The notes under the pieces: model-generated
Databases searched by the model: none
Seen by the model: only the letters and a program-made list of their open reading frames with translations
What the model was told of the DNA's origin: nothing
From: an uncultured archaeon
GTDB lineage: Archaea > Asgardarchaeota > Lokiarchaeia > Sigyniarchaeales > SOKP01
Length of the DNA: 60,776 bases
Direction of reading: 5' to 3'
Assembly (NCBI GenBank): GCA_964388035.1
Contig: CAYLZE010000017.1
Coordinates: forward strand, 1-60,776
Shown: positions 1-60,776 of the stretch, piece after piece
Layout of the letters: the number at the start of each line of letters is the position of its first letter
Position numbering within the stretch: the first letter of the stretch is position 1
Program-made: the position numbers and the translations under genes

Positions 1-189
1 TCCATACATTTGAGCAGGTTGGTTACCATAAGGTGAGGGCTGTGAATAAGGACTATAACCCGGCTTAGGTGCCCCATGTTCATAAGATTCTGCGCCAAAG
101 GGCTTATGTGGTAATTGCTCTCCACAATTTGGGCATACTATCCATGATTCTTCAACTTCTTCTCCACAAGAAGGACAGAATTTTGCCAC
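1..189 (-). CDS. Zinc-ribbon domain protein, N-terminal part (runs off window edge)
   Basis: Manual translation from GTG at 189: MAKFCPSCGEEVEESWIVCPNCGEQLP...YSPYSQPSPYGNQPAQMYG. Two CxxC knuckles are followed by a P/Y/Q-rich linker, and the frame is open to position 1. Confidence 0.8.
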   Translation of the reverse strand, partial: MAKFCPSCGEEVEESWIVCPNCGEQLPHKPFGAESYEHGAPKPGYSPYSQPSPYGNQPAQMYG

Positions 190-478
190 GTTATTAACAA
201 ATTTTTCTTTTTTTTGATAAATAATTATTTTAAGAATTAAAGTTTACTGGGAATGTTGAATAAATACAAATAGGTTTTGCACGTATTTATATTAAGAGAT
301 AATTTAATAGCATCCAAAATGAAAATTCTTTTATTTGTTAAGATTCTAACTTTATATTAAAATTATACGAAAAACCTCTTATCTTTGAAGCAAACCTTAT
401 TAATTTTCGATCATGATCGAGATTTAATTTCATTCCATTCCATCATGATAGGGAGAATTAAGAGCTATTAATTTAGAA

Positions 479-522
479 AATAAGAAATAAATGGTTGAAA
501 TGATTATAGATAACTTAATAAT
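479..522 (+). promoter_or_regulatory. 44-bp element upstream of tRNA-Arg(CCG), copy 1 of inverted pair
   Basis: AATAAGAAATAAATGGTTGAAATGATTATAGATAACTTAATAAT is 42/44 identical to the reverse complement of 3900-3943. It contains a TATA-like TTATAGAT about 32 nt upstream of the tRNA. Confidence 0.8.
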
Positions 523-542
523 ACTCTGAAATCGCTTTGAAT

Positions 543-647
543 GGCCTTGTAGCCTAGCATGGATGGGGCGCTGGCTTCCGGAGCCAGATATCGGGGGTTC
601 AATTTAATGTACCTTTCGTGCTTAAGGAACACATCCCTCCAAGGTCA
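543..647 (+). tRNA. tRNA-Arg(CCG) with 30-nt T-loop intron (603-632, position 58/59)
   Basis: Acceptor stem GGCCTTG/CAAGGTC, anticodon arm CTGGC-TTCCGGA-GCCAG, A20 Arg identity base. Removing 603-632 restores GGGGG-TTCAAAT-CCCTC. Central helix GUUC/GAAC has 3-nt bulges AAU and ACA. No encoded CCA. Confidence 0.93.
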
Positions 648-832
648 TGCTAATTTTTTAAACTTTATTGTAATCTCATTCTTTATAAATGGGCAAAAAA
701 AAAGTTCCGTGGAGAAAGGATAAAATGAAAAATCCCTTTCTCGAATTTCCGATATTGATTTATAGTATGATCATTTCAAAATGGAAAGTCAATATAAAAA
801 TAAAATAATAGTTGTGAAAAAAAAAAAATAAA

Positions 833-3283
833 CTAAGAAAGGATAATTTCCTTGGATTCTCTAGCTTCTAATTTTCGATACAGGACAACTTTTAAAAAGT
901 TTGCGGTTACAAAAGCTAAAAATGCATATATCCAAATAAAACCCGCTAAGGCCCAACCGATAGGTGCCATGAAAATTCCCATGGCCGCAAAGACCGTTGC
1001 GACAACTTGAGTAGATTCACATGTGATAAACAAGATTTTTGAAGGATAAGGTCTTTGCCAAAAATGATGCTCTTCGGTCCTGGTTAAATAGATCGTCATG
1101 TGTCCTCCGATGGCCAATTTTAAAAAGATTAGGGTTTGTAATGTTGCGAGATCGAGCAGTAATATATTTCTACCGATCACAAAAATTAAAAAGCTAAAAA
1201 ATACACCGATAACACCCAGTTCCGTTGCCGCAATTAACACGTTTCTCATTTTCCATCTGGCAGGAAAGGGCGATGGATTGGCATTATCAAATGCAATCGT
1301 CATGATCGGAAGGTCGTTCAAAAGTGCTAAGATGACAATCATTATTGCGGTTATTGGATAAAAATTGAAGAGTAAAATCGCGAGCACCAAAAAGATTAAA
1401 ACTCTTACGGTCTCAGCTATTCGATAAGTAGCATAGCTTTTCATCCGTTCAAATATTCTCCGACTTTCTACTGTTGCTCCGATAATTACCGAAAGTCCCG
1501 GTTCAGTCAAGACAATATCAGCGGCAGATTTAGCAACATCGGTAGCATTTGAGACCGCGATTCCCACATCAGCCTTCTTTAATGCAGGAGCATCGTTTAC
1601 TCCATCTCCCGTCATTCCGATTACGTGGCCTTTATTTTGAAGATCTTCGACAATCTTATATTTATGCTCGGGATACACTTCAGCAAATCCATTCGCACAT
1701 TCAGCGAGTTTTACGCATTCTTGTTCGCTATTTTCTAAAAGGGTAGTAGCGGTAACAAATTCTGTTCCCATTCCTAACTTTAAAGCCATTTCCTTGGCAA
1801 TTGCCACGTGGTCTCCCGTGACCATTTTGACATCCACGCACATCGATTTTGCCGTGTTGATCACTTCGGCAGAGTCCTGACGAGGCGGATCAAATAATGC
1901 GATGAGTCCTACATAATGCCATTCATTATCAGATCCTTTTTTTGCGACTCCTAAAGCACGATATCCTTGAGATGCAAAGAGTTTTCCTTTTTCTTCCACT
2001 CGTTGAGCTACATGATCCTTATTCGAAATTAGACCTAGGATTGTTTGGATTGCTCCTTTAGATACATCAATTATTGCCCCATCTTTCTCTACCATGGCTT
2101 CCGTCCTTTTTATGACAGGATCAAAGGGGGTAAAGGAGAGTAATTTATAACCGGAAGCATCTCCATTGAATTCTTTAAATTTGCTAAAAAATGCATCATC
2201 TATCGGGTCCTTATCCTCTTCTCTTGAGGCTAATACTCCGTACAAAATTACTTCTTCTGGGGTATAATTCTCAAAAGGCACGATTTCTCCAATAGATATT
2301 TTATTTTCTGTAATTGTTCCGGTTTTATCCGAACATAAAATATCCATGCTGGCTAGTTCTTCAATAGAGAGCAAGCGTTTCGCTATGGCTTTTTTCTTCG
2401 CTAAATCTGCGGCACCAACCGCCATCGAAACCATTAATACTGCGGGAAGGGCAACAGGAATTGCCGCAATAACCAGAACTAACGCAAATTGCAAGAGTTC
2501 AAAGAAATCTTGTCCCCTTAAAATGCCCACGATAAATACCAAGACGACCAAACTCACGGCGAGGATAATTAAATAGTTCCCTATTTTCACTACTGCTTTT
2601 TGAAAGTGACTCCTTGTTTTTGCCTCAGAAACTAAACTGGTTGTTTTTCCGAAAAAGGTGTTAACTCCCGTGCCAATTACTATTCCGTTCATTTCCCCTT
2701 TTTTAACGATGGCGCCCTCGTATGCAACATCACTTTTTCCCTTATTCACGGGTAAAGATTCTCCCGTTAAAGCGGATTCATCCAGATTAAGAAACTGCCC
2801 TTCAAAAAGCTTGATGTCTGCAGGAATAATGTCTCCTAATTTTATTCTTATTACATCCCCGGGTACTAAAAATTTTGCTTCTACATCTAACCATTTATTA
2901 TCACGCATCACTTTCGCATGCAAAGCTAATTTCTCCTTCAGCAATTCAACGGCGTTATCGGCTTTATATTCTTCCCAGAATCTTACGACAGCATTTATCA
3001 TTAACATGAGGAGAATTACAAAAAAATCATCCCAATGTTGAATAAAGAATGATAAAATGGCGGCTATTTCGATCATCCATGGAATGGGCCCCCAAAAATT
3101 GCTTAAAAATTTTAAGAGCGAACTTTGCTTCTTTTCAGGGACTTCATTGGAACCGTAGATCTTCAAGCGATTCTCGGCTTCCGTGCTTGTGAGACCTTTT
3201 TCATAGGTCTCAAATGTTTCTAATATTTCACCGATATCGTCATCTTTTTCTTCATCAATTGTTAAATAAATTGGTTTTAGCAA
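833..3283 (-). CDS. Plasma-membrane proton-efflux P-type ATPase (type IIIA)
   Basis: LTGES, IPVALP, DILCSDKTGT, GDGVNDAPALKKA motifs and TM6 LLND proton-acceptor Asp; 816 aa. Confidence 0.93.
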   Translation of the reverse strand: MLKPIYLTIDEEKDDDIGEILETFETYEKGLTSTEAENRLKIYGSNEVPEKKQSSLLKFLSNFWGPIPWMIEIAAILSFFIQHWDDFFVILLMLMINAVVRFWEEYKADNAVELLKEKLALHAKVMRDNKWLDVEAKFLVPGDVIRIKLGDIIPADIKLFEGQFLNLDESALTGESLPVNKGKSDVAYEGAIVKKGEMNGIVIGTGVNTFFGKTTSLVSEAKTRSHFQKAVVKIGNYLIILAVSLVVLVFIVGILRGQDFFELLQFALVLVIAAIPVALPAVLMVSMAVGAADLAKKKAIAKRLLSIEELASMDILCSDKTGTITENKISIGEIVPFENYTPEEVILYGVLASREEDKDPIDDAFFSKFKEFNGDASGYKLLSFTPFDPVIKRTEAMVEKDGAIIDVSKGAIQTILGLISNKDHVAQRVEEKGKLFASQGYRALGVAKKGSDNEWHYVGLIALFDPPRQDSAEVINTAKSMCVDVKMVTGDHVAIAKEMALKLGMGTEFVTATTLLENSEQECVKLAECANGFAEVYPEHKYKIVEDLQNKGHVIGMTGDGVNDAPALKKADVGIAVSNATDVAKSAADIVLTEPGLSVIIGATVESRRIFERMKSYATYRIAETVRVLIFLVLAILLFNFYPITAIMIVILALLNDLPIMTIAFDNANPSPFPARWKMRNVLIAATELGVIGVFFSFLIFVIGRNILLLDLATLQTLIFLKLAIGGHMTIYLTRTEEHHFWQRPYPSKILFITCESTQVVATVFAAMGIFMAPIGWALAGFIWIYAFLAFVTANFLKVVLYRKLEARESKEIILS

Positions 3284-3393
3284 TATCTATTCATCTTTTT
3301 AACAGTTATTTTATCTAACAAGTAAGATGTTTGTGATAAGCTTATGCATTACACTTAGAATAAAAAATTGGGTTAAAATCTTTCATGAGGTAA

Positions 3394-3711
3394 GAAAAAA
3401 GGGGCAAATATTTCAAAATTGAAGTAGTTAAATTTATTAAGTTTGTAAAATTTAATGACAAGGAAACCAATAAAGTTTCTTTCAACTTTTTCGCAATTAA
3501 CTACTTACAATATGAAGAACTCGCTAATCTAAATGGCGGATTTAGATATGTAGAAGAAATTAACATTGGTATCAGATTTTTGAATCCTAAACATTCTTTT
3601 CAAGATATTTCAACCCCTATATATAATCAAAACCAAATTTCCAACTTGCTTTTCTTAGTTATGTGGGAATGGATTTATGATAATGGTTTATTCTCTCTAT
3701 CTTTAGAATGA
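3394..3711 (+). other. Stop-free 105-codon reading frame without a canonical start (orphan gene or remnant)
   Basis: EKRGKYFKIEVVKF...VMWEWIYDNGLFSLSLE*. SD-like GAGGT lies at 3387-3391, with AGG at 3400 where an ATG would be expected. Confidence 0.45.
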
Positions 3712-3752
3712 TTCAAATAAATCGCAAGAATATTTTAAGACAAGGATTGAAA

Positions 3753-3856
3753 TGACCTAGGGGGGATTTGAACCCCCGATGTCTGGGAACGGCAAGCCCC
3801 TAATAGGGGACTTGGCTCCGCAAGCCAGCGCCCTATCCATGCTGGACCACTAGGTC
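3753..3856 (-). tRNA. tRNA-Arg(GCG) with 29-nt intron in the anticodon stem (3787-3815, position 39/40)
   Basis: Acceptor stem GACCTAG/CTAGGTC and T arm GGGGG-TTCAAAT-CCCCC. Removing CCAAGTCCCCTATTAGGGGCTTGCCGTTC restores CTGGC-TTGCGGA-GCCAG. Central helix GCGG/CCGU, bulge AGC, strong intron hairpin. No encoded CCA. Confidence 0.93.
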
Positions 3857-3899
3857 AATAAATTCAGATATTTACAGTAGCAATACATGTTTTGACTCG

Positions 3900-3943
3900 A
3901 TTATTAAATTATCTATAATTATTTCAACCATTTATTTCTTATT
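3900..3943 (-). promoter_or_regulatory. 44-bp element upstream of tRNA-Arg(GCG), copy 2 of inverted pair
   Basis: Minus strand reads AATAAGAAATAAATGGTTGAAATAATTATAGATAATTTAATAAT, with 2 mismatches to 479-522. Confidence 0.8.
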
Positions 3944-4056
3944 CTCATTTCCAAGAATTGTTTTCAATAGGTTAGAGAAAATGCTTTTAGATCTCAGATA
4001 TTTACAAAAACGATACATGATTTAAAATTATATAAAAGGAAAGATTCTATGGAATA

Positions 4057-4722
4057 ATGTACGAGGATTATTGCGTGATTTTTGACATGGATGGGGTACT
4101 GGCAGATACCGGTCCGATTCATTTTAAAAGCTGGAAAAAAGTGGCCGAAGAGGAGGCAAGCGTGGAATTTACGAGAGCATTTTTTAATGCTACGTTTGGT
4201 CAGCAATCTATACCCATTACACGAAGATTAGTAGGTCCTAAGATAGACCAGAAGTTGGTAGAAAAATGGGCAAACTTGAAGGAAGAATATTATAGAGAAA
4301 TGGTAAAGGATGATTTAAAGCCATTGCCAGGTGTGATTGAATTAATTAATGATTTGAAAACTCGCAAGTTTCGTTTAGCCGTGGGCTCCAGTGGTCCCCC
4401 TGAAAACGTGGAATTGCTTCTGTCAAGCTTGAACATAAAAAAATATTTTGATGTCGTGATAACGGCTGCAGATGTTGAAAATGGAAAGCCCTCTCCAGAT
4501 GTATTCCTCCTTGTCGCAAAAAGATTGAACCTCCCATTAAAGCATTGCTTGGTGATTGAGGATGCTCCCGTGGGGATTGAAGCGGCAACTCGGGCAAAAA
4601 TGAAGTGCATTGCTCTTACCACGACTCATGAGGAGAAGGAATTAACTCAAGCGAATCTAATTATAAAAGACTTGTCGCAAATAACAGCGAATGAGGTAAT
4701 CCGTTTACTCTATACGGAGTAA
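4057..4722 (+). CDS. HAD-superfamily phosphatase (beta-phosphoglucomutase-like)
   Basis: FDMDGVL, GSS, GKPSPD and IEDAPVG motifs. Confidence 0.9.
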   Translation: MYEDYCVIFDMDGVLADTGPIHFKSWKKVAEEEASVEFTRAFFNATFGQQSIPITRRLVGPKIDQKLVEKWANLKEEYYREMVKDDLKPLPGVIELINDLKTRKFRLAVGSSGPPENVELLLSSLNIKKYFDVVITAADVENGKPSPDVFLLVAKRLNLPLKHCLVIEDAPVGIEAATRAKMKCIALTTTHEEKELTQANLIIKDLSQITANEVIRLLYTE

Positions 4723-4901
4723 TATTCTTTAAAACTTGAATAGTTAGATTATATTTAATTTAAAGGACATTACGGATTCATTCTGTCTTTAAATTGATCA
4801 GAAAAGGCATGGAATTCCTATAAGTTTAACTTGAATGAAATTAATTTTTGTGTTAAGTCTCATGGATTTAATTTGGAATTAACAGAGAATAAAAAAAACA
4901 C

Positions 4902-5822
4902 GTGTCCTTAAAAATAATATTATTAAAAAGGCCTCTTATTTCCTTCTTTGTCTTAACATATTTAATTTCCTGGTTGATTTGGTTTCCCGTGGTGATCTAT
5001 TATTATTTGAATCCGTTTCCTCTTTCATTTTCCAGCACTCCATTATCATTAATATTAATCACGTTTCTGGGATTTTTTGGGCCTACTTTTGCAGCAATGA
5101 TCATGGCAATACTCCAGAACGATAAGGCAGGATTGGGTAAGTTATTTTCCCGATGGAAGATATGGAAGGTAGGGGTTCAATGGTATTTAGTGATTCCTAT
5201 CTTTTTTTTAACGCTTTCATTTATTGCACTTCAGCTTTATATTTTCTTTGACATGGTAAGTCCTGAAGTAAATTGGGGCATGTTATATCTAATTATTCCC
5301 TCCTTCATTCAAGCTGCCATTATCGGAGGATCAATCGCCGAAGAAACGGGATGGCGGGGATATGCCCTTCCCAATTTAATGAAATCACGGAACGCATTAA
5401 CTTCGAGCTTGATAATAGGCGTAATATGGGGTTTTTGGCATTTTCCCTTGCTTTTAATACCTGGAGCTAACATTCCCGTTCCCTTAAATGTTTCTAGCTT
5501 ATCTCTATTTGTATTAAATTCCATTGCTCTCTCGGTCATTATAGCGTGGCTGTTCAATAATACTCGGGGAAGCGTATTCATTACTTATCTCTTCCATACT
5601 GCGGCAAATTCGATATCCTTACTTTCTATTGTTTACAAATTCAGCGATTTTCAAACCGCTTGGTTGGATTACATGTGGTTTAATCTCTTGATAAAAGGAA
5701 TCTTTTTAGCGTTTCTTATCGTTTTTTTCCGACCCACTTTCCTTTCCCGGCAATTTGAAGCCAAGGAGAATTTTTTGATTGCCTTAGGAATAGTAGAATC
5801 TAATGAAGAGGGAGGAAAATAG
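4902..5822 (+). CDS. CPBP/Abi (CAAX protease II) intramembrane protease
   Basis: EETGWRGY, WGFWH and HTAAN motifs; multiple TM helices. Confidence 0.88.
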   Translation: MSLKIILLKRPLISFFVLTYLISWLIWFPVVIYYYLNPFPLSFSSTPLSLILITFLGFFGPTFAAMIMAILQNDKAGLGKLFSRWKIWKVGVQWYLVIPIFFLTLSFIALQLYIFFDMVSPEVNWGMLYLIIPSFIQAAIIGGSIAEETGWRGYALPNLMKSRNALTSSLIIGVIWGFWHFPLLLIPGANIPVPLNVSSLSLFVLNSIALSVIIAWLFNNTRGSVFITYLFHTAANSISLLSIVYKFSDFQTAWLDYMWFNLLIKGIFLAFLIVFFRPTFLSRQFEAKENFLIALGIVESNEEGGK

Positions 5823-5997
5823 CCATAATTTATTCATTACTCATTATATGATTATTTTCTTTTTATTTTCCTTATATTTTTATAGTACGGAAGCTTTAAT
5901 CTCAAAATTCATGGGGCAAGGTCAGAGGAAAGCAGAAGTATCGAGTATAAAAAAAATAATTTAAATATTACAAGGAAGTTTTTATACTAATAGTATC

Positions 5998-6666
5998 ATG
6001 ATTTTTTTATGTTTAGGGAATTCTTTAACGGCGGGAACTCCAGGTCATGATCCGTCTCCGGATGGTATCTCTCCGGGATATGGAAATGTAGAATCTCAAT
6101 ATCAATTTTGGCTTAAAATCGAATGCTTGGACTTTTTTGAAAAGAATTTAGGACAAGTGGATGATTTCATCGTAGAAAAATTAGAATTTATTAATAAGGG
6201 AGTTTCAGGGGAATTAACCGGTGAATTATTACAAAGAATTGAATTGGAAATTGAAAATGCGATATTTAAACCCGATTATTGCATTATTATTGAGGGAACG
6301 AACGATCTTGGTTGGAACATTCCCGTTGAGGAGATCTTTTTACATATTAAGCAAATGCATGAAATTTCCCATAGCATGGAAATAGATTCAATCGGAGCTA
6401 CCATTCCTCCTGTACTAGGGGAGGAATCTTATCCCATCTATAAGGAAAATAAACGATTAATCAACGAGAAATTAATCCACTTTTTTGAGGATATGCAAAT
6501 CCCCCATGCAGACCTATATAAGAAAATGATAGATGAGAAGGGAAATTTAAAAGCAGAGTTGGCGTACTTGGATGGTCTTCATTTTTCCGTTAGAGGATAT
6601 CAAGAAATGGGGAAAATTATTTTTAACGATGTTATTCATGATTTGTTAGAACATGAGTTTTTTTGA
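5998..6666 (+). CDS. SGNH/GDSL hydrolase
   Basis: GNSLT, NKGVSG, GTND and DGLH blocks. Confidence 0.87.
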   Translation: MIFLCLGNSLTAGTPGHDPSPDGISPGYGNVESQYQFWLKIECLDFFEKNLGQVDDFIVEKLEFINKGVSGELTGELLQRIELEIENAIFKPDYCIIIEGTNDLGWNIPVEEIFLHIKQMHEISHSMEIDSIGATIPPVLGEESYPIYKENKRLINEKLIHFFEDMQIPHADLYKKMIDEKGNLKAELAYLDGLHFSVRGYQEMGKIIFNDVIHDLLEHEFF

Positions 6667-6732
6667 TTTCCGCTAAAAAATGGAATGTTGATTTAATTAA
6701 TGACTTATATAATTAGTATTATTCTGGAATTT

Positions 6733-8229
6733 TCAGGTAGTGGGTTGCGGAGATGAATACCAATAACCCAACATGTGTTGGTACATTTTGTTAAAGTCCT
6801 TTAGTAATTCCTTATATTTAGCTGCCGTAATTTTTTCTGGATTCACTATCACGTTCTTAGAATCGTTGGAGTGGTCAATAGTAGAGAAATCTTTGAGCAA
6901 TCCTAAGCCATACGAAGCTAAAAGTCCGCATCCCCGCAAGCTAGCTTCTGGCTGATCTGTTATAATGTGGGGTACCTGCATGACATTGGCTTTAATTTGA
7001 TATAGTAATTTATTTCTGGTTGCACCCCCCACGGAGATTACCCGTTGAATATCTACCCCCAGTTCTTTAAAATTATGAAAATCTTTTCCTAAAGCTAAAG
7101 CAACGCCTTCCATGATAGCTCTTGCAAAATGGGCGGCATGATGGTTTAAATTCAGACCAAAAAAGCATCCACGTGCTAAAACATTTTCTGGGCGTCTTTC
7201 TCCTAAGAAATAGGGATAAAATAGCAATCCATCAGAACCAATGGGAACTTGTTTTGCCATCTGGATCATTTTTCCATAAGAAACCTCCTCCCCGATTGAG
7301 CTAAGAAAGTCTTTACACCATTTCATGCTCAATCCCCCGCAATCCAGCAGGGTAAACGGAACCCATCCTTCAATCACATGCTTTAAATTTTGGATGGAAG
7401 GATGTATTATCGGTTTATCTCTCTGTACCACGAATAGTGTGCTTGTACCAGTCATATCCACAGCATTTCCTCCTCCAACAAGCCCTAATCCTAATAAAGA
7501 AACGATGAAATCACCCCCTCCTGCAAAAACTGAGATCCCCTGTGGCAAGCCTAATTCATCAGCGATAGTATCCTTAATCGGACCAATTTTTTCATGAGAT
7601 TGATGTATGGGAGCAAACATATTCAAATCAATATCTAAAATATCTGCCATCTTCTCCGAATAATTATTTTTATTGAAATCATATAAATAAGTTCCTGAAG
7701 CTTCGCTCGGGTCCGTTGCCTTAATACTTGTAAGTTGAAAATTAATAAAATCTTTGGGTACCAAGAACACATCCGTTTTTTTGTATATATCTGGTTGGTT
7801 TTGTTTAATCCAGCTGACTTTTGCTCCCGGCCATCCTGTAGTGATGGGATTACCTGTTATGCAGGCAAGTTCATTTTCATCATGATCTTTTCTGATTTGC
7901 TTACAAATATTTTCACATCGTTTATCCATCCATATTTGGGTCCATTCTGTGGTAATTTGACCATTTTCATCAATTCCTACGGGACCGTGCATTTGACCAC
8001 AAGCGCAAATAGCTTCTATAGTAGTAGGATCAATTGACTCCTTTTTTAAAAGAGAGAAAATTGTTTGTTTTACCAACTCCCACCACACTCGGGGCTTTTG
8101 TTGTGCCCATCCCGCATGTGGACTATCCACCTCTTGGGATACTTGGGATATATCTTGGATGGTTCCATCAATACCCACGATCGCGGCTCTTACACTTTGA
8201 GTTCCTAAATCAATTGCTAATATTTTCAT
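6733..8229 (-). CDS. FGGY-family carbohydrate kinase (xylulokinase-like)
   Basis: AIDLGTQS, GQMHG, GGGD, PYFLGER and VGGA motifs. Confidence 0.9.
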   Translation of the reverse strand: MKILAIDLGTQSVRAAIVGIDGTIQDISQVSQEVDSPHAGWAQQKPRVWWELVKQTIFSLLKKESIDPTTIEAICACGQMHGPVGIDENGQITTEWTQIWMDKRCENICKQIRKDHDENELACITGNPITTGWPGAKVSWIKQNQPDIYKKTDVFLVPKDFINFQLTSIKATDPSEASGTYLYDFNKNNYSEKMADILDIDLNMFAPIHQSHEKIGPIKDTIADELGLPQGISVFAGGGDFIVSLLGLGLVGGGNAVDMTGTSTLFVVQRDKPIIHPSIQNLKHVIEGWVPFTLLDCGGLSMKWCKDFLSSIGEEVSYGKMIQMAKQVPIGSDGLLFYPYFLGERRPENVLARGCFFGLNLNHHAAHFARAIMEGVALALGKDFHNFKELGVDIQRVISVGGATRNKLLYQIKANVMQVPHIITDQPEASLRGCGLLASYGLGLLKDFSTIDHSNDSKNVIVNPEKITAAKYKELLKDFNKMYQHMLGYWYSSPQPTT

Positions 8230-8306
8230 TCATGTCACAGTCATATATTTTCAAAAATAAAGTTTTAATGAGAAGGAATTGAGTAGAAAGAGAGAAGATG
8301 TTCAAA

Positions 8307-9506
8307 TCATAATCGATTCATTAAAATTATCTTGATATCTTCTCTCGAGAGAAGAACGGGATTATTTTTAAGTCCTGCATTTTCCACGATCTTATCCAAA
8401 TCCTTTGAAGTAATCCCATACTTACCAAGCTTTTCCAAATCCAAGCGCTCTGTCCATTTATCTAAAGTATCAGTTAATGCATAGCAGAAATAGTCGATAT
8501 CCTTTTCCTCAAAACATTCATTTCCCTCCAATAAACCACCAATTTTCGCGTGCTTTAAAAGTGCTTCCTTTCCAGCAAGGCCCATTTTCTTTATTTTTAA
8601 GATGTTCATTTTAGTAGCTTCTGCTAAGAGCGTTCCGCAAATCACCCCATGAGGAATGTCAAAGAATCCTCCTATGGGGGAAGCAAGCCCATGAACGATT
8701 CCTAGACCTGCATTGGCAAGAGTGATGCCAGACATTAACGAGCCGTACGCCATTGCAGATCGCACTTCAATATCCGTGCTTCTGTACGTACAAGAAGGAA
8801 TCATATTATCTTTCATTGCTTTCATTCCACTATATGCTAAGGCATCTGTCATGGGAGAAGGTTTCGATGATACATACGCCTCTAACAATTGCGTGAAAGC
8901 ATCCATTCCACATGCTGCGGTAACTGAGGGGGGACAAGAGATGATTAATTCGGGATCAATGATTGCATAATTTGGAATTAAATTATCATGTCGCAAGGAC
9001 TTTTTAAATCCGTCAGATCCCACTTTACTTATAACGGCATTTTTAGTAGCTTCACTTCCTGTTCCAGATGTTGTGGGTATAGCAATATAGGGAACTTTTA
9101 TACCATCATGTACCTTATTTCCTATTCCTTCTAAATAATTAGAAATGGAATCACTTTTAGGTATCATAGCGGATATGGCTTTTCCGGCATCAACTACGCT
9201 ACCCCCTCCAATTCCAATAACCACATCTATTTTTTTATTCCTAAATTTCTTTGCATTCTCATCAATTAGTTGAGGCGAGGGTTCTCCTTTAATGCTGATA
9301 TGGTCAAACAGTATGCTTCTTTTTGCCAATTCAGAAGTGATTTCTTCCCATTTTCCTGAGTTTTCCAATGAACTGGAGCCAGTAACAATTAATGCATTCT
9401 TTCCCAGAGTAAGAATAATCTTATAAAGTTCTGAGAGTTTACCCGCCCCAAAAATAATGTGCGGGATGCTTGCAAAATTAAAAGGTAAAATATTCATTGT
9501 TTCCAC
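8307..9506 (-). CDS. Iron-containing alcohol dehydrogenase
   Basis: GGGSVVD, PTTSGTGSE, GIVHGLA and PHG motifs. Confidence 0.92.
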   Translation of the reverse strand: METMNILPFNFASIPHIIFGAGKLSELYKIILTLGKNALIVTGSSSLENSGKWEEITSELAKRSILFDHISIKGEPSPQLIDENAKKFRNKKIDVVIGIGGGSVVDAGKAISAMIPKSDSISNYLEGIGNKVHDGIKVPYIAIPTTSGTGSEATKNAVISKVGSDGFKKSLRHDNLIPNYAIIDPELIISCPPSVTAACGMDAFTQLLEAYVSSKPSPMTDALAYSGMKAMKDNMIPSCTYRSTDIEVRSAMAYGSLMSGITLANAGLGIVHGLASPIGGFFDIPHGVICGTLLAEATKMNILKIKKMGLAGKEALLKHAKIGGLLEGNECFEEKDIDYFCYALTDTLDKWTERLDLEKLGKYGITSKDLDKIVENAGLKNNPVLLSREDIKIILMNRL

Positions 9507-9723
9507 TTATTATCTGGTTTACTGATAATAATACTATTTTTTTGCATTAAATAAAGCTTATTATCTATCCCTAAAATTATATTCTGATAACTTGGTTATT
9601 ATTTTTTTTAAATTTGACTTTTTTTCCTAAATCAATAAATCTATATATACATAAAAATTCAAAATACTATATTAAGGGATTTTATATTTTTTATATTCGA
9701 CTCAAAAAAAAAATCAATTAACC

Positions 9724-10680
9724 ATGAAGGATCACGCAATTATTTATAACCCTATGGCAGGAAATTCTAAAAAAACCAGAAAAGATATGGATTATTTAGC
9801 TAAGTGCATGGAGGAGATGGGACTTTCCTATAAATTATTTGAATCCCAATATGCAGGACATTCGATTCAGTTAGCAACAGAATGTGCAAAAGATGGATAT
9901 ATTGTCATAGGTGCGGGAGGAGATGGGACTTGCAATGAGGTCATGCACGGAGTCATTACCTCCAATACGGGAGTTTTATGTGGGTTTATTCCCATGGGTA
10001 CGGGGAATGATATTCCAGGAGCAATTGGTATTCTTCCGGATATTAAAAGAGCTTGTGAAATAATTAAGGAAGGTAATAGTAGTAAATCCGATATTGGTCT
10101 TGCACTAACTCATGAGGGAATCAAGCGCTATTTTCTCGGAATTGGAAGCCAAGGATTTGATGCTGAAGTCACTAAAAGACATAATGAAGGAAACGTGAAA
10201 AGCTATATCTATCATGTTTTACGGACAGTTTTTCCTTGGAAGGTAAAAGAAGTAAAGGTCATGATGGATAGCGATACTTATGAAGGAGATTCCAACTGTA
10301 TAGCCGTTGGAAATGGTCCCAGTTATGGAGGATGGATGTATATTTGTCAGAATGCCCGTATAAATGATGGTCTTTTTCATATCAGCGTTGTTGATATAAG
10401 GAAATTTAAATTACTAAAAGATTTACCAAAAACATACACGGCTTCCTTATCCCCCCATGAAAATGTCTATGAATATGTGAGTAAGAAAGTAAGGATTGAA
10501 ATGTTGAATCCCGAGGATGAACCATACTTATGCCAAGTAGATGGAGAAGTTCTCGGTACCATTCCCGTGGACTATGAGTGTATCAAGGATGGATATGAAT
10601 TCATTCGTCCTGAATGTGATGAGGTTGCTGAGGCATTTAAGGAGAAACACGGACGTTACTTTTATGAATGTGCTAATTAG
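9724..10680 (+). CDS. Diacylglycerol/lipid kinase family protein (YegS/DgkB-like)
   Basis: NPMAG, GGDGT, PMGTGND and QVDGE motifs. Confidence 0.9.
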   Translation: MKDHAIIYNPMAGNSKKTRKDMDYLAKCMEEMGLSYKLFESQYAGHSIQLATECAKDGYIVIGAGGDGTCNEVMHGVITSNTGVLCGFIPMGTGNDIPGAIGILPDIKRACEIIKEGNSSKSDIGLALTHEGIKRYFLGIGSQGFDAEVTKRHNEGNVKSYIYHVLRTVFPWKVKEVKVMMDSDTYEGDSNCIAVGNGPSYGGWMYICQNARINDGLFHISVVDIRKFKLLKDLPKTYTASLSPHENVYEYVSKKVRIEMLNPEDEPYLCQVDGEVLGTIPVDYECIKDGYEFIRPECDEVAEAFKEKHGRYFYECAN

Positions 10681-10977
10681 AGTTGCAAATTATCTTTTTT
10701 TCTTTTGCTCTTTTCCTTTATTTTATTTTTATGCACAATTTTATCCTATACGAGAAAGAGTTGGATTGAAAAGGTAGTCTTTTCTATAAATTTCAACAAT
10801 AAATGCTATTAAGCAAATGATTTACAAGATTAAGGTCGATATATTCATTATTTCATAATCTTTTCTCTTATTTTATTTCAAAAATTGTTAAATATGAGTC
10901 AATCTTTTTTATTCTTTGAAATCTATAGGTTAATAATTTTATTTGAGAAGAAAATAAAAATTCAATAATCAAAAAGA

Positions 10978-11694
10978 ATGAAAATAAAAAGGATTTTCAT
11001 ACTTTTTTTCTTGCTCGCTCTCAATTGGACTTTTTTAATACCGGGTGTATTTGCAAGATCCTACACTCTTGGAGTTAAAGAAGGAGAACAATATAATTGG
11101 GTCGTTGACATCTTAGATGAGGATGAGATGAAAAAAACTTTTGGTAAACGTGGTCTGCCTTTTTTATACTTAAAGGGAGTAAATTGGGAAGAATATAATG
11201 ATATGAACTTAAATATATTACACATCGAAGAAGTGATTAAGGATGGGGTTAAATATTGGAGTATAAATTTTGTTTTGACTTGGTTTCGTATTGATTCCAG
11301 TACTAAGGATTTACATTTTAATGACATCAGTTATATAATTCAAAATCCAAATGAAGAAAATTATCCTTTTGGAGAACTTTTTTGCTTGAATCCCGTTGAG
11401 GATTATATTAGCGAGACGTGCGAAGGACAAAATAATTATGAGGTAAAAGATAATTCAATAATTTACTATGCAAGTGCACTTGGGATAAAAATTGAGATGA
11501 TTTATGAAGAATCTACGGGTATATTATATCATTATTCAATATGTAAGGACGGGAATATAATTTATGGTTTACAATTATCAATACCCATGACTACTCTAAT
11601 ACCTCTTATTGGTGTAATGTTTCTTGTTTTGGGGCCACCTACTTTAATTGTGGTTATAGTCGTAATTTTCACATTACATAGAAAAAAGAAATGA
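10978..11694 (+). CDS. Hypothetical cell-surface protein (signal peptide plus C-terminal TM anchor)
   Basis: Basic/hydrophobic N-terminus; C-terminal hydrophobic helix followed by HRKKK. Confidence 0.7.
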   Translation: MKIKRIFILFFLLALNWTFLIPGVFARSYTLGVKEGEQYNWVVDILDEDEMKKTFGKRGLPFLYLKGVNWEEYNDMNLNILHIEEVIKDGVKYWSINFVLTWFRIDSSTKDLHFNDISYIIQNPNEENYPFGELFCLNPVEDYISETCEGQNNYEVKDNSIIYYASALGIKIEMIYEESTGILYHYSICKDGNIIYGLQLSIPMTTLIPLIGVMFLVLGPPTLIVVIVVIFTLHRKKK

Positions 11695-12057
11695 AATGTA
11701 ACTGGATCTATTCTTGCTGGGGAAAATTTGTCTGTTTACGATAATTTTTTTTATGTGAAGATTGGTGATGAAGCGAACATCAAATTATTAAAGGTTGTAG
11801 GAAAAATTACACAGCATCTTTATTTTCCCATAGCGGAGTCCATAAATATATGCGTCGAAAGGTAAGGATTAAAATGTTTAATCTGGAGGAGAAAGATACT
11901 CATTTTTTTTAATTAAAAATGGTTGATAAAAAAAGCGGTATTTTCTAAATTATTTACAAAAAAATAGTAATGAGTTAACCTTTTACATGAAATGGATTTG
12001 ATCATACTAAGATTCAAATATTTTGAATAATTTTCTTTCAAGATAGGTGTTAAAAAG

Positions 12058-13011
12058 ATGGGCACTTTTGATTATTCATCAAGGGAGCAACCAACTTTCT
12101 ATTATATAGGGGTTAGTACGGGCAAATCCTCCATCATGAGAGTATTTCCAAAATGGGCAGAATATCTCGGGATAGGAGGAACCCCATTTATCGGAATCGA
12201 TTGCAAAATACATGATGACCCGGAAATGTATAGAAAGATTGTAGCTTTCATAAAAAAGGATAAGAATTCATTGGGGGCTCTAGTGACTTCTCATAAAATT
12301 GATCTATACGAAGCTGCAAGGGATCTTTTTGATGAAGTTGGGGAATATACTAAATTATTAGGAGAAGTGAGCTGTATTTCAAAGAGAGATGGTGTTTTAT
12401 GGGGGCACGCAAAAGATCCAATCACGAGCGGTTTAGCTTATGAAGCATTCATCCCCAAAGATCATTGGGAAAAAACGGGAGCAGAAATATGCATTTTTGG
12501 TGCTGGAGGTGCTTCTTTAGCTCTAACTACTTATCTCCTCATGAATTTAAAAAAAGAAAATTGGCCTTCAAAAATACACGTATCTAATAGGAGTACTCCC
12601 CGATTAGATGGCATGAAAAAGATTCTTTCAAAAATTAATCCTGGAGTTAAAGTTCAATACTATCACCATCCTATCCCTGAAGAGAATGATAGAATAGTAA
12701 ATAGTATATCTCCTGGTTCATTAATTATAAATGGGACGGGATTGGGAAAAGATGCTCCCGGATCTCCCATTACAGATGAAGCTAATTTTCCCGAGAATGG
12801 ATTTGCATGGGATTATAATTATAGGGGGGATTTATTATTCCTTGATCAAGCACGAGCCCAGAAAAAGGAAAAAAGGCTCCACGTGGAAGATGGATGGGTT
12901 TATTTTCTTCATGGCTGGACAAGGGTCATTGCAGAAGTATTTCATATTGAGATTCCTACTAGTGGGCCTCAATTTGAGAAAATCTCCCAAATCGCCGCTG
13001 AGGTTAGATAA
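12058..13011 (+). CDS. Shikimate-dehydrogenase-like NAD(P) oxidoreductase, likely catabolic
   Basis: VTSHK, GAGGA, NRS, NGTGLG and DGW motifs of the SDH fold; first gene of a sugar operon. Confidence 0.75.
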   Translation: MGTFDYSSREQPTFYYIGVSTGKSSIMRVFPKWAEYLGIGGTPFIGIDCKIHDDPEMYRKIVAFIKKDKNSLGALVTSHKIDLYEAARDLFDEVGEYTKLLGEVSCISKRDGVLWGHAKDPITSGLAYEAFIPKDHWEKTGAEICIFGAGGASLALTTYLLMNLKKENWPSKIHVSNRSTPRLDGMKKILSKINPGVKVQYYHHPIPEENDRIVNSISPGSLIINGTGLGKDAPGSPITDEANFPENGFAWDYNYRGDLLFLDQARAQKKEKRLHVEDGWVYFLHGWTRVIAEVFHIEIPTSGPQFEKISQIAAEVR

Positions 13012-13031
13012 AATTAGAGAGGTGAGAAATA

Positions 13032-13616
13032 ATGGAAAATGAGAAAAATCTTGAATCAAGAAAAATCTATTTTGATCTTCAAAATGGATTATCACCGAAT
13101 CATGCTTCCATTAAGAGAAAGTTATCTGACATGAAAGGCATATATTTGAATGACGAGGAACTTAATAAGATGGTGAAAAAAGAAGATATACTGGTATATG
13201 AATTCTATAACGTTAATGTGCCGGAAAAATCAAGTGATTTGGCATATGGCACCACGATTCTTTATCCCGGTAAAGTTGGGAAGGAATATTTCATGACAAA
13301 AGGTCATTTTCATTCAATTTTAGAGACTGCAGAGATTTATTATTGTATTCGGGGTACTGGATTCATGTTAATGGAGTGTCCCGAAGGAAAGGTAGAGATC
13401 CAAGAGTTTCAACCAGGAATATCCGTTTATGTTCCTCCGCGATACGCTCATAGGAGTATTAACACATCATCAAATAGTCCTTTAATAACATTTTTTGCAT
13501 ATCGTGCGGATGCAGGTCACGATTATGGAACTATTGAAGAAAAAGGATTTAGAACATTAATTATTGAACAAGATGGAAAAACAATTGTGATTCCGAATCC
13601 AAAATGGAATCCATAA
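13032..13616 (+). CDS. Cupin-type glucose-6-phosphate isomerase family protein
   Basis: PGKVGKEYFMTKGHFH, EIY, YVPPRYAHRSIN and AGHDY motifs. Confidence 0.9.
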   Translation: MENEKNLESRKIYFDLQNGLSPNHASIKRKLSDMKGIYLNDEELNKMVKKEDILVYEFYNVNVPEKSSDLAYGTTILYPGKVGKEYFMTKGHFHSILETAEIYYCIRGTGFMLMECPEGKVEIQEFQPGISVYVPPRYAHRSINTSSNSPLITFFAYRADAGHDYGTIEEKGFRTLIIEQDGKTIVIPNPKWNP

Positions 13617-13620
13617 TTAA

Positions 13621-15423
13621 TTGGGGGTGAAAAACGTGAATAAAGTATATGTTACGCCACGTTCCATAACACAAAATCACGGTCATCCGGCATTAAAGAA
13701 GCTCGAGGATGCGGGTTTAGATATAATTCTTTCTTCTCCCGGCAAGCAACCTTCGGAGGAAGAACAGTTGAAAACTCTTCCCGAATGTGTTGCATATCTA
13801 GCAGGCATCGAACCTATTACTGATCGTGTAATGAGCGCGGCTAAATCTCTCAAAATCATCAGTAGAAATGGAGTAGGTATTGAAAACATTGATCTTGAAA
13901 GTGCAAAGCGGCACGATATTGAGGTTAAGATTGCTCCCGGGTCAAATGCTCGGGGGGTCGCTGAACTGGCTATAGCCCTCATGCTAAGTGCTGTCCGCTT
14001 TATTCCATATTGTAATGAGAAATTTAAAAAAGGGGAATGGAAGCGTAATATGGGAATGGAAATAGAGAAAAAGACGCTTGGTATAATAGGTTGCGGAAAT
14101 ATCGGAAAAACCGTGGCACGATTGGCCTTAGGCTTGGAAATGAGAGTATTGGGATATGATTTATATCCCGATTTATCTTTTCAACCGTCGAAGAATTTTA
14201 GCCATGCATCTTTGAAGGAGGTAATTCAACAATCAGATATTATCACGTTACATGTTCCTCCCAGCGAAAATCCCATCATAGATGAAGAGGCAATAAAACT
14301 CATGAAACAAGGGGTGTATATAATTAATACTGCGAGAGCGGGCGTCGTGGATAAAAAAGCGGTTTTAAACGGACTCAACTCCAATAAAATCCTCGTGTAT
14401 GCGACAGATGTGTTTGAAACTGAGCCACCAGTGATTGATGAGCTATTAAGTCATGAACGGGTGATCACAACCCCTCATGTGGGAGGTTACACGCAAGAGA
14501 GCATTGATAGTGCGGTAGAAATGGCAGTGGATAATATTCTAAAAGCACTAAATTTACAATCCTTGATTATTGAGCACCATCCAATTGAAAGCATGGAAAA
14601 AGAACTCAATGAAAAATCAATTGGGAATCAAGTAATTGAATTAATTTGGTTGGGACAGGCGGGATTTGTTCTGAAATACGAAGGAAAGGAAATTATAATA
14701 GACCCATATTTATCCGATTTTCTAGCGAGAAAGTATGCTGGGAAAACCTTTCCACATGCAAGATTAATGCCCATTCCGGTAAATCCCGATAATTTATTAC
14801 ATGTGGATTATATTTTTAGTTCTCATCCACATTCTGACCACCTGGATCCCGATACAATCACTCCAATATCAAGAAATAATCCAAATTGTAAGTTTATTGT
14901 GCCTTCGGCAGCTTTTGAAGAAGCTATTTCGAGAGGAATTGATAAGGAACAGATCATCCCTGTGAATGCAGGAGATTCCATACAATTAACTCAAAATATC
15001 AAAATTAAGCCGATTCCAGCATCTCATGAAACTTTAGAAGTAAATCAAAAAGGAGAGCATTTGTTTTTAGGATACATTTTTCAATTGGGGGATATCGCTA
15101 TTTATCATTCTGGAGACTGCATTCCTTACGATGGATTAACTGATTACCTTAAAGCGGAAAAAATTCACTTGGCATTATTACCCATTAATGGAAGGGATGA
15201 TTATCGATTAAAAAACGGCATTGCGGGTAATTTTAAAATCCCAGAAGTCTTGGATATTTGTGAAGCAGCTGGTATTAAAAATATAATAGTACACCATTTT
15301 GGCATGTTTTCTTATAATACCGTGAGCGATGCGGAGTTAATAGATCTAGAAAATAGGAGCAGTAAAAAGTTAAGGATCATCATTCCTAAAATTAATTGGT
15401 TATATAAGATTCAATTATCTTGA
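13621..15423 (+). CDS. D-2-hydroxyacid (phosphoglycerate-type) dehydrogenase fused to UlaG-like metallo-beta-lactamase-fold hydrolase
   Basis: N-half has GCGNIG, INTARA, DVFETEP and TPHVGG. C-half has WLGQAG, SHPHSDHLD, YHSGD and PING. Probable start is GTG 13636 after GGGGTGA. Confidence 0.85.
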   Translation: MGVKNVNKVYVTPRSITQNHGHPALKKLEDAGLDIILSSPGKQPSEEEQLKTLPECVAYLAGIEPITDRVMSAAKSLKIISRNGVGIENIDLESAKRHDIEVKIAPGSNARGVAELAIALMLSAVRFIPYCNEKFKKGEWKRNMGMEIEKKTLGIIGCGNIGKTVARLALGLEMRVLGYDLYPDLSFQPSKNFSHASLKEVIQQSDIITLHVPPSENPIIDEEAIKLMKQGVYIINTARAGVVDKKAVLNGLNSNKILVYATDVFETEPPVIDELLSHERVITTPHVGGYTQESIDSAVEMAVDNILKALNLQSLIIEHHPIESMEKELNEKSIGNQVIELIWLGQAGFVLKYEGKEIIIDPYLSDFLARKYAGKTFPHARLMPIPVNPDNLLHVDYIFSSHPHSDHLDPDTITPISRNNPNCKFIVPSAAFEEAISRGIDKEQIIPVNAGDSIQLTQNIKIKPIPASHETLEVNQKGEHLFLGYIFQLGDIAIYHSGDCIPYDGLTDYLKAEKIHLALLPINGRDDYRLKNGIAGNFKIPEVLDICEAAGIKNIIVHHFGMFSYNTVSDAELIDLENRSSKKLRIIIPKINWLYKIQLS

Positions 15424-15520
15424 TTAAATGAAATTGTCAGATATGATACAAAATTTCTGAAATTAATTAAGTAAAGTAAAAACAATTAATATTTCTTAAA
15501 CTAAAAAGAGGAGATAATAA

Positions 15521-16150
15521 GTGGACGTGATAGAAAGGTTAAAACAATTAAAACTGGTTCCCGTGGCAACCATAGAGGAACCAGAAGATGCTCTTGAATT
15601 AGGTAAGATACTCGTTGAAGAGGGCTTACCCGTTTTAGAAATCACATTTCGAACGGAAGCTGCAGCAACAGCCATAGCAACAGTTACTAAAGAAATTCCC
15701 GAATTATTAATGGGAGCGGGTACCGTGTTAAAAGTGGATCAAGTAAAATCTGCCGTGAAAGCAGGTGCAAAGTTTATTGTCACCCCGGGGTTCAATCCGA
15801 CTGTCGTGGATTACTGCGTTAAGAACAAGATTCCAATTGTTCCCGGTCTAAATACCCCCACCATGGTAGAATGGGCTTTAGAAAGAGGTATTGGGCTGGT
15901 TAAATTTTTTCCCGCAGATTTATCGGGAGGTCCGAAAATGATTCAAACCTTATCCGGTCCTTATCCTACCATGAAATTCATGCCGACGGGGGGAATTAAT
16001 GAACAGAGTTTAGTGGAATATCTTAAATTAAAAAATGTGGCAGCGTGTGGGGGAAGTTGGTTTGTAAATAAAGAGCTAATAGCTGCGGGGAATTTTGAGG
16101 AAATAAGGAATAGAACCAAAAAAGCTGTTTCTCTTATTATAGGATCATGA
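15521..16150 (+). CDS. eda: KDPG/KHG aldolase
   Basis: LEITFRT, GAGTV, VKFFPA, MPTGGI and CGGSW motifs. Confidence 0.92.
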   Translation: MDVIERLKQLKLVPVATIEEPEDALELGKILVEEGLPVLEITFRTEAAATAIATVTKEIPELLMGAGTVLKVDQVKSAVKAGAKFIVTPGFNPTVVDYCVKNKIPIVPGLNTPTMVEWALERGIGLVKFFPADLSGGPKMIQTLSGPYPTMKFMPTGGINEQSLVEYLKLKNVAACGGSWFVNKELIAAGNFEEIRNRTKKAVSLIIGS

Positions 16151-16204
16151 TACTTTTAAGGAGCAATATTCTTTATCATTTTTTCCTTTCACAATGATTT
16201 AAAA

Positions 16205-17311
16205 CTATTTAATATTCACCGAATCTAAGCACTTATTTTTTACTACTTTCTTTCCGATTTCGGAAATGCGTTTTGCCAGATTACTAATTTTCCATTTTTC
16301 ATGGCCTTTTACATAGGTTGAGAATTTATTTTCAAGTGGATCCTTCCACTTATCCGGTATTTGACTTGCACCCAATTGAGCTCCAATGATAGCTCCAATA
16401 TTCCCACAATTGCAATCGGTATCGAGTCCCATCATTCCAGCAATACAAATCGAGGAACCCAATATATCTTCTTGATTATCCCTTCCATATAGGAGCGCTA
16501 ACACGATAATACCCGCATTTGGTAAGACATGCACGCCTGATACTACTTCGTTGAGAAATTTGCGATTCCTCTTTTTAGTAGAAGTTGGATCCGCGATTAA
16601 TTTATTTACTCTGACATCATCCCAATAATCAATTAGCAATTCTCTGCCCTTTCTGAAATCTTGAGGATACTCTCCGTGGATAGAAAGAGCTTTTTGTACC
16701 ATCTGTACATATAAGCTTTCCTCTTTAGGTGGAAATACTTTCAGAGCAAGTTCAATGTTTTTCATGATGTCTTTTTCGAAAAATGCATTCGCAATTAGAA
16801 CCGCAATAAATATTTCTCCCTCAATCCCAATTCCAGCGTGAGAAATGGAGCCATCAATTTCTGCATAGAATTTCGCCATTTTGGGACAACCAGGAGAGAT
16901 CTGCCCCCAAATATCTGCTCTCATTTGAGCTCCGATAGCATCATGATACATGTTATTTATTATTCCGGATTCGGGAGGCCAAATACCCTTTCGGAGATTT
17001 TTTAACGCTACTTGTTCTGCAGTAAAGTTCAATTTATATAACAAATCAATCCATTCTTGAGCTATATCTCTGGCAGTTAAGTCAATTCCATGTTTTTCCA
17101 AGGCGATTAAGGCGCATATTTCATACATTTCATCATCATTGACGTAATCGGGATCTACCGGTTGAGGATAATAACTTAAATTCCCATATTTCTCTTGAAT
17201 TTCACCATGCGGACGAAATTCTAATGGAGCCCCCACATGATCCCCCACTACTCTACCTATCCAAGATCCCAAAACCTTTTCTTCATACTCTGCCGAAGAA
17301 ATTTCTTTCAT
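16205..17311 (-). CDS. ADP-ribosylglycohydrolase family protein
   Basis: GDHVGAPLE, NDD, IGAQMRAD, SH and DTDCN motifs. Confidence 0.87.
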   Translation of the reverse strand: MKEISSAEYEEKVLGSWIGRVVGDHVGAPLEFRPHGEIQEKYGNLSYYPQPVDPDYVNDDEMYEICALIALEKHGIDLTARDIAQEWIDLLYKLNFTAEQVALKNLRKGIWPPESGIINNMYHDAIGAQMRADIWGQISPGCPKMAKFYAEIDGSISHAGIGIEGEIFIAVLIANAFFEKDIMKNIELALKVFPPKEESLYVQMVQKALSIHGEYPQDFRKGRELLIDYWDDVRVNKLIADPTSTKKRNRKFLNEVVSGVHVLPNAGIIVLALLYGRDNQEDILGSSICIAGMMGLDTDCNCGNIGAIIGAQLGASQIPDKWKDPLENKFSTYVKGHEKWKISNLAKRISEIGKKVVKNKCLDSVNIK

Positions 17312-17508
17312 GATATCTTTATTAAAAAATCAATAATTAGATAAAAAAATTCGCAATTTAAGTACATGGAGATGGAAACTCCTTTCTTTTTTTCATTAAT
17401 GTCTGCAATATGGAGAGCAATCTTTAAATAAAGAATGAATCAAATATATTTTAATTTTTAAATAAATATCCAATCAATCAAATTAAATTTACAAATCGAG
17501 AGTTTATC

Positions 17509-18933
17509 ATGATCGAAAATATTGAAAAAGCAAATAAAATTCCCGTACCATCAACTATCAATACAATATCATATGGATTTAATACATTCTGGTCCCAGTT
17601 CATTTTTATGGTGTTTGGAGCTTATGTATTCTTTTTTTATGAGGTGGTTGTCGGTTTAGGAAGCTTTTACGTTATGGGAGCCATGATAATATACACGATT
17701 TGGGATTCGGTTAATGATCCACTCCTTGGATACTTGACTGATCGCAATACGCGTTTAACCAGAAAAGTTGGGAAGCGTTTTCCCTGGATTATCGCGGGTA
17801 TAATTCCAGCCAGTTTTGTATTCATTCTGCTTTTTACTCCTCCTGCTGTAGATCCTGCTGTTAATCCATGGCCTACTTTCTGGTGGATTGTATTTAGTAC
17901 CTCTCTCTTCGATACTTTAACTTCTCTTTGTTTTGTTAATGTTTCTGGCCTCTTTCCGGATAAATTTCAAACGGATCAATTGAGAAGAAAAGCTCAAGGA
18001 ATCCAAATTTCGCTGGGAATGATCGCCATGCCCATTAGTTTCACCATTCCGCCCCTATTTATAAAATTTGGAATACAATCGACTTATGTTACCATGGCGA
18101 TGGTATGTTCTATTGCCTTGATTGCAATCGCCGTCATCTTTTTACCCGGAATGCGTGAAAATCAGCGGGTAATAGAGCGTTATTACGTGAGCAAGGAAAA
18201 GTCAGAAAGCTTTCTTGCAGCCTTGCGATCTTCACTAAAGCAATCCAATTTCGTGGGTTATATAGCAATTGCTTTTGGCTTTCAAGTCGTGACACAATCA
18301 CTTACCGGCTCTATCGCCTATTCGGTTAATTTCATTTTACAAGCAAATGAGATGTTTTTAATCGTGCTATTTTCCTCATTTTTGACAGGAGGGATAGTTT
18401 CCGTCCCTTTTTGGATATATCTAGCCAAAAGGATAAAAAATAATAGGAAAACTATTTTGATCGGAGCATTTGCTTTGATAATCGCCACTTTCATTATAAC
18501 CTTCCATTATGATGAATTATCTGCTATTATCATGAATTTTGGCCTTGGGTTTGCCATGGGAAACTTGTGGACAATACTCGGCCTAATTTTTGCCGATGTC
18601 ATGGATGAGCGCATGGTATTGACGAAAAAAGATACAAGAGGGGCCACGGTTGGAGTGGGTTCTTTTTTCACTCGATTAGCACGTGGACTCCAGGTTGCAG
18701 TGTTTGCTATCGTTCATCAACTGACAGGATTCGTCGAGGGTGCCACCAGTTATCAAGAGCTTGCTTTAGTAAGCCCAACCCCAGAACTAGCATTGATGGG
18801 AATTCGGATTCACATGGGAGTAATTCCCTGCATTGTTTTAACAATATGCACGTTAATCTTTTGGAAGATTTACGATTTAAATCCTGAAAAAATTAAGGAA
18901 ATAAAAATCCAAATAGATAAGTTAGGTTTCTAA
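17509..18933 (+). CDS. MFS transporter, GPH (MelB-like) family
   Basis: WDSVNDPLLGYLTD, GKRFPW and ADVMDE motifs; about 12 TM helices. Confidence 0.9.
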   Translation: MIENIEKANKIPVPSTINTISYGFNTFWSQFIFMVFGAYVFFFYEVVVGLGSFYVMGAMIIYTIWDSVNDPLLGYLTDRNTRLTRKVGKRFPWIIAGIIPASFVFILLFTPPAVDPAVNPWPTFWWIVFSTSLFDTLTSLCFVNVSGLFPDKFQTDQLRRKAQGIQISLGMIAMPISFTIPPLFIKFGIQSTYVTMAMVCSIALIAIAVIFLPGMRENQRVIERYYVSKEKSESFLAALRSSLKQSNFVGYIAIAFGFQVVTQSLTGSIAYSVNFILQANEMFLIVLFSSFLTGGIVSVPFWIYLAKRIKNNRKTILIGAFALIIATFIITFHYDELSAIIMNFGLGFAMGNLWTILGLIFADVMDERMVLTKKDTRGATVGVGSFFTRLARGLQVAVFAIVHQLTGFVEGATSYQELALVSPTPELALMGIRIHMGVIPCIVLTICTLIFWKIYDLNPEKIKEIKIQIDKLGF

Positions 18934-19201
18934 TTAATTTTTTATTTTTTTATTATTCTCATTGAATATTTTTATTTTAGAATAGTTATCTCTCTGATTT
19001 GGATTCAAATCGTTAAAGAACTCTCTAATTTAAAGGCAAATAGAGTGAATAATTAATCTAAAGGAATTTTTTAGATAAAACAAAAATGTTACAATTAGAT
19101 TTTTAATTTCCTTTCCTTTAATTGTTATGATTTTTCATGATACAATATATTTGACGGGTTAACACGCTTGGATCCGCGATTCTCACTCTTGAGGGCATTG
19201 A

Positions 19202-19744
19202 GTGATTGTTATTTTCAGCATATTAAATGAATTCTTCAGTATCGTTAATGATGATGGGTATCAATTCATAGATGATTATCTCGCAGAGTTCTCGAAATGC
19301 TTTCCTTCCAGTTATTTTTATATAGGATGTTATGAAAGCTTCGATTTTGGAAAATATCGTTCTATTATTCCCGCAACCAAAAAGGGGAATAGTAAATGCT
19401 AGATTGACTTCTATGAATATATTAAGGAGAAAGTAAAATCCTTTGGGAAAGAAAAATTAATCATATATGCTGATATAGTAATTAAAAAAGAGAAGATATT
19501 GACAGGGTTAAATAAAGACATCATTCTAATGTTTTGGGACTATTCACCTAAAAGATCTTATCTTGATTTGGAAAAATTTCTTAATGTGGGATATGAAGTC
19601 ATTGCTAGTCCTTCCATGTTAAATTGAAAGAGAAATTTCCCCGATTTTGAAAAGTCAAGTAAGAATGTAATAAGCATGGCTAAGTCTGCCTATTTGCATA
19701 AGAATATGGTTAATTCCAGATGCGTGTTTCAGCTGAAATTCTGA
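19202..19744 (+). pseudogene. GH20 beta-N-acetylhexosaminidase internal fragment, pseudogene
   Basis: One frame reads YFYIGCYESFDFG...IIYADI...LMFWDY...VIASPSMLN*KRNFPD, with in-frame TAG (19400) and TGA (19625). The catalytic HIGxDE is decayed to YIGCYE, and the N- and C-termini are missing. Confidence 0.75.
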
Positions 19745-19811
19745 TTAAATGAATTCAATTGCTAATTATACAATTCATTTGGGTCTAATAGAATCATGTA
19801 AAAAATGAAAT

Positions 19812-20729
19812 CTAAATTTTCATATCTCTAATTCTCGTACGCAGTGTTACCTCTGTAATTTTCGCAATCTCTGCAACATCCGATTGAGTTTTCTTTTTTT
19901 TCGCATTTCTCGCTGCGATATAAAGTGCCGAGGCGGCGAATCCCTTAGGATCCTTTCCAATTTGGGAAATACCTTTTCTTGTCGACTCTAAGAGAATCTT
20001 CAATGCTTCTTTTTGTATTTTTATGGAAAGATTCATTTCATTTCCAAATTTAAATATTAACGATTTAGCGGTAATAGGTTTATAGCTAAGATTCAATTCA
20101 GGCAAAACTTCTCGAATGAGAATTCCGATTGAGCGGACAATTGTTCTGCGTGGAATGACAGCTGCATCACTCAGATCTTCTAACAGTTTCGGAAATTCAT
20201 GCACTCTAATTGCTACGTATAGGGAGGCAGTAATGAATCCATCAATAGAACGACCCATTGTTAATTTCTTTTTAGCACACGTGGTATAGATCTTCCATGC
20301 GGTTTCATGAATATAATTTGGGATGTTTAATTTAGATACCAAGAGTTTCATTTTTGGTTTTGCTTCCCAAAAATTTCGTTCAATACTGGAGATTAAGGAA
20401 TTTTGGATTTTAGATAAACGGGTAAATAGAGTTCTCTGTTCTACATTAATATAATTACCTTTATAATCAATCTTTACGGAAGGGAGCATGGTTCTTGAAC
20501 CAAATTCTCTCCATCGCGGTTCGGTGCATTTCCTTTTGTCCACTTCTTCCTTACCATACGCCCTTCTCTCTTCTTCTACCATGAATAGATCAAACACCAT
20601 CCCGCAATTAAGGCACACTGAAACCCCATTCCGGACATCGATACAAGGAGAAGCACAACATCTCTCATCATTATTTAATTCTGATTTAAAATATAGCTTG
20701 TAATTATTCATGAGAACCCCCCACTTCAC
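19812..20729 (-). CDS. tfb: Transcription initiation factor IIB (TFB) family paralogue
   Basis: Zn ribbon CC...CLNCG and two cyclin folds with GRS...ASLY, GKDPKG.AASALY and TQ..VA..A.ITEVTLR.R. Probable start is ATG 20711. Confidence 0.9.
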   Translation of the reverse strand: MKWGVLMNNYKLYFKSELNNDERCCASPCIDVRNGVSVCLNCGMVFDLFMVEEERRAYGKEEVDKRKCTEPRWREFGSRTMLPSVKIDYKGNYINVEQRTLFTRLSKIQNSLISSIERNFWEAKPKMKLLVSKLNIPNYIHETAWKIYTTCAKKKLTMGRSIDGFITASLYVAIRVHEFPKLLEDLSDAAVIPRRTIVRSIGILIREVLPELNLSYKPITAKSLIFKFGNEMNLSIKIQKEALKILLESTRKGISQIGKDPKGFAASALYIAARNAKKKKTQSDVAEIAKITEVTLRTRIRDMKI

Positions 20730-20878
20730 ATTATTTATTATTTACATTTCTCATTTCTTGATCTCTTAACCTAATTAAAGAAAACTGCTTATAAATGTTT
20801 TTTCAAAGTTGTTTTCAATGTTCAAGAGTTTTAAAAAAAAGAGACATTCGTGGAATAAAAGAAAAGAGGTATTATTAT

Positions 20879-20902
20879 ATATATATCACTATATATATCA
20901 CT
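20879..20902 (-). repeat. 12-bp tandem duplication of a TATA-like unit upstream of tfb
   Basis: ATATATATCACT occurs twice in tandem (AGTGATATATAT on the tfb strand). Confidence 0.55.
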
Positions 20903-21588
20903 TTTTATCCTAAATTAAGTCATTTCAATTTTCAAGGAGTGAAAAATTATCAATACAAAAAGACGAATTGCAAATTTCCAAATATAAATAAAATTTCAAG
21001 CAAATCAAAAGGAGCTATTAGTAGACCTTTCTTGAATTTTTATAGAAAGTGAACGGGTTTCGAGAAAAAGGCACGAATAATTAAAAAAAAATGGGAAAAC
21101 TATTTAAGAGCGTATTCTTTTGGGACATTTCCCTTATAAAATAGCATTATACAAGAGGAAAAACTTTTAAAAAACTTTATTCATTTATAAAATAAATAAG
21201 AACTAAGATAATTATTCATTGATTAATTAAAATGAAAAAATGGAGAATTAGGGGAGTTTTAATTAAGTAAAAAGCAATAGAGATTACCAATAATAATTAA
21301 AAGCCACGACGATATAATCTAGAATTATGCGCTTAGAAGTTTAGAGGGCCGCAGAATTCATTTCTCGTATAAAAATTATTAACTAATGGAAAAATCTCGA
21401 ACTTTAAATTATAGTGAATGAAATTGTGTAAATCAGGTCAAAATTAATTTAAATTAACATTTTCATGATGCTCTATTTAGTTATGAAGTAAATCCCAAAA
21501 ATAAAAGTAATGCATGTCTTAGTGCTAAATAATGAGGGTATAATCCTAAAATCGTGATAAATTAATAGTTATTGGAAAGAGAATAAGC

Positions 21589-21912
21589 ATGATTGTAGAA
21601 AAAAGTGAGGCAACTCTTATAAAAAATAAAACGGAAATCATTCAAAATTATGTAGTTGATAATGACGAGAAGTGTTCCTATAATGATTTAATCCATCCAC
21701 ACTGTTATAAAATTGAAATATGTTTGAATTCATTGCTATCGCGTAAAAACATGTCTTTTCGGAATGTTGTAAGAAAAGTTGATAAAATTTTTCTTTTAGA
21801 ATATTTATGCGTGGTGCTGCAGGAACTAGACTTGTGGTCCAAGAAAATATGCAACCATGGTCATATTTGCGGAATCCTAAAAATGCTTAATTATATAGAT
21901 CTTATAAAATAA
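21589..21912 (+). CDS. Hypothetical Cys/His-rich protein
   Basis: 107-aa ORF with HPHC and CNHGHIC; no family recognised. Confidence 0.55.
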   Translation: MIVEKSEATLIKNKTEIIQNYVVDNDEKCSYNDLIHPHCYKIEICLNSLLSRKNMSFRNVVRKVDKIFLLEYLCVVLQELDLWSKKICNHGHICGILKMLNYIDLIK

Positions 21913-21953
21913 AAGGGAAATTTGCTTTTTTTTAATATTTTTTATTTAAAAAG

Positions 21954-22766
21954 TCAAAAATTATTTCGCAGTTTGCACTCGGTAATACATTTAATTTCCT
22001 CAACGCACTCTGATATAAATTGAACTCTTTTATTCCATTGTTCAAATGATTGAAATCCTCTTACCCAATTTTCATATCCTTCTCGTGATATTTCGGGTTG
22101 GTATTGGTCCGGTGTTTCCCATTCAAGTCCTTCTACTTCCAAGTATTTGGGATGCATGCCATGTTTCCATAGATAAAGCGGCCAAGTATAGTATATTCCC
22201 GATGGAGTGTGATTTAGAACATGTAACAATCCCTTCGCCAACGATTTAGTTATTATAAAACATGCGGATAACAGGTCTAATTTTTCTTTTAATTCTAAAA
22301 CATTAGAGCATAACTCGTTGATAATAACTTCGGTCATTTTTTGTGTTTTTGGATGAGTATCGAATGCTCGAGGGGAGCGACCAAGATGTAAGAAATCTGT
22401 CTTAGAAGATTCTAAAAGAACTTTTTTTAACTCCTCGGGATAATTCACGATCCAATGAATCAACCGATCAAAATCGGAATAAAATATTTTAGTAAAATGA
22501 ATATCTTGATCAAGATTTAGAGCAAGTTCAAGGGCAGCATTATACGTGTCAACTTGAGTTGTGCTAGGACTTTGTCGAGTAATAAAGCCTTTTTCTTCCA
22601 AAAATGCTATCGCTTTGGGTGAAGTCATCGGTGTATAAGAAATAACAACTTTCTTAAAATGTTTTTTAATGAAATCTAAGCAGGTGGAAGCCAGTATCCT
22701 TAACCTAAAGGAAGGATCATGATAAGTGGAAGCCAAAATGATATTTTCTTTTGAAAGGGTTGCCAT
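21954..22766 (-). CDS. Conserved hypothetical protein, possibly GT-A-like fold
   Basis: 270-aa ORF with YHDP, DFDRLIHW, RAFDTHP and GLEWETPD blocks; DxD-like DFD. Confidence 0.6.
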   Translation of the reverse strand: MATLSKENIILASTYHDPSFRLRILASTCLDFIKKHFKKVVISYTPMTSPKAIAFLEEKGFITRQSPSTTQVDTYNAALELALNLDQDIHFTKIFYSDFDRLIHWIVNYPEELKKVLLESSKTDFLHLGRSPRAFDTHPKTQKMTEVIINELCSNVLELKEKLDLLSACFIITKSLAKGLLHVLNHTPSGIYYTWPLYLWKHGMHPKYLEVEGLEWETPDQYQPEISREGYENWVRGFQSFEQWNKRVQFISECVEEIKCITECKLRNNF

Positions 22767-22926
22767 TATAATTTCATAGAGGGAAATTCACATTAATTAA
22801 TTTATAACTGGTTAATATCTACCTAAACACGTTAATTTTAAAGATCCCTTGGGATTACTTCTTATTTTATTGTTGATCAATAGCAAAAAATCTCATGTTT
22901 AAGGATAATGCATTAAAAATGCAAGG

Positions 22927-23238
22927 TTAGCGGACAAAATCTGGTTTTGTACCTGTCAGAGTGGTAGTTTCTTCGATGAGATCGCTCATGTTTACCCTGC
23001 AATAAGTAACCACTTTATCCAAATCTTGAAGTTTGGTGAAGGAACATTCCACGATGACATCCCAAGGCCCATAGATCGGACTAGCATAATCTATTTTCCA
23101 GTCATCTCCTGGTTCGGAAGATTCCATTCCTTTTAATAAATTTGCAATTTCCCATTCCTTCCCAATTTGCTTGAGACGCATTAAAATATAACCTTTGTAA
23201 TACATATTTTTTTTCACTTTATTTCCTATTATTTGCAT
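22927..23238 (-). CDS. Stand-alone Lrp/AsnC ligand-binding (RAM) domain protein
   Basis: YGPWDVIV...L.DLD...IEETTTL pattern with no HTH. Probable start is ATG 23205. Confidence 0.75.
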   Translation of the reverse strand: MQIIGNKVKKNMYYKGYILMRLKQIGKEWEIANLLKGMESSEPGDDWKIDYASPIYGPWDVIVECSFTKLQDLDKVVTYCRVNMSDLIEETTTLTGTKPDFVR

Positions 23239-23375
23239 TAAATTCCTAATTTATCATTAATTGTGTATTTAAAAAAATCTTATTTAATATTAATTGAATT
23301 CTTAATTCAATATTAATTATTTTATATAGTTAGTTGCCACCTTGTATAACTTAATGCATGTCGAGATAATAATTT

Positions 23376-25136
23376 ATGGATGAACAAGAAATAAAAAGAA
23401 TTCTTTGGATCGAAGGATTAAAAAATGCCGTACTTTTTGAGGGAATTCCCAATAAGAAGGCAATCATGGGAAAACTCATGGCAAGACGTGCTGATTTGAG
23501 AACTCAAGCCCCCCAAATTGTACCTTTATTAGAGGAAATTGCGATTCAAATTTCACAATTAAGTATTGAAAAACAAAAAGAACGCTTGTTAGAGTTAGAT
23601 GCAAATGCACTCAAAGAAGAAAAAAGAGGAGAAGAAAAAAAGACTTTACCCGAGCTCCCGAATGCAAGTAAAAAAGGGAAAGTAGTAATGCGCCTTGCTC
23701 CGTATCCTAGTGGTGCTTTGCACATTGGAAATGCCAGGATGATCATCCTCAATGACGAATACGTGAAGAAGTATGGAGGAGAATTAATTTTATTTTATGA
23801 TGATACCATTGGGAGTCCAAAGGCATTAAGGGATAGCCCGAAGGCAAAATATATTCTCCCAGAGGCTTACGATTTAATTAAAGAAGGATTGGAATGGTTA
23901 GGTGTAAAGTATTCGCGCGTTTATTATAAGAGTGACAGGTTAGAGCTTTATTATGATTATTGTGAAAAATTAATAAAGGATGGACTTGCTTATGCTTGTT
24001 TCTGCACTGCTGAGGATTTTAGAACAAAATATAAAAACCAGAAACGGGAATGTCCTCATCATGATCAATCCGTGGAGAGGAATCTTAATGAATGGAAGAA
24101 CATGCTTGAGGGTAAGTATGAAGAAATGCAAGTCGTCATTCGTCTTAAGACGGGCATGACCCAAAAAGATCCGGCATTAAGAGATCAAATCATAATGCGA
24201 ATTTCTGAGGCAGAACATCCTCGAGTGGGTACAAAATATCAAGTTTGGCCCATGTTGGAGTTTTCTTGGGCAATTGATGATCATGAAATTGGAGTAACTC
24301 ATATCCTTAGAGGGGCTGATCTAATAAAAGAGGATTTCATTGAAAATTTTATATGGGATTTTTTTCATTGGATCAAGGCGGAATTCCTTCATTATGGGAG
24401 AATCAATTTTCAAGATATTAAATTAAGCAAGACTGAAGCAAGAAACAACATTCAAAAAGGCGAGTATGAAGGATGGCAAGATCCCAGGACCTGGTCACTT
24501 CAATCTCTTGAAAAACGGGGAATACGCCCAGAGGCACTCAGAGAGTCCTTATTAGATTTAGGAATGTCCTTATCTGGTATTAGCTTTTCCGTAAATTGGT
24601 TATATGCTAAAAACCAAAATATTATTGATGAGCTCTCTAATAGATATTTTTACGTGGAAGATCCCATGCTTTTGACAATAGATAAGGTTCCTTTTGCAAA
24701 CATGACGGCAAAACCCTTGTTATTACCTTCAAGCCCAGAAAAAGGACATAGAGAAATTTCCATATCCACGGAAAAGGAACTATTGAAAATTTATGTAAGC
24801 TCTCTTGATGCGGAGATATTAGCTGTTAATAAAGTGATACGCTTGAAAGATCTGATAAATGTATCGATTAAAAAAGTTGATTTAAAAAATAGGAAAGTTC
24901 TTGCAACCTTTTTGAGTAAAGAGTTAAGCAGGGAATATCCCATAATTCATTGGGTTCCAGAAAGTTCCAATATACCCATAGAAATTTTAAAAGCAGACGG
25001 AACAATAAAAAAGGGATTGGGTGAGATCAATCTAAAAAATGTACCTCTAAACAAAACCATTCAATTTGAAAGATATGGATTCGTGAATCCTATTAAATGG
25101 AATGATTCTATCCTATTCTGTTATTTCACCCATTAA
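23376..25136 (+). CDS. gltX: Glutamate--tRNA ligase, archaeal type
   Basis: RLAPYPSGALHIGN, THILRG, LSKT, WQDPR and QFERYG motifs; archaeal N-terminal domain. Confidence 0.96.
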   Translation: MDEQEIKRILWIEGLKNAVLFEGIPNKKAIMGKLMARRADLRTQAPQIVPLLEEIAIQISQLSIEKQKERLLELDANALKEEKRGEEKKTLPELPNASKKGKVVMRLAPYPSGALHIGNARMIILNDEYVKKYGGELILFYDDTIGSPKALRDSPKAKYILPEAYDLIKEGLEWLGVKYSRVYYKSDRLELYYDYCEKLIKDGLAYACFCTAEDFRTKYKNQKRECPHHDQSVERNLNEWKNMLEGKYEEMQVVIRLKTGMTQKDPALRDQIIMRISEAEHPRVGTKYQVWPMLEFSWAIDDHEIGVTHILRGADLIKEDFIENFIWDFFHWIKAEFLHYGRINFQDIKLSKTEARNNIQKGEYEGWQDPRTWSLQSLEKRGIRPEALRESLLDLGMSLSGISFSVNWLYAKNQNIIDELSNRYFYVEDPMLLTIDKVPFANMTAKPLLLPSSPEKGHREISISTEKELLKIYVSSLDAEILAVNKVIRLKDLINVSIKKVDLKNRKVLATFLSKELSREYPIIHWVPESSNIPIEILKADGTIKKGLGEINLKNVPLNKTIQFERYGFVNPIKWNDSILFCYFTH

Positions 25137-25227
25137 ACTCTTTTTTCCAGCCCTTTAATATTTTTAAGGAATAACCATAAATCATTATAAAACTATTATT
25201 AATTTAAATCTTTTATTCTAATTAGAA

Positions 25228-26373
25228 ATGAGTGATCCCGAACATAATAGAAAAGAAAACTTCATTAATTGGATATATTGTCCTGTTTGCGGCGCAGAAA
25301 TCCCTGAAAGAGAAAAAAAAACTCGTTTTTGCGTTAACTGTGGATTAGATCTGGATTTTTTGCGAGAACATGGAGAATTACCTCCAAATTTTAAGAAATA
25401 TCCTCCCTCTCAATCGAATTTTTCCTACCCTTCTTACGCCCAATATCCTCAATATTATCGACCTAGTGCGTTTGATTTAAAACCAAAATTAACGGATGAT
25501 GAAATTTTAACTGATAAAGAAACGAGATTATGGGGTCCCCTTGCGTCTATCGGTTTTCCCATTCTAGGGTTTATATTAATGAATTTAGCCTTGCTAGGAT
25601 TAATTATTATTATAGCCTTTTCAGCAGTATTCACTTCCGACGTCGATGCTTTATTAGAATTTGTTGATAGTCCCTATTTTATCATCATGAGTACCTTTTT
25701 CGAATTAATATTAATCCTCTTTCCCATCCTAAGCTCGCGAAAGTACCTTGCCAATCCAACGCTGAAAAATAGCTTAATGCTAATGGGGTTCACCACTAAA
25801 GGGTATGATCGAACGGGTGTAGCGAAAGAAGTGTTAATTGGCATTGCATTTGCCGTGATTGGGATATTTCTTGTAGCGATCGTTTCCATCGCTACTGAAT
25901 TCTTGTTAGAATTTGCTTTCAATATAAATATTATAGAAGAAAGCTCCAATTCTCCAACTAATGATGCCGATATGCTTTTATCGGGAGGAGATATTTTGAC
26001 CTTAATTTTAATGATCGTAGTAATGATTTTAATCGTGGGCCCTTCCGAAGAAATTTTATTTAGAGGATACATGCAACGAGGATTGATGCGAAGTGTTGGT
26101 AAAAAAGCAGGAATTAGCATAACTGCTTTCATTTTTGGAGGGATACACTTATTAGCAGTATTTATTTTACTGCTTGTAAGCGTTTTTGACTTTATCATCA
26201 ATTTACTTTTAATGTTCTTTCCCTATTTAGCCATTTCTTTTCTTTTAGGATTATTATTCACATGGAGAAAGGGAAATTTAATTGCGGTAATAATTACCCA
26301 TGGTGTGTATGACTCTATCACTCTAATTATTGCTTACATCCTCATTTTTAACCCAAGTTTCACCTTAATTTAA
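25228..26373 (+). CDS. Zinc-ribbon-CPBP intramembrane protease, paralogue 1
   Basis: CPVCG...CVNCG, EEILFRGY, FGGIH and HGVYD motifs. Confidence 0.87.
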   Translation: MSDPEHNRKENFINWIYCPVCGAEIPEREKKTRFCVNCGLDLDFLREHGELPPNFKKYPPSQSNFSYPSYAQYPQYYRPSAFDLKPKLTDDEILTDKETRLWGPLASIGFPILGFILMNLALLGLIIIIAFSAVFTSDVDALLEFVDSPYFIIMSTFFELILILFPILSSRKYLANPTLKNSLMLMGFTTKGYDRTGVAKEVLIGIAFAVIGIFLVAIVSIATEFLLEFAFNINIIEESSNSPTNDADMLLSGGDILTLILMIVVMILIVGPSEEILFRGYMQRGLMRSVGKKAGISITAFIFGGIHLLAVFILLLVSVFDFIINLLLMFFPYLAISFLLGLLFTWRKGNLIAVIITHGVYDSITLIIAYILIFNPSFTLI

Positions 26374-26760
26374 TTCCTCCTGATAATAATAATAGCCGCC
26401 GCAACTTTAATAAGCTATTACATTTTACACCGTATAAATCCATGATATTAAATGAAGGCTGATTTTACTTAAGCATTTTTTCCTTTATATGAGATTCAAG
26501 CGACTATTTTGATTGGAACCAATTTTAGAGAGAACTTGCTAAGGATTCAATTAAAAAAGAAAAAGGATAAAATTCAATTGAAATTCTAATAATATGAGAA
26601 ATTTCTATTCTAAACGAATAACATTTATAAATTAACTAAACTATTATTTAATTTGAAATTTAAAATGGAGAAATGAGGTTATTCAATATTTTATAGGTTC
26701 TTTTTTAAATCAATATTCATATAAATCATTAAATATTTGGATAACTTTATTTAAATTATC

Positions 26761-28041
26761 ATGAGCGAACCCGAAAAAAATATAACTAAGAACGACATGC
26801 CCTGGAAATTTTGCCCCGTTTGTGGAGTAGAATTACCAAAGATGCAGGATTTGCAGTTTTGCATTAATTGTGGACTGGATCTTATTCATGTAAAGGAGCA
26901 CGAACAATTACCCCCAGGGTTTAAAAAAGGTGCTCCTATAAAGTATCAGTACACCAAACCATCTTCTTCAAGAGTCTCCCACGTGAAAGTAAGTTCTAGA
27001 TTATCAGACGAAGAAATATTTGGAAAGGAAGATAGAAAATTATGGGGGACTTTCGCATCCATAGGGTTTCCTATTCTTGGTTTTGCCCTCGTGAATATTA
27101 TTCCCGTTGCTATAGTGTTTTTTTTGGTTTTATTTGCTTCAGATATCAATAAATTAGCAGATGTAGTCAATAATCCCTTTTTCTCGCTTTTTTTAATCGT
27201 ATTTGAATTGATATTAATGCTTATTCCGGTACTACACACTCGAATTTATTTTACTAATCCATCATTTAAGAAAAGTTTTAGAATATTAGGATTTACTACT
27301 AAGACTTACGATCGCAGAGGGGTACTCAAGGAGATTCTTTTAGGAATAAGTTTTGCAATAATTAGCTTTTTTTTAGTTACGATTGTTTCGATAGCAACAG
27401 ATGCTATTTTTCAACCGTTGTTTTATATCGGGGGTGAAAATTCCATTTCGCATAATAATTATGCTCAGATTTCGGTTTCGAGTACCAACGTCTTGATTTT
27501 AATATTAACAATAGCGATAATGATGATAGTGGTAGGTCCATCGGAAGAAATCTTATTCAGAGGGTACATGCAAAAGGGATTAGTTAGAAATGTTGGCAAT
27601 AAAGTTGGTATCTCCATTACCGCTGGTTTATTTGCTCTCTTTCACGTTATTTTTTATCTTCTCGCGATTTTAATTTTATCCATTTTAATCTTGACTCTTG
27701 GTCCTCTAGGAATAATTTCTAACATAACAGACGTAATTGGATCTGTTCAAACAAATGCCGAAGCATTTGTTTTGGCTGTTTTTCCCTATTTATCTATATC
27801 TTTTCTGCTGGGACTACTTTTTTATTGGAGGAAAGAAAATTTAATCGCAAATACTATCACGCATGGACTATACAATTCCATTATTGCGATAGTTTCTCTT
27901 ATTGTCCTCGTCCATCCTGACGCAGATTTATCAATTTTCATTTTCTTTGCAGTCGTTTCTGCCGTAATTGTAGGATTATTGATCTATTTTAATCGCACAT
28001 ATATAAGAATTTATAATTTTTTCCATAAATGGATATCCTAA
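26761..28041 (+). CDS. Zinc-ribbon-CPBP intramembrane protease, paralogue 2
   Basis: CPVCG...CINCG, EEILFRGY, FALFH and HGLYN motifs. Confidence 0.87.
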   Translation: MSEPEKNITKNDMPWKFCPVCGVELPKMQDLQFCINCGLDLIHVKEHEQLPPGFKKGAPIKYQYTKPSSSRVSHVKVSSRLSDEEIFGKEDRKLWGTFASIGFPILGFALVNIIPVAIVFFLVLFASDINKLADVVNNPFFSLFLIVFELILMLIPVLHTRIYFTNPSFKKSFRILGFTTKTYDRRGVLKEILLGISFAIISFFLVTIVSIATDAIFQPLFYIGGENSISHNNYAQISVSSTNVLILILTIAIMMIVVGPSEEILFRGYMQKGLVRNVGNKVGISITAGLFALFHVIFYLLAILILSILILTLGPLGIISNITDVIGSVQTNAEAFVLAVFPYLSISFLLGLLFYWRKENLIANTITHGLYNSIIAIVSLIVLVHPDADLSIFIFFAVVSAVIVGLLIYFNRTYIRIYNFFHKWIS

Positions 28042-28895
28042 AACAATTTTCTTCAATTGAAGCAGATAAGGTATATAAGATAGGAATCGGATTAGGTAAT
28101 TCAGAAAAGCAAAACGAAAAAATCCTCGATATTTCGATTAAATCCACGCAAGCTAATAACACAATTATTAACTTATTTGGAACAAGAGAACAGATTAAAG
28201 TCCTTTCTCAAAAAATGGGATTGAATCAAAATCAACCAAAGCTTGTTTTAAAAGGAAGTGAGGATCCAGAAAAAGTGATTATTGAATCCTTAAAGAGGGA
28301 GGAAATCCATGCTCTTATCAGAGGATCATTAAGCTCCAGCAAATTTTTATCGAATTTAAAAACTAGCCTCAATATTAAAAAGCTGAACCGACTGGCTTTA
28401 TTAGAAACGGTTCAAGGATTCCAATTTTTTTATGGTCCTGTAGGAATTGATGAATGTAATTCACTAGAGTCAAAGAAGGATTTTATTACAGAAGCTATAG
28501 AGTTGATCGAAAAATTACATTTAATTCCTAAAATTAGTGTACTAAGTGGAGGGCGTGAAGATGATCTGGGCCGTGATGAGAGAGTAGATAAGACGATCAA
28601 GGAAGCAATACAAGTGGTTCAATATTTTAAGCAAAAGGATCCCAATTTAGCGATCTTTCACGATGAGATTTTAATTGAAAATGCGATTGAAAGGAAAGCA
28701 AATTTAATTATTGCTCCTGATGGAATTTCTGGTAATTTAATCTATCGGACACTGGTACATCTTGGGGGGGGAAAAGCATATGGCGCGATTTATATGGGGT
28801 TACGTGAGACTATTATCGATACCTCAAGGGTAGGGCATGAGACGGAAATTAATGGGGCTTTAAAGATAGCTCTCGCCTTATTAGCTCTAAAATGA
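28029..28895 (+). CDS. mtxX: MtxX / methanogenesis marker protein 4 family (phosphotransacetylase-like fold)
   Basis: IRGSLSS, PVGIDE, SGGR.DDLGR, APDGISGNLIYRTL and DTSR motifs. Confidence 0.82.
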   Translation: MDILKQFSSIEADKVYKIGIGLGNSEKQNEKILDISIKSTQANNTIINLFGTREQIKVLSQKMGLNQNQPKLVLKGSEDPEKVIIESLKREEIHALIRGSLSSSKFLSNLKTSLNIKKLNRLALLETVQGFQFFYGPVGIDECNSLESKKDFITEAIELIEKLHLIPKISVLSGGREDDLGRDERVDKTIKEAIQVVQYFKQKDPNLAIFHDEILIENAIERKANLIIAPDGISGNLIYRTLVHLGGGKAYGAIYMGLRETIIDTSRVGHETEINGALKIALALLALK

Positions 28896-28973
28896 TTTCT
28901 CAACCTCAATATACTTTTTTAACTTAAATTTAAATATCGTTTCTAGCTTGTTATTTTTAAGGTTATATTTATC

Positions 28974-29717
28974 ATGATTGAAGTAGAGTTTAGTGAAATT
29001 TTAGGTGCATTTTTCAGTTTACTATTCGTGGTATTTTCGTGGATTTTAGTTGGGTTAATGTTCGAAAGATATCATAGACATAAAGTACGACAACTTTTAT
29101 TCGTCGGTATAGCTTGGATTGGCATTTCAATGCCGTGGACTTCAGATGCTATATCCTTCATTCTTTTAATCACGATAGGCCAACCTTTAGATAAGTATAC
29201 TAAAGTAATTATAGAATTAGCATTCCTTCCCGTGGCGGTGATATTCTGGTTAATTGTTTTTAAAGATATCACCCTTAAAAAGATTAAACCTATTATTTTG
29301 GTCTATTTAATTATAGGAATTCTCTTTGAAATATTTTTATTTTTTGCCTTGATTTTTGATTTTAATTTAATCGGAACTTACACTCCACCCCTCGGAATTG
29401 ATTACAGTCTTATTGTAGTTTTATATTTAGTATTGATCTTGCTCACATTTATCATTGCTGGAATATACATAGCATTGAAATCCTTGAAAGCTAAATCCGA
29501 AGAAATAAGACTTAAAGGAAAATTTTTACTAGCAGCTTTTATTTCTTTTTTGATAGCAACTTTATTGGAGATTTTCCTTCCGACAATTGCAGTTGGAAAC
29601 ATGATCATCAAGATTATACTAATGTCAAGCGCTTTGGAGTATTATATTGGATTTATATTACCCGGTTTTATTAAGAATAGGTTCCTTGCAAAAGAGGAAA
29701 AATCTGTAGTTATGTAA
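28974..29717 (+). CDS. Stand-alone 7-TM membrane protein (paralogue of 38595-39329)
   Basis: Seven hydrophobic segments; shared GIAW, SLK...IR.KG.FLL.A and EYY.GF.LPG motifs. Confidence 0.7.
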   Translation: MIEVEFSEILGAFFSLLFVVFSWILVGLMFERYHRHKVRQLLFVGIAWIGISMPWTSDAISFILLITIGQPLDKYTKVIIELAFLPVAVIFWLIVFKDITLKKIKPIILVYLIIGILFEIFLFFALIFDFNLIGTYTPPLGIDYSLIVVLYLVLILLTFIIAGIYIALKSLKAKSEEIRLKGKFLLAAFISFLIATLLEIFLPTIAVGNMIIKIILMSSALEYYIGFILPGFIKNRFLAKEEKSVVM

Positions 29718-29840
29718 ACATTAGATAGTCATCATTCAATTCAAATTTATTTTACTTTATTGAAACTTTTTCTACATTTCATTATTAAATAATACAATAA
29801 TTAATTACTAAAAATCATTAGAAATGAGAAAAGATACGTC

Positions 29841-30980
29841 ATGAATGGTATGGATAGTAAAACTTCAAAAATTTATTCTTCTGGCCCGATCATAGATAGT
29901 TTATCTCATGGTCCCATGATTTGGAGCCAAGATCTCATGGATGAGGCAAATAAAATGCTCTCTCAAGACGTGGATCCTTGGAAAATTGTGCAAGAAATTA
30001 TTTTAATGCTCGCAAATAAAGTAGTTCACGATGAGCCCTATTATCAGCAATACAAGGAAGCGTGGAATCAATGCAAGGTAAATTGCGTGAGTTGGACTGT
30101 CGGACCCGTTCATGAAAAACCTTATACCTTTGAAGGAGTATTCCATAATTATGCTTTTCTGACCTACATGATTGAACATCGTCCTGATTTATTTTTAAAA
30201 GTATTGAAAGCAAGAGATATTGAAAGAGCCTACAAGGAAAACAAGAAAGGGATCATTATCAATCTTCAAAATTTAGAACCGATAGGATCAGACTTGGAAA
30301 TGCTCGAATTGTTCTACATGCTAGGGATACGTGTTGGACAGTTGACCCTCAATACAAAAAATCTAATTGGAACGGGCTCTATGGCTCTTAGAGACAGAGG
30401 TTTAACAGAATTTGGCAAAGAAGTAATAGATAGGATGAAAAAACTGGGAATAGTGGTCGATATCTCTCATTGCGGGCCTAAAACAAGCTTGGATGCTGCA
30501 GAATATGCAAGATTTCCCATAATGGCTACTCATACCTCTGCGAAATCCGTATATGACCATCCCAGAGCAAAGAATGATGAATTATTTAAAGCGATCGCAG
30601 AGAAACATGGTTATATCGGTGTGTTAATGATTCAGGGCTTTATAAGTAAGAGTTTACATCCCAAGATTAGTGAATGGTTAGATCACGTGGATTATTTGGT
30701 GGAGCTTGTGGGGGCAGATCATGTTGGAATCGGTAGCGATTTTTTCGGGTCCGATTTACCCATTCCCTTGGCACAGAGAATAGATCAATTTATGAGCAAA
30801 TTAGGAATGGGGCCAGAGCATGGTGGCTCGTTCGAATATAAATCAGAGGGATTTGATTCTTATACAAAGTTCCCGAATCTTATTGAGGGCTTAATTTCAA
30901 AAGGATATAGTGATTCAGAGATTCAGAAAATTGCGGGCGGGAATTTCTTGCGAGTATTTAAAACTATTGTTGGAGAATAA
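29841..30980 (+). CDS. Membrane dipeptidase (M19) family amidohydrolase, atypical subfamily
   Basis: DISH, ATH, HPR, GIGSDF and GGNFLRV motifs; the first-metal ligands are altered. Confidence 0.87.
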   Translation: MNGMDSKTSKIYSSGPIIDSLSHGPMIWSQDLMDEANKMLSQDVDPWKIVQEIILMLANKVVHDEPYYQQYKEAWNQCKVNCVSWTVGPVHEKPYTFEGVFHNYAFLTYMIEHRPDLFLKVLKARDIERAYKENKKGIIINLQNLEPIGSDLEMLELFYMLGIRVGQLTLNTKNLIGTGSMALRDRGLTEFGKEVIDRMKKLGIVVDISHCGPKTSLDAAEYARFPIMATHTSAKSVYDHPRAKNDELFKAIAEKHGYIGVLMIQGFISKSLHPKISEWLDHVDYLVELVGADHVGIGSDFFGSDLPIPLAQRIDQFMSKLGMGPEHGGSFEYKSEGFDSYTKFPNLIEGLISKGYSDSEIQKIAGGNFLRVFKTIVGE

Positions 30981-31203
30981 TTTCATTTTTTTTTATTATA
31001 CGAAACCTTCCACGTTTTTTAATTATTGAAAGAGATAAAGATATTTAATTTAATTATCGAATCATATCTTTTTTCCTTGAGAATATATCGAATAAAAAAT
31101 GGATAATCACATTTCGAAGAAAAATGATTAGGATATTAAACTTTATAAACAACCTTGTTGAAATATTAAATTAAGATCTTTAAATTTAAGAGGTTAAAAA
31201 ACA

Positions 31204-32607
31204 ATGGCAAGTAATTCAAACAGTGATATAGGAATAGTTAGACATTCTAGGTTAAACATAGCTTCATATAATACGGGACAGTATGTCATGGAATTCATTA
31301 ATGCCGTACAAGGATTCATGCTTTTTTATTTTTACGAAGCAGAAATCGGGTTAAATTCCGTACTTGTGGGGGTGGGACTAATAATTTACGCCGTTTGGGA
31401 TGCTTTGAATGATTTACTTATAGGGTATATCGTTGATCGGCCTTTTAGATTCACGAAGAAATGGGGCCGGAGATTCCCCTGGATGGTGGTCTTTTTTATT
31501 CCGATGTTGTTCACCTTTCTATTAATTTTCTCCCCCCCTCAAGTTAGTCCAACGGAACATCCATGGGAAATTTTTACTTGGCTCATTTTCAGTACCTGTC
31601 TTTTTGATACCGTGGAATCTTTCTTTTCAATCAATTACTATTCCATGTTTCCTTACAAGCTAAGAACTTCTCAAGAAAGGTTAACGTCGGCAAGTTTCTC
31701 CGTGTACATAAGCATGGTGGGCATCGTCTTTGGATTTATTATTCCGCCCATGATAATCGTGTTTGGTAATTTAGATTCCTTTGTTCTCATGGCGTGGCTT
31801 ACGGTGGTTCTTTGTCTCGTTCCATTTCCTTTACTCATTCCGGGTATTAGGGAAGAAAAACCGCTCATAAACAATTATCTCCAGAATTACAATAAGGATA
31901 AAAAGGAATCCTTCTTGGCAGCATTGAAGGACGTATTTCAAACAAAATCTTTTATATTCTACATGATTTTCGTTTTTACTTATCACGTATTAAATAGCAC
32001 TATTGAGGCTTCAATCGCATATTTTGTTCGTTTCGTATTACTTGAACCGGCAGATATAATGACATTTGTAATGGTATTCCTCTTGTTAGGTTCCCTAATT
32101 GCAGTTCCTTTCTGGTATCTTTATTCCAAAAAGGTACATAATTACCGCAGAACCATAATGTTAGCTGCTGTAGTAATGATAACCTTAGGTTTCCTGATGT
32201 CATTCGTATTTGACCTAACCAGCTTCATGATATTAGCTTTTATATATGGGCTGGGACTGGGAGGTTTCATATCTATCATGGACCCAGTACTATCAGATTG
32301 TATAGATGAATCGATTGTTAGAACCGGAAAGCGACGAGAGGGCTTTTTCCAATCAATGAATTTTCTGGAATCGAACTTATCACGAGTAGTACAAGCAGGC
32401 ATCTTAACCATCACTCATGAGTTAACGGGATTCGTCGAAGGTGCATCGGTTCAGCCCGAGTCTGCGATATTGGGAATCCGTCTTCATATGGGATTCATAC
32501 CAGCAATTATATTCTTGATTGGCTTCATAATCTTTTGGAAATTCTACTATATAACCCCAAAGAAATCAACGGAGATTAAAGAACAACTGATAGAACTCGG
32601 AATTTAA
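31204..32607 (+). CDS. MFS transporter, GPH family
   Basis: WDALND, WGRRFPW and SDCIDE...GKRREG motifs. Confidence 0.9.
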   Translation: MASNSNSDIGIVRHSRLNIASYNTGQYVMEFINAVQGFMLFYFYEAEIGLNSVLVGVGLIIYAVWDALNDLLIGYIVDRPFRFTKKWGRRFPWMVVFFIPMLFTFLLIFSPPQVSPTEHPWEIFTWLIFSTCLFDTVESFFSINYYSMFPYKLRTSQERLTSASFSVYISMVGIVFGFIIPPMIIVFGNLDSFVLMAWLTVVLCLVPFPLLIPGIREEKPLINNYLQNYNKDKKESFLAALKDVFQTKSFIFYMIFVFTYHVLNSTIEASIAYFVRFVLLEPADIMTFVMVFLLLGSLIAVPFWYLYSKKVHNYRRTIMLAAVVMITLGFLMSFVFDLTSFMILAFIYGLGLGGFISIMDPVLSDCIDESIVRTGKRREGFFQSMNFLESNLSRVVQAGILTITHELTGFVEGASVQPESAILGIRLHMGFIPAIIFLIGFIIFWKFYYITPKKSTEIKEQLIELGI

Positions 32608-32730
32608 TTGAATACTTAAATTAGGTGGAACAGTGCTCAGAAATAATAATAAAAATTTTCATTTATCATTTTTTTTTTAATTTTAATTACTTTTTATAAA
32701 ATCTTGAAAATATAAGCATAAATTCTCTAC

Positions 32731-33321
32731 TTATAGATAATTATAATCAGCAGTTTGTTCTGATAGTAAAATTAGGAAATCAGCCATTTCTTTTGCCCTT
32801 TTTTGTCCCATTTCTTTACCAGTTTTTGTTATTAATTTTTTAGGTAATGTTTTCTGAAAATTTCTAATCAATTTTATTGCAGAATTTAGATCGGGAGTCC
32901 AATCGTCTATTCCTATAATAGATAGTATCCGCGTAATTCCAATAATACCCATAAAATCTAAAGTATCGGCATCATGGAAAATTAGAGATTCAATTTGATT
33001 CGTAGGAATGGCATAATACATGTGAGTTTTGATTATTTCTTGAACTAATTTCACCTTTTCATTGGGAAAGCCTATTGAGTTCAGTAATTCTTCACACTTC
33101 TCAGCGGAAGTATCGGAATGATCGGTATTTATTTTTTTATAGGGGGTAAATGCCCCCATATCATGTAAATACGCGGCGACGAACAGTGCATCTTGGTCCA
33201 TGTTTACCCCTTCTTTTTCTCCTAAGAGCAATGACATTTCATATACTCTCGTGGAATGATTGAAACCCCAAGCGGGATGCTCAAATTTATTAGCAAATTC
33301 GATTAATTCATTTCTCCACAT
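32731..33321 (-). CDS. HD-domain phosphohydrolase
   Basis: H..RV, AYLHD, H and DADTLD motifs. Confidence 0.88.
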   Translation of the reverse strand: MWRNELIEFANKFEHPAWGFNHSTRVYEMSLLLGEKEGVNMDQDALFVAAYLHDMGAFTPYKKINTDHSDTSAEKCEELLNSIGFPNEKVKLVQEIIKTHMYYAIPTNQIESLIFHDADTLDFMGIIGITRILSIIGIDDWTPDLNSAIKLIRNFQKTLPKKLITKTGKEMGQKRAKEMADFLILLSEQTADYNYL

Positions 33322-33564
33322 AATACGAAATTGTATTTCAGTTGATCTTTATATTTATATTTAAAAATGAAATTAAAAATTTAAAAAAGAGTATTATTAG
33401 TACATATTTAAAAGTCAATTTATTGATAATTAACCAATTCACTTTTAATTCTTCTAATTAATTTTTTAATCCAGTTTATTGATTATATACTCAAAAAAAT
33501 CTTAAAGAATTGTGTATGTCATAATAAAGTTTTTGTAAATAATATTGCTGATTATGTATACTTT

Positions 33565-33586
33565 TTTTGTGCAAGAAATGATAAAA
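33565..33586 (+). promoter_or_regulatory. Candidate operator/BRE motif shared with the C45 promoters
   Basis: TTTTGTGCAAGAAATGATAAAA is 20/22 identical to 43252-43273 and is followed by TTTAAAAA. Confidence 0.45.
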
Positions 33587-33910
33587 TTTAAAAAGTACTC
33601 ATTCCAATATTATATTAAAATAAGAAAAAGATATCATTACAAGGTTCAAAGATTAACTTTATATAATTTTAAGCAACAATCACGAAATTTTGTAGGAAAA
33701 AAGGGACATTTTAAGAATTTGGATTAATCATTGTCAAGAAATAGACGTTTTTAATGGAAAAATTCTCTAGTACCTTGAGTTTTAAAATAACAATTCCTTC
33801 AATTTTTCATTATAAATTTCCCATTCGAATGATTATAAAACAATCTAATAGTGACATGAATCCTTGTAACGATAACTTCTAAATATCTAAAAAAAGATGG
33901 TAATAAAAAG

Positions 33911-35380
33911 ATGGTTGATTTAAAATGGTTAAATGCAGAAGAAATTAATTCATTAATTAATGGAGAATTATCAGAAACTGAGATCGAAGACGCCAAAAAG
34001 CATAGTCTGATTCCTTTATTTGATGAGATATATGAGGAAGCAAAAGAACCAGGATCCGTGTTTTATAAAATACGGGGCAAGAAGGAACCAATATTAGATT
34101 GTATTTCTCAAATGTATACCTTAAGTCTTGGTCATGCACCTTCTGAAATTAATCTGGCTGTTACAATGCAGGCAAAAAAATTGGTGCATGTGCGATCTTT
34201 TTCTCTTACCCCCGTTAGAGTTAGGTTCAATAATTTAATGGCAGAAATCGCTCCAGGAACACTAAAAGGGGGAAAAATATGTTCACAAAATATGGGTGGT
34301 GGAGGAGCACTTGAAGCCGCGATTCGATTAGCATATGCTAATATGGGATCAGGATATCGTGATCAGATAGTGACTTTCTATCGTGCATTTCATGGAACAA
34401 CTTTAGCAATGAAAGGATCTAGCATTCAACATGGAAATTTTATCCGTCATAAACCATTTGGAGTAGAAAAATGGACAAAAGCAATTTATCCTTATTGTTA
34501 TCGATGTCCATGGAAGTATAAAAATGGATTATATGGAGATCGTGATAAATCGTGTAATATGGAGTGCATAGATCTTGCAAAACAACAGATAGAATCCTAT
34601 CATGTGACTGGGGTTTTAGCCCTATTAGTTGAACTTATCCAAGGTCCTGGTGGAGATATCCCAATGCCTGTTGAATTTTTAGATGGAATAACAAAAATAT
34701 GTAAGGAAAATGATATAATTACAATCTACGATGAGAGCCAGACGGGATGTGGCAGGACAGGAAAATTGTGGGCTACTGATTTATATTTAGACCGCTCATC
34801 AATGGATATTTCTCCTGATATCATGGTAACTACAAAAGGAATTGCAGGAGGTTGGCCATTAGGAGTAACTATTGCTGGCCCAAGAATTAAAAATATTTTA
34901 AATATTTATGAAGAGCATAATACTTTTTCATCCATACCTACTAGTTTGGCAGCGGCTATTACAACACTAAAAATATTTGAAAAACACAATATCCCTTTAA
35001 ACGCTAAAAAGCAAGGAGAAAAAATTACAAAATTTCTTAGAGAGCTCCAAGAAGATATTCCTCAAATTGGAGATATAAGAGGACCAGGGCTTTTTCTTGG
35101 TGTAGAGTTAGTTAAAAATCAAGAGACACGAGAACCATTTACCGAATTAGCTGAAACCTTTCTTAAAACCGGAATAAAAAATAATACCATATTCGGTATA
35201 ATGTATCCTATCCAGCATAAACTTGGTAATATTAAAGAGCAAGAACCAATTTTAAAGTCGGGAGAATACATAAGAAATGTGGTTAAAATAAGACCTCCTT
35301 TGATAGTTAATGACGAAGAAACAGAGCTTATATGTCAAAGATTTGAGAAATCTCTAAAGGACGCTTTAAAAGAGTGTTAA
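33911..35380 (+). CDS. Class III PLP-dependent aminotransferase
   Basis: LGH, AFHG.T, ELIQG.GG, DESQTGCGRTG, TKGIAGG, IRG.GL and RPPL motifs. Confidence 0.92.
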   Translation: MVDLKWLNAEEINSLINGELSETEIEDAKKHSLIPLFDEIYEEAKEPGSVFYKIRGKKEPILDCISQMYTLSLGHAPSEINLAVTMQAKKLVHVRSFSLTPVRVRFNNLMAEIAPGTLKGGKICSQNMGGGGALEAAIRLAYANMGSGYRDQIVTFYRAFHGTTLAMKGSSIQHGNFIRHKPFGVEKWTKAIYPYCYRCPWKYKNGLYGDRDKSCNMECIDLAKQQIESYHVTGVLALLVELIQGPGGDIPMPVEFLDGITKICKENDIITIYDESQTGCGRTGKLWATDLYLDRSSMDISPDIMVTTKGIAGGWPLGVTIAGPRIKNILNIYEEHNTFSSIPTSLAAAITTLKIFEKHNIPLNAKKQGEKITKFLRELQEDIPQIGDIRGPGLFLGVELVKNQETREPFTELAETFLKTGIKNNTIFGIMYPIQHKLGNIKEQEPILKSGEYIRNVVKIRPPLIVNDEETELICQRFEKSLKDALKEC

Positions 35381-35459
35381 TAGAACTTTTAAAATCAGTA
35401 AGCAATTAAATATCACACTTTTTATTGAAAATTAAATAAAATTAAAGACAAAAAAGGAA

Positions 35460-36158
35460 TTGGAGATTGAGAAAAGTATGACAGAATTTATTTTTATGTT
35501 AACGTATGATGATGTCACGAAAAATGACGCTCTAGAAATATATGAGGAAGTTAGGCACATTTCAGATTTAAAGTTTATTGGATTTAAAAATATCGGGTTA
35601 GAGCTTGATGAATATAAAGAATTGGTAAAATTAATGAAAGAAGATAATAAATTTATTTTTCTTGAAGTTGTATCTGATTCAGAAGAATCATCTGTTGAAT
35701 CTGCAAAAATTGGACTTGAATTGGGTGTGGATTACTTAATAGGAACCATGAAACCTTATATTGATGCTACAATGCAGGTTATTAACGGACAAGATATTAA
35801 ATTTATGCCCTATATAGGGAATGTGGTTGATCATCCTTGCATATTAAAAGGGAGCATTGAAGATATACAGAAGGACGTTAAAGAAGTAGAATCAAAAGGA
35901 GTAGAAGGTCTAAATCTCTTAGCTTATAGACATAAAACAATTGATGGGGAAGAATTAATTAAAAAGATAATGATGTCCATGAAAACTAAATTAATCATAG
36001 CGGGTAGCATTAAAACTTCGGAACAAATAAAAAAAATGAAAGAATTAAACGTATGGGCATTTACGGTTGGAACTGCTGTCTTTGACAAAAAATTTGTTCC
36101 AGAAGGAAGTTATACAGAAAATATTGAATTAATTTTGAATTTAATTAAAAAAGCTTAA
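35460..36158 (+). CDS. Uncharacterised ribulose-phosphate-binding (beta/alpha)8-barrel protein
   Basis: FIFMLT, IGFK, FLEVV, AGSI and FTVGTA (C-terminal phosphate loops). Probable start is ATG 35478. Confidence 0.65.
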   Translation: MEIEKSMTEFIFMLTYDDVTKNDALEIYEEVRHISDLKFIGFKNIGLELDEYKELVKLMKEDNKFIFLEVVSDSEESSVESAKIGLELGVDYLIGTMKPYIDATMQVINGQDIKFMPYIGNVVDHPCILKGSIEDIQKDVKEVESKGVEGLNLLAYRHKTIDGEELIKKIMMSMKTKLIIAGSIKTSEQIKKMKELNVWAFTVGTAVFDKKFVPEGSYTENIELILNLIKKA

Positions 36159-36216
36159 TTTTTGATAATTTCCAGATATTAGAATAGTAAGAATATAAAA
36201 AAAGGAGGTAAAATTC

Positions 36217-36912
36217 ATGTCTCAAATAACTTTAATTAAAAAACAGGACACAAAAAATTGGTTTGATGGAGAAGAATTCATCCAATTATATCGTCAAGAT
36301 GATGTGATGAAATTTGGAACTTCTTATTTGAAAGCAGGAGATGTAGGTGATATTTGTCCAGGGCATAATCGTGGTAAAGAGGTTTTTTATTGTGCAATAG
36401 GAAACGTGATTGTTGAATTTACATATGAAAGCGTTGAGCTTTCAGCAGGGGATGCAGTTATAATTCCCGTCGATGAACCTCACACCTTAATAAATAATTT
36501 TAATGATCCAACTTTAATAGCATGGTCTTTAGCACCTCCAGATGACATTACAAAACCTCGGATTAAGGAAAAGACTAATGAAAGAAGGGAAATTGAAATA
36601 ATTAGAAAAGATAACGCTAAGGAATGGTATGAACAGGATGAATTATGTCATTCATATCGTAAAGATGAAATCATGCACTTTGGAACCTCATATATTGAAC
36701 CTGGAAAAGAAGGAGCTGTTGATCCAGGACATGAAAAAGGAAAAGAAGTATTTTTTTGCGCATTTGGTAAAGTGATTGTAGAATTTTCTAAAGAAAAGAT
36801 TGAACTTAATGCTGGAGATGCCGTAATAATTCCAAATAAGGAGCCACATAAGCTAATCAATAATTTTAATAAATCAACTCTAATAGTATGGTCATTAGTA
36901 CCTCCAGATTAA
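36217..36912 (+). CDS. Bicupin (internally duplicated cupin)
   Basis: Two repeats of FGTSY...PGH..GKEVF...AGDAVIIP..EPH.LINNFN..TLI.WSL.PPD. Confidence 0.85.
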   Translation: MSQITLIKKQDTKNWFDGEEFIQLYRQDDVMKFGTSYLKAGDVGDICPGHNRGKEVFYCAIGNVIVEFTYESVELSAGDAVIIPVDEPHTLINNFNDPTLIAWSLAPPDDITKPRIKEKTNERREIEIIRKDNAKEWYEQDELCHSYRKDEIMHFGTSYIEPGKEGAVDPGHEKGKEVFFCAFGKVIVEFSKEKIELNAGDAVIIPNKEPHKLINNFNKSTLIVWSLVPPD

Positions 36913-36927
36913 AACGAGGCGATTATT

Positions 36928-38466
36928 ATAGACGAATATATTTTAGCACTCGATGCAGGAACTACCGCTTCAAAAATTTCATTATTTAATGCAAAAGGTA
37001 AGTTAATTAGTATTTCGACACAAGAATATAATCTCCTAACTCCTACAGCATTATCAGTCGAACTTCCAATTGAAGAATTTTGGAAAGCTTTTACAATAGG
37101 TACACGAGAAGTTTTAAAACAATCTAAGATCGACCCAAAATCAATTAAAGCATTCAGCTTATCTGCTCAAGGAGAGACTTTTGTTATAATCGATGAAAAA
37201 GGAAAACCTTTAAGAAATGCTGTTTCTTGGATGGATAATCGAGCTCAAAAGGAAGCTGAAATACTTTCTAAGGAATTTCCAAATGAGGAAGTTTATAAGA
37301 AAACAGGTCAAGTTTCTATTGTCCCAACATGGCCCGCAGCAAAACTTTTATGGATAAAAAATAATGAACCAGAAATATATGGTAAAATCCACAAGATTTT
37401 ATTAATAGAAGATTATCTCATTTGGAGACTTACAGGACAATTTAATTGTGAAGGTTCATTAATTTGTTCTACAGTTTATTGGAACATATCAACTGAAAAA
37501 TGGTGGGATGAAATGCTTGATTATTTAAACATTTCTCACGATCAATTACCAGAAATAAAATATTCTGGAGAAGCAATAGGATATATTAAAGAAGATGTCG
37601 CTAAAGATATAGGACTTTCTTCAAAAACAATTGTTTCTATGGGCGCTCTTGATCAAGTTTGTGGAACAATTGGAGTTGGGAATGTAAAAGCTGGAATTTT
37701 TACAGAAAATACTGGAGCTGCACTAGCAATTTGTGTCACTCAAGATCAAACTTTACCGATATTTGATCCATTGGGGAGAATACCAGTACATTATCATGGA
37801 TTACCGAAAAGGTACATGTTTCACACTTTTACAACAGGGGGCATGGTATTTCGGTGGTATAGAGATAAATTCTGCCTTGAAGAATTGAGAGCATCTAAGC
37901 AAAAGGGCATTGACGCTTATGATTTAATCGCGGAGCAAGTTAAGAATATACCCGCAGGAAGTGAAGATTTAGTAATGTTACCTCATTTACAAGGTGCTAT
38001 GGCTCCAGAAAATAATCCAAATGCTCGAGGTGTTTTCTATGGCTTTACTCTCAAACATGGAAAGGCTCATTTTGCCAGAGCTATAATGGAATCGATAGCT
38101 TTTATTCTTAGGAGGAATTTGGAGATAATTGAAGACTTAAAAATACATGTTAACGAGATTCGAGTGTTAGGAGGGGGGGCTCGAAGTGATATATGGAATC
38201 AAATAAAAGCAGATATCACAGGAAAAATTATTGTAAGGACGGACAATGAAGAGGCAGCCTGTTTAGGAGCGGCTATATTTGCAGGGAAAGGTATTGGAAT
38301 CTATTCAAGCATCGAAGAGGCTTCAAATCAAATGGTTTCTATTAAAAAAAGATATGAGCCAAATGAATCAAACAGTGAAATATATAATAATTCTTATCAG
38401 AAATATCTTAACTTATATAATGATTTATGTAAGCTCTTTTCTTTAGAAAAATCTATAATTAAATAA
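36928..38466 (+). CDS. FGGY-family carbohydrate kinase (probable ATA start; ORF track truncates it at 37231)
   Basis: The frame is open from 36913 and encodes YILALDAGTT and SAQGE upstream of ATG 37231. SD-like GAGGCGA at 36916-36922. PHLQG and GGGARS lie downstream. Confidence 0.88.
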   Translation: MDEYILALDAGTTASKISLFNAKGKLISISTQEYNLLTPTALSVELPIEEFWKAFTIGTREVLKQSKIDPKSIKAFSLSAQGETFVIIDEKGKPLRNAVSWMDNRAQKEAEILSKEFPNEEVYKKTGQVSIVPTWPAAKLLWIKNNEPEIYGKIHKILLIEDYLIWRLTGQFNCEGSLICSTVYWNISTEKWWDEMLDYLNISHDQLPEIKYSGEAIGYIKEDVAKDIGLSSKTIVSMGALDQVCGTIGVGNVKAGIFTENTGAALAICVTQDQTLPIFDPLGRIPVHYHGLPKRYMFHTFTTGGMVFRWYRDKFCLEELRASKQKGIDAYDLIAEQVKNIPAGSEDLVMLPHLQGAMAPENNPNARGVFYGFTLKHGKAHFARAIMESIAFILRRNLEIIEDLKIHVNEIRVLGGGARSDIWNQIKADITGKIIVRTDNEEAACLGAAIFAGKGIGIYSSIEEASNQMVSIKKRYEPNESNSEIYNNSYQKYLNLYNDLCKLFSLEKSIIK

Positions 38467-38594
38467 AATATTTATACAAATTCTGTAAAGCACAACAACA
38501 GATTTAAGTAAAATGGCATTGAGAACCTTTATTTAGAAAGAATAGAAAAAAAAGTTGAATAAAGAATGTAATAACATTCTCTATATTCTTTTGT

Positions 38595-39329
38595 TTAAGT
38601 TTTTTTAGTTAACCATTTCATTAACCAACCAGGTAAGAAAAATCCAAAATAGTATTCAATAGCACCAATTATTAATATAATACTAGTAATAAAATTCATA
38701 TAAAAAACAACTAGAATACCATATTGGCTATAGTCAATAAGTTCTATTATAGCCCCTATTATAATAAATATATATGCAAATAGCAAAAATCTTCCTTTCC
38801 AGCGTATTTTAACGTCATCTGATTTAAGAGATGCTTTTGAAAAAAGAAATCCCGTGATTAACATTGTAATTAATGCTATATAGTAAAACATCTCAAAAAG
38901 GAAAAAGTTAAGGGTTACATTAACCATATCTTGTCTTTCCGGATAAAGCAAAACAATGAAAATCAATACTGCATCAAGAATTATAGCAATAACTAAATAA
39001 GGAATGACGAGTGTTTTTGTTTTCATAGGATAGATTAATTTACTAAATGAATATATCCAAAAAACGAGACCTGGTAGAACAAAAGCTGTTTTTATAAACA
39101 TTTGGAACGCAAAATTTAAAGGAATATTCAATGCTTCTACTATAATTCTATATACGATCCCCCACCAAATAGTTGAGAAGCAAATCCATGCTATTCCAGT
39201 TGTTATACATATTTTCTCCTTTAATTGGAAATATTTGGAGATAAGTTTAAGTCCAACTAAAATGAAAGTAATTACACACAGAAGAAAAAAAATATTTCCA
39301 ATAAAGGTTAATTCTGGTTCAAATTCCAC
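38595..39329 (-). CDS. Stand-alone 7-TM membrane protein (paralogue of 28974-29717)
   Basis: Seven hydrophobic segments; GIAW, SLKS...IRWKGRFLLFA and EYYFGFFLPG motifs. Confidence 0.7.
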   Translation of the reverse strand: MEFEPELTFIGNIFFLLCVITFILVGLKLISKYFQLKEKICITTGIAWICFSTIWWGIVYRIIVEALNIPLNFAFQMFIKTAFVLPGLVFWIYSFSKLIYPMKTKTLVIPYLVIAIILDAVLIFIVLLYPERQDMVNVTLNFFLFEMFYYIALITMLITGFLFSKASLKSDDVKIRWKGRFLLFAYIFIIIGAIIELIDYSQYGILVVFYMNFITSIILIIGAIEYYFGFFLPGWLMKWLTKKT

Positions 39330-39400
39330 TTTTTAATTCAACTCTTTTAAATTTCATTTTAAATTTTTATATCAAAAATCAAAAAAGTAATTTTTTATTA

Positions 39401-40615
39401 TTAAGAAACATCAGAGTTCATCATAGTAGCTAAAATAGCTTTCGAAACCTTAGCAACTTGATTAAAGTCTACTTTATCAATAGTATCCGACATGGAGTGT
39501 TTATGAGGATTTCTAAGTCCTGCCGTATCCGAAATCAATATCCCCGGAATTCCTGCTCGCCAAAAATGTTTATGGTCAGAACCTAAGAGATCTGGAAATA
39601 TTTTGTACATTTCTTCGAAAGATAATTCTGTTAAGAAGTATAAATAGGGAAGATCAATTGAACTATGTTTACAATTCATACACAGCTCATGCGCTATTTG
39701 ATTTGCATCTAGATTTGCGGCTAAAAATATAAAATCCCCCCTTTTTCCACCCCAATCTACTTTATATGATTCAAAGATATCATTATTTGCATTGGAAGGA
39801 ATTTGCTGGGAATTCGTATTTTTATTCATTGTACCTATCTCATCCGTGCATATTGCTATTTTAATTTTCTTCCCAGTAGAAAGAGCTTCTTCAAGCCAAA
39901 AATGGCTTCCAATCGTACCAAATCCACCAAGATTTTCGAAAATAGTTCCTTCTGGATAAATATCTAGAAGATCTTTGATATGATTTTTAATTGATTCTGG
40001 TATTTCTTTTCCCAATTTTTTGAGAGCTCTTAATAGAGATTTATTCGCAGTATTTCCTCCTTTAAAAAACTTCCAAAAGAGTTCAAAGAATTCTTTCATC
40101 AATGTCGAAATCGAGTATGACTTGTATCTAAACAATTCATCCATAATCCCCCATTTTTGAGCACTTTTTCTCATTCTTGATTGAATTGAAGGATTTTCTT
40201 CCTCCAATGTTGTGCTTAAAAAACGGATGGGTCCATTATATTCATTTTCGACTAAGATTCTGGCAATTTCTAACATTAAAGCAATACTGGCTGCATTATC
40301 ATTCGCTCCAGGACTATTGTATACAGTATCATAATGATTTATTAATAAGATACAAGGTTCATTTTCATCTCCTATTACACCTTCAATATTTCGATAGGTT
40401 CCAGAAAATCCCTCTATTTTAAACTTCTGTTCTCTTGTTGAGACACCAAATTCTTTCAATTTGGAATAAATATAATCTGCCGCTTGATTCAATTTATCTG
40501 GTGCATCAATTGGGTGCTTAATACCTTCTAAGTTGAGCACATGTTCATAAAGGTATTCAACATTAACTTGATTAATAATATTTTTGTTATTCGTTATTAT
40601 CCCCTTTTCATTCAT
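39401..40615 (-). CDS. M28 family metallopeptidase
   Basis: HYDT, PGANDNA, EE, SDH..FW and H...DT motifs; large helical insert. Confidence 0.88.
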   Translation of the reverse strand: MNEKGIITNNKNIINQVNVEYLYEHVLNLEGIKHPIDAPDKLNQAADYIYSKLKEFGVSTREQKFKIEGFSGTYRNIEGVIGDENEPCILLINHYDTVYNSPGANDNAASIALMLEIARILVENEYNGPIRFLSTTLEEENPSIQSRMRKSAQKWGIMDELFRYKSYSISTLMKEFFELFWKFFKGGNTANKSLLRALKKLGKEIPESIKNHIKDLLDIYPEGTIFENLGGFGTIGSHFWLEEALSTGKKIKIAICTDEIGTMNKNTNSQQIPSNANNDIFESYKVDWGGKRGDFIFLAANLDANQIAHELCMNCKHSSIDLPYLYFLTELSFEEMYKIFPDLLGSDHKHFWRAGIPGILISDTAGLRNPHKHSMSDTIDKVDFNQVAKVSKAILATMMNSDVS

Positions 40616-40655
40616 TTTCTAAAACTTTATATTTTCTGGAGAAATTCTCAATTCT

Positions 40656-41759
40656 TTAAATTACAAATTTTCCATCGCGGTAAATCTCTTTACCATCAGC
40701 AAGGATTTGACCTTCTTTCCTCATATCACAAACTAAATCCCAATGAATTACACTTCGATTTTTACTTCCTGTTTCTGGATATCCGTTACCTAAAGCCATA
40801 TGTATGGTTCCGCCGATTTTTTCATCAAATAATATTTCTCCTACAAATTTAGATATTTCATAATTCGTTCCAATTGCAAATTCACCTACTCTCTTTGCTC
40901 CCGGTATTTTAAGGATCTCTTTTAGTATTTCTTGACCTTTTGTGGCTGTAGATTCAACGACTTTTCCATCCTTGAATTTAAGCATTATATCCTCAATCGG
41001 TTTCGACCTAAATTTACTTGGAAATGTAAATGAGATAATTCCATTTAAAGAATCTTCTATTGGTCCCGTAAAAACTTCTCCGTCAGGTAAATTTCTCTTA
41101 CCATAATGACTTATCCACTTTCTTCCCTTTACAGATAAAGTTAAATCAGTTCCCTTTCCAATTATGTGCAATTTATCAACATTATTTAGATAATCAACAT
41201 ATTTTTCTTCTTTCTGTTCTAATTCTTTCCAAATTGCAATCGGATCAGGTTTATCAAGAAAGCATGTCGTTATAATAAGATCTTCAAACTCTTCCTTGCT
41301 CATGTTTGCTTGTTGAGCCATACCTTGGGAAGGATAAGGAAAAACAATCCAATTAAGTTCACCTGCTCCTTCTCTTCTCGAGAAAGTTTGCCAAACGTCA
41401 ATTTGGGCAAGTTCTGCTCTTTGAATTTTCTTAGAGGATATATTGCTTAATTCGTTGGTATTGGCTGAAGTTTTCAATCTTATTGCAACATCGATATTAC
41501 TCACTAAGAATAAATCAAAAGGATTTTTATAGTCCAATTGATGGTCTTTTGCCTCTTTGTAATAAATGTACTCTTGCCCCGGAACATCAATTTTAATTAT
41601 AGGATGACCATCGGTATTCTTTAAAACCTCTCGATATATTTCATTTATCAAGGGAATTGTTTCAACTGAACCCCAAATTAAAACAACATTTCCTTTTTTG
41701 ATATCTGCACAATGTTTTGTGAGTAATTTTGCTATTTTATTAAAATATTCAAAAAACAC
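40656..41759 (-). CDS. M29 aminopeptidase (AmpT/PepS family)
   Basis: NLPDGEVFTGP, GEFAIG, LFDEKIGGTIHMALG and S.IHWD motifs. Confidence 0.93.
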   Translation of the reverse strand: MFFEYFNKIAKLLTKHCADIKKGNVVLIWGSVETIPLINEIYREVLKNTDGHPIIKIDVPGQEYIYYKEAKDHQLDYKNPFDLFLVSNIDVAIRLKTSANTNELSNISSKKIQRAELAQIDVWQTFSRREGAGELNWIVFPYPSQGMAQQANMSKEEFEDLIITTCFLDKPDPIAIWKELEQKEEKYVDYLNNVDKLHIIGKGTDLTLSVKGRKWISHYGKRNLPDGEVFTGPIEDSLNGIISFTFPSKFRSKPIEDIMLKFKDGKVVESTATKGQEILKEILKIPGAKRVGEFAIGTNYEISKFVGEILFDEKIGGTIHMALGNGYPETGSKNRSVIHWDLVCDMRKEGQILADGKEIYRDGKFVI

Positions 41760-41794
41760 GGTTTATATTCTCTATTTTATAATTTCAATAAATT

Positions 41795-42898
41795 TCAATT
41801 AAAAGTAAATATCTTAAATTCATTACAACATGGCGGTCCTATTGTTAAATGAAGCTCTGCGGGTGTTGTTAATAAATAAACAATACAATTAACTGTATAT
41901 ACACTCATCGGTTTGAAGTCTTGATGGACACATACAGGTCCATAGTGAGAACTAAGGATATGCTTGATTGTATCAATTGTAATCTTTTTCTTAGGGTTTT
42001 TTAATCGATATTCGAGATAATTATATCTCTCCCACGTTGTAAATGTAGGTTCAAGCTTTGGGGGAGGCATTATCAGATCATCATTAATAATGGGATGATT
42101 CGTATGATAAATCCTCCTTGCTCCTTCATAAGGAAGGAATTGAGAGATTTTGTTCGCCGAACATTCAAAATTTACTACTTTTTCATTGTTACCAATCATA
42201 TAGTTCTCAGCAGATGCATGTTTGATTTTATGAATAAAATTAATTGCATCTTCTAGGGATTTTTGTTCAAGCACCGCTCGTATTATGAAATTAACAGGTA
42301 ATCCTTCTACAGACGTATTTAAAAATCTATAAAGCGTATTCGTTGTAACTCCAATTGGTTGGTTATTCATGCCACACCATCCAATTAATCCGGCAGTTGT
42401 CGGAACTAAGGTTTCTAAGGAAGAATCCGGATGTTTAATACGTAAAACGGCATTTAATCCATCATAATCATTTAGCCAATCAAGGTTTTGTGCTAATAAA
42501 GCAGGAGAATTATCCTCTTTAAAACATCCAATTGCAGAACAATGTCCAGCAGTATCAGGAAATATTTCTCTTGAAAACCAAACCATCTCATCCTGACATT
42601 GAAACATAAAAAGGGTATCAAAATCCACTCCAGCTCCCTCTGCAATTCCTTCAATTTCTTCCAGTAAATCTGGTGTCCATTTTTTAACTGCTGGCAAAAA
42701 TTTTGTTTTTTTCATGAATAGTTTTATGACAAGTTCAGGATTTGTATGAGTCTCGTAATAAATTAAATGTTTCAATCTTTCAAGACTTTCTTCTATCATA
42801 GGTTTCAACGTTTCACCATGTATCATTCCTCTTTCTTTTGGAGAACCGTATAATTCTACTATTTTCATTTGGTTACTTTTAATCATTTTGTTTATCAT
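41795..42898 (-). CDS. C45 family Ntn-hydrolase/acyltransferase, paralogue A
   Basis: ERG..HG, EIEGIA, autoproteolytic H|CS, AQNLDW, GMN and HTNH motifs. Confidence 0.88.
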   Translation of the reverse strand: MINKMIKSNQMKIVELYGSPKERGMIHGETLKPMIEESLERLKHLIYYETHTNPELVIKLFMKKTKFLPAVKKWTPDLLEEIEGIAEGAGVDFDTLFMFQCQDEMVWFSREIFPDTAGHCSAIGCFKEDNSPALLAQNLDWLNDYDGLNAVLRIKHPDSSLETLVPTTAGLIGWCGMNNQPIGVTTNTLYRFLNTSVEGLPVNFIIRAVLEQKSLEDAINFIHKIKHASAENYMIGNNEKVVNFECSANKISQFLPYEGARRIYHTNHPIINDDLIMPPPKLEPTFTTWERYNYLEYRLKNPKKKITIDTIKHILSSHYGPVCVHQDFKPMSVYTVNCIVYLLTTPAELHLTIGPPCCNEFKIFTFN

Positions 42899-43030
42899 CT
42901 ATGTTTGTTTATTTCTATTCATCAAATAACCCATTTAATCTTCTCAATTTTAATTTTATCCCCAAATTTTTTTTTATTAATTATCAAATATGGGTTATTA
43001 GTATAAAAAGAAAGAATAAATATATATAAG

Positions 43031-43059
43031 TTTTGTCATTGATTGTATAAAATTTCTAT
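43031..43059 (-). promoter_or_regulatory. Conserved promoter-proximal element of C45 paralogue A
   Basis: Minus strand reads ATAGAAATTTTATACAATCAATGACAAAA then CTTATATATA; 24/29 identical to 43245-43273. Confidence 0.6.
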
Positions 43060-43244
43060 CAAATTACATTTAATTTTTTTTCAATATATCCTAATCTATT
43101 CTAAAATCCATTAATCAAGTTTTAAGGCTTTCTTTTGATTATTAATAATTGATAGAAACATTTTTATTCTAACAACAAAATAACTTTTTATTAATAAAGA
43201 CAGAAAAATCAAAATATTTTTGTTGATAATTATTAAAGATAAGT

Positions 43245-43273
43245 ATAGAAATTTTGTGCATTAAATGATAAAA
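43245..43273 (+). promoter_or_regulatory. Conserved promoter-proximal element of C45 paralogue B
   Basis: ATAGAAATTTTGTGCATTAAATGATAAAA then AATATAAAA. Confidence 0.6.
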
Positions 43274-43350
43274 AATATAAAACATTTTTTATTATTTGTA
43301 ATCATGAAAATTATCTATTTTTTTTAGAGAAACTAGAAGGTAAAAATTCC

Positions 43351-44436
43351 TTGAGTATTAAAATTTTAAAGTTAGAAGGAGAACCCCGTGACCGTGGATT
43401 TAAGATTGGTAATGAATTAAGGAATTTGATACATGATTCACTTGAAAGGGTAATCTCCTTGATCGAAGGAACTTTAGGTATAAAAAAAGCGGAAAAAATC
43501 CTTAGAAGATTAATAAAAGGTTCAAAATTAAAAGAAGCTGTACAAAAATGGACCCCTTCATTATGGGAAGAATTTGAAGCTGTTGCAGAAAGTGCAGAAA
43601 TAGATATTAATTCGTTATTTGCATTTCAATGTCAAGATGAAATTAATGTGATTCTTAGAACATTAGGAATTGATTTAGGTACTCATTGTAGTACATTTGG
43701 TTGTGCTAAAACAACTTCTACTCCTTCTATTGTTGCACAAACCTATGATTGGCAATGTTTTCATAATGAAGATGATATCGTAATCCTACAAATTAAAGAT
43801 CAAGATTCTTCATTTGAAACTATTATCCCGACGATTTTAGGAATAAAATATTTATGTGGAATTAATAATCAAAGTATTGGAATATGTATTAATGCTTTAT
43901 GTTCATATTTGAATTATTCTTTTAGTGGATTACCTGTTCCTTATGTGACAAGGGGACTTATTGAACAGCCAGATATGGAAAAAGCTGTGCATTTTTTACA
44001 CGATATCGAGCATGCTTCTGGATACGCGTATATGATCGGGGATTCTGAAAATATTATGAATTTTGAATGTTCTGCGAATAAAATTCAAAGATACCTGCCT
44101 TATAAGAATGCTAAAAAGATATACCATACAAATCATCCCTTAATTAATGATGATATTTTACTTAATAGAGAGATAGACGATTCATTAAGTACTACTTACA
44201 ATCGCTTTAACCTTCTTGAATCTTTTTTAAAAGATCCCTCAACTATCATTAATTTAGAATCAGCAAAAAAAATTTTATCAACACATCCAGTTTGTGTTCA
44301 TCGAGGCATTAATCCTTTTGGCGATTTTACAATTATTTCTGTTATAAATGAATTAAAGAAAGATCCTGTATTACACTTAACATTGGGTCCTCCTTGTTCT
44401 AATAAGTTCAGGGAATTACATTTTGAAGCGAAATAA
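43351..44436 (+). CDS. C45 family Ntn-hydrolase/acyltransferase, paralogue B
   Basis: FQCQDE, H|CS, AQTYDW, NFECSANKI and HTNHP, shared with paralogue A. Confidence 0.88.
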   Translation: MSIKILKLEGEPRDRGFKIGNELRNLIHDSLERVISLIEGTLGIKKAEKILRRLIKGSKLKEAVQKWTPSLWEEFEAVAESAEIDINSLFAFQCQDEINVILRTLGIDLGTHCSTFGCAKTTSTPSIVAQTYDWQCFHNEDDIVILQIKDQDSSFETIIPTILGIKYLCGINNQSIGICINALCSYLNYSFSGLPVPYVTRGLIEQPDMEKAVHFLHDIEHASGYAYMIGDSENIMNFECSANKIQRYLPYKNAKKIYHTNHPLINDDILLNREIDDSLSTTYNRFNLLESFLKDPSTIINLESAKKILSTHPVCVHRGINPFGDFTIISVINELKKDPVLHLTLGPPCSNKFRELHFEAK

Positions 44437-44462
44437 TTAAAAAATATTCATTTATATTGCTT

Positions 44463-46346
44463 TTATAACTTTTTTTGAACGGAAAGCTCATAATAACACG
44501 TTTCGGAAGTTTTATTAAAGGATTTTAAAGAAAAATTAAGAGGGATGCCAAATTTTTGGAGAAGTTGGTCTATAAAACCACAATTAATGGGATAAAGTAA
44601 AAAAGAACCCTCATCTAAGAATTTGAGCGCTTTTATTCGAATGAGAATTGCTTGGGGATCTTTATTATCGAATGCAGGCACGATCTCGCATTCTAAGTCT
44701 TCACCAAATAGTTTGCTTGATTGTAAGAATTTCAGAATAAAAGTTGCTGATTTTAATAAATCAATCATTCCATCCTTATTAATAAATTTTGACTTAAAAT
44801 CAAATTCCTTAAAAGGAAAGTTGCTCATTTCACAAATTTCTCTTCCGATTTTATTCATCAATTCCCATGCTTCTCCTTCTGAAATGATCATTTGTTGAAA
44901 ATATGCAGCGAGAAATTTTTTAAAATAGTCATCGTGATTTATTTCATACATCTCAATGATAATTCCTTTTTCGGTTGGTGATATGAACCATACTGTGAAG
45001 GATCCTATAATTTGGGAATATACTAACCCTTCAAGTTCCATTTTTGCTAAATATTTTTTTATTGTATTTCGATGAATTTTAGTTTCTTCATTAATGCGGG
45101 CAACTGTTGCACCAACCTCGAATTTTGCCAAGAATTTTAAGATTTCCTCCTTGATCATTGTTTTTTTTTGCTTCTTTTTTTTAAGTTTAAGAAGAATTTT
45201 TTGATCTTTTCTTTCTTCCGTTTTAGTGTTTAATAATTGCTTGAGAAAATTGAACTCGTCGTTATCCAAAAATTTTGGTTTATATCCGATAAGGATATCC
45301 AAAAAAGCGGATGTAAGATTCCAATTTGGAGAATGGAACGAGTTCATTAATATGACCATTCCAAGTGATTTTTCAGGGAATAAGAAAAGATGAGCTAAAA
45401 AACCAAACTCGCCTCCAGAATGTCCGACTATTTTAAATCCTCGATATTCACCTATAAACCACCCGAGTCCCATATAAGCATTATGTGAGTTAATATTTGT
45501 TTTAATTATGGGTTCCCAGAGCAATTCATAAGTAGCTGGCTTGAGAATTTGCTTATCTTTAAATTTTCCCTTATTTAAACTAGCAATAATGAAATTACAA
45601 ATTTCTATCACATTTGAATGAAATGTTGAACTTGGAGCTTGATTTCGACTATAAGGATATATTTCATTCACGATTAATCGCTTTTGTTTGCGGATGTGAG
45701 GTAATACTAATTCATTGTCTGGAACCTCCTCCTTTAAAAAGGTACTTTTTTTCATATCTAAAGGAAGCAAGACATTTTTTTTCATATATTCCTCAAAAGA
45801 CATTCCTGATACTTTTGCGATTACATCTCCTAATACATCATACCCAATATCAGTATACGCAAAACGAGTTCCTGGTTTAAATAATAAATTTTTGTCCGCT
45901 AAACTATCGACATACCTTTCAAGGGCGTTTTCATCATATTCAGGGGTGTCATAAACCGTTTTATCAACATCAGGTAACCCTGAACTATGGTTTAATAATT
46001 GTTTAATTGTAATTCTTTTAAAATCTGAATCTTTTAATTTGAAGTAAGGTAAATATTTTATCACGGGCGATGTAAGATCTATTTTTCCTTGCTCTTCAAG
46101 CTGCATTATCGCAACAGCGACGAATATTTTTGAAATTGAAGATGTATGGAAAATGGATTCTGGTTGAATGGGTTCTTTTTTTAAAATGTTTTTAACTCCA
46201 AATCCTTTTGAGAAAACCAGAGCATTGTTTTTTACGATCCCAATAGCTAATCCTGGGATTCCATTTAGCCCTAACAGTTTATTTATTTTATTAATAATTG
46301 AAGCTTCTAATTCATGTATATTTTCTTTTTTTATTAAATGTGCCAT
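44463..46346 (-). CDS. Beta-lactamase-fold (class C/S12-like) serine hydrolase fused to winged-HTH and putative V4R-like domain
   Basis: SISK, LLNHSSG, YTD and GHSGG in about aa 1-355. From M397: EEILKFL...IHRNTIKKYL..ME.EGLV...IG (wHTH), then IGREI...CGFID. Confidence 0.8.
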   Translation of the reverse strand: MAHLIKKENIHELEASIINKINKLLGLNGIPGLAIGIVKNNALVFSKGFGVKNILKKEPIQPESIFHTSSISKIFVAVAIMQLEEQGKIDLTSPVIKYLPYFKLKDSDFKRITIKQLLNHSSGLPDVDKTVYDTPEYDENALERYVDSLADKNLLFKPGTRFAYTDIGYDVLGDVIAKVSGMSFEEYMKKNVLLPLDMKKSTFLKEEVPDNELVLPHIRKQKRLIVNEIYPYSRNQAPSSTFHSNVIEICNFIIASLNKGKFKDKQILKPATYELLWEPIIKTNINSHNAYMGLGWFIGEYRGFKIVGHSGGEFGFLAHLFLFPEKSLGMVILMNSFHSPNWNLTSAFLDILIGYKPKFLDNDEFNFLKQLLNTKTEERKDQKILLKLKKKKQKKTMIKEEILKFLAKFEVGATVARINEETKIHRNTIKKYLAKMELEGLVYSQIIGSFTVWFISPTEKGIIIEMYEINHDDYFKKFLAAYFQQMIISEGEAWELMNKIGREICEMSNFPFKEFDFKSKFINKDGMIDLLKSATFILKFLQSSKLFGEDLECEIVPAFDNKDPQAILIRIKALKFLDEGSFLLYPINCGFIDQLLQKFGIPLNFSLKSFNKTSETCYYELSVQKKL

Positions 46347-46643
46347 ATTTTTTACAAAATATATAGATTTCCTATATTTTATTTTTAAAATGTATCTTAT
46401 ATAGTATAGATTACTTTATTTTACTATAATAAATTGGTATTTTTTCTTAATTTTCTGTCTTCTTTTATTAATTCTCTTAGGAATTGAATTTTAACAAAGA
46501 AAAATGAATGTTATGTATTAATTTTTTTGCTATTTATTTATAGGTAAATATACAAAAATTTTATATATATGCATACAAATATTAATTAATTAATTATTTA
46601 AATGATAAATTAAATTTAAAACAACTCGGGGATTTTATAAAAG

Positions 46644-48047
46644 ATGGAAGTTGAAAAAGAGAAAGAAACAGATGAGAAAAATCATTCAACTTTTACCCTC
46701 ATTTCTTATAGCTTAGCTGGTTTTGGGGGTGGAACGGCGTTTGAATTCATAGGTGCATATGCACTCTATTTTTACGAAGTTGAAGTTGGTTTATCTATCT
46801 TACTTTACACAATTGCCTTTATTTTCTTCACGATTTGGAACGTGGTAAAAGATCCAATCGTCGGATACTTTTCTGATAAACCTCATTTTTATACAAGACG
46901 GTGGGGTCGACGTTTTCCTTTAATAATTATTGGATATCTTCCCGTGACTATCATATTTTTACTTATATTTTCACCGCCTGATATCAATGCTGGCAATAAT
47001 TCTGGAGTCGTGTTTATTTGGCTTTTAGTATTTCTTTGCATTTGTTCAGGATTATATACGTTGGGCAACATGAATCATAGGGCATTATTTCCTCAAAAAT
47101 TTCGAAGCAATAGAGATCGACGTTATGTTACAGGATATAATTTGGTTGGGTGGGCAGCAATGCAATTTTTCGGAGTGGTAGTACCACCATTAATCATTAT
47201 ATATGGAGATAAGTCAAGTTTTTTCATAGCAGCATTATTAATTGTTTTAATCACAACTCCTTTTATAATCTTAGGGATTCCTGGCTGTCGTGAAGATAAG
47301 CAAATGATTGATGATTTCTTAAAAAGCGAGGAAAAAGTAAATTCAACGGGTAATTTTTTTCATATAATGAAAATACTTTTTATGAATCGTAACTTCATCG
47401 CAATACTCGCTGTTTGGATGTGTGCAAATACTTATAATGCAATTGTTCTTAGTTCAGTAATTTATTATGTCAGATATGTTTTACAAATAGAGGAATTCTG
47501 GGGTAGTATAATTTTATTAGGTTATTTAGTAACAGGACTGATTACGATTCCCTTCTGGATTTGGATAATAGGTAAGATAGGAGAAATCAAAACAATATAT
47601 ATTGGTGTTATAGGAATGGCTATATCTATACTCCCTATCTTACTATTTAGAGAATTAATTGCAGCTATTTTTGCCAGTCTATTAATAGGAATAGCAGTTA
47701 GTGCTTTACAATGTGCTGATGAACCATTATTTGCATCTGTTATCGATCAAGTGGTTGTTAAAGAACAACGGCGTAGAGAAGGAGTTTATCATGGGGTTTT
47801 AAGTGTCGTATTACGAGCTGTAACCCCCCTAACTATAGTTATCATCGCAATTACTCACATTTTAACAGATTTCGATGCAAGTGCAAGTGTACAAACACCA
47901 TTAGCTCAATTGGGCATAGTTTTTGATATGGCATTAATTCCTATTATTCTTGCCTTAATAGGAGTTTTCATTTTTTGGAGAGCTTGGCGTATACCAGAAC
48001 CAGAAAGGGTAGAACTTCGTGCAAAATTAAGAGAGATCAAATTATAA
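46644..48047 (+). CDS. MFS transporter, GPH family
   Basis: WNVVKDPIVGYFSD, WGRRFP and RRREG motifs. Confidence 0.9.
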   Translation: MEVEKEKETDEKNHSTFTLISYSLAGFGGGTAFEFIGAYALYFYEVEVGLSILLYTIAFIFFTIWNVVKDPIVGYFSDKPHFYTRRWGRRFPLIIIGYLPVTIIFLLIFSPPDINAGNNSGVVFIWLLVFLCICSGLYTLGNMNHRALFPQKFRSNRDRRYVTGYNLVGWAAMQFFGVVVPPLIIIYGDKSSFFIAALLIVLITTPFIILGIPGCREDKQMIDDFLKSEEKVNSTGNFFHIMKILFMNRNFIAILAVWMCANTYNAIVLSSVIYYVRYVLQIEEFWGSIILLGYLVTGLITIPFWIWIIGKIGEIKTIYIGVIGMAISILPILLFRELIAAIFASLLIGIAVSALQCADEPLFASVIDQVVVKEQRRREGVYHGVLSVVLRAVTPLTIVIIAITHILTDFDASASVQTPLAQLGIVFDMALIPIILALIGVFIFWRAWRIPEPERVELRAKLREIKL

Positions 48048-48397
48048 AAAATAGGAAATTTAATATTAAACTTTTTTTTTTTTTAATACTCTTTTTGATT
48101 TAAAGGGGAGGATTTCAACATTTTATACTTGAAATCTGAGGATATATATTTTTAAAGTAATATTCGATTAAAAATTAGAAGAATACCCTCTTTATTATTG
48201 ATTTACATAGATTTTCCAGTTGAGGAAAAATAACCAGAGGCCATAGAATAGATGATGATGTCAATTAACTTATAACCGTTCTAGTAGAAGCAGAAATGAT
48301 TTATAGTTTAAATCCATTAGGATGGATAAAAAATTGATTCTTAATAATTGAAAAAAATAATTTATATTTATCTTTTTTATTCTTTTTTCATCTAACT

Positions 48398-49444
48398 TTA
48401 ATGTAAATCACTTAGCGATACATTCATGTATTCATTTTTTTCTCTATTATGAGGATATAGCTTTAAATGAATAGTATTATTTATATTAAAAATCGCCGTA
48501 TATATCGTGCTAAAGATATATCCCGTTTCGGGTCCTTTGATAGAATTAAAAAATATATATTTATCCCAAAGTAATTTCAAAGCATTTTCTTCAGTTTTCT
48601 CTAAATTAGGCAATAATTTAATACCCCTTTTATATCTTGATTTGGAATCGCTGATTCTAGGTAAGGGTATATCTTTGAATTTTATGGAAATATGATGATT
48701 TGTATGGAAATATTTGTCAGTAATTTCCGTTAAACAGGATTCATCCGCGGTTGTTTCAAGATTAATAGCTACTTTTTCATTCAATGAAACAATATTATAA
48801 CTTACTCCTCCCGATCTTGGAGAGAAGGATTGAGCTTTCTCAATAGCTTCTTTGAGAGTTTTAGATTCTAACATTGCTCGTCCAAAAAGAATTCGTGAAA
48901 GTCCAATCCTCTTTACAGGATTAGGAAGGCTATTTGAGGTAATAGTAATCCCATGATTATTAAACCCAAAAGAAATTCCTGGAATGCAACCTGGATAACA
49001 ATGAGAAAATATTTTAGTACCATTTTCAAGTTCCATTATTGAAAAATAAGAGTATTTTCCCATTATGCTTTCAAAATCTTCATTATGTGCAAGAATAATT
49101 TCATCATCATTTATGAAAAATAAGGATGAGCAATTGTTCCCTACCTCATCTTTGGGAGGTACATGGCGAAAATTCGCGATAAGAATATCACGATATTCAA
49201 TTCCACAACCGTCAGAAATTCCTTGAATTTCCTTAATATATTGGGGAAAATGCTTTTTAGCAAGAGATTCAACTTGATTAATTCTTTCTGGTCGTTCTTC
49301 ATCTAATTTCTGAAATTCTTTAAATTGATTGCATTCTTTCAATGCTTTTTGAATCCGTTCTTTGAAATGTTCACCTACTTGCTTTCCTATATCATAATTA
49401 TTGCCATTTACTTTCACTAAAGGAAAGGACTTATTTTTATCCAT
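48398..49444 (-). CDS. C45 family Ntn-hydrolase, paralogue C (more divergent)
   Basis: EIQGIS, N|CS, AHNED, GFN and HTNH motifs. Confidence 0.86.
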   Translation of the reverse strand: MDKNKSFPLVKVNGNNYDIGKQVGEHFKERIQKALKECNQFKEFQKLDEERPERINQVESLAKKHFPQYIKEIQGISDGCGIEYRDILIANFRHVPPKDEVGNNCSSLFFINDDEIILAHNEDFESIMGKYSYFSIMELENGTKIFSHCYPGCIPGISFGFNNHGITITSNSLPNPVKRIGLSRILFGRAMLESKTLKEAIEKAQSFSPRSGGVSYNIVSLNEKVAINLETTADESCLTEITDKYFHTNHHISIKFKDIPLPRISDSKSRYKRGIKLLPNLEKTEENALKLLWDKYIFFNSIKGPETGYIFSTIYTAIFNINNTIHLKLYPHNREKNEYMNVSLSDLH

Positions 49445-49828
49445 AATTTCATCTATTTTTCTTTTTTTTAGTTTTTATAAATGAAGTTACAAAATATTTG
49501 TTCTCAAATAGATAATTTTACTTTCTATAAGATTTTTTCCTTAATCCTCAGGATATTATTTGACAAAATATGATTTTACTTTGCTCTTAAATAAACAATA
49601 ATAATTTAATATATTAAGAGGTTCCTTGTTCATTAGTAATTTGTTGAATTTTATAAAATTGAAAGCGATTTTCATCAAAGTGATATATAAGATAATGACT
49701 TTTTTGAAATAATTGGAAATAAAATGAGAAAAAATAGAAAACATACATAATTATTTCCATAAAAATATAAAAAACAAAAGTAATCAATATATGATAAAGT
49801 TTTAAACTAAAATACGAGATGAGGATTT

Positions 49829-50965
49829 ATCGATCAATCTAATAAAAAAGTTTATGATATTTTAAATTCCACGAGCATAATAGATACCTTAAGTCATGGG
49901 CCAATGCTCTGGGATGCAGAATTGGTCGCTCTTAATGATGAAATGCTCGCTAAAGGAATGAATGCTTGGGAGGTTGTTCCCAAATTGGTATTAAGTCTTG
50001 CTAAAAAGCTCGTGCAGGATGACCCCTTTTTTCAATCCTATAAAGACGCTTGGAAACAATCGGGTGTCAACTGCGTGAGCTGGACAATTGGCCCCTTGCA
50101 TTCAAAACCATATTCTTTTGAGGGAGTATTCCATAATTACGCGTTCATGCAATATCTTTTCGATCATCGATCAGATTTTTTAATGAAAGTATTAAAAGCA
50201 AGTGATATTGAAAAAGCGATCAAGGAGAAGAAGAAAGCTATAATTTTAAATTTCCAGAGCATGGAGCATATTGGTACGGACATCGATCTGGTCGAGCTCT
50301 ATTACATGATGGGCGTGAGAATCATGCAATTAACGTATAATTCTAAGAATCCGGTAGGAACCGGATGTACGGCAAGAAGAGATCGGGGCTTAACGGATTT
50401 TGGAAAACAAGTAGTTGAGAAAATGAATGAGTTAGGTACAATTGTAGATGTTTCCCATTGTGGGATTCAAACTTCAATCGATGCGGTGGAATATTCAAAA
50501 AGCCCTGCCATTGCATCTCACACCTTTTCAAAGCAATTATATGCTCACGATAGAGGAAAACCTGATGAATTATTAAAATCTATTGCAGAAAAGGGGGGTT
50601 ACATTGGGGTTTTAGCCGTGGCAGGCTTTTTAACGGAAAATCCTAAAACGACAGTCTCAAATTGGCTCGATCATGTAGATTACATCACCAACCTCGTTGG
50701 CATCGATTCTGTGGGGATCGGAACGGATTTTTATGGATTTTCGGTTCCCGAAAAACTTGCAACCGCAATTAGTGATTTGTTAGATGTGCTTGGTTTTAGG
50801 CCTGAACATAAAGCTAGTTTTGCCACTAAAGTCGAAGGGTTTGAAGATTATACAAAATTTCCAAATCTCATTGAAGGGTTAATCTCAAGAGGGTACAGTG
50901 ATTCTGAAATCAAGAAACTAGCGGGTGAGAATTTTTTAAAAGTATTTAAAAAAATAGTGGGATGA
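49829..50965 (+). CDS. Membrane dipeptidase (M19) family amidohydrolase, paralogue 2 (probable ATC start; ORF track starts at 49904)
   Basis: The in-frame upstream extension IDQSNKKVYDILNSTSIIDTLSHGP matches IIDSLSHGP of 29841-30980. DVSH, ASH and GIGTDF motifs. Confidence 0.85.
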   Translation: MDQSNKKVYDILNSTSIIDTLSHGPMLWDAELVALNDEMLAKGMNAWEVVPKLVLSLAKKLVQDDPFFQSYKDAWKQSGVNCVSWTIGPLHSKPYSFEGVFHNYAFMQYLFDHRSDFLMKVLKASDIEKAIKEKKKAIILNFQSMEHIGTDIDLVELYYMMGVRIMQLTYNSKNPVGTGCTARRDRGLTDFGKQVVEKMNELGTIVDVSHCGIQTSIDAVEYSKSPAIASHTFSKQLYAHDRGKPDELLKSIAEKGGYIGVLAVAGFLTENPKTTVSNWLDHVDYITNLVGIDSVGIGTDFYGFSVPEKLATAISDLLDVLGFRPEHKASFATKVEGFEDYTKFPNLIEGLISRGYSDSEIKKLAGENFLKVFKKIVG

Positions 50966-51038
50966 TTTTTTTATTTCTATTTTTAATAACATGTAAGTAA
51001 AAATCCATATATCTGATTCCAAATTACATGAGCAGGAA

Positions 51039-51548
51039 TTATTCTTCTACATTGAAAAAGATTCTCGGATCATCTTTTACTACTTCTGTTACAATCTGGG
51101 TTGTAGTTCTTTCCACATCATCTGAATTAAATAAGATTTTCATTTTATCAAATAATTCCTTTCTATTCTTTCCTCGCCCTAGAATCACAAAATCGTTTTC
51201 ACCGAAAACAAAGTACACCGCCCAAATACCAGGAATTTCGGCTAATTTTTTACCCACTTTTTCATGATAACCCTTTCCAAATTTTGCTCTTACATTCACG
51301 ATCATTTGAATGTCGAATCCTAATTTCGAAGAATTGATTTTAGCATAATACCCTTCAATGATACCCTCATCTTCCAATCTCTTTATTCGGTAATGGATAG
51401 TAGATTTGGGGATGGATAATTCTTCCGCAATTTCATATAAAGGTTTTCTACAATCCCGCTGTAGAATGTTTAAAATTTTCATATCGGTATCATCTAAAAA
51501 ACTCCGTCGTCCCGACATTTTTTCATCGGGAATTTCATTTTCTGCCAT
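51039..51548 (-). CDS. Lrp/AsnC family transcriptional regulator
   Basis: LDDTD.KIL..LQ.D.R...EIA...ST...RIKRLE..GII and VFGEND motifs. Confidence 0.92.
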   Translation of the reverse strand: MAENEIPDEKMSGRRSFLDDTDMKILNILQRDCRKPLYEIAEELSIPKSTIHYRIKRLEDEGIIEGYYAKINSSKLGFDIQMIVNVRAKFGKGYHEKVGKKLAEIPGIWAVYFVFGENDFVILGRGKNRKELFDKMKILFNSDDVERTTTQIVTEVVKDDPRIFFNVEE

Positions 51549-51818
51549 TTTAAGATTACCTTATAATAATTTCTATTAAAATTTTATTGTGATATTTCCA
51601 AAATAAATCTTATAATTTGGAAAGTTTCTAATTAATAAAAGAATATGGAAAAAAGTAGATATCATTTTTAAATCCTAAATTAAAGCAGGTAAAAATAGTC
51701 GAGTCCCGAGTAATAATTGCTACTCTATTCTCTGCATGGTTTATTCGTTATTTAAATTTCATTAATTTGCAATATATTGAACGTGTTTAGGTAGCATTAT
51801 TTAGAGCATCTCACTTTT

Positions 51819-52010
51819 TTATTGCCTTTCAGTTATAACGCTAATTTGCGAAATAGGAATGTAATTCAAATTATTGTTCTTATCTTCGACGATGATAATC
51901 TCTTCATTTGCGATCGATTTTAGGACTCCTCCAAATTCCCTGCCAACGTATTTCACATAAACGTAAACATATTTACTAATAATTCTTTCTATAATTTCTT
52001 TCGATATCAT
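51819..52010 (-). CDS. Small Sm/Hfq-like (LSm-fold) protein
   Basis: 63 aa: short helix, V.V...G.EF.G.L, and IP.S.IS.I; SD GAGGTG upstream. Confidence 0.6.
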   Translation of the reverse strand: MISKEIIERIISKYVYVYVKYVGREFGGVLKSIANEEIIIVEDKNNNLNYIPISQISVITERQ

Positions 52011-52073
52011 TCACAAAACACCACCTCAATGTTAAGTTTTTAGATATTTAATGCTCAATAAACTATGTACTAA

Positions 52074-52661
52074 TTATATTTTTAACCTTCTGTATAATTC
52101 AGATCGAGTTTTCCTAAGGGTGGGAAAACTTCCTCCAGCAACGGATTGCACTTGTTCAATAGAAATAAATGCATCCGGATGGTGTTTTTTAATGATCTCC
52201 AAGACATACTGCTTGTTTTTTCTTCTAATAATCATGATTAACAACATAACGTTGCCTTTCATGCCTTCTGCAGTCATGATGGTCAATCCGTATCCTTCTT
52301 CCTTAAGATTTTTAATGAGATTTTTAGGATCTTCGTGAAGAATTAATTGAAGACTGAGCAGTCCCAAAGAAATTTTGTTTTCGATTATTATTCCCATATA
52401 ATTACCCGTGGCGAATCCCGAAGCATATGCGATATAATAGATAAAATTGGTCAAGTGACTAAAGATTTGACTTACCGCTAACAACCATATAGTTACTTCA
52501 AAAAATCCCAATAGTGGTGCTAAAAATTTTTTACCTTGAGAGATGAATATAATTCTAATCGTACCAAGAGAAACATCCCCAATTCTAGCTATAAAAATGA
52601 AAATTGGGAGGATAATCAATCCAAAAAAGGGATCCCCCATGATATCCATGAATAAACTCAT
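52074..52661 (-). CDS. UPF0316/DUF2179 membrane protein
   Basis: DVSLGTIR, GFFE..IW, YA.GFATGNY.G and GYG.T...EG..G motifs. Confidence 0.88.
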   Translation of the reverse strand: MSLFMDIMGDPFFGLIILPIFIFIARIGDVSLGTIRIIFISQGKKFLAPLLGFFEVTIWLLAVSQIFSHLTNFIYYIAYASGFATGNYMGIIIENKISLGLLSLQLILHEDPKNLIKNLKEEGYGLTIMTAEGMKGNVMLLIMIIRRKNKQYVLEIIKKHHPDAFISIEQVQSVAGGSFPTLRKTRSELYRRLKI

Positions 52662-52705
52662 AATGCATCGTTTTATTTACATGTATAATGTTTTTAGGTT
52701 TTTTC

Positions 52706-54889
52706 TTAATCAATCTTTAAGATTTCCCCGTATACCTCGAATTTGCCTTCCACGAAATTTATATTGGAGGGTGAGAATCCTTTTTGGCATCCTCCTAAAA
52801 ATAAGGAGAAAATACCGGGTTCTACGACTCTCAAACCTTCTATTGTTACCCTTGAAAATTGATATGGCGTGATTCTAAAGTGTAACTTCTTTTTCTCCCC
52901 TTTTGTTAAAAAAACTCGCTCAAATCCTTGTAGCTCTCTTATTGGATAATAAGAAGGATTATTGAGATTGCTGAGGTATAACTGCACTACTTCTTCTCCA
53001 TCCCTCAATCCCGTGTTTTTTATATCCATAGATATAGAAATGGATTCATCAGTTTTTACTTTTTGAGGAGAAATTTGGAGATTAGAATATTCAAAAGTGG
53101 TATAGCTTAAACCATCCCCAAAAGAAAATAAGGGTTCTTTTCTGAAGAATCTATATGTTCTCCCTTCCATATTATAGTCCCGTACATCTGGAAGATCATT
53201 AATCGATTTATAGAAAGTTATTGGAAGCTTTCCAGCAGGATTATAATCTCCAAATATTACATCAGCTATGGCATTCCCTCCTTCTTCTCCAGGATACCAA
53301 GCAAAGAGAATTGCTGGAATTTTTTCTTTTGCAAAATTGATGGCTAAGGCACTTCCCCCAGTCAATACTAGAACAATGGGTTTATTTGTTGCAAGAATTG
53401 CTTTTAAGAACTCTTCTTGAATTTGGGGGAGGTTTAAATCTAATCGATCTCCATCCAGATCAGATTCAGATGCTTGTCCCTGTTCACCCTCAAGTTTTGG
53501 GGACAATCCTAGTACTAATATAACAACATCCGATTTCTTTGCTTTTTCAATCGCTTCCTCAAATCCCTCAAAAGATCTTTCTTTAAGAGGACATCCTTTT
53601 GCATATAGTATAGTAGTTTGAGGAGAGACTTTCTTTTTTATTCCTTCAAGAGGGGTGGTATATTGTGAGGGAACACCATTATAATTTCCCAAGAGTATGT
53701 TGATATCATCTGCATTGGGCCCCAATACTGCAATAGTGTTCAAATCTTTTTTCAGAGGTAGGAGATTATTTTCATTTTTTAATAATACCATTGTTTTTTT
53801 TGCTGCTTTTAGGGCTAAATCTCGATTCTTTTTACTATCATTGACCTCATATGATATTTGAGCATATTTTACTTGTTCTGGTGGGTCAAACATTCCCAAC
53901 CGGAATCGAGCGTCGAATAACCGTTTTACAGATTTATTTATCGTCTCTTCCGTGAGTAATTTTTTCTTAACGGCTCCCTTGATCCAATCCCATCTAATTT
54001 TCTTTTTTTGCTTGGTAAAAATTCCTACACTGCAAAAAAGATCACAACCTGCATTGATTGCTAAAGCAGTTGCCTCTTCGGGAGTTTTAACAACTTGATG
54101 AGATTCAAAAATATCTTTTATTGCTCCACAATCTGAGACTATATGACCTTTAAAATTCCATTTTTGCCTTAAAACTTCTTCTAACAAGAACTTGCTTCCA
54201 CAACAAGGTTCTCCATTTACTCTGTTATATGCACCCATGATAGCATGAGCCCCACCTTCTAAAATACATGCTTTAAAAGCAGGAAAATAAGTTTCCCATA
54301 AATCTTTTTTATTTACGATTGCATTGAATCCGTGTCGCTCACTTTCCAAACCGCTATAGGCAACGTAATGTTTAGGTGTGGCAATTAATTTTAAATATTT
54401 TGGATCGTCCCCTTGAAGCCCTTTCACGAATGTCACTCCCATTCTTGAGGTTAAATAGGGGTCTTCTCCATAGGTTTCTTGTCCCCGCCCCCAACGAGGA
54501 TCGCGAAAAATATTAATATTCGGCGACCAAAACGTGAGTCCTTGAAAGATTTTTCGCTCTCCATTTCTCACATATTCATGATGTTTAGCTCGGGCTTCAT
54601 CTGATATTGCATCTGCGACTTCTTTCATTAAGTTCAAATCAAAAGTAGCCGCTAAGCCAATTGCTTGGGGAAAGACTGTAGCAACGCCTGAAATCCCCAC
54701 CCCGTGTAATGCTTCGTTCCACCAATTATATTTTGGGATGTTTAAACGCTTAATTTCGACAGCATCATTCAACATCTGGGAAATTTTTTCATCCAATGTC
54801 ATTCGGGAAACCAAATCATCCACGCGTTTTTCAATAGGTAATGTGGGATCCAAAAAATTGAGCTTGTTTTTTTGATTTACTTCAACCAT
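52706..54889 (-). CDS. GH3 glycoside hydrolase (beta-xylosidase/beta-glucosidase) with Fn3-like tail
   Basis: WWNEALHG, WSPNINIFRDPRWGRGQETYGEDP, KH, VSDC and WYPGE.GG motifs. Confidence 0.94.
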   Translation of the reverse strand: MVEVNQKNKLNFLDPTLPIEKRVDDLVSRMTLDEKISQMLNDAVEIKRLNIPKYNWWNEALHGVGISGVATVFPQAIGLAATFDLNLMKEVADAISDEARAKHHEYVRNGERKIFQGLTFWSPNINIFRDPRWGRGQETYGEDPYLTSRMGVTFVKGLQGDDPKYLKLIATPKHYVAYSGLESERHGFNAIVNKKDLWETYFPAFKACILEGGAHAIMGAYNRVNGEPCCGSKFLLEEVLRQKWNFKGHIVSDCGAIKDIFESHQVVKTPEEATALAINAGCDLFCSVGIFTKQKKKIRWDWIKGAVKKKLLTEETINKSVKRLFDARFRLGMFDPPEQVKYAQISYEVNDSKKNRDLALKAAKKTMVLLKNENNLLPLKKDLNTIAVLGPNADDINILLGNYNGVPSQYTTPLEGIKKKVSPQTTILYAKGCPLKERSFEGFEEAIEKAKKSDVVILVLGLSPKLEGEQGQASESDLDGDRLDLNLPQIQEEFLKAILATNKPIVLVLTGGSALAINFAKEKIPAILFAWYPGEEGGNAIADVIFGDYNPAGKLPITFYKSINDLPDVRDYNMEGRTYRFFRKEPLFSFGDGLSYTTFEYSNLQISPQKVKTDESISISMDIKNTGLRDGEEVVQLYLSNLNNPSYYPIRELQGFERVFLTKGEKKKLHFRITPYQFSRVTIEGLRVVEPGIFSLFLGGCQKGFSPSNINFVEGKFEVYGEILKID

Positions 54890-55003
54890 TATGATTTTAA
54901 GATAAGATATCTACTCATTAAAAGTTATTCAAGAAAAGTGATTCTAAAATTTTTTTGAATCAATAAAGCTATTTTCTGTTTTAATTAAGAAAGGAAAGTG
55001 GAT

Positions 55004-56149
55004 TCAATTCCCTTTAGTTTTGGGACCCCCCTTGGAGCCTTTTAGTTTGGAAGCATCAACCTTTTTTACAAAGGTAAGGATATCTGGATCCACTTCTAGT
55101 GTTTGTTTGTAAATACGCGATAAAAAGAATGTCATCCAGGGGCTAGCTTCTTTCTTTTGACCAAAAGAATATTGGTTGAAATATTGATATATTGATTTCG
55201 GTATGAATTGACCATCTGGAGGGAATTCCAACAAGCTTATGGCAATAAGTTCTCTGTATGCATTGGTTTTAATCAATTCAGAATAATGCCTACAAGCATC
55301 TAACAAAGTTCCAATATTATACCAAAAAAAAGGGGCACGAGGAAGCCGAAAATTCTTTCCATGACCAAACATATAAGGTTTATGTTTTGATCGGTTAACC
55401 CAACAATTAAGAAGACTTTTTCCTGCCTCTATAAGATGCTCAGGCTTCTCCTTTTCTTGTAGCATCCAATATCCTCTTAGCGCATCTATTACTACCATGG
55501 GACATATATCATTTACTCTTCCGGGCCCTCTTCTATTGATATGCAGCCAAGGAACGCATTTCCAACCCCATCCTTGAGCGGTCTCGGTTAATAGTTCATT
55601 CATGCGCAATATCCCTTTATTTAGTCTTTTATCATTTTTATATCCAGCCAATAAAAGAATGCTAACAATTAAATTATGATCGCATAATGCACTTGACCAC
55701 ATGGGAGATTTAATTTTTGTTTTTCTGTCAAGTGCTTCACTATATGCCAAAAATTGTCCTGTTTCTTCATCTTGTCGGGAGAGTATTGATTCAAAAGCGT
55801 TTTTCATTCGCTCATCATCTCTAGGCATAATTCCCCAATCAAGTAGTAACCACAGTTGATTCGGAAGATAGTCTGCTCTATTATGTCCCTTTACTAGATC
55901 TTTATCCCAAATTGATAAATTATCCAATAAATATTGTACAAGAGGATCTTTTAAAACTATATTATGAGAGCGTATAACTTCAGGATGATCCAAATTCAAA
56001 TCAAGGAGATTAGTTAGAGTTCTATATATTGTAAATGATTCAGTGGAGTTTAAGAGGTATTTACGGGGATCTGCTGGAAGAAGTTTCGTCCAAGTGGCTT
56101 TCTCTTCAAGTAAATTTAGAATCTCTTTAGAATATGAATTTTTAGACAA
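55004..56149 (-). CDS. Uncharacterised prenyltransferase-like alpha/alpha-barrel protein
   Basis: Q....GQF and GWGW repeats, P.FWY and GQKK..SPW.T; no DxDD motif. Confidence 0.6.
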   Translation of the reverse strand: MSKNSYSKEILNLLEEKATWTKLLPADPRKYLLNSTESFTIYRTLTNLLDLNLDHPEVIRSHNIVLKDPLVQYLLDNLSIWDKDLVKGHNRADYLPNQLWLLLDWGIMPRDDERMKNAFESILSRQDEETGQFLAYSEALDRKTKIKSPMWSSALCDHNLIVSILLLAGYKNDKRLNKGILRMNELLTETAQGWGWKCVPWLHINRRGPGRVNDICPMVVIDALRGYWMLQEKEKPEHLIEAGKSLLNCWVNRSKHKPYMFGHGKNFRLPRAPFFWYNIGTLLDACRHYSELIKTNAYRELIAISLLEFPPDGQFIPKSIYQYFNQYSFGQKKEASPWMTFFLSRIYKQTLEVDPDILTFVKKVDASKLKGSKGGPKTKGN

Positions 56150-56179
56150 TTCTAATTACCTCATTTCGTATAGCATGAA

Positions 56180-56731
56180 TTACTTAGAACTCGTTTTAAA
56201 TAAATTCACAGAGAGATCAATCATATCTCTGCTTGATTTTCCTTCTTTCTTCATTTTTTCTAATTCTGTATTGATTTCTGCTATTTTCCCTTCTTTTAAA
56301 GCTTTTAGATGCTTCACATTCCAACCTCGATATCTTTTATCCAGATAATTAAAAAAGATGGGAGCAGGTGGCATCATCGGATTCTCTGAAGGCACTGGAG
56401 AAGCCGTACATGTTCCTTGTTCAATATTAAAAAAATTGCATTCACTGCAATTGCTGATGCCTTTTTCTTTAGTACAATGATTAATAGGACACGTTGATCT
56501 ATCTTGGCAACCAGGACATGGTGGATAACTTTTTAATATTGCTAAAATTTCTTGAAAAATTGGCAAATTTTCTTGTTTAAATTTCGGATTGGTTAAAGAT
56601 AGGAGTCCAGCAAACACTGGATCTTCAAATACTCGGTATATGTAAACCGCAGCATCCTCAATTTTTGAGGTTTTAAAATCACACACTTCACAGTTTAAAC
56701 CACAACTAGTTATTTGATAATCTTTTCTCAT
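56180..56731 (-). CDS. DUF3795-like Cys-rich protein
   Basis: CGLNCEVC...CPGC...CPI..C...CSEC...C pattern. Confidence 0.78.
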   Translation of the reverse strand: MRKDYQITSCGLNCEVCDFKTSKIEDAAVYIYRVFEDPVFAGLLSLTNPKFKQENLPIFQEILAILKSYPPCPGCQDRSTCPINHCTKEKGISNCSECNFFNIEQGTCTASPVPSENPMMPPAPIFFNYLDKRYRGWNVKHLKALKEGKIAEINTELEKMKKEGKSSRDMIDLSVNLFKTSSK

Positions 56732-57062
56732 TTTTTACCCCGATTTTCTATTCCTTTTTATTAGTTAGTTAAAAATCAAAATGATGAACCATTATAACAC
56801 GCTGGAAATAATTCATATCTAAAATAAAGCAATAAAAAATTTTCTAAATTGCTTTTTATTTTTTGATTATAATCAAATATATATATTTCTCTTACTATTC
56901 CTTCGAATTATTATCATTCATTTTAATCTTGATTTAATTAATATATTAATGAAATTTCTTTTATTTTTTTTTGTCTCTATTAGTTTAGGACTTGGTAATC
57001 TTAATATTAAATTGGTCATCTTTTTATAATTAGAGTAAAAGAAATGGACATGGGAAAATGCA

Positions 57063-57944
57063 TTGGATGAAATTGACTTTCAAATCCTCAAAATATTGAA
57101 TAAGAATTGCCGGATCTCCCTTTCGAAGATTTCAAGAGGGTTGGGTTTATCTGTAAGAACGATATCTCGAAGAATTAACCTATTAATTGATAATCACATT
57201 ATCAGATATTTTACTGTAAACTTTAGCTTTGAACGTCTTGGTTATAGAAATTATATTGGTTCTTTAAATCCACCCAAGGAGAATCACTCCATTAATTTTT
57301 TCAAAGAGCTTCAATTCATACCTGAAATTTATCAAATGTGGGAACTTCTCGATGGAAGCATCGTGTTTTCTATTTTTAGTGAAAATTCTGCTCACCTTGA
57401 GAAAATAATTACTAAATTACTTGAAACAGGAGCTAAACTTAATAGTTATGTAGAACCCCGTTCGCATTTATCCCTCGATTATCCCTTTTCTAATATGGAT
57501 TGGAGGATCATTTGTTATTTATTTAAAGATAGTAGGGCTCCTAAACAAAAAATCGCTATTGATTTAGGAATAAATGAAAAAACTGTTGCACGGAGATTAA
57601 AACGAATGAGGACCATGAATTTGGTACAATTTACACTCATTTTAGATTGGTCCAATGTTAAGGGAATGATTCCGGCGGTAATTTCTTTAGAAACAATAGG
57701 CCCTTCAAAACCGATTTATTTTAAATTAAAAGAAGACAGTAAAATAAAATATTGGAGGAACGTGGGTGATGTTTCACCTACTATTATTTTATTTGTTTAC
57801 GCCCAGAATCTAACCGAGCTTTATGAAATGTGTGAAATTTTAAGAAGGAGAGAAGATATTAAAGAGTGTACTTTAAGATTTGAAGTAAGATTTTATGAGA
57901 ATTCAAATATCATCGCAGATGCCATTTTACAAAAAATCCAATAA
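57063..57944 (+). CDS. Tandem (double) Lrp/AsnC-type wHTH regulator
   Basis: Two repeats: DEIDFQILKIL..NCR...TISRRI and DWRII..L..DSR...TVARRL. Confidence 0.85.
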   Translation: MDEIDFQILKILNKNCRISLSKISRGLGLSVRTISRRINLLIDNHIIRYFTVNFSFERLGYRNYIGSLNPPKENHSINFFKELQFIPEIYQMWELLDGSIVFSIFSENSAHLEKIITKLLETGAKLNSYVEPRSHLSLDYPFSNMDWRIICYLFKDSRAPKQKIAIDLGINEKTVARRLKRMRTMNLVQFTLILDWSNVKGMIPAVISLETIGPSKPIYFKLKEDSKIKYWRNVGDVSPTIILFVYAQNLTELYEMCEILRRREDIKECTLRFEVRFYENSNIIADAILQKIQ

Positions 57945-58142
57945 TATAGGATAAGGCTTCTAATTCGAGAGCGTGCTTGATTTTTATTATAAATTTAAAA
58001 GATTGATAATCAAAATAACCGCAGAAGAAAGATTTTCTTTCTTTTTTATTGTCTAATTCATTTTTTAAGGTTCAAAGAGGGAATGTTCTTATACATTAAA
58101 TTTTTAGAAAAAGAAGAAAAAAAAAATAAAATAAGTTTGAAT

Positions 58143-58952
58143 TCATTTAATAGTCTCTGGATCATACGTGACCCTAAATCCCTCATCCAAATCATTCAAT
58201 TTGGCCATTTCAACATCATCCAATTCAAAATCAAATACTTCGGAATTTTCAATTATATGTATTTTGCTGGATGATTTTGGTATTTCCACGATGCCGTGCT
58301 GAAGTCCCCAGCGTATTAAAACTTGAGCAGGAGTTTTATCATGATGGGTAGAAATTTCCTTTAATATAGGATTATCAAATTTACGAGTCCTGGTGAGAGG
58401 ACTATATGCTTCTACTCTTATATCCTTCTTTTTACAATAGCTTAATAATTCTTTCTGATATAAGAACGGGGAAAATTCAACCTGGTTAACTGCGGGTACG
58501 AGATTTGATTTTTCAAATAACTCTTCTAAATGCCTAATCGTATAATTACTAACGCCGATTGCCCTTACTTTCCCTTCTTCATAAATTTTTTCTAATGTCT
58601 TCCAAGCTTCCATTCTATTGTTTTGAGGCCAATGGATCAAGTAAAGATCCAAATAAGAAAGTCCTAACTTTTCTAAACTCCTCTCAAATGCTCTTATTGT
58701 CGATTTGGGCCCAAAATTACTCTCCCATACCTTACTGGTAATGAATAAATCTTCTCGATCGATATTAACTTCTTTTATTGCTTTACCTATGGCACTTTCA
58801 TTGCCATACATTTGGGCAGTATCAATGAGTCTATATCCCGCTTCCACTGCCCATTTAACGGCTTTAACCGCGGTATCACCATTTAAATCCCAAGTACCCA
58901 ATCCTAATATCGGGATTTTTATTCCGTTATTTAACGTGTATGTAGAATCCAA
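58143..58952 (-). CDS. Aldo/keto reductase (2,5-diketo-D-gluconate reductase-like)
   Basis: LGLGTW, IDTA..Y, LIHWP, IGVSN, NQVE and IPKS motifs. Confidence 0.93.
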   Translation of the reverse strand: MDSTYTLNNGIKIPILGLGTWDLNGDTAVKAVKWAVEAGYRLIDTAQMYGNESAIGKAIKEVNIDREDLFITSKVWESNFGPKSTIRAFERSLEKLGLSYLDLYLIHWPQNNRMEAWKTLEKIYEEGKVRAIGVSNYTIRHLEELFEKSNLVPAVNQVEFSPFLYQKELLSYCKKKDIRVEAYSPLTRTRKFDNPILKEISTHHDKTPAQVLIRWGLQHGIVEIPKSSSKIHIIENSEVFDFELDDVEMAKLNDLDEGFRVTYDPETIK

Positions 58953-59317
58953 CCTTAACTCGATTATAATTTTAAACCACCTTAATTTGTATTTTTATTG
59001 AAGTTTTTTGTCGATTGTATTTCATAGTTCATGGATTTCACTTGATATTCACATAGTCGGACACATTAAAAAAGATTCGACTTATAGATCATTAAGAATT
59101 AAGAAATAACTCAAAATATTTTAAAGATAAAGTATTTCGTTTAAATTAACTCTTTTATCTTCCCAATTTATATCACTTTCTTTACATACTAATTTGAAAA
59201 TAGACCATTCTGAATTGATCTTCACGATTATTAGAAAAGCGAGTTGAAAATTAAAGTGAATTTAACTTTCTTTATCAAAGATAAGAAAAAAATAAAATAA
59301 AGAAAAAAAAAAATAAA

Positions 59318-59971
59318 TTAAATCCATACTTCTCCAGTAGCTAAAGGGAGTATGACTGCGAAAATAATTATCAATACAATATTAATGAGAGCTAATGTTC
59401 CAATAACGCGTTTTTGTTTCTTAGGTTCCCAATAGTAAGCATAATTCGCACCTACAAAGAATGGAATGTAGACAAATATGAAGACGGTCAAGGCATTCCA
59501 CCACCAATAAATCCATACAAATGCTGGAGTCATAACCAAAAAGATTTCGATTATGGAAGCAAGTGCTGCAAAAACGATTCCAAATCCCCACCGAACATCA
59601 ATTCCGAACATTTTTTGTGAACGATCATCGGGAAGCAATTTACTTGCTGCCAAACCCGCGATTGAAAACATTAAGCTTAATTCGATCCCAACACCAACGA
59701 AAATTAAGAAAGCGGTTCCCGTGGGAACGGTCCATAATGCATTCCCCGAAAATTTTTGAATTAATGCATTGATGATTTCAACGAACCAATGGATCATGTA
59801 TAACATCATTCCAGCCGCAATGCCCCTGTAGTTCTTTTTCTGAATTTCACTATTATAAATATAAATGACTAAGACTAGCATGAAAATTACGTAGAAATTG
59901 AAATTTTCTCCGCTTCTTAATATGGATAAAGCTTGGGCCGTAGCTTCTGGTTTATTTAATGCTTGAAACAT
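59318..59971 (-). CDS. Conserved hypothetical multi-pass membrane protein
   Basis: 217 aa with about 7 hydrophobic segments; W..EI.N.L and G..IE...MF motifs. Confidence 0.7.
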   Translation of the reverse strand: MFQALNKPEATAQALSILRSGENFNFYVIFMLVLVIYIYNSEIQKKNYRGIAAGMMLYMIHWFVEIINALIQKFSGNALWTVPTGTAFLIFVGVGIELSLMFSIAGLAASKLLPDDRSQKMFGIDVRWGFGIVFAALASIIEIFLVMTPAFVWIYWWWNALTVFIFVYIPFFVGANYAYYWEPKKQKRVIGTLALINIVLIIIFAVILPLATGEVWI

Positions 59972-60140
59972 TATTTATTTTCCACCTTGGATATTTACCG
60001 ATCTAATTAATTTAAACTTTAATTTATTTTATGCAAAATGAAGGGTAATAATATATACTTTTAACTTATCCCTTTTCAAATTTATTTTTCTAAAGTTATT
60101 CTATTATATAGATTACAGGATACCAGAATAGGCAAAAAAA

Positions 60141-60776
60141 CTAAAATTGAAGAGGATATTCTCCGTATTTTTTGGTTGCTTCAATCATCCATCTAATTCG
60201 CTCTATGGACATGGCAGGATGGGAATTTGAAGGCGATAAAATGTATCCTCCTCCGGGACCCAATGATTTTATTGCGTGTTTCACTGCATCCTCGACTTCT
60301 TTTTTAGTACCTCGTACCAAAACGTGAGAAGTATCGATATTTCCTAATAAACAAACCTTATCCCCCACCTTTTTTTTCACGAGGTCCAAATCAACGTAAG
60401 GAGGTTCTAAGCAATGGATGGCATCAAATCCTGCATCCACGATAAAATCCAAGAGAGAAGTAATATCCCCGTCAGAATGAAATATAATTTTTCCTCCAAA
60501 ACCATGTACTGCTTCCGTGAGTTCCTTCATGTGGGGGAGAACATATTGAGCTATGTATTTAGGATTAATTAATGGTCCGCTTTTAAAGGCTATATCTGCT
60601 CCTTCGAAAAAGACCTTGGCTCCCAATTCGGAATACGTTTTGAAAAGATTGATAACTATCTCTGTTGTCATTTCAAAGCGTTCCTCTACCAATTTGGGAT
60701 CATATTTCAGGGCTTTAGCGAAATTACTCATTCCCATTCCCTGCCAAACGGGAGGAAATACGGAGGTGAAATCATC
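60141..60776 (-). CDS. Uroporphyrinogen decarboxylase / MtaA-like family protein, C-terminal part (5' end outside window)
   Basis: FHSDG, LLGNID and GGGYILS...H motifs; frame open to window end. Confidence 0.87.
   Translation of the reverse strand, partial: DDFTSVFPPVWQGMGMSNFAKALKYDPKLVEERFEMTTEIVINLFKTYSELGAKVFFEGADIAFKSGPLINPKYIAQYVLPHMKELTEAVHGFGGKIIFHSDGDITSLLDFIVDAGFDAIHCLEPPYVDLDLVKKKVGDKVCLLGNIDTSHVLVRGTKKEVEDAVKHAIKSLGPGGGYILSPSNSHPAMSIERIRWMIEATKKYGEYPLQF

Follow-up and report, generated by a model that had tools for sequence, protein, structure and literature searches.

Two tRNA-Arg genes of an Asgard (Promethearchaeota) archaeon point towards each other across a proton-pump gene, and each is preceded by a near-identical copy of the same short block of DNA, the two copies being inverted and 3.4 kb apart. 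Are these blocks the ends of an invertible segment or a mobile element, or do they have a more ordinary origin? The locus lies at one end of the window, which is the whole 60,776-nt stretch of DNA that was analysed. The original prediction offered three readings: a dedicated tRNA regulatory element, recent gene conversion between the arms, and recombination sites for inversion. The evidence leans modestly towards a promoter-bearing upstream element having been copied or converted between tRNA-Arg paralogues, with a type IIIA H+-ATPase gene gained in between. The locus is most likely the product of ordinary genome tinkering, not a switch, a mobile element or a new kind of system, and makes a neat, if modest, example of genome evolution.

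Its interest is as a compact, datable record of the remodelling of a tRNA gene pair in an Asgard archaeon. The recorded steps are the probable replacement of an isoacceptor by a paralogue whose anticodon had changed, the retention of different introns by two paralogues, the copying of a putative promoter block to serve a new gene, and the gain of a proton-pump gene between two tRNAs. The locus also supplies a candidate promoter sequence for the Asgard phylum, for which mapped transcription starts are, to our knowledge, few or lacking altogether, and a concrete site at which to seek gene conversion or inversion.

An inverted 47-bp repeat beside two tRNA-Arg genes

The left block (476-522, forward strand) and the reverse complement of the right block (3900-3946) are identical at 44 of 47 positions, with three mismatches; the 42/44 identity first reported for 479-522 against the reverse complement of 3900-3943 was reproduced. 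The longest exact run shared by the arms is 23 bp. Similarity ends abruptly at both edges, with unalignable flanks, and the leaders that separate the blocks from their tRNA genes, 20 nt on the left (523-542, forward) and 43 nt on the right (3857-3899, reverse), do not align with each other. The inter-arm match scores 71.9 bits, against 40 bits or less for shuffled versions in a whole-genome search (n = 20). This score, the three mismatches and the colinear ancestral context of the right arm described below rule out an assembly artefact or a chance origin.

The pair is unique to this locus. No third copy of the 47-mer occurs in the 5.47-Mb genome with up to 8 substitutions allowed, and the pair is absent from the 100 family genomes searched and from two public contig collections scanned (genome and metagenome contigs). 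Neither the element nor the leaders are taken to encode a structured or small RNA, as their folding z-scores (-0.9 to +1.0) reveal no RNA structure and an Rfam search of the locus returned tRNAs and no other RNA family.

The left block precedes tRNA-Arg(CCG) (543-647, forward; exons 543-602 and 633-647), which has a 30-nt intron in the T-loop (603-632). The right block precedes tRNA-Arg(GCG) (3856-3753, reverse; exons 3856-3816 and 3786-3753), with a 29-nt intron at 3815-3787; in relatives, this gene has up to three introns. Once spliced, both are called as Arg with cloverleaf folds by ARAGORN and their exons differ at 10 of 75 positions, in agreement with the original description; the 5' halves share 29 of 31 bases. 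The GCG gene scores 46.2 bits against the Rfam tRNA model and the CCG gene only 21 bits, because of its intron. Among the CCG candidates of the genome, this gene alone has an intact anticodon arm, in a tRNA census that is incomplete because ARAGORN and Rfam miss or under-score intron-bearing tRNAs.

Gene order in relatives and the gain of the ATPase

Two protein genes anchor the locus in comparisons with relatives. On the left is the 5' part of a zinc-ribbon protein gene (1-189, reverse; Pfam Zn_ribbon), cut by the contig end and matched by tblastx to L011:7784-7900 of the congener G001. On the right, a HAD-family (beta-phosphoglucomutase-like) hydrolase gene (4057-4722, forward; Pfam HAD_2, TIGR02009) is transcribed divergently from tRNA-Arg(GCG). 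The exact HAD protein was not found in other assemblies, and searches turned up no second assembly that covers the locus. In G001 the order is Zn-ribbon (-), tRNA-Arg(CCG) (-), tRNA-Arg(GCG) (-) and HAD (+), with the tRNA genes in tandem and no ATPase. Beyond G001, eight relatives have tRNA-Arg(GCG) beside HAD without the ATPase (G002, G003, G005, G012, G015, G016, G017 and L051). The G001 tRNA-Arg(GCG) has the same position and intron site as the gene at 3753-3856.

In G001, the one congener genome compared, the spacer between tRNA-Arg(GCG) and HAD carries an ungapped homologue of the element (L011:8470-8517), colinear with the right arm and identical to it at 32 of 47 positions, and to the left arm at 34 of 47 (68-72%). 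Its score was unmatched by AT-rich background windows (0/1500), and it is the only recognisable part of an otherwise poorly alignable spacer that the two genomes have in common. The HAD ATG is 112 nt downstream of this homologue and 110 nt downstream of the right arm. This near-equal distance indicates that the right arm is at the ancestral site and that the left arm is a copy.

The gene between the tRNAs (833-3283, reverse) encodes a type IIIA plasma-membrane H+-ATPase, as originally called: it scores 998.5 bits against TIGR01647 (cut-off 615.5) over model positions 1-754 of 755, and additionally matches Pfam E1-E2_ATPase, Cation_ATPase_N and Hydrolase. It is missing at the orthologous locus of G001 and of seven other relatives, and no orthologue was found in G001, where the best match anywhere is 35% identical. 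Its nearest relatives, at 76-77% amino acid identity, are in other Promethearchaeota MAGs. Judged by gene order, the ATPase is a lineage-specific gain between two formerly tandem tRNA-Arg genes. A joint arrival with the CCG tRNA was rejected, as none of the nine closest ATPase homologues has a tRNA beside it and a tRNA-Arg pattern occurs at none of the 37 closest ATPase loci. The other proposed occupant of the interval, an 'orphan' frame (3394-3711) within a unique stretch of 469 nt (3284-3752), is probably non-coding. It runs from stop to stop over 105 codons, with no ATG, GTG or TTG start yielding at least 50 aa, no Pfam match and no paralogue in the genome. The spacers of the locus, this stretch among them, contain no Pfam match and no tRNA remnant.

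The CCG gene itself resembles a remolded isoacceptor. Its exons are closer to GCG genes (65/75 identical in G000, 67/75 in G001, 66/76 in L051) than to the CCG genes of relatives (57/75 in G001, 57/75 in G025, 55/76 in G027), in a comparison of 75 nt that is too short for a robust tree, and the genome yielded neither a CCG gene of the G001 type nor a remnant of one. This greater nearness to GCG genes makes it probable that the gene is of GCG descent and came to read CCG when G34 of the anticodon changed to C. That origin is not secure, as 75 nt cannot resolve the tree, and the anticodon stem of the CCG tRNA is also present in sister-family CCG genes. As in known cases of tRNA anticodon shift, the gene is nearest to genes of another anticodon and occupies the interval of the congener's very different CCG gene; here, however, the same resemblance could result if the GCG neighbour had partly converted the gene, and the compared sequence is only 75 nt long.

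A putative promoter block and its sharing between paralogues

The hallmark of an archaeal core promoter is a TATA-like box whose centre lies some 25-30 nt before the point where transcription begins. The left element carries the TATA-like string TTATAGAT at 504-511, where it precedes the CCG tRNA 5' end by 39 to 32 nt, a usual spacing for an archaeal tRNA promoter, and about 28 bp of the block lie further upstream of this core. For the GCG gene, TTATAGAT is 62-55 nt upstream here and about 113 nt upstream in G001; box distances of 62 and about 113 nt imply long leaders or another promoter. The core of the box is found again before tRNA-Arg(GCG) in L051 and G017, at distances of 48 and 51 nt, which is a weak test since the conserved 10-nt core was defined after viewing the sequences. 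We infer that the 47-bp block is the promoter-bearing upstream region of tRNA-Arg(GCG), from its position and from a TATA-like string of a kind common in very AT-rich DNA. The dedicated element of the original prediction thus survives in part, in a positional homologue in G001 and a TATA-like core in two more lineages, with its function predicted.

The block is not a generic tRNA promoter. A check proposed earlier was whether the 44-mer precedes most tRNA genes: with two copies in 5.47 Mb, it precedes these two only, and none of 18 other tRNA genes has it upstream. When the upstream regions of those 18 genes were searched de novo, no shared, positionally consistent motif emerged. The string GATACATG, considered as a promoter or initiator motif common to other tRNAs, was discarded, as its 208 copies show no genome-wide enrichment and resemble the numbers for comparable 8-mers. 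Like archaeal BRE/TATA tRNA promoters (TBP/TFB-dependent), the block has an AT-rich TTATAGAT about 35 nt upstream of the mature CCG tRNA 5' end with purine-rich sequence before it, and the block occupies the spacer of a divergent gene pair. In contrast to such promoters, its 47 bp greatly exceed a core promoter in length, only two genes have it and, for the GCG gene, it is placed 20-70 nt further upstream than usual.

The timing of its sharing can be read from relative divergence. The arms differ from each other at 3 positions, whereas each differs from the orthologue in G001 at 13-15; the tRNA exons differ at 10 positions between paralogues as against 8 between orthologues. The contrast between element and exons gives Fisher p = 0.035-0.039, on small counts, and suggests that the element was homogenised after the tRNAs had diverged, although rapid evolution of the CCG tRNA following its anticodon change may contribute to the contrast. 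The original statement that the element is better conserved than the tRNAs holds in its figures (3/47 against 10/75 differences), although by themselves these are not significant (Fisher p = 0.37). Recent conversion or copying between the arms, one of the three readings first proposed, proved the best fit once orthologues were included (p about 0.04).

From this pattern we infer a mechanism of copying or conversion. The right arm would be the original upstream region of tRNA-Arg(GCG), within the spacer that separates this gene from the divergent HAD, and the left arm a second copy set 20 nt before an inverted paralogue that reads CCG and would have arisen from the GCG lineage through the G34-to-C change. 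The arms resemble each other much more closely than would be expected from their age. The likely cause is that the block alone was copied, or else that short-tract gene conversion homogenised the two inverted arms, and either event would postdate the divergence of the tRNA bodies, introns and leaders. The H+-ATPase gene, acquired horizontally or as a paralogue, would have inserted between the tRNA genes, moving the arms to their present separation of 3.4 kb. Concerted evolution by short-tract conversion similarly leaves paralogous copies closer than orthologous ones, inverted within a few kb and adjoined by diverged sequence; the tract here differs in being a 47-bp non-coding block that excludes the adjacent tRNA genes, with conversion deduced from the pattern of differences.

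Selection, inversion and mobility as alternatives

An old duplication might have been kept alike by selection alone. A dedicated regulatory 47-mer, duplicated with its tRNA, would then be held at 94% identity by purifying selection, for example through a dimeric transcription factor that binds the near-palindrome AATTATAGATAATT, makes upstream contacts and co-regulates two CGN-decoding tRNA-Arg genes. The sharp block edges amid unalignable flanks would suit this account, as would a block that is the sole spacer stretch recognisable in G001, that is specific to the two tRNA-Arg genes and whose core recurs in L051 and G017. Selection that holds paralogues at 94% should, however, hold orthologues too, and the G001 orthologue is only 68-72% identical; moreover, the element stands at very different distances from the tRNA (20, 43 and about 95 nt), and the regulator is hypothetical. 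Selection as the sole cause is therefore rather unlikely. A lower probability attaches to the blocks as a recombination substrate, by which the 3.4-kb segment with both tRNAs and the ATPase would flip through programmed or incidental homologous recombination. The geometry and the 23-bp exact run are suited to inversion, and local inverted repeats are scarce in this genome, with two pairs within 10 kb at E <= 1e-4. Against it, no serine recombinase (resolvase-family match) was found in the genome, the single tyrosine recombinase (Phage_integrase match) is on contig C48 and not on this contig, and the six neighbouring genes, encoding the Zn-ribbon protein, the ATPase, the HAD hydrolase, a CAAX protease, a GDSL lipase and an FGGY kinase, include no recombinase, the left side ending at the contig end. 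A flip would switch nothing, since each tRNA, together with its leader, would again stand behind an identical element, and tRNA-Arg(GCG) is in its ancestral position and orientation beside HAD. The invertible segment of the original prediction is accordingly disfavoured. An inversion by staggered breaks was also rejected; it predicts a GCG gene away from HAD or co-oriented tRNAs, and neither is seen. Invertible segments such as Hin/Gin/Cin and Fim-type switches likewise have short inverted repeats flanking a few kb, but the present locus differs in its want of an adjacent or fitting recombinase gene, in identical ends that allow no promoter-in/promoter-out logic, and in being known from its assembled orientation alone.

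It is similarly doubtful that the 47-mers are a recombination pair and promoters at once, so that homologous exchange between them or between the tRNA 5' halves now and then flips the segment or swaps halves and, by its repetition, keeps the arms identical. If this were true, ectopic conversion would copy short promoter cassettes between Asgard paralogues and so regularly wire new tRNA genes. Least probable of all, to the point of being remote, is that the blocks are terminal inverted repeats of a mobile element that delivered the ATPase, with or without the tRNAs. A 47-bp inverted pair does bracket a gene absent from the congener, but the right-arm homologue is at the colinear site in cargo-free G001, and the two copies in the genome have no counterpart in 100 relatives. 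Moreover, no transposase is present, the flanks (...AATTTA and ATTTCC...) form no convincing target-site duplication, and neither repeats of this kind nor tRNAs lie beside the nearest ATPase homologues. A transposon or MITE is largely refuted by the cargo-free site, the copy number and the absence of a clear duplication. A tRNA-targeting integrative element, with tyrosine integrase and att sites, was rejected, as the repeats are inverted and outside the tRNAs, the contig has no integrase and the spacers hold no tRNA remnant. A homing-endonuclease cassette with a spare promoter was set aside as well: it fits neither the inverted arrangement of the repeats nor the absence of an endonuclease and an integrase, and the spacers lack any Pfam match or tRNA remnant.

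The right element is itself flanked by a separate direct repeat, of which one copy, D1a (3864-3893), lies within the right leader and the other, D1b (3994-4023, forward), is identical to it at 25 of 30 positions.

The inverted element pair and its tRNA-Arg genes

Two near-identical 47-bp elements face each other near the start of the window, which is the entire contig C17 of its genome. The left arm (476–522, +) and the reverse complement of the right arm (3900–3946, −) are identical at 44 of 47 positions, with mismatches at 478, 502, and 514. This confirms the 44-nt inverted match of the original prediction, over whose span 42 of 44 nucleotides agree. The similarity has abrupt edges, as neither the outer flanks nor the 20-nt and 43-nt spacers leading to the tRNA genes align. 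The pair scores 71.9 bits, and shuffled versions of the element (n = 20) never exceed 40 bits when searched genome-wide. Only one other inverted repeat with arms within 10 kb reaches E ≤ 1e-4 in the source genome (5.47 Mb, 33% G+C, 96.7% complete, 7.3% contamination). A third copy was not found in this genome at up to eight substitutions; across 100 family genomes, a 37-nt core of the element had no match with three or fewer mismatches, and genome and metagenome contig collections contained no exact 25–29-nt core.

Downstream of the left arm lies tRNA-Arg(CCG) (543–647, +), with a 30-nt T-loop intron (603–632), and downstream of the right arm lies tRNA-Arg(GCG) (3856–3753, −), with a 29-nt intron (3815–3787). 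Once spliced, both fold as cloverleafs and are called by ARAGORN as tRNA-Arg with these anticodons. They are indeed an isoacceptor pair: 10 of the 75 exon positions differ between them, and they have different anticodons and introns at different sites. Because of the introns, the unspliced genes are under-called by ARAGORN and Rfam. In default mode, ARAGORN calls zero tRNAs in the 60.8-kb window, and the Rfam tRNA model returned 19 matches over the genome (150 of 325 candidate sites scored). It seems, therefore, that standard finders overlook many of this lineage’s intron-rich tRNA genes.

Gene order in relatives and the origin of the CCG gene

In the one available congener genome (G001), on which the congener comparison rests, the gene order is Zn-ribbon (−), intron-less tRNA-Arg(CCG) (−), tRNA-Arg(GCG) (−), HAD (+), and then an iron alcohol dehydrogenase (Fe-ADH)-like gene, with no ATPase. 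The intron of its GCG gene occupies the same site as in the window. In eight further relatives and a metagenome contig (L051), tRNA-Arg(GCG) is likewise divergent from HAD without an ATPase. In the window, the interval between the tRNAs holds the type IIIA H+-ATPase originally predicted (833–3283, −; TIGR01647, 998 bits). The ‘orphan frame’ described beside it exists as a 105-codon stop-to-stop frame, within a unique 469-nt stretch between the ATPase and the GCG gene, but lacks a usable start codon, a Pfam match, and a paralogue in the genome.

The closest relatives of the ATPase (76–77% amino acid identity) occur in other MAGs of the Promethearchaeota, the Asgard group once known as Lokiarchaeota, with no tRNA beside them. 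The source genome has three type IIIA paralogues, and the window copy is nearer to those relatives than to its own paralogues at C133:187-2610 (70%) and C49:31451-33799 (56%). G001 has no type IIIA ATPase (best match 35% identical). Together with the ATPase-free loci, this shows that the ATPase is a lineage-specific gain, inserted between tRNA-Arg genes that once stood in tandem; the CCG gene is now reversed. Another relative, G012, carries two type IIIA copies in tandem (L021).

The CCG exons resemble GCG genes (65/75 in the same genome, 67/75 in G001, 66/76 in L051) more than CCG genes (57/75 in G001, 57/75 in G025, 55/76 in G027). No G001-type CCG gene or remnant was found in the source genome, where, of the CCG candidates, the window gene alone has an intact anticodon arm. 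Across the family, the number of introns in the HAD-adjacent tRNA-Arg(GCG) ranges from one to three (D-loop, near positions 37–40, T-loop), and the combination differs between lineages, which makes the gene well suited to work on intron loss. All three are present in G004 (L026, G004:C60; L039, G004:C74), the T-loop intron (58/59) is retained in G016 (L027), G012 (L030), and L051, and the 39/40 intron in G001 and the window. The T-loop intron is 29–30 nt long in all six genes examined (L026, L039, L027, L030, L032 of G002, and L051). Paralogues descending from a multi-intron ancestor, each losing different introns, would acquire different introns without separate gains. The CCG gene probably arose from the GCG lineage by a G34-to-C change; we go no further than this because T-loop introns also occur in relatives’ tRNA-Arg(CCT) and tRNA-Arg(TCG) genes, and because its anticodon stem is common to sister-family CCG genes.

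Age and direction of the copy

In G001, an ungapped homologue of the element is present in the spacer that separates tRNA-Arg(GCG) from HAD (34/47 against the left arm, 32/47 against the right); out of 1500 AT-rich background windows, none matched the left arm with as high a score. Upstream of the HAD start codon, the distance is 112 nt for this homologue and 110 nt for the right arm. The right arm is therefore the one in the ancestral position, and the left arm is a secondary copy. At the two polarisable arm differences, the left arm has retained the state seen in G001.

The element had been described as better conserved than the tRNAs. The difference is observed (94% versus 87%), but taken alone is not significant (p = 0.37), and the contrast gains its weight from the G001 orthologue. 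The arms differ from each other at three positions and from the G001 homologue at 13–15, while the tRNA exons differ at 10 positions between paralogues and at eight from the G001 GCG orthologue (Fisher p = 0.035–0.039, on small counts). These opposite ratios, with the different intron sites and unalignable leaders, suggest that the divergence of the tRNA bodies is roughly as old as that of the two species, and that the 47-mer was made uniform much later. Our confidence in this is moderate because the counts are small and a tRNA may evolve fast after an anticodon change. Uniformity would have come from copying of that block alone or from short-tract gene conversion.

Of the three readings originally offered, conversion or copying between the arms is best supported, by the same contrast of three against 13–15 differences. 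An old duplicate held alike by pure selection is weakened, as the G001 orthologue is only 68–72% identical. Programmed inversion of the 3.4-kb segment is unsupported: the genome has no Resolvase match and one Phage_integrase match, on contig C48, and an inversion would switch nothing because both ends are identical. Incidental homologous inversion of the segment is possible. The colinear homologue in G001, which lacks the cargo, excludes a transposon. Staggered-break inversion does generate inverted duplications, but the arrangements it predicts were not seen. The events at the locus are of known kinds (duplication or concerted evolution of a promoter, a shift of anticodon, and insertion of a gene at tRNA loci), and the locus is instructive as a case of how tRNA genes are remodelled in an Asgard genome.

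Element function and neighbouring features

The remaining reading, a dedicated tRNA element, is partly borne out. The left arm carries TTATAGAT at 504–511, within a near-palindrome (AATTATAGATAATT in the right arm). This box lies 39–32 nt upstream of the 5′ end of the CCG tRNA, where archaeal TBP/TFB promoters with a short leader usually have their TATA box. In L051 and G017, a 10-nt core, TTAT[AG]GA[TG][AC]A, is found again upstream of tRNA-Arg(GCG), at 48 and 51 nt, against a background of 0.85% per 160-nt AT-rich window for a motif picked after the data were seen. The element lies 43 nt from the GCG gene in the window and ~95 nt in G001, a variability that fits a core promoter poorly and would allow for a different role. 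The element is not the generic tRNA promoter that would have refuted the original prediction, being absent from 18 other tRNA genes of the genome, whose upstream regions yielded no positionally consistent signal in a motif search. It most likely acts as DNA, since no RNA structure was found in it.

The right arm lies between two copies of a 30-nt direct repeat (3864–3893 and 3994–4023; 25/30 identical), whose starts are 130 nt apart. This repeat is the top direct-repeat family within the first 6 kb and may be the trace of a short tandem duplication between the tRNA and HAD genes. Beyond HAD, the interval to the Fe-ADH-like gene (8.3–9.5 kb) is ~3.6 kb longer in the window (4723–8294) than in G001 (L011, G001:C57), and holds CAAX protease, GDSL lipase, and FGGY kinase genes. 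The lipase adjoins HAD in G003, G005, and G016, so its absence from G001 may reflect a loss. The CAAX protease gene (4902–5822) looks specific to the source genome.

The second local inverted repeat lies at a contig end (C181:2-77 and 5084-5159; 76-nt arms with 93% identity, separated by 5 kb) and may represent the ends of an insertion sequence. Exact 55-nt direct repeats at ~101-nt spacing occur on at least six contigs (C8:3021-3230, C41:7120-7329, C66:19089-19298, C76:3033-3242, C109:12313-12587, and C169:2028-2460) and may form either a dispersed family or a tandem array.

Follow-up and report, generated by a model that had tools for sequence, protein, structure and literature searches.

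Control of transcription by a penicillin-binding fold is familiar from BlaR1/BlaI and MecR1/MecI, two-protein systems in which a transmembrane (TM) sensor of this fold acts, through a zinc-protease relay, on a winged helix-turn-helix (wHTH) repressor. PutA and BirA are trigger enzymes, or bifunctional enzyme-regulators, and in archaea RbkR provides a bifunctional enzyme-wHTH regulator (PMC5397151). MsvR represents an archaeal type of one-component regulator, pairing a wHTH with a V4R domain, which binds DNA as a homodimer and carries Cys residues suspected of a functional role (PMC3729527); the TRAPPC3/V4R folds of Asgard archaea have been proposed to bind ligands and to have a Cys4 Zn site (PMC10933270). 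On the enzyme side, Pab87 of Pyrococcus abyssi is a D-stereospecific S12 peptidase of the CubicO kind (PDB 2QMI; PMC2651629).

Here, we describe a protein from a Helarchaeota-type Asgard archaeon, P0001, in which a serine-hydrolase domain precedes a predicted DNA-binding regulator, and for which we put at about even the chances that it works as a single-chain enzyme-regulator chimera of the trigger-enzyme kind, with DNA binding linked to the enzyme.

A fused reading frame among amide-hydrolase genes

Within the window (the whole stretch of 60,776 nucleotides that was analysed) P0001 is encoded by one ATG-started ORF, at 44463..46346 on the minus strand, of 627 aa plus stop, and runs from a PF00144 serine-hydrolase domain through a Lys-rich linker and a winged HTH to an alpha/beta domain of 170 aa, four parts in all. 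As originally predicted for a cytoplasmic protein, it has no signal-like or TM segment (the maximal 19-residue Kyte-Doolittle mean is 1.49, and the first 35 residues reach 1.64); a hydrophobic, signal-like N-terminus is found in 68 of 120 homologues. The gene indeed sits between C45 genes and a divergent transporter. It converges with a C45 gene at 43351-44436 (+), and shares a divergent intergenic region (46347..46643), the presumed promoter/operator, with an MFS_2/GPH-family transporter gene (46644..48047, +) that is a candidate target. With two more C45 genes, at 41795-42898 (-) and 48398-49444 (-), the surroundings comprise amide-bond hydrolases (M28, M29, three C45 and M19) together with the MFS_2 transporter. 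The peptidase genes could just as well be under the control of an Lrp/AsnC regulator encoded at 51039-51548, a point that counts against the chimera reading.

Base composition is host-like and uniform from one half of the gene to the other, whilst the GC content of the island (0.307 vs 0.333 for the genome) falls at the 8th percentile of 12-kb windows; on this percentile and the host-like composition of both gene halves, a recent horizontal transfer of the island was rejected.

That the hydrolase-wHTH fusion is real, as first proposed, was borne out by an architecture search, which gave a metagenomic protein of 619 aa (P0002, on an ENA contig of 4279 bp) with 72% identity to P0001 and the identical architecture and linker length; the two enzyme parts are 76% identical, the linkers 56%, the wHTHs 74% and the Bet3-like parts 66%. 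P0002 has Ile at the position equivalent to M397, and its regulator half therefore lacks a start codon of its own at that point. Otherwise, the fusion was met in none of about 240 further genomes from the phylum, nor in any further protein in two billion-scale searches, and the literature searched held nothing relevant on PF00144-HTH fusions. A search for related loci that started from P0001, with the window's own genome left out, gave relatives of the enzyme domain only. Judged from these sequences, the join between enzyme and regulator is real and very rare, with one other example. With the fused state in two sequences only, selection for the fusion is weakly documented, which also tells against the chimera reading.

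The linker (residues 356-396; 45159..45281, -) is predicted to be helical and then Lys-rich, with A8 and A9 runs at about 45160-45185 coding for the Lys-rich stretch (residues about 375-396). Deletion of one A from the A8 run turns the ORF into two genes, with a TGA stop that overlaps the ATG of M397 (ATGA), and M397 is exactly the first residue of the wHTH module. The suspicion that the linker is a former intergenic spacer thus holds in modified form, in that the linker probably represents the original 3' end of the enzyme gene, now translated in another frame. Since a one-A deletion yields the ATGA overlap, the fusion probably arose by a one-base slip, in which gain of a base in the poly(A) run joined two adjacent, ATGA-overlapping genes; the locus would then be a clean example of gene fusion via a one-base homopolymer change at such an overlap.

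The same arrangement, with TGA falling over the M397 ATG at the first wHTH residue, and a frame that holds A_AAA_AAG as well as the A9 run, could also mean that the cell does not make P0001 as one chain; either misassembly added the extra A to what are really two overlapping genes, or slippage of RNA polymerase or the ribosome on A8/A9 gives an enzyme-only product of 396 aa and an ATGA-coupled regulator, besides or instead of the fusion. However, an independent assembly has the identical in-frame fusion, without a Met at the site, and the assembly used here is short-read-like (211 contigs, N50 of 42 kb, scaffold Ns), a type in which A8 errors are uncommon. In addition, A8 and A9 runs are commonplace in the genome (2255 and 889, respectively), and a search for RNA structure downstream of the A-runs found no stimulatory fold (z 0.22). 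We see only a slim chance that enzyme and regulator are made apart in either of these ways.

The serine-hydrolase domain

The enzyme half (residues 1-355; 45282..46346, -) is a MEROPS S12-like domain, matched by PF00144 over residues 24-340 (E 1.8e-61; 208.6 bits vs a Pfam cut-off of 27), and the ESM Atlas at 0.85 returned PF00144 clusters only. All three anticipated motifs (SxxK, YxD and HSG) are present, with the catalytic residues intact. Motif 1, S70-I-S-K73 (46128..46139, -), supplies the predicted nucleophile Ser and general-base Lys; motif 2, Y164-T-D166 (45849..45857, -), has Asp for the usual Asn; and motif 3, H309-S-G311 (45414..45422, -), is the equivalent of KTG/HTG. S70, K73, Y164 and G311 are found in every one of the best 120 homologues, and H309 in 119. 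Asn occupies the last position of motif 2 in 115 of the 120 and Asp in four, two of them unfused, so YxD is not a mark of sensor function.

The closest relatives by sequence are bacterial PF00144 ‘serine hydrolase’ proteins, with 40-55% identity over the enzyme domain (46-49% for Clostridium), and a tree places the enzyme half inside a strongly supported bacterial-type clade, apart from the Pab87/CubicO-like paralogues of ~470 aa in the same genome. There are about 20 other PF00144 paralogues in this genome, many of them of that length and resembling the Pab87/CubicO D-peptidase; the best solved relative of the enzyme half is Pab87 (E 1.2e-43 over residues 16-358). We predict that it is a cytoplasmic serine amidohydrolase of the PF00144/S12 kind, whose substrate class is most likely that of a peptidase/amidase on D-amino-acid-containing or otherwise unusual amides, and possibly that of an esterase.

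The original prediction had looked to beta-lactams, a link that finds no support here. The penicillin-recognising fold and its motifs are present, as expected of a cytoplasmic beta-lactam sensor or resistance regulator, but the cut-offs of all beta-lactamase families are far from reached (for class C, NCBIfam bla_class_C gives 92.8 bits vs 415, over residues 12-210 only); the relatives are D-peptidases, esterases and generic serine hydrolases, and the neighbours are peptidases, with no resistance genes amongst them. To our knowledge, archaea are also without a target for beta-lactams, and we regard a role of this sort as very improbable indeed.

Six residues (Y130, W132, N166, A168, H236 and D313) are kept in all other lineages checked and altered only in the fused pair, in which the changes peculiar to P0001 and P0002 adjoin all three motifs (A69S, N166D, A168G and D313E) and also affect Y130, W132 and H236. 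This set of six pocket-flanking changes, confined to the fused lineage, suggests that adaptation accompanied or followed the fusion. The changes next to the motifs could also be taken as the signature of a pseudo-enzyme or acyl-enzyme sensor, whose PF00144 domain binds a signal, or is stably acylated without useful turnover, and acts as an input domain only, in the manner of the BlaR1/MecR1 sensors; the catalytic load could be borne by the other PF00144 paralogues. Against this, Ser, Lys, Tyr and His-x-Gly are all kept, YxD occurs in unfused relatives too, and a BlaR1-like membrane or protease relay is lacking. Nor is the divergence greater than that of unfused outlying lineages: the enzyme half departs from consensus at 22-23 of 107 conserved sites, as compared with 18-19 in those lineages, and has an unremarkable root-to-tip length in the tree. 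On its residues, the enzyme half is not degenerate, with catalytic residues intact, and we consider a purely sensory hydrolase domain improbable.

The wHTH and Bet3-like module

The predicted model of residues 397-627 (pLDDT 87.9) has a wHTH at its positions 1-62 and an alpha/beta domain at about 68-231, and an AlphaFold/Foldseek-type check of this C-terminal half upholds the succession of the two from M397 that had been read from the ORF. The wHTH (residues 397-458; 44973..45158, -) superposes on those of the ArsR/SmtB/MarR group (CzrA, SmtB, MarR and TtgV) at 0.6-1.2 A over about 59 residues. P0001's own matches to Pfam HTH models are sub-threshold (TrmB, 16.4 bits vs 25.6); all 28 aligned members of its regulator family match wHTH Pfam models, the best being HTH_24 (2.7e-14).

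Residues 459-627 (44466..44972, -) have, according to the model, the Bet3/TRAPPC3 fold of the V4R superfamily, aligning with Bet3/TRAPPC3 (2cfh_A) with Z 11.4 and an rmsd of 3.3 A over 145 of 161 residues, and with 7yh2_A with Z 10.8; Foldseek matches include BcsD and H-NOX. The description ‘V4R-like’ is therefore apt at the level of fold, but not of sequence: Pfam V4R (PF02830) does not match the C-terminal domain at E<=10, and a genome scan at E<=1 misses the P0001 ORF. Comparison of the regulator family with the genome's V4R proteins by hhalign gave probabilities of about 1%, which are not significant, and no NCBIfam model spans the wHTH and Bet3-like module.

This combination of wHTH and Bet3-like domain defines a rare family of stand-alone regulators of ~230-260 aa, found mostly in Helarchaeota-labelled Asgard MAGs (the window's own family), with three stand-alone paralogues in the genome that encodes P0001. 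Its stand-alone members occur in unrelated contexts and, in the genomes searched, in no case beside PF00144 genes, which speaks against the chimera reading. The C-terminal 231 residues of P0001 are thus a complete predicted one-component regulator, in place of the bare HTH and ligand pocket that were once supposed to have been appended to an enzyme; and because this half brings its own putative sensor domain, the case for the enzyme as a necessary sensor is weakened. The Bet3/V4R-fold domain probably mediates dimerisation and the binding of a ligand or metal. Irrespective of any coupling to the enzyme, a TRAPPC3/Bet3-fold domain would be the effector domain of a one-component transcription-factor family in Helarchaeota-type Asgard archaea, which bears on the reading of the Asgard ‘TRAPP-like’ eukaryotic signature proteins, namely as regulators that sense ligands and not as vesicle tethers.

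Such completeness gives room to another account, in which the two halves are independent modules joined by a recent and near-neutral one-base slip; the hydrolase just catalyses, the regulator responds through the Bet3-like domain to a signal of its own (ligand, Zn or redox), and the fusion has no effects beyond equimolar expression and the tethering or dimerisation of the enzyme. The Bet3-like domain contains C505, C553, C589 and C617, all of which are also found in P0002 but are rare in the regulator family (present in 1, 2, 4 and 14 of 28 members), and which are reminiscent both of the Cys4 Zn site in Thor-TRAPPC3 (PMC10933270) and of the MsvR redox Cys (PMC3729527). Independence is further favoured by the restriction of the fusion to two sequences and by the single-base change that parts the fused from the two-gene state. 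Set against these points, the fused state has been kept across 28% protein divergence, with the internal Met lost in P0002 and the linker length unchanged, and the six conserved pocket-flanking residues are altered in the fused lineage alone. We hold independent modules to be unlikely on balance, if still a serious contender.

Proposed enzyme-linked DNA binding and known systems

Returning to the enzyme-regulator chimera, we infer catalysis, DNA binding, their coupling, the targets and the substrate of P0001 along the following lines. A dimer of the wHTH would bind DNA near its own gene and that of the divergent transporter, and possibly near the C45/peptidase genes. This binding would be altered when the hydrolase site is occupied or acylated, or else when a product is held in the Bet3-like cavity, such that the cell would transport and catabolise the amide substrate in step with its supply, according to trigger-enzyme-type logic. 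N166D and the five other changes confined to the fused lineage would, in this scheme, represent a remodelled substrate pocket.

As to the DNA side of the scheme, and to its disadvantage, searches found no operator-like motif common to the P0001 promoter region and neighbouring promoters, no motif could be defined in the divergent region (46347..46643), and a repeat search over 38.4-51.1 kb gave weak AT-rich matches only. A 29-nt C45 promoter element occurs in two copies, at 43031 and 43245, and at those sites only in both window and genome; there is no further genomic copy within 2 mismatches, the nearest other match having 3, and the element is absent from the promoter region of the P0001 gene. 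Scans for sigma-70 promoters and terminators stayed at shuffle level, with a bacterial-type model that is ill-suited to an archaeon. The full-length predicted model is poor (pLDDT 64, pTM 0.54), with residues 358-488 below 50 and a domain interface that is not readable.

We speculate further, as an unlikely though not remote possibility, that it is the hydrolase domain from which the regulator truly takes its input, with acylation of S70, or the channelling of product into the Cys-lined Bet3-like cavity, switching DNA binding. P0001 would then be a soluble, single-chain counterpart of BlaR1-BlaI, put together in an Asgard archaeon out of a D-peptidase of bacterial type and a transcription factor with the TRAPPC3 fold, and slippage on A8/A9 might in addition determine how much of the product is fused and how much separate. 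If coupling were true, P0001 would provide a first case of direct wiring between an enzyme of the penicillin-binding fold and a DNA-binding domain, and a compact natural sensor for D-peptide/amide compounds that might offer a biosensor scaffold.

Like Pab87, the enzyme half of P0001 is a PF00144 domain of an archaeal cytoplasmic protein; the Ser-x-x-Lys, Tyr and His-x-Gly motifs are common to the two, and both are encoded amongst genes for amino-acid/peptide transport and metabolism. The enzyme half of P0001 differs in belonging to the separate bacterial-type clade, in having Asp rather than Asn in motif 2, and in being followed by a wHTH and Bet3-like domain instead of the lipocalin C-terminal domain that builds the Pab87 octamer. 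The bacterial PF00144 proteins (Clostridium, Aminicenantes and Bacteroidota) share its strongly supported clade and are closest to it in sequence, but carry C-terminal TPR repeats or nothing, never an HTH, and keep Y130, W132, N166, A168, H236 and D313.

Like MsvR, the C-terminal half consists of an N-terminal wHTH and then a Cys-bearing domain of the V4R superfamily; unlike MsvR, to which no enzyme is fused, it has no sequence match to Pfam V4R, nor to NCBIfam MsvR beyond the HTH, and its fold is nearer to Bet3/TRAPPC3. The Thorarchaeota TRAPPC3 (PDB 7YH2/7YH3) belongs to the best fold group for residues 459-627, and the four Cys could, on the model, mirror its Zn site; identity to Bet3/TRAPPC3 is 8-12%, however, and here the domain is fused to a wHTH, as a predicted transcription-factor module and not a subunit of a tethering complex.

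With the trigger enzymes RbkR, PutA and BirA, P0001 has in common, by architecture alone, a metabolic enzyme and a DNA-binding domain in one chain. It stands apart from them in its enzyme family, there being no PF00144 trigger enzyme in the literature searched, and in that the enzyme is joined to a regulator already carrying an effector-type domain. Finally, P0001 has neither the TM segment of BlaR1/MecR1 nor a Pfam match to the M56 zinc protease, but like those systems it brings together a penicillin-binding fold and a wHTH regulator, in this case within a single chain.

A hydrolase and a regulator in one reading frame

The gene at 44463..46346 (minus strand) is called as one ATG-initiated ORF of 627 aa, in which residues 24-340 match the Pfam family PF00144 (Beta-lactamase; E 1.8e-61, 208.6 bits against a cut-off of 27), residues 356-396 form a linker whose terminal Lys run is encoded by A8 and A9 homopolymers, and the wHTH module begins exactly at M397. 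The three catalytic motifs named in the original prediction are all present, with their coordinates verified in the ORF: S70-I-S-K73, Y164-T-D166 and H309-S-G311. When the 120 best homologues are aligned, all of them keep S70, K73, Y164 and G311, and 119 keep H309. At position 166, 115 have Asn and just four have Asp, namely the fused protein, its fused metagenomic orthologue P0002 and two unfused proteins. Unlike 68 of these 120 homologues, which have a signal-like hydrophobic start, the fused protein has no hydrophobic N-terminus, nor anything resembling a TM segment (19-residue hydropathy peaks at 1.49).

P0002, a 619-aa protein encoded on an ENA metagenome contig, shares the same architecture, with 72% identity over 98% of the length: 76% in the enzyme domain, 74% in the wHTH, 66% in the Bet3-like domain and 56% in a linker of equal length. 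As M397 is replaced by Ile in P0002, its regulator half lacks an independent start codon at that point. The assembly resembles a short-read MAG (N50 42 kb, scaffold Ns), and errors in the length of an A8 run are uncommon in short-read assemblies. We consider the fusion very probably real; production of two separate products in vivo, or an artefact, strikes us as very unlikely. Among 40 relatives, from genus to order level, the fused form was not observed, with hydrolases and regulators encoded separately and never adjacent, and in a 201-genome sample of the phylum the sole full-module match in an open frame of >400 aa is the window's own. Programmed slippage at the A8/A9 runs of the linker is conceivable but has no evidence behind it: RNA structure 3' of the A-runs was not found (z 0.22), and such runs are very common across the genome.

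When one A is removed in silico from the A8 run, the enzyme frame stops at a TGA overlapping the ATG of M397, and ATGA is a classic stop/start overlap. The simplest history would be that of two adjacent overlapping genes, one for a ~396-aa hydrolase and the other for a 231-aa regulator, joined by a one-base gain in poly(A), with P0002 later losing the now useless Met. This recasts the original caveat that the A-rich linker could be a former intergenic spacer; it would instead be the former 3' end of the enzyme gene, in another frame. A basic tail also precedes the wHTH in many stand-alone members of the regulator family, so a Lys-rich segment before the HTH is not foreign to it.

The enzyme half and its surroundings

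Among proteins of solved structure, the enzyme half comes closest to Pab87 of Pyrococcus abyssi (2QMI, E 1.2e-43), a D-stereospecific S12 peptidase and proposed digester of muropeptide debris (PMC2651629); Flp, LACTB, ClbP, alkaline D-peptidase and DD-carboxypeptidases follow. In NCBIfam, AmpH, class C beta-lactamases, PBP4B and D-aminopeptidase are matched only below threshold (bla_class_C at 92.8 bits, below its cut-off of 415), and we regard beta-lactam sensing as hardly credible.

The genome carries ~20 PF00144 paralogues, mostly of ~470 aa and resembling the Pab87/CubicO peptidase, five of them within 15 kb on one contig (C2:85643-100128). In a tree of 61 sequences, most of these paralogues group with Helarchaeota and Heimdallarchaeota sequences in an archaeal clade whose members are ~470 aa long. 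The two fused proteins pair with support 99 and belong to a separate, fully supported clade, which they share with hydrolases of Clostridium (46-49% identity), Aminicenantes and Bacteroidota and with two unfused archaeal proteins. The fused pair has an ordinary branch length and departs from consensus at 22-23 of 107 conserved sites, compared with 18-19 in other outlying unfused lineages; as judged from sequence, the fused hydrolase domain is not decaying. Six positions (Y130, W132, N166, A168, H236 and D313), conserved in all other lineages checked, are changed in the fused pair only, three of the six lying beside motifs 2 and 3. This pattern suggests that the preference for substrate or ligand has changed while the catalytic machinery was kept; an acyl-enzyme sensor that does not turn over we hold to be improbable.

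Directly after the gene for the enzyme half's nearest unfused archaeal relative (L006, G036:C55; 47% identity) comes a gene of the enolase superfamily (MR_MLE). This superfamily includes dipeptide epimerases, and the pairing fits D-peptide metabolism.

The fused gene is set among genes for amide-bond hydrolases: an M28 protein (39401-40615), an M29 aminopeptidase (40656-41759), three C45 Ntn-hydrolase proenzymes and an M19 dipeptidase (49904-50965). The window also encodes an MFS_2/GPH transporter (46644-48047), its gene divergent from the fused one, and, farther along, a GH3 glycosidase. An Lrp/AsnC regulator just past the dipeptidase gene (51039-51548, minus strand) and a 293-aa protein with two AsnC-type HTH domains (57063-57944, plus strand) are rival candidates for control of the peptidase genes. 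A comparison with five relatives gave nothing for the C45 neighbour at E<=1e-20 and no close counterpart of the transporter (<=36% identity; 34% in the same-genus genome), which marks the region as accessory; in composition it resembles the host. That same-genus genome has 53 matches to the transporter, on many contigs and at ~24-34% identity; the family is very largely expanded in the genus.

The analysis yielded no definable operator. A 29-nt element of the C45 promoters occurs twice in the window; nothing close to it lies elsewhere in the genome or upstream of the fused gene. Separately, two 30-nt stretches, in the C45 divergent intergenic region (43133-43163) and in the convergent gap after the transporter (48332-48362), are 83% identical, with a palindromic core resembling ATTATTAATAAT; given how AT-rich the DNA is, this similarity may be chance.

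The regulator half

Against Pfam, the C-terminal half alone (P0121, residues 397-627) matches a dozen wHTH families, every one below threshold. Searched exhaustively with HMMER at E<=1e-3, 1.84 billion cluster representatives yielded 39 relatives, nearly all of 220-290 aa and aligned across the full 231 residues, none carrying an enzyme domain except P0002; the few that are named are 'HTH domain-containing' or 'ArsR family' proteins from Candidatus Helarchaeota MAGs. All 28 aligned family members match wHTH models (best HTH_24, 2.7e-14). Three longer, metagenomic relatives of this family (P0149-P0151, 433-462 aa) have an N-terminal wHTH and Bet3-like module followed by ~200 residues without a Pfam match.

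The AlphaFold model built from the family alignment is confident (pLDDT 87.9, pTM 0.71). Its positions 1-62 superpose on the wHTH of ArsR/SmtB, MarR and TtgV (0.6-1.2 A over ~59 residues), and positions ~68-231 on Bet3/TRAPPC3 (2cfh_A, Z 11.4, rmsd 3.3 A over 145 residues) and on Thorarchaeota TRAPPC3 (7yh2_A, Z 10.8); Foldseek matches also include BcsD/CesD and H-NOX. Since V4R belongs to the Bet3/TRAPPC3 fold superfamily (PMC2253512, PMC10933270), the earlier description of this domain as 'V4R-like' is correct at the level of fold. It does not extend to Pfam membership: PF02830 (V4R) gives no match to the fused protein, and a profile comparison of the regulator family with the genome's V4R proteins is not significant. 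Two small V4R-domain proteins of the genome (L018 on C118 and L019 on C18; 198 and 159 aa, sub-threshold for PF02830) are encoded next to small Ras/Arf-like GTPase genes.

In a profile search of the 201 genomes, most full-length regulator members come from the family to which the window belongs (27 of 40 genomes), and outside it most matches span the HTH and first helices only. The 5.47-Mb genome itself (211 contigs) holds three stand-alone wHTH and Bet3-fold paralogues of 230-243 aa (C3:16952-17650, C158:3818-4495 and C106:16811-17476), members of a stand-alone family of ~230-260 aa whose C-terminal domain is covered by no Pfam or NCBIfam model. Their surroundings are unrelated (an acyl-CoA-ligase-like gene, radical SAM genes, a Rag-like GTPase), and the family is therefore a general regulator scaffold; it shows a TRAPPC3-like fold serving as the putative effector domain of a transcription factor in Asgard archaea. 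The Bet3-like domain of the fused lineage has four Cys of its own (C505, C553, C589 and C617), and a possible, if less favoured, reading is that these form the real Zn/redox sensor, the two modules being independent and joined by a near-neutral slip.

A working model and its precedents

From the observed architecture, folds, conservation and rarity of the fused protein, we propose, at roughly even odds, a bifunctional enzyme-regulator of the trigger-enzyme kind, with putative catalysis, DNA binding, coupling, targets and substrate. The hydrolase site would report substrate availability to a wHTH/Bet3-like dimer, which would control its own gene and the divergent transporter, and perhaps the hydrolases nearby. 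The join has a tidy probable origin, and the proposed mechanism lends itself to experiment.

Fusions of enzymes to transcription factors are a known kind, and so are regulators of the wHTH-V4R type. A literature search gave no protein that combines PF00144, wHTH and Bet3-fold, and the searched protein collections contain only P0002 as a second example; this real and unusual join is restricted to one small lineage. An archaeal precedent for a bifunctional enzyme-regulator is provided by RbkR (PMC5397151), and the archaeal one-component regulator MsvR follows the same plan as the C-terminal half, a wHTH and then a V4R-superfamily domain (PMC3729527).
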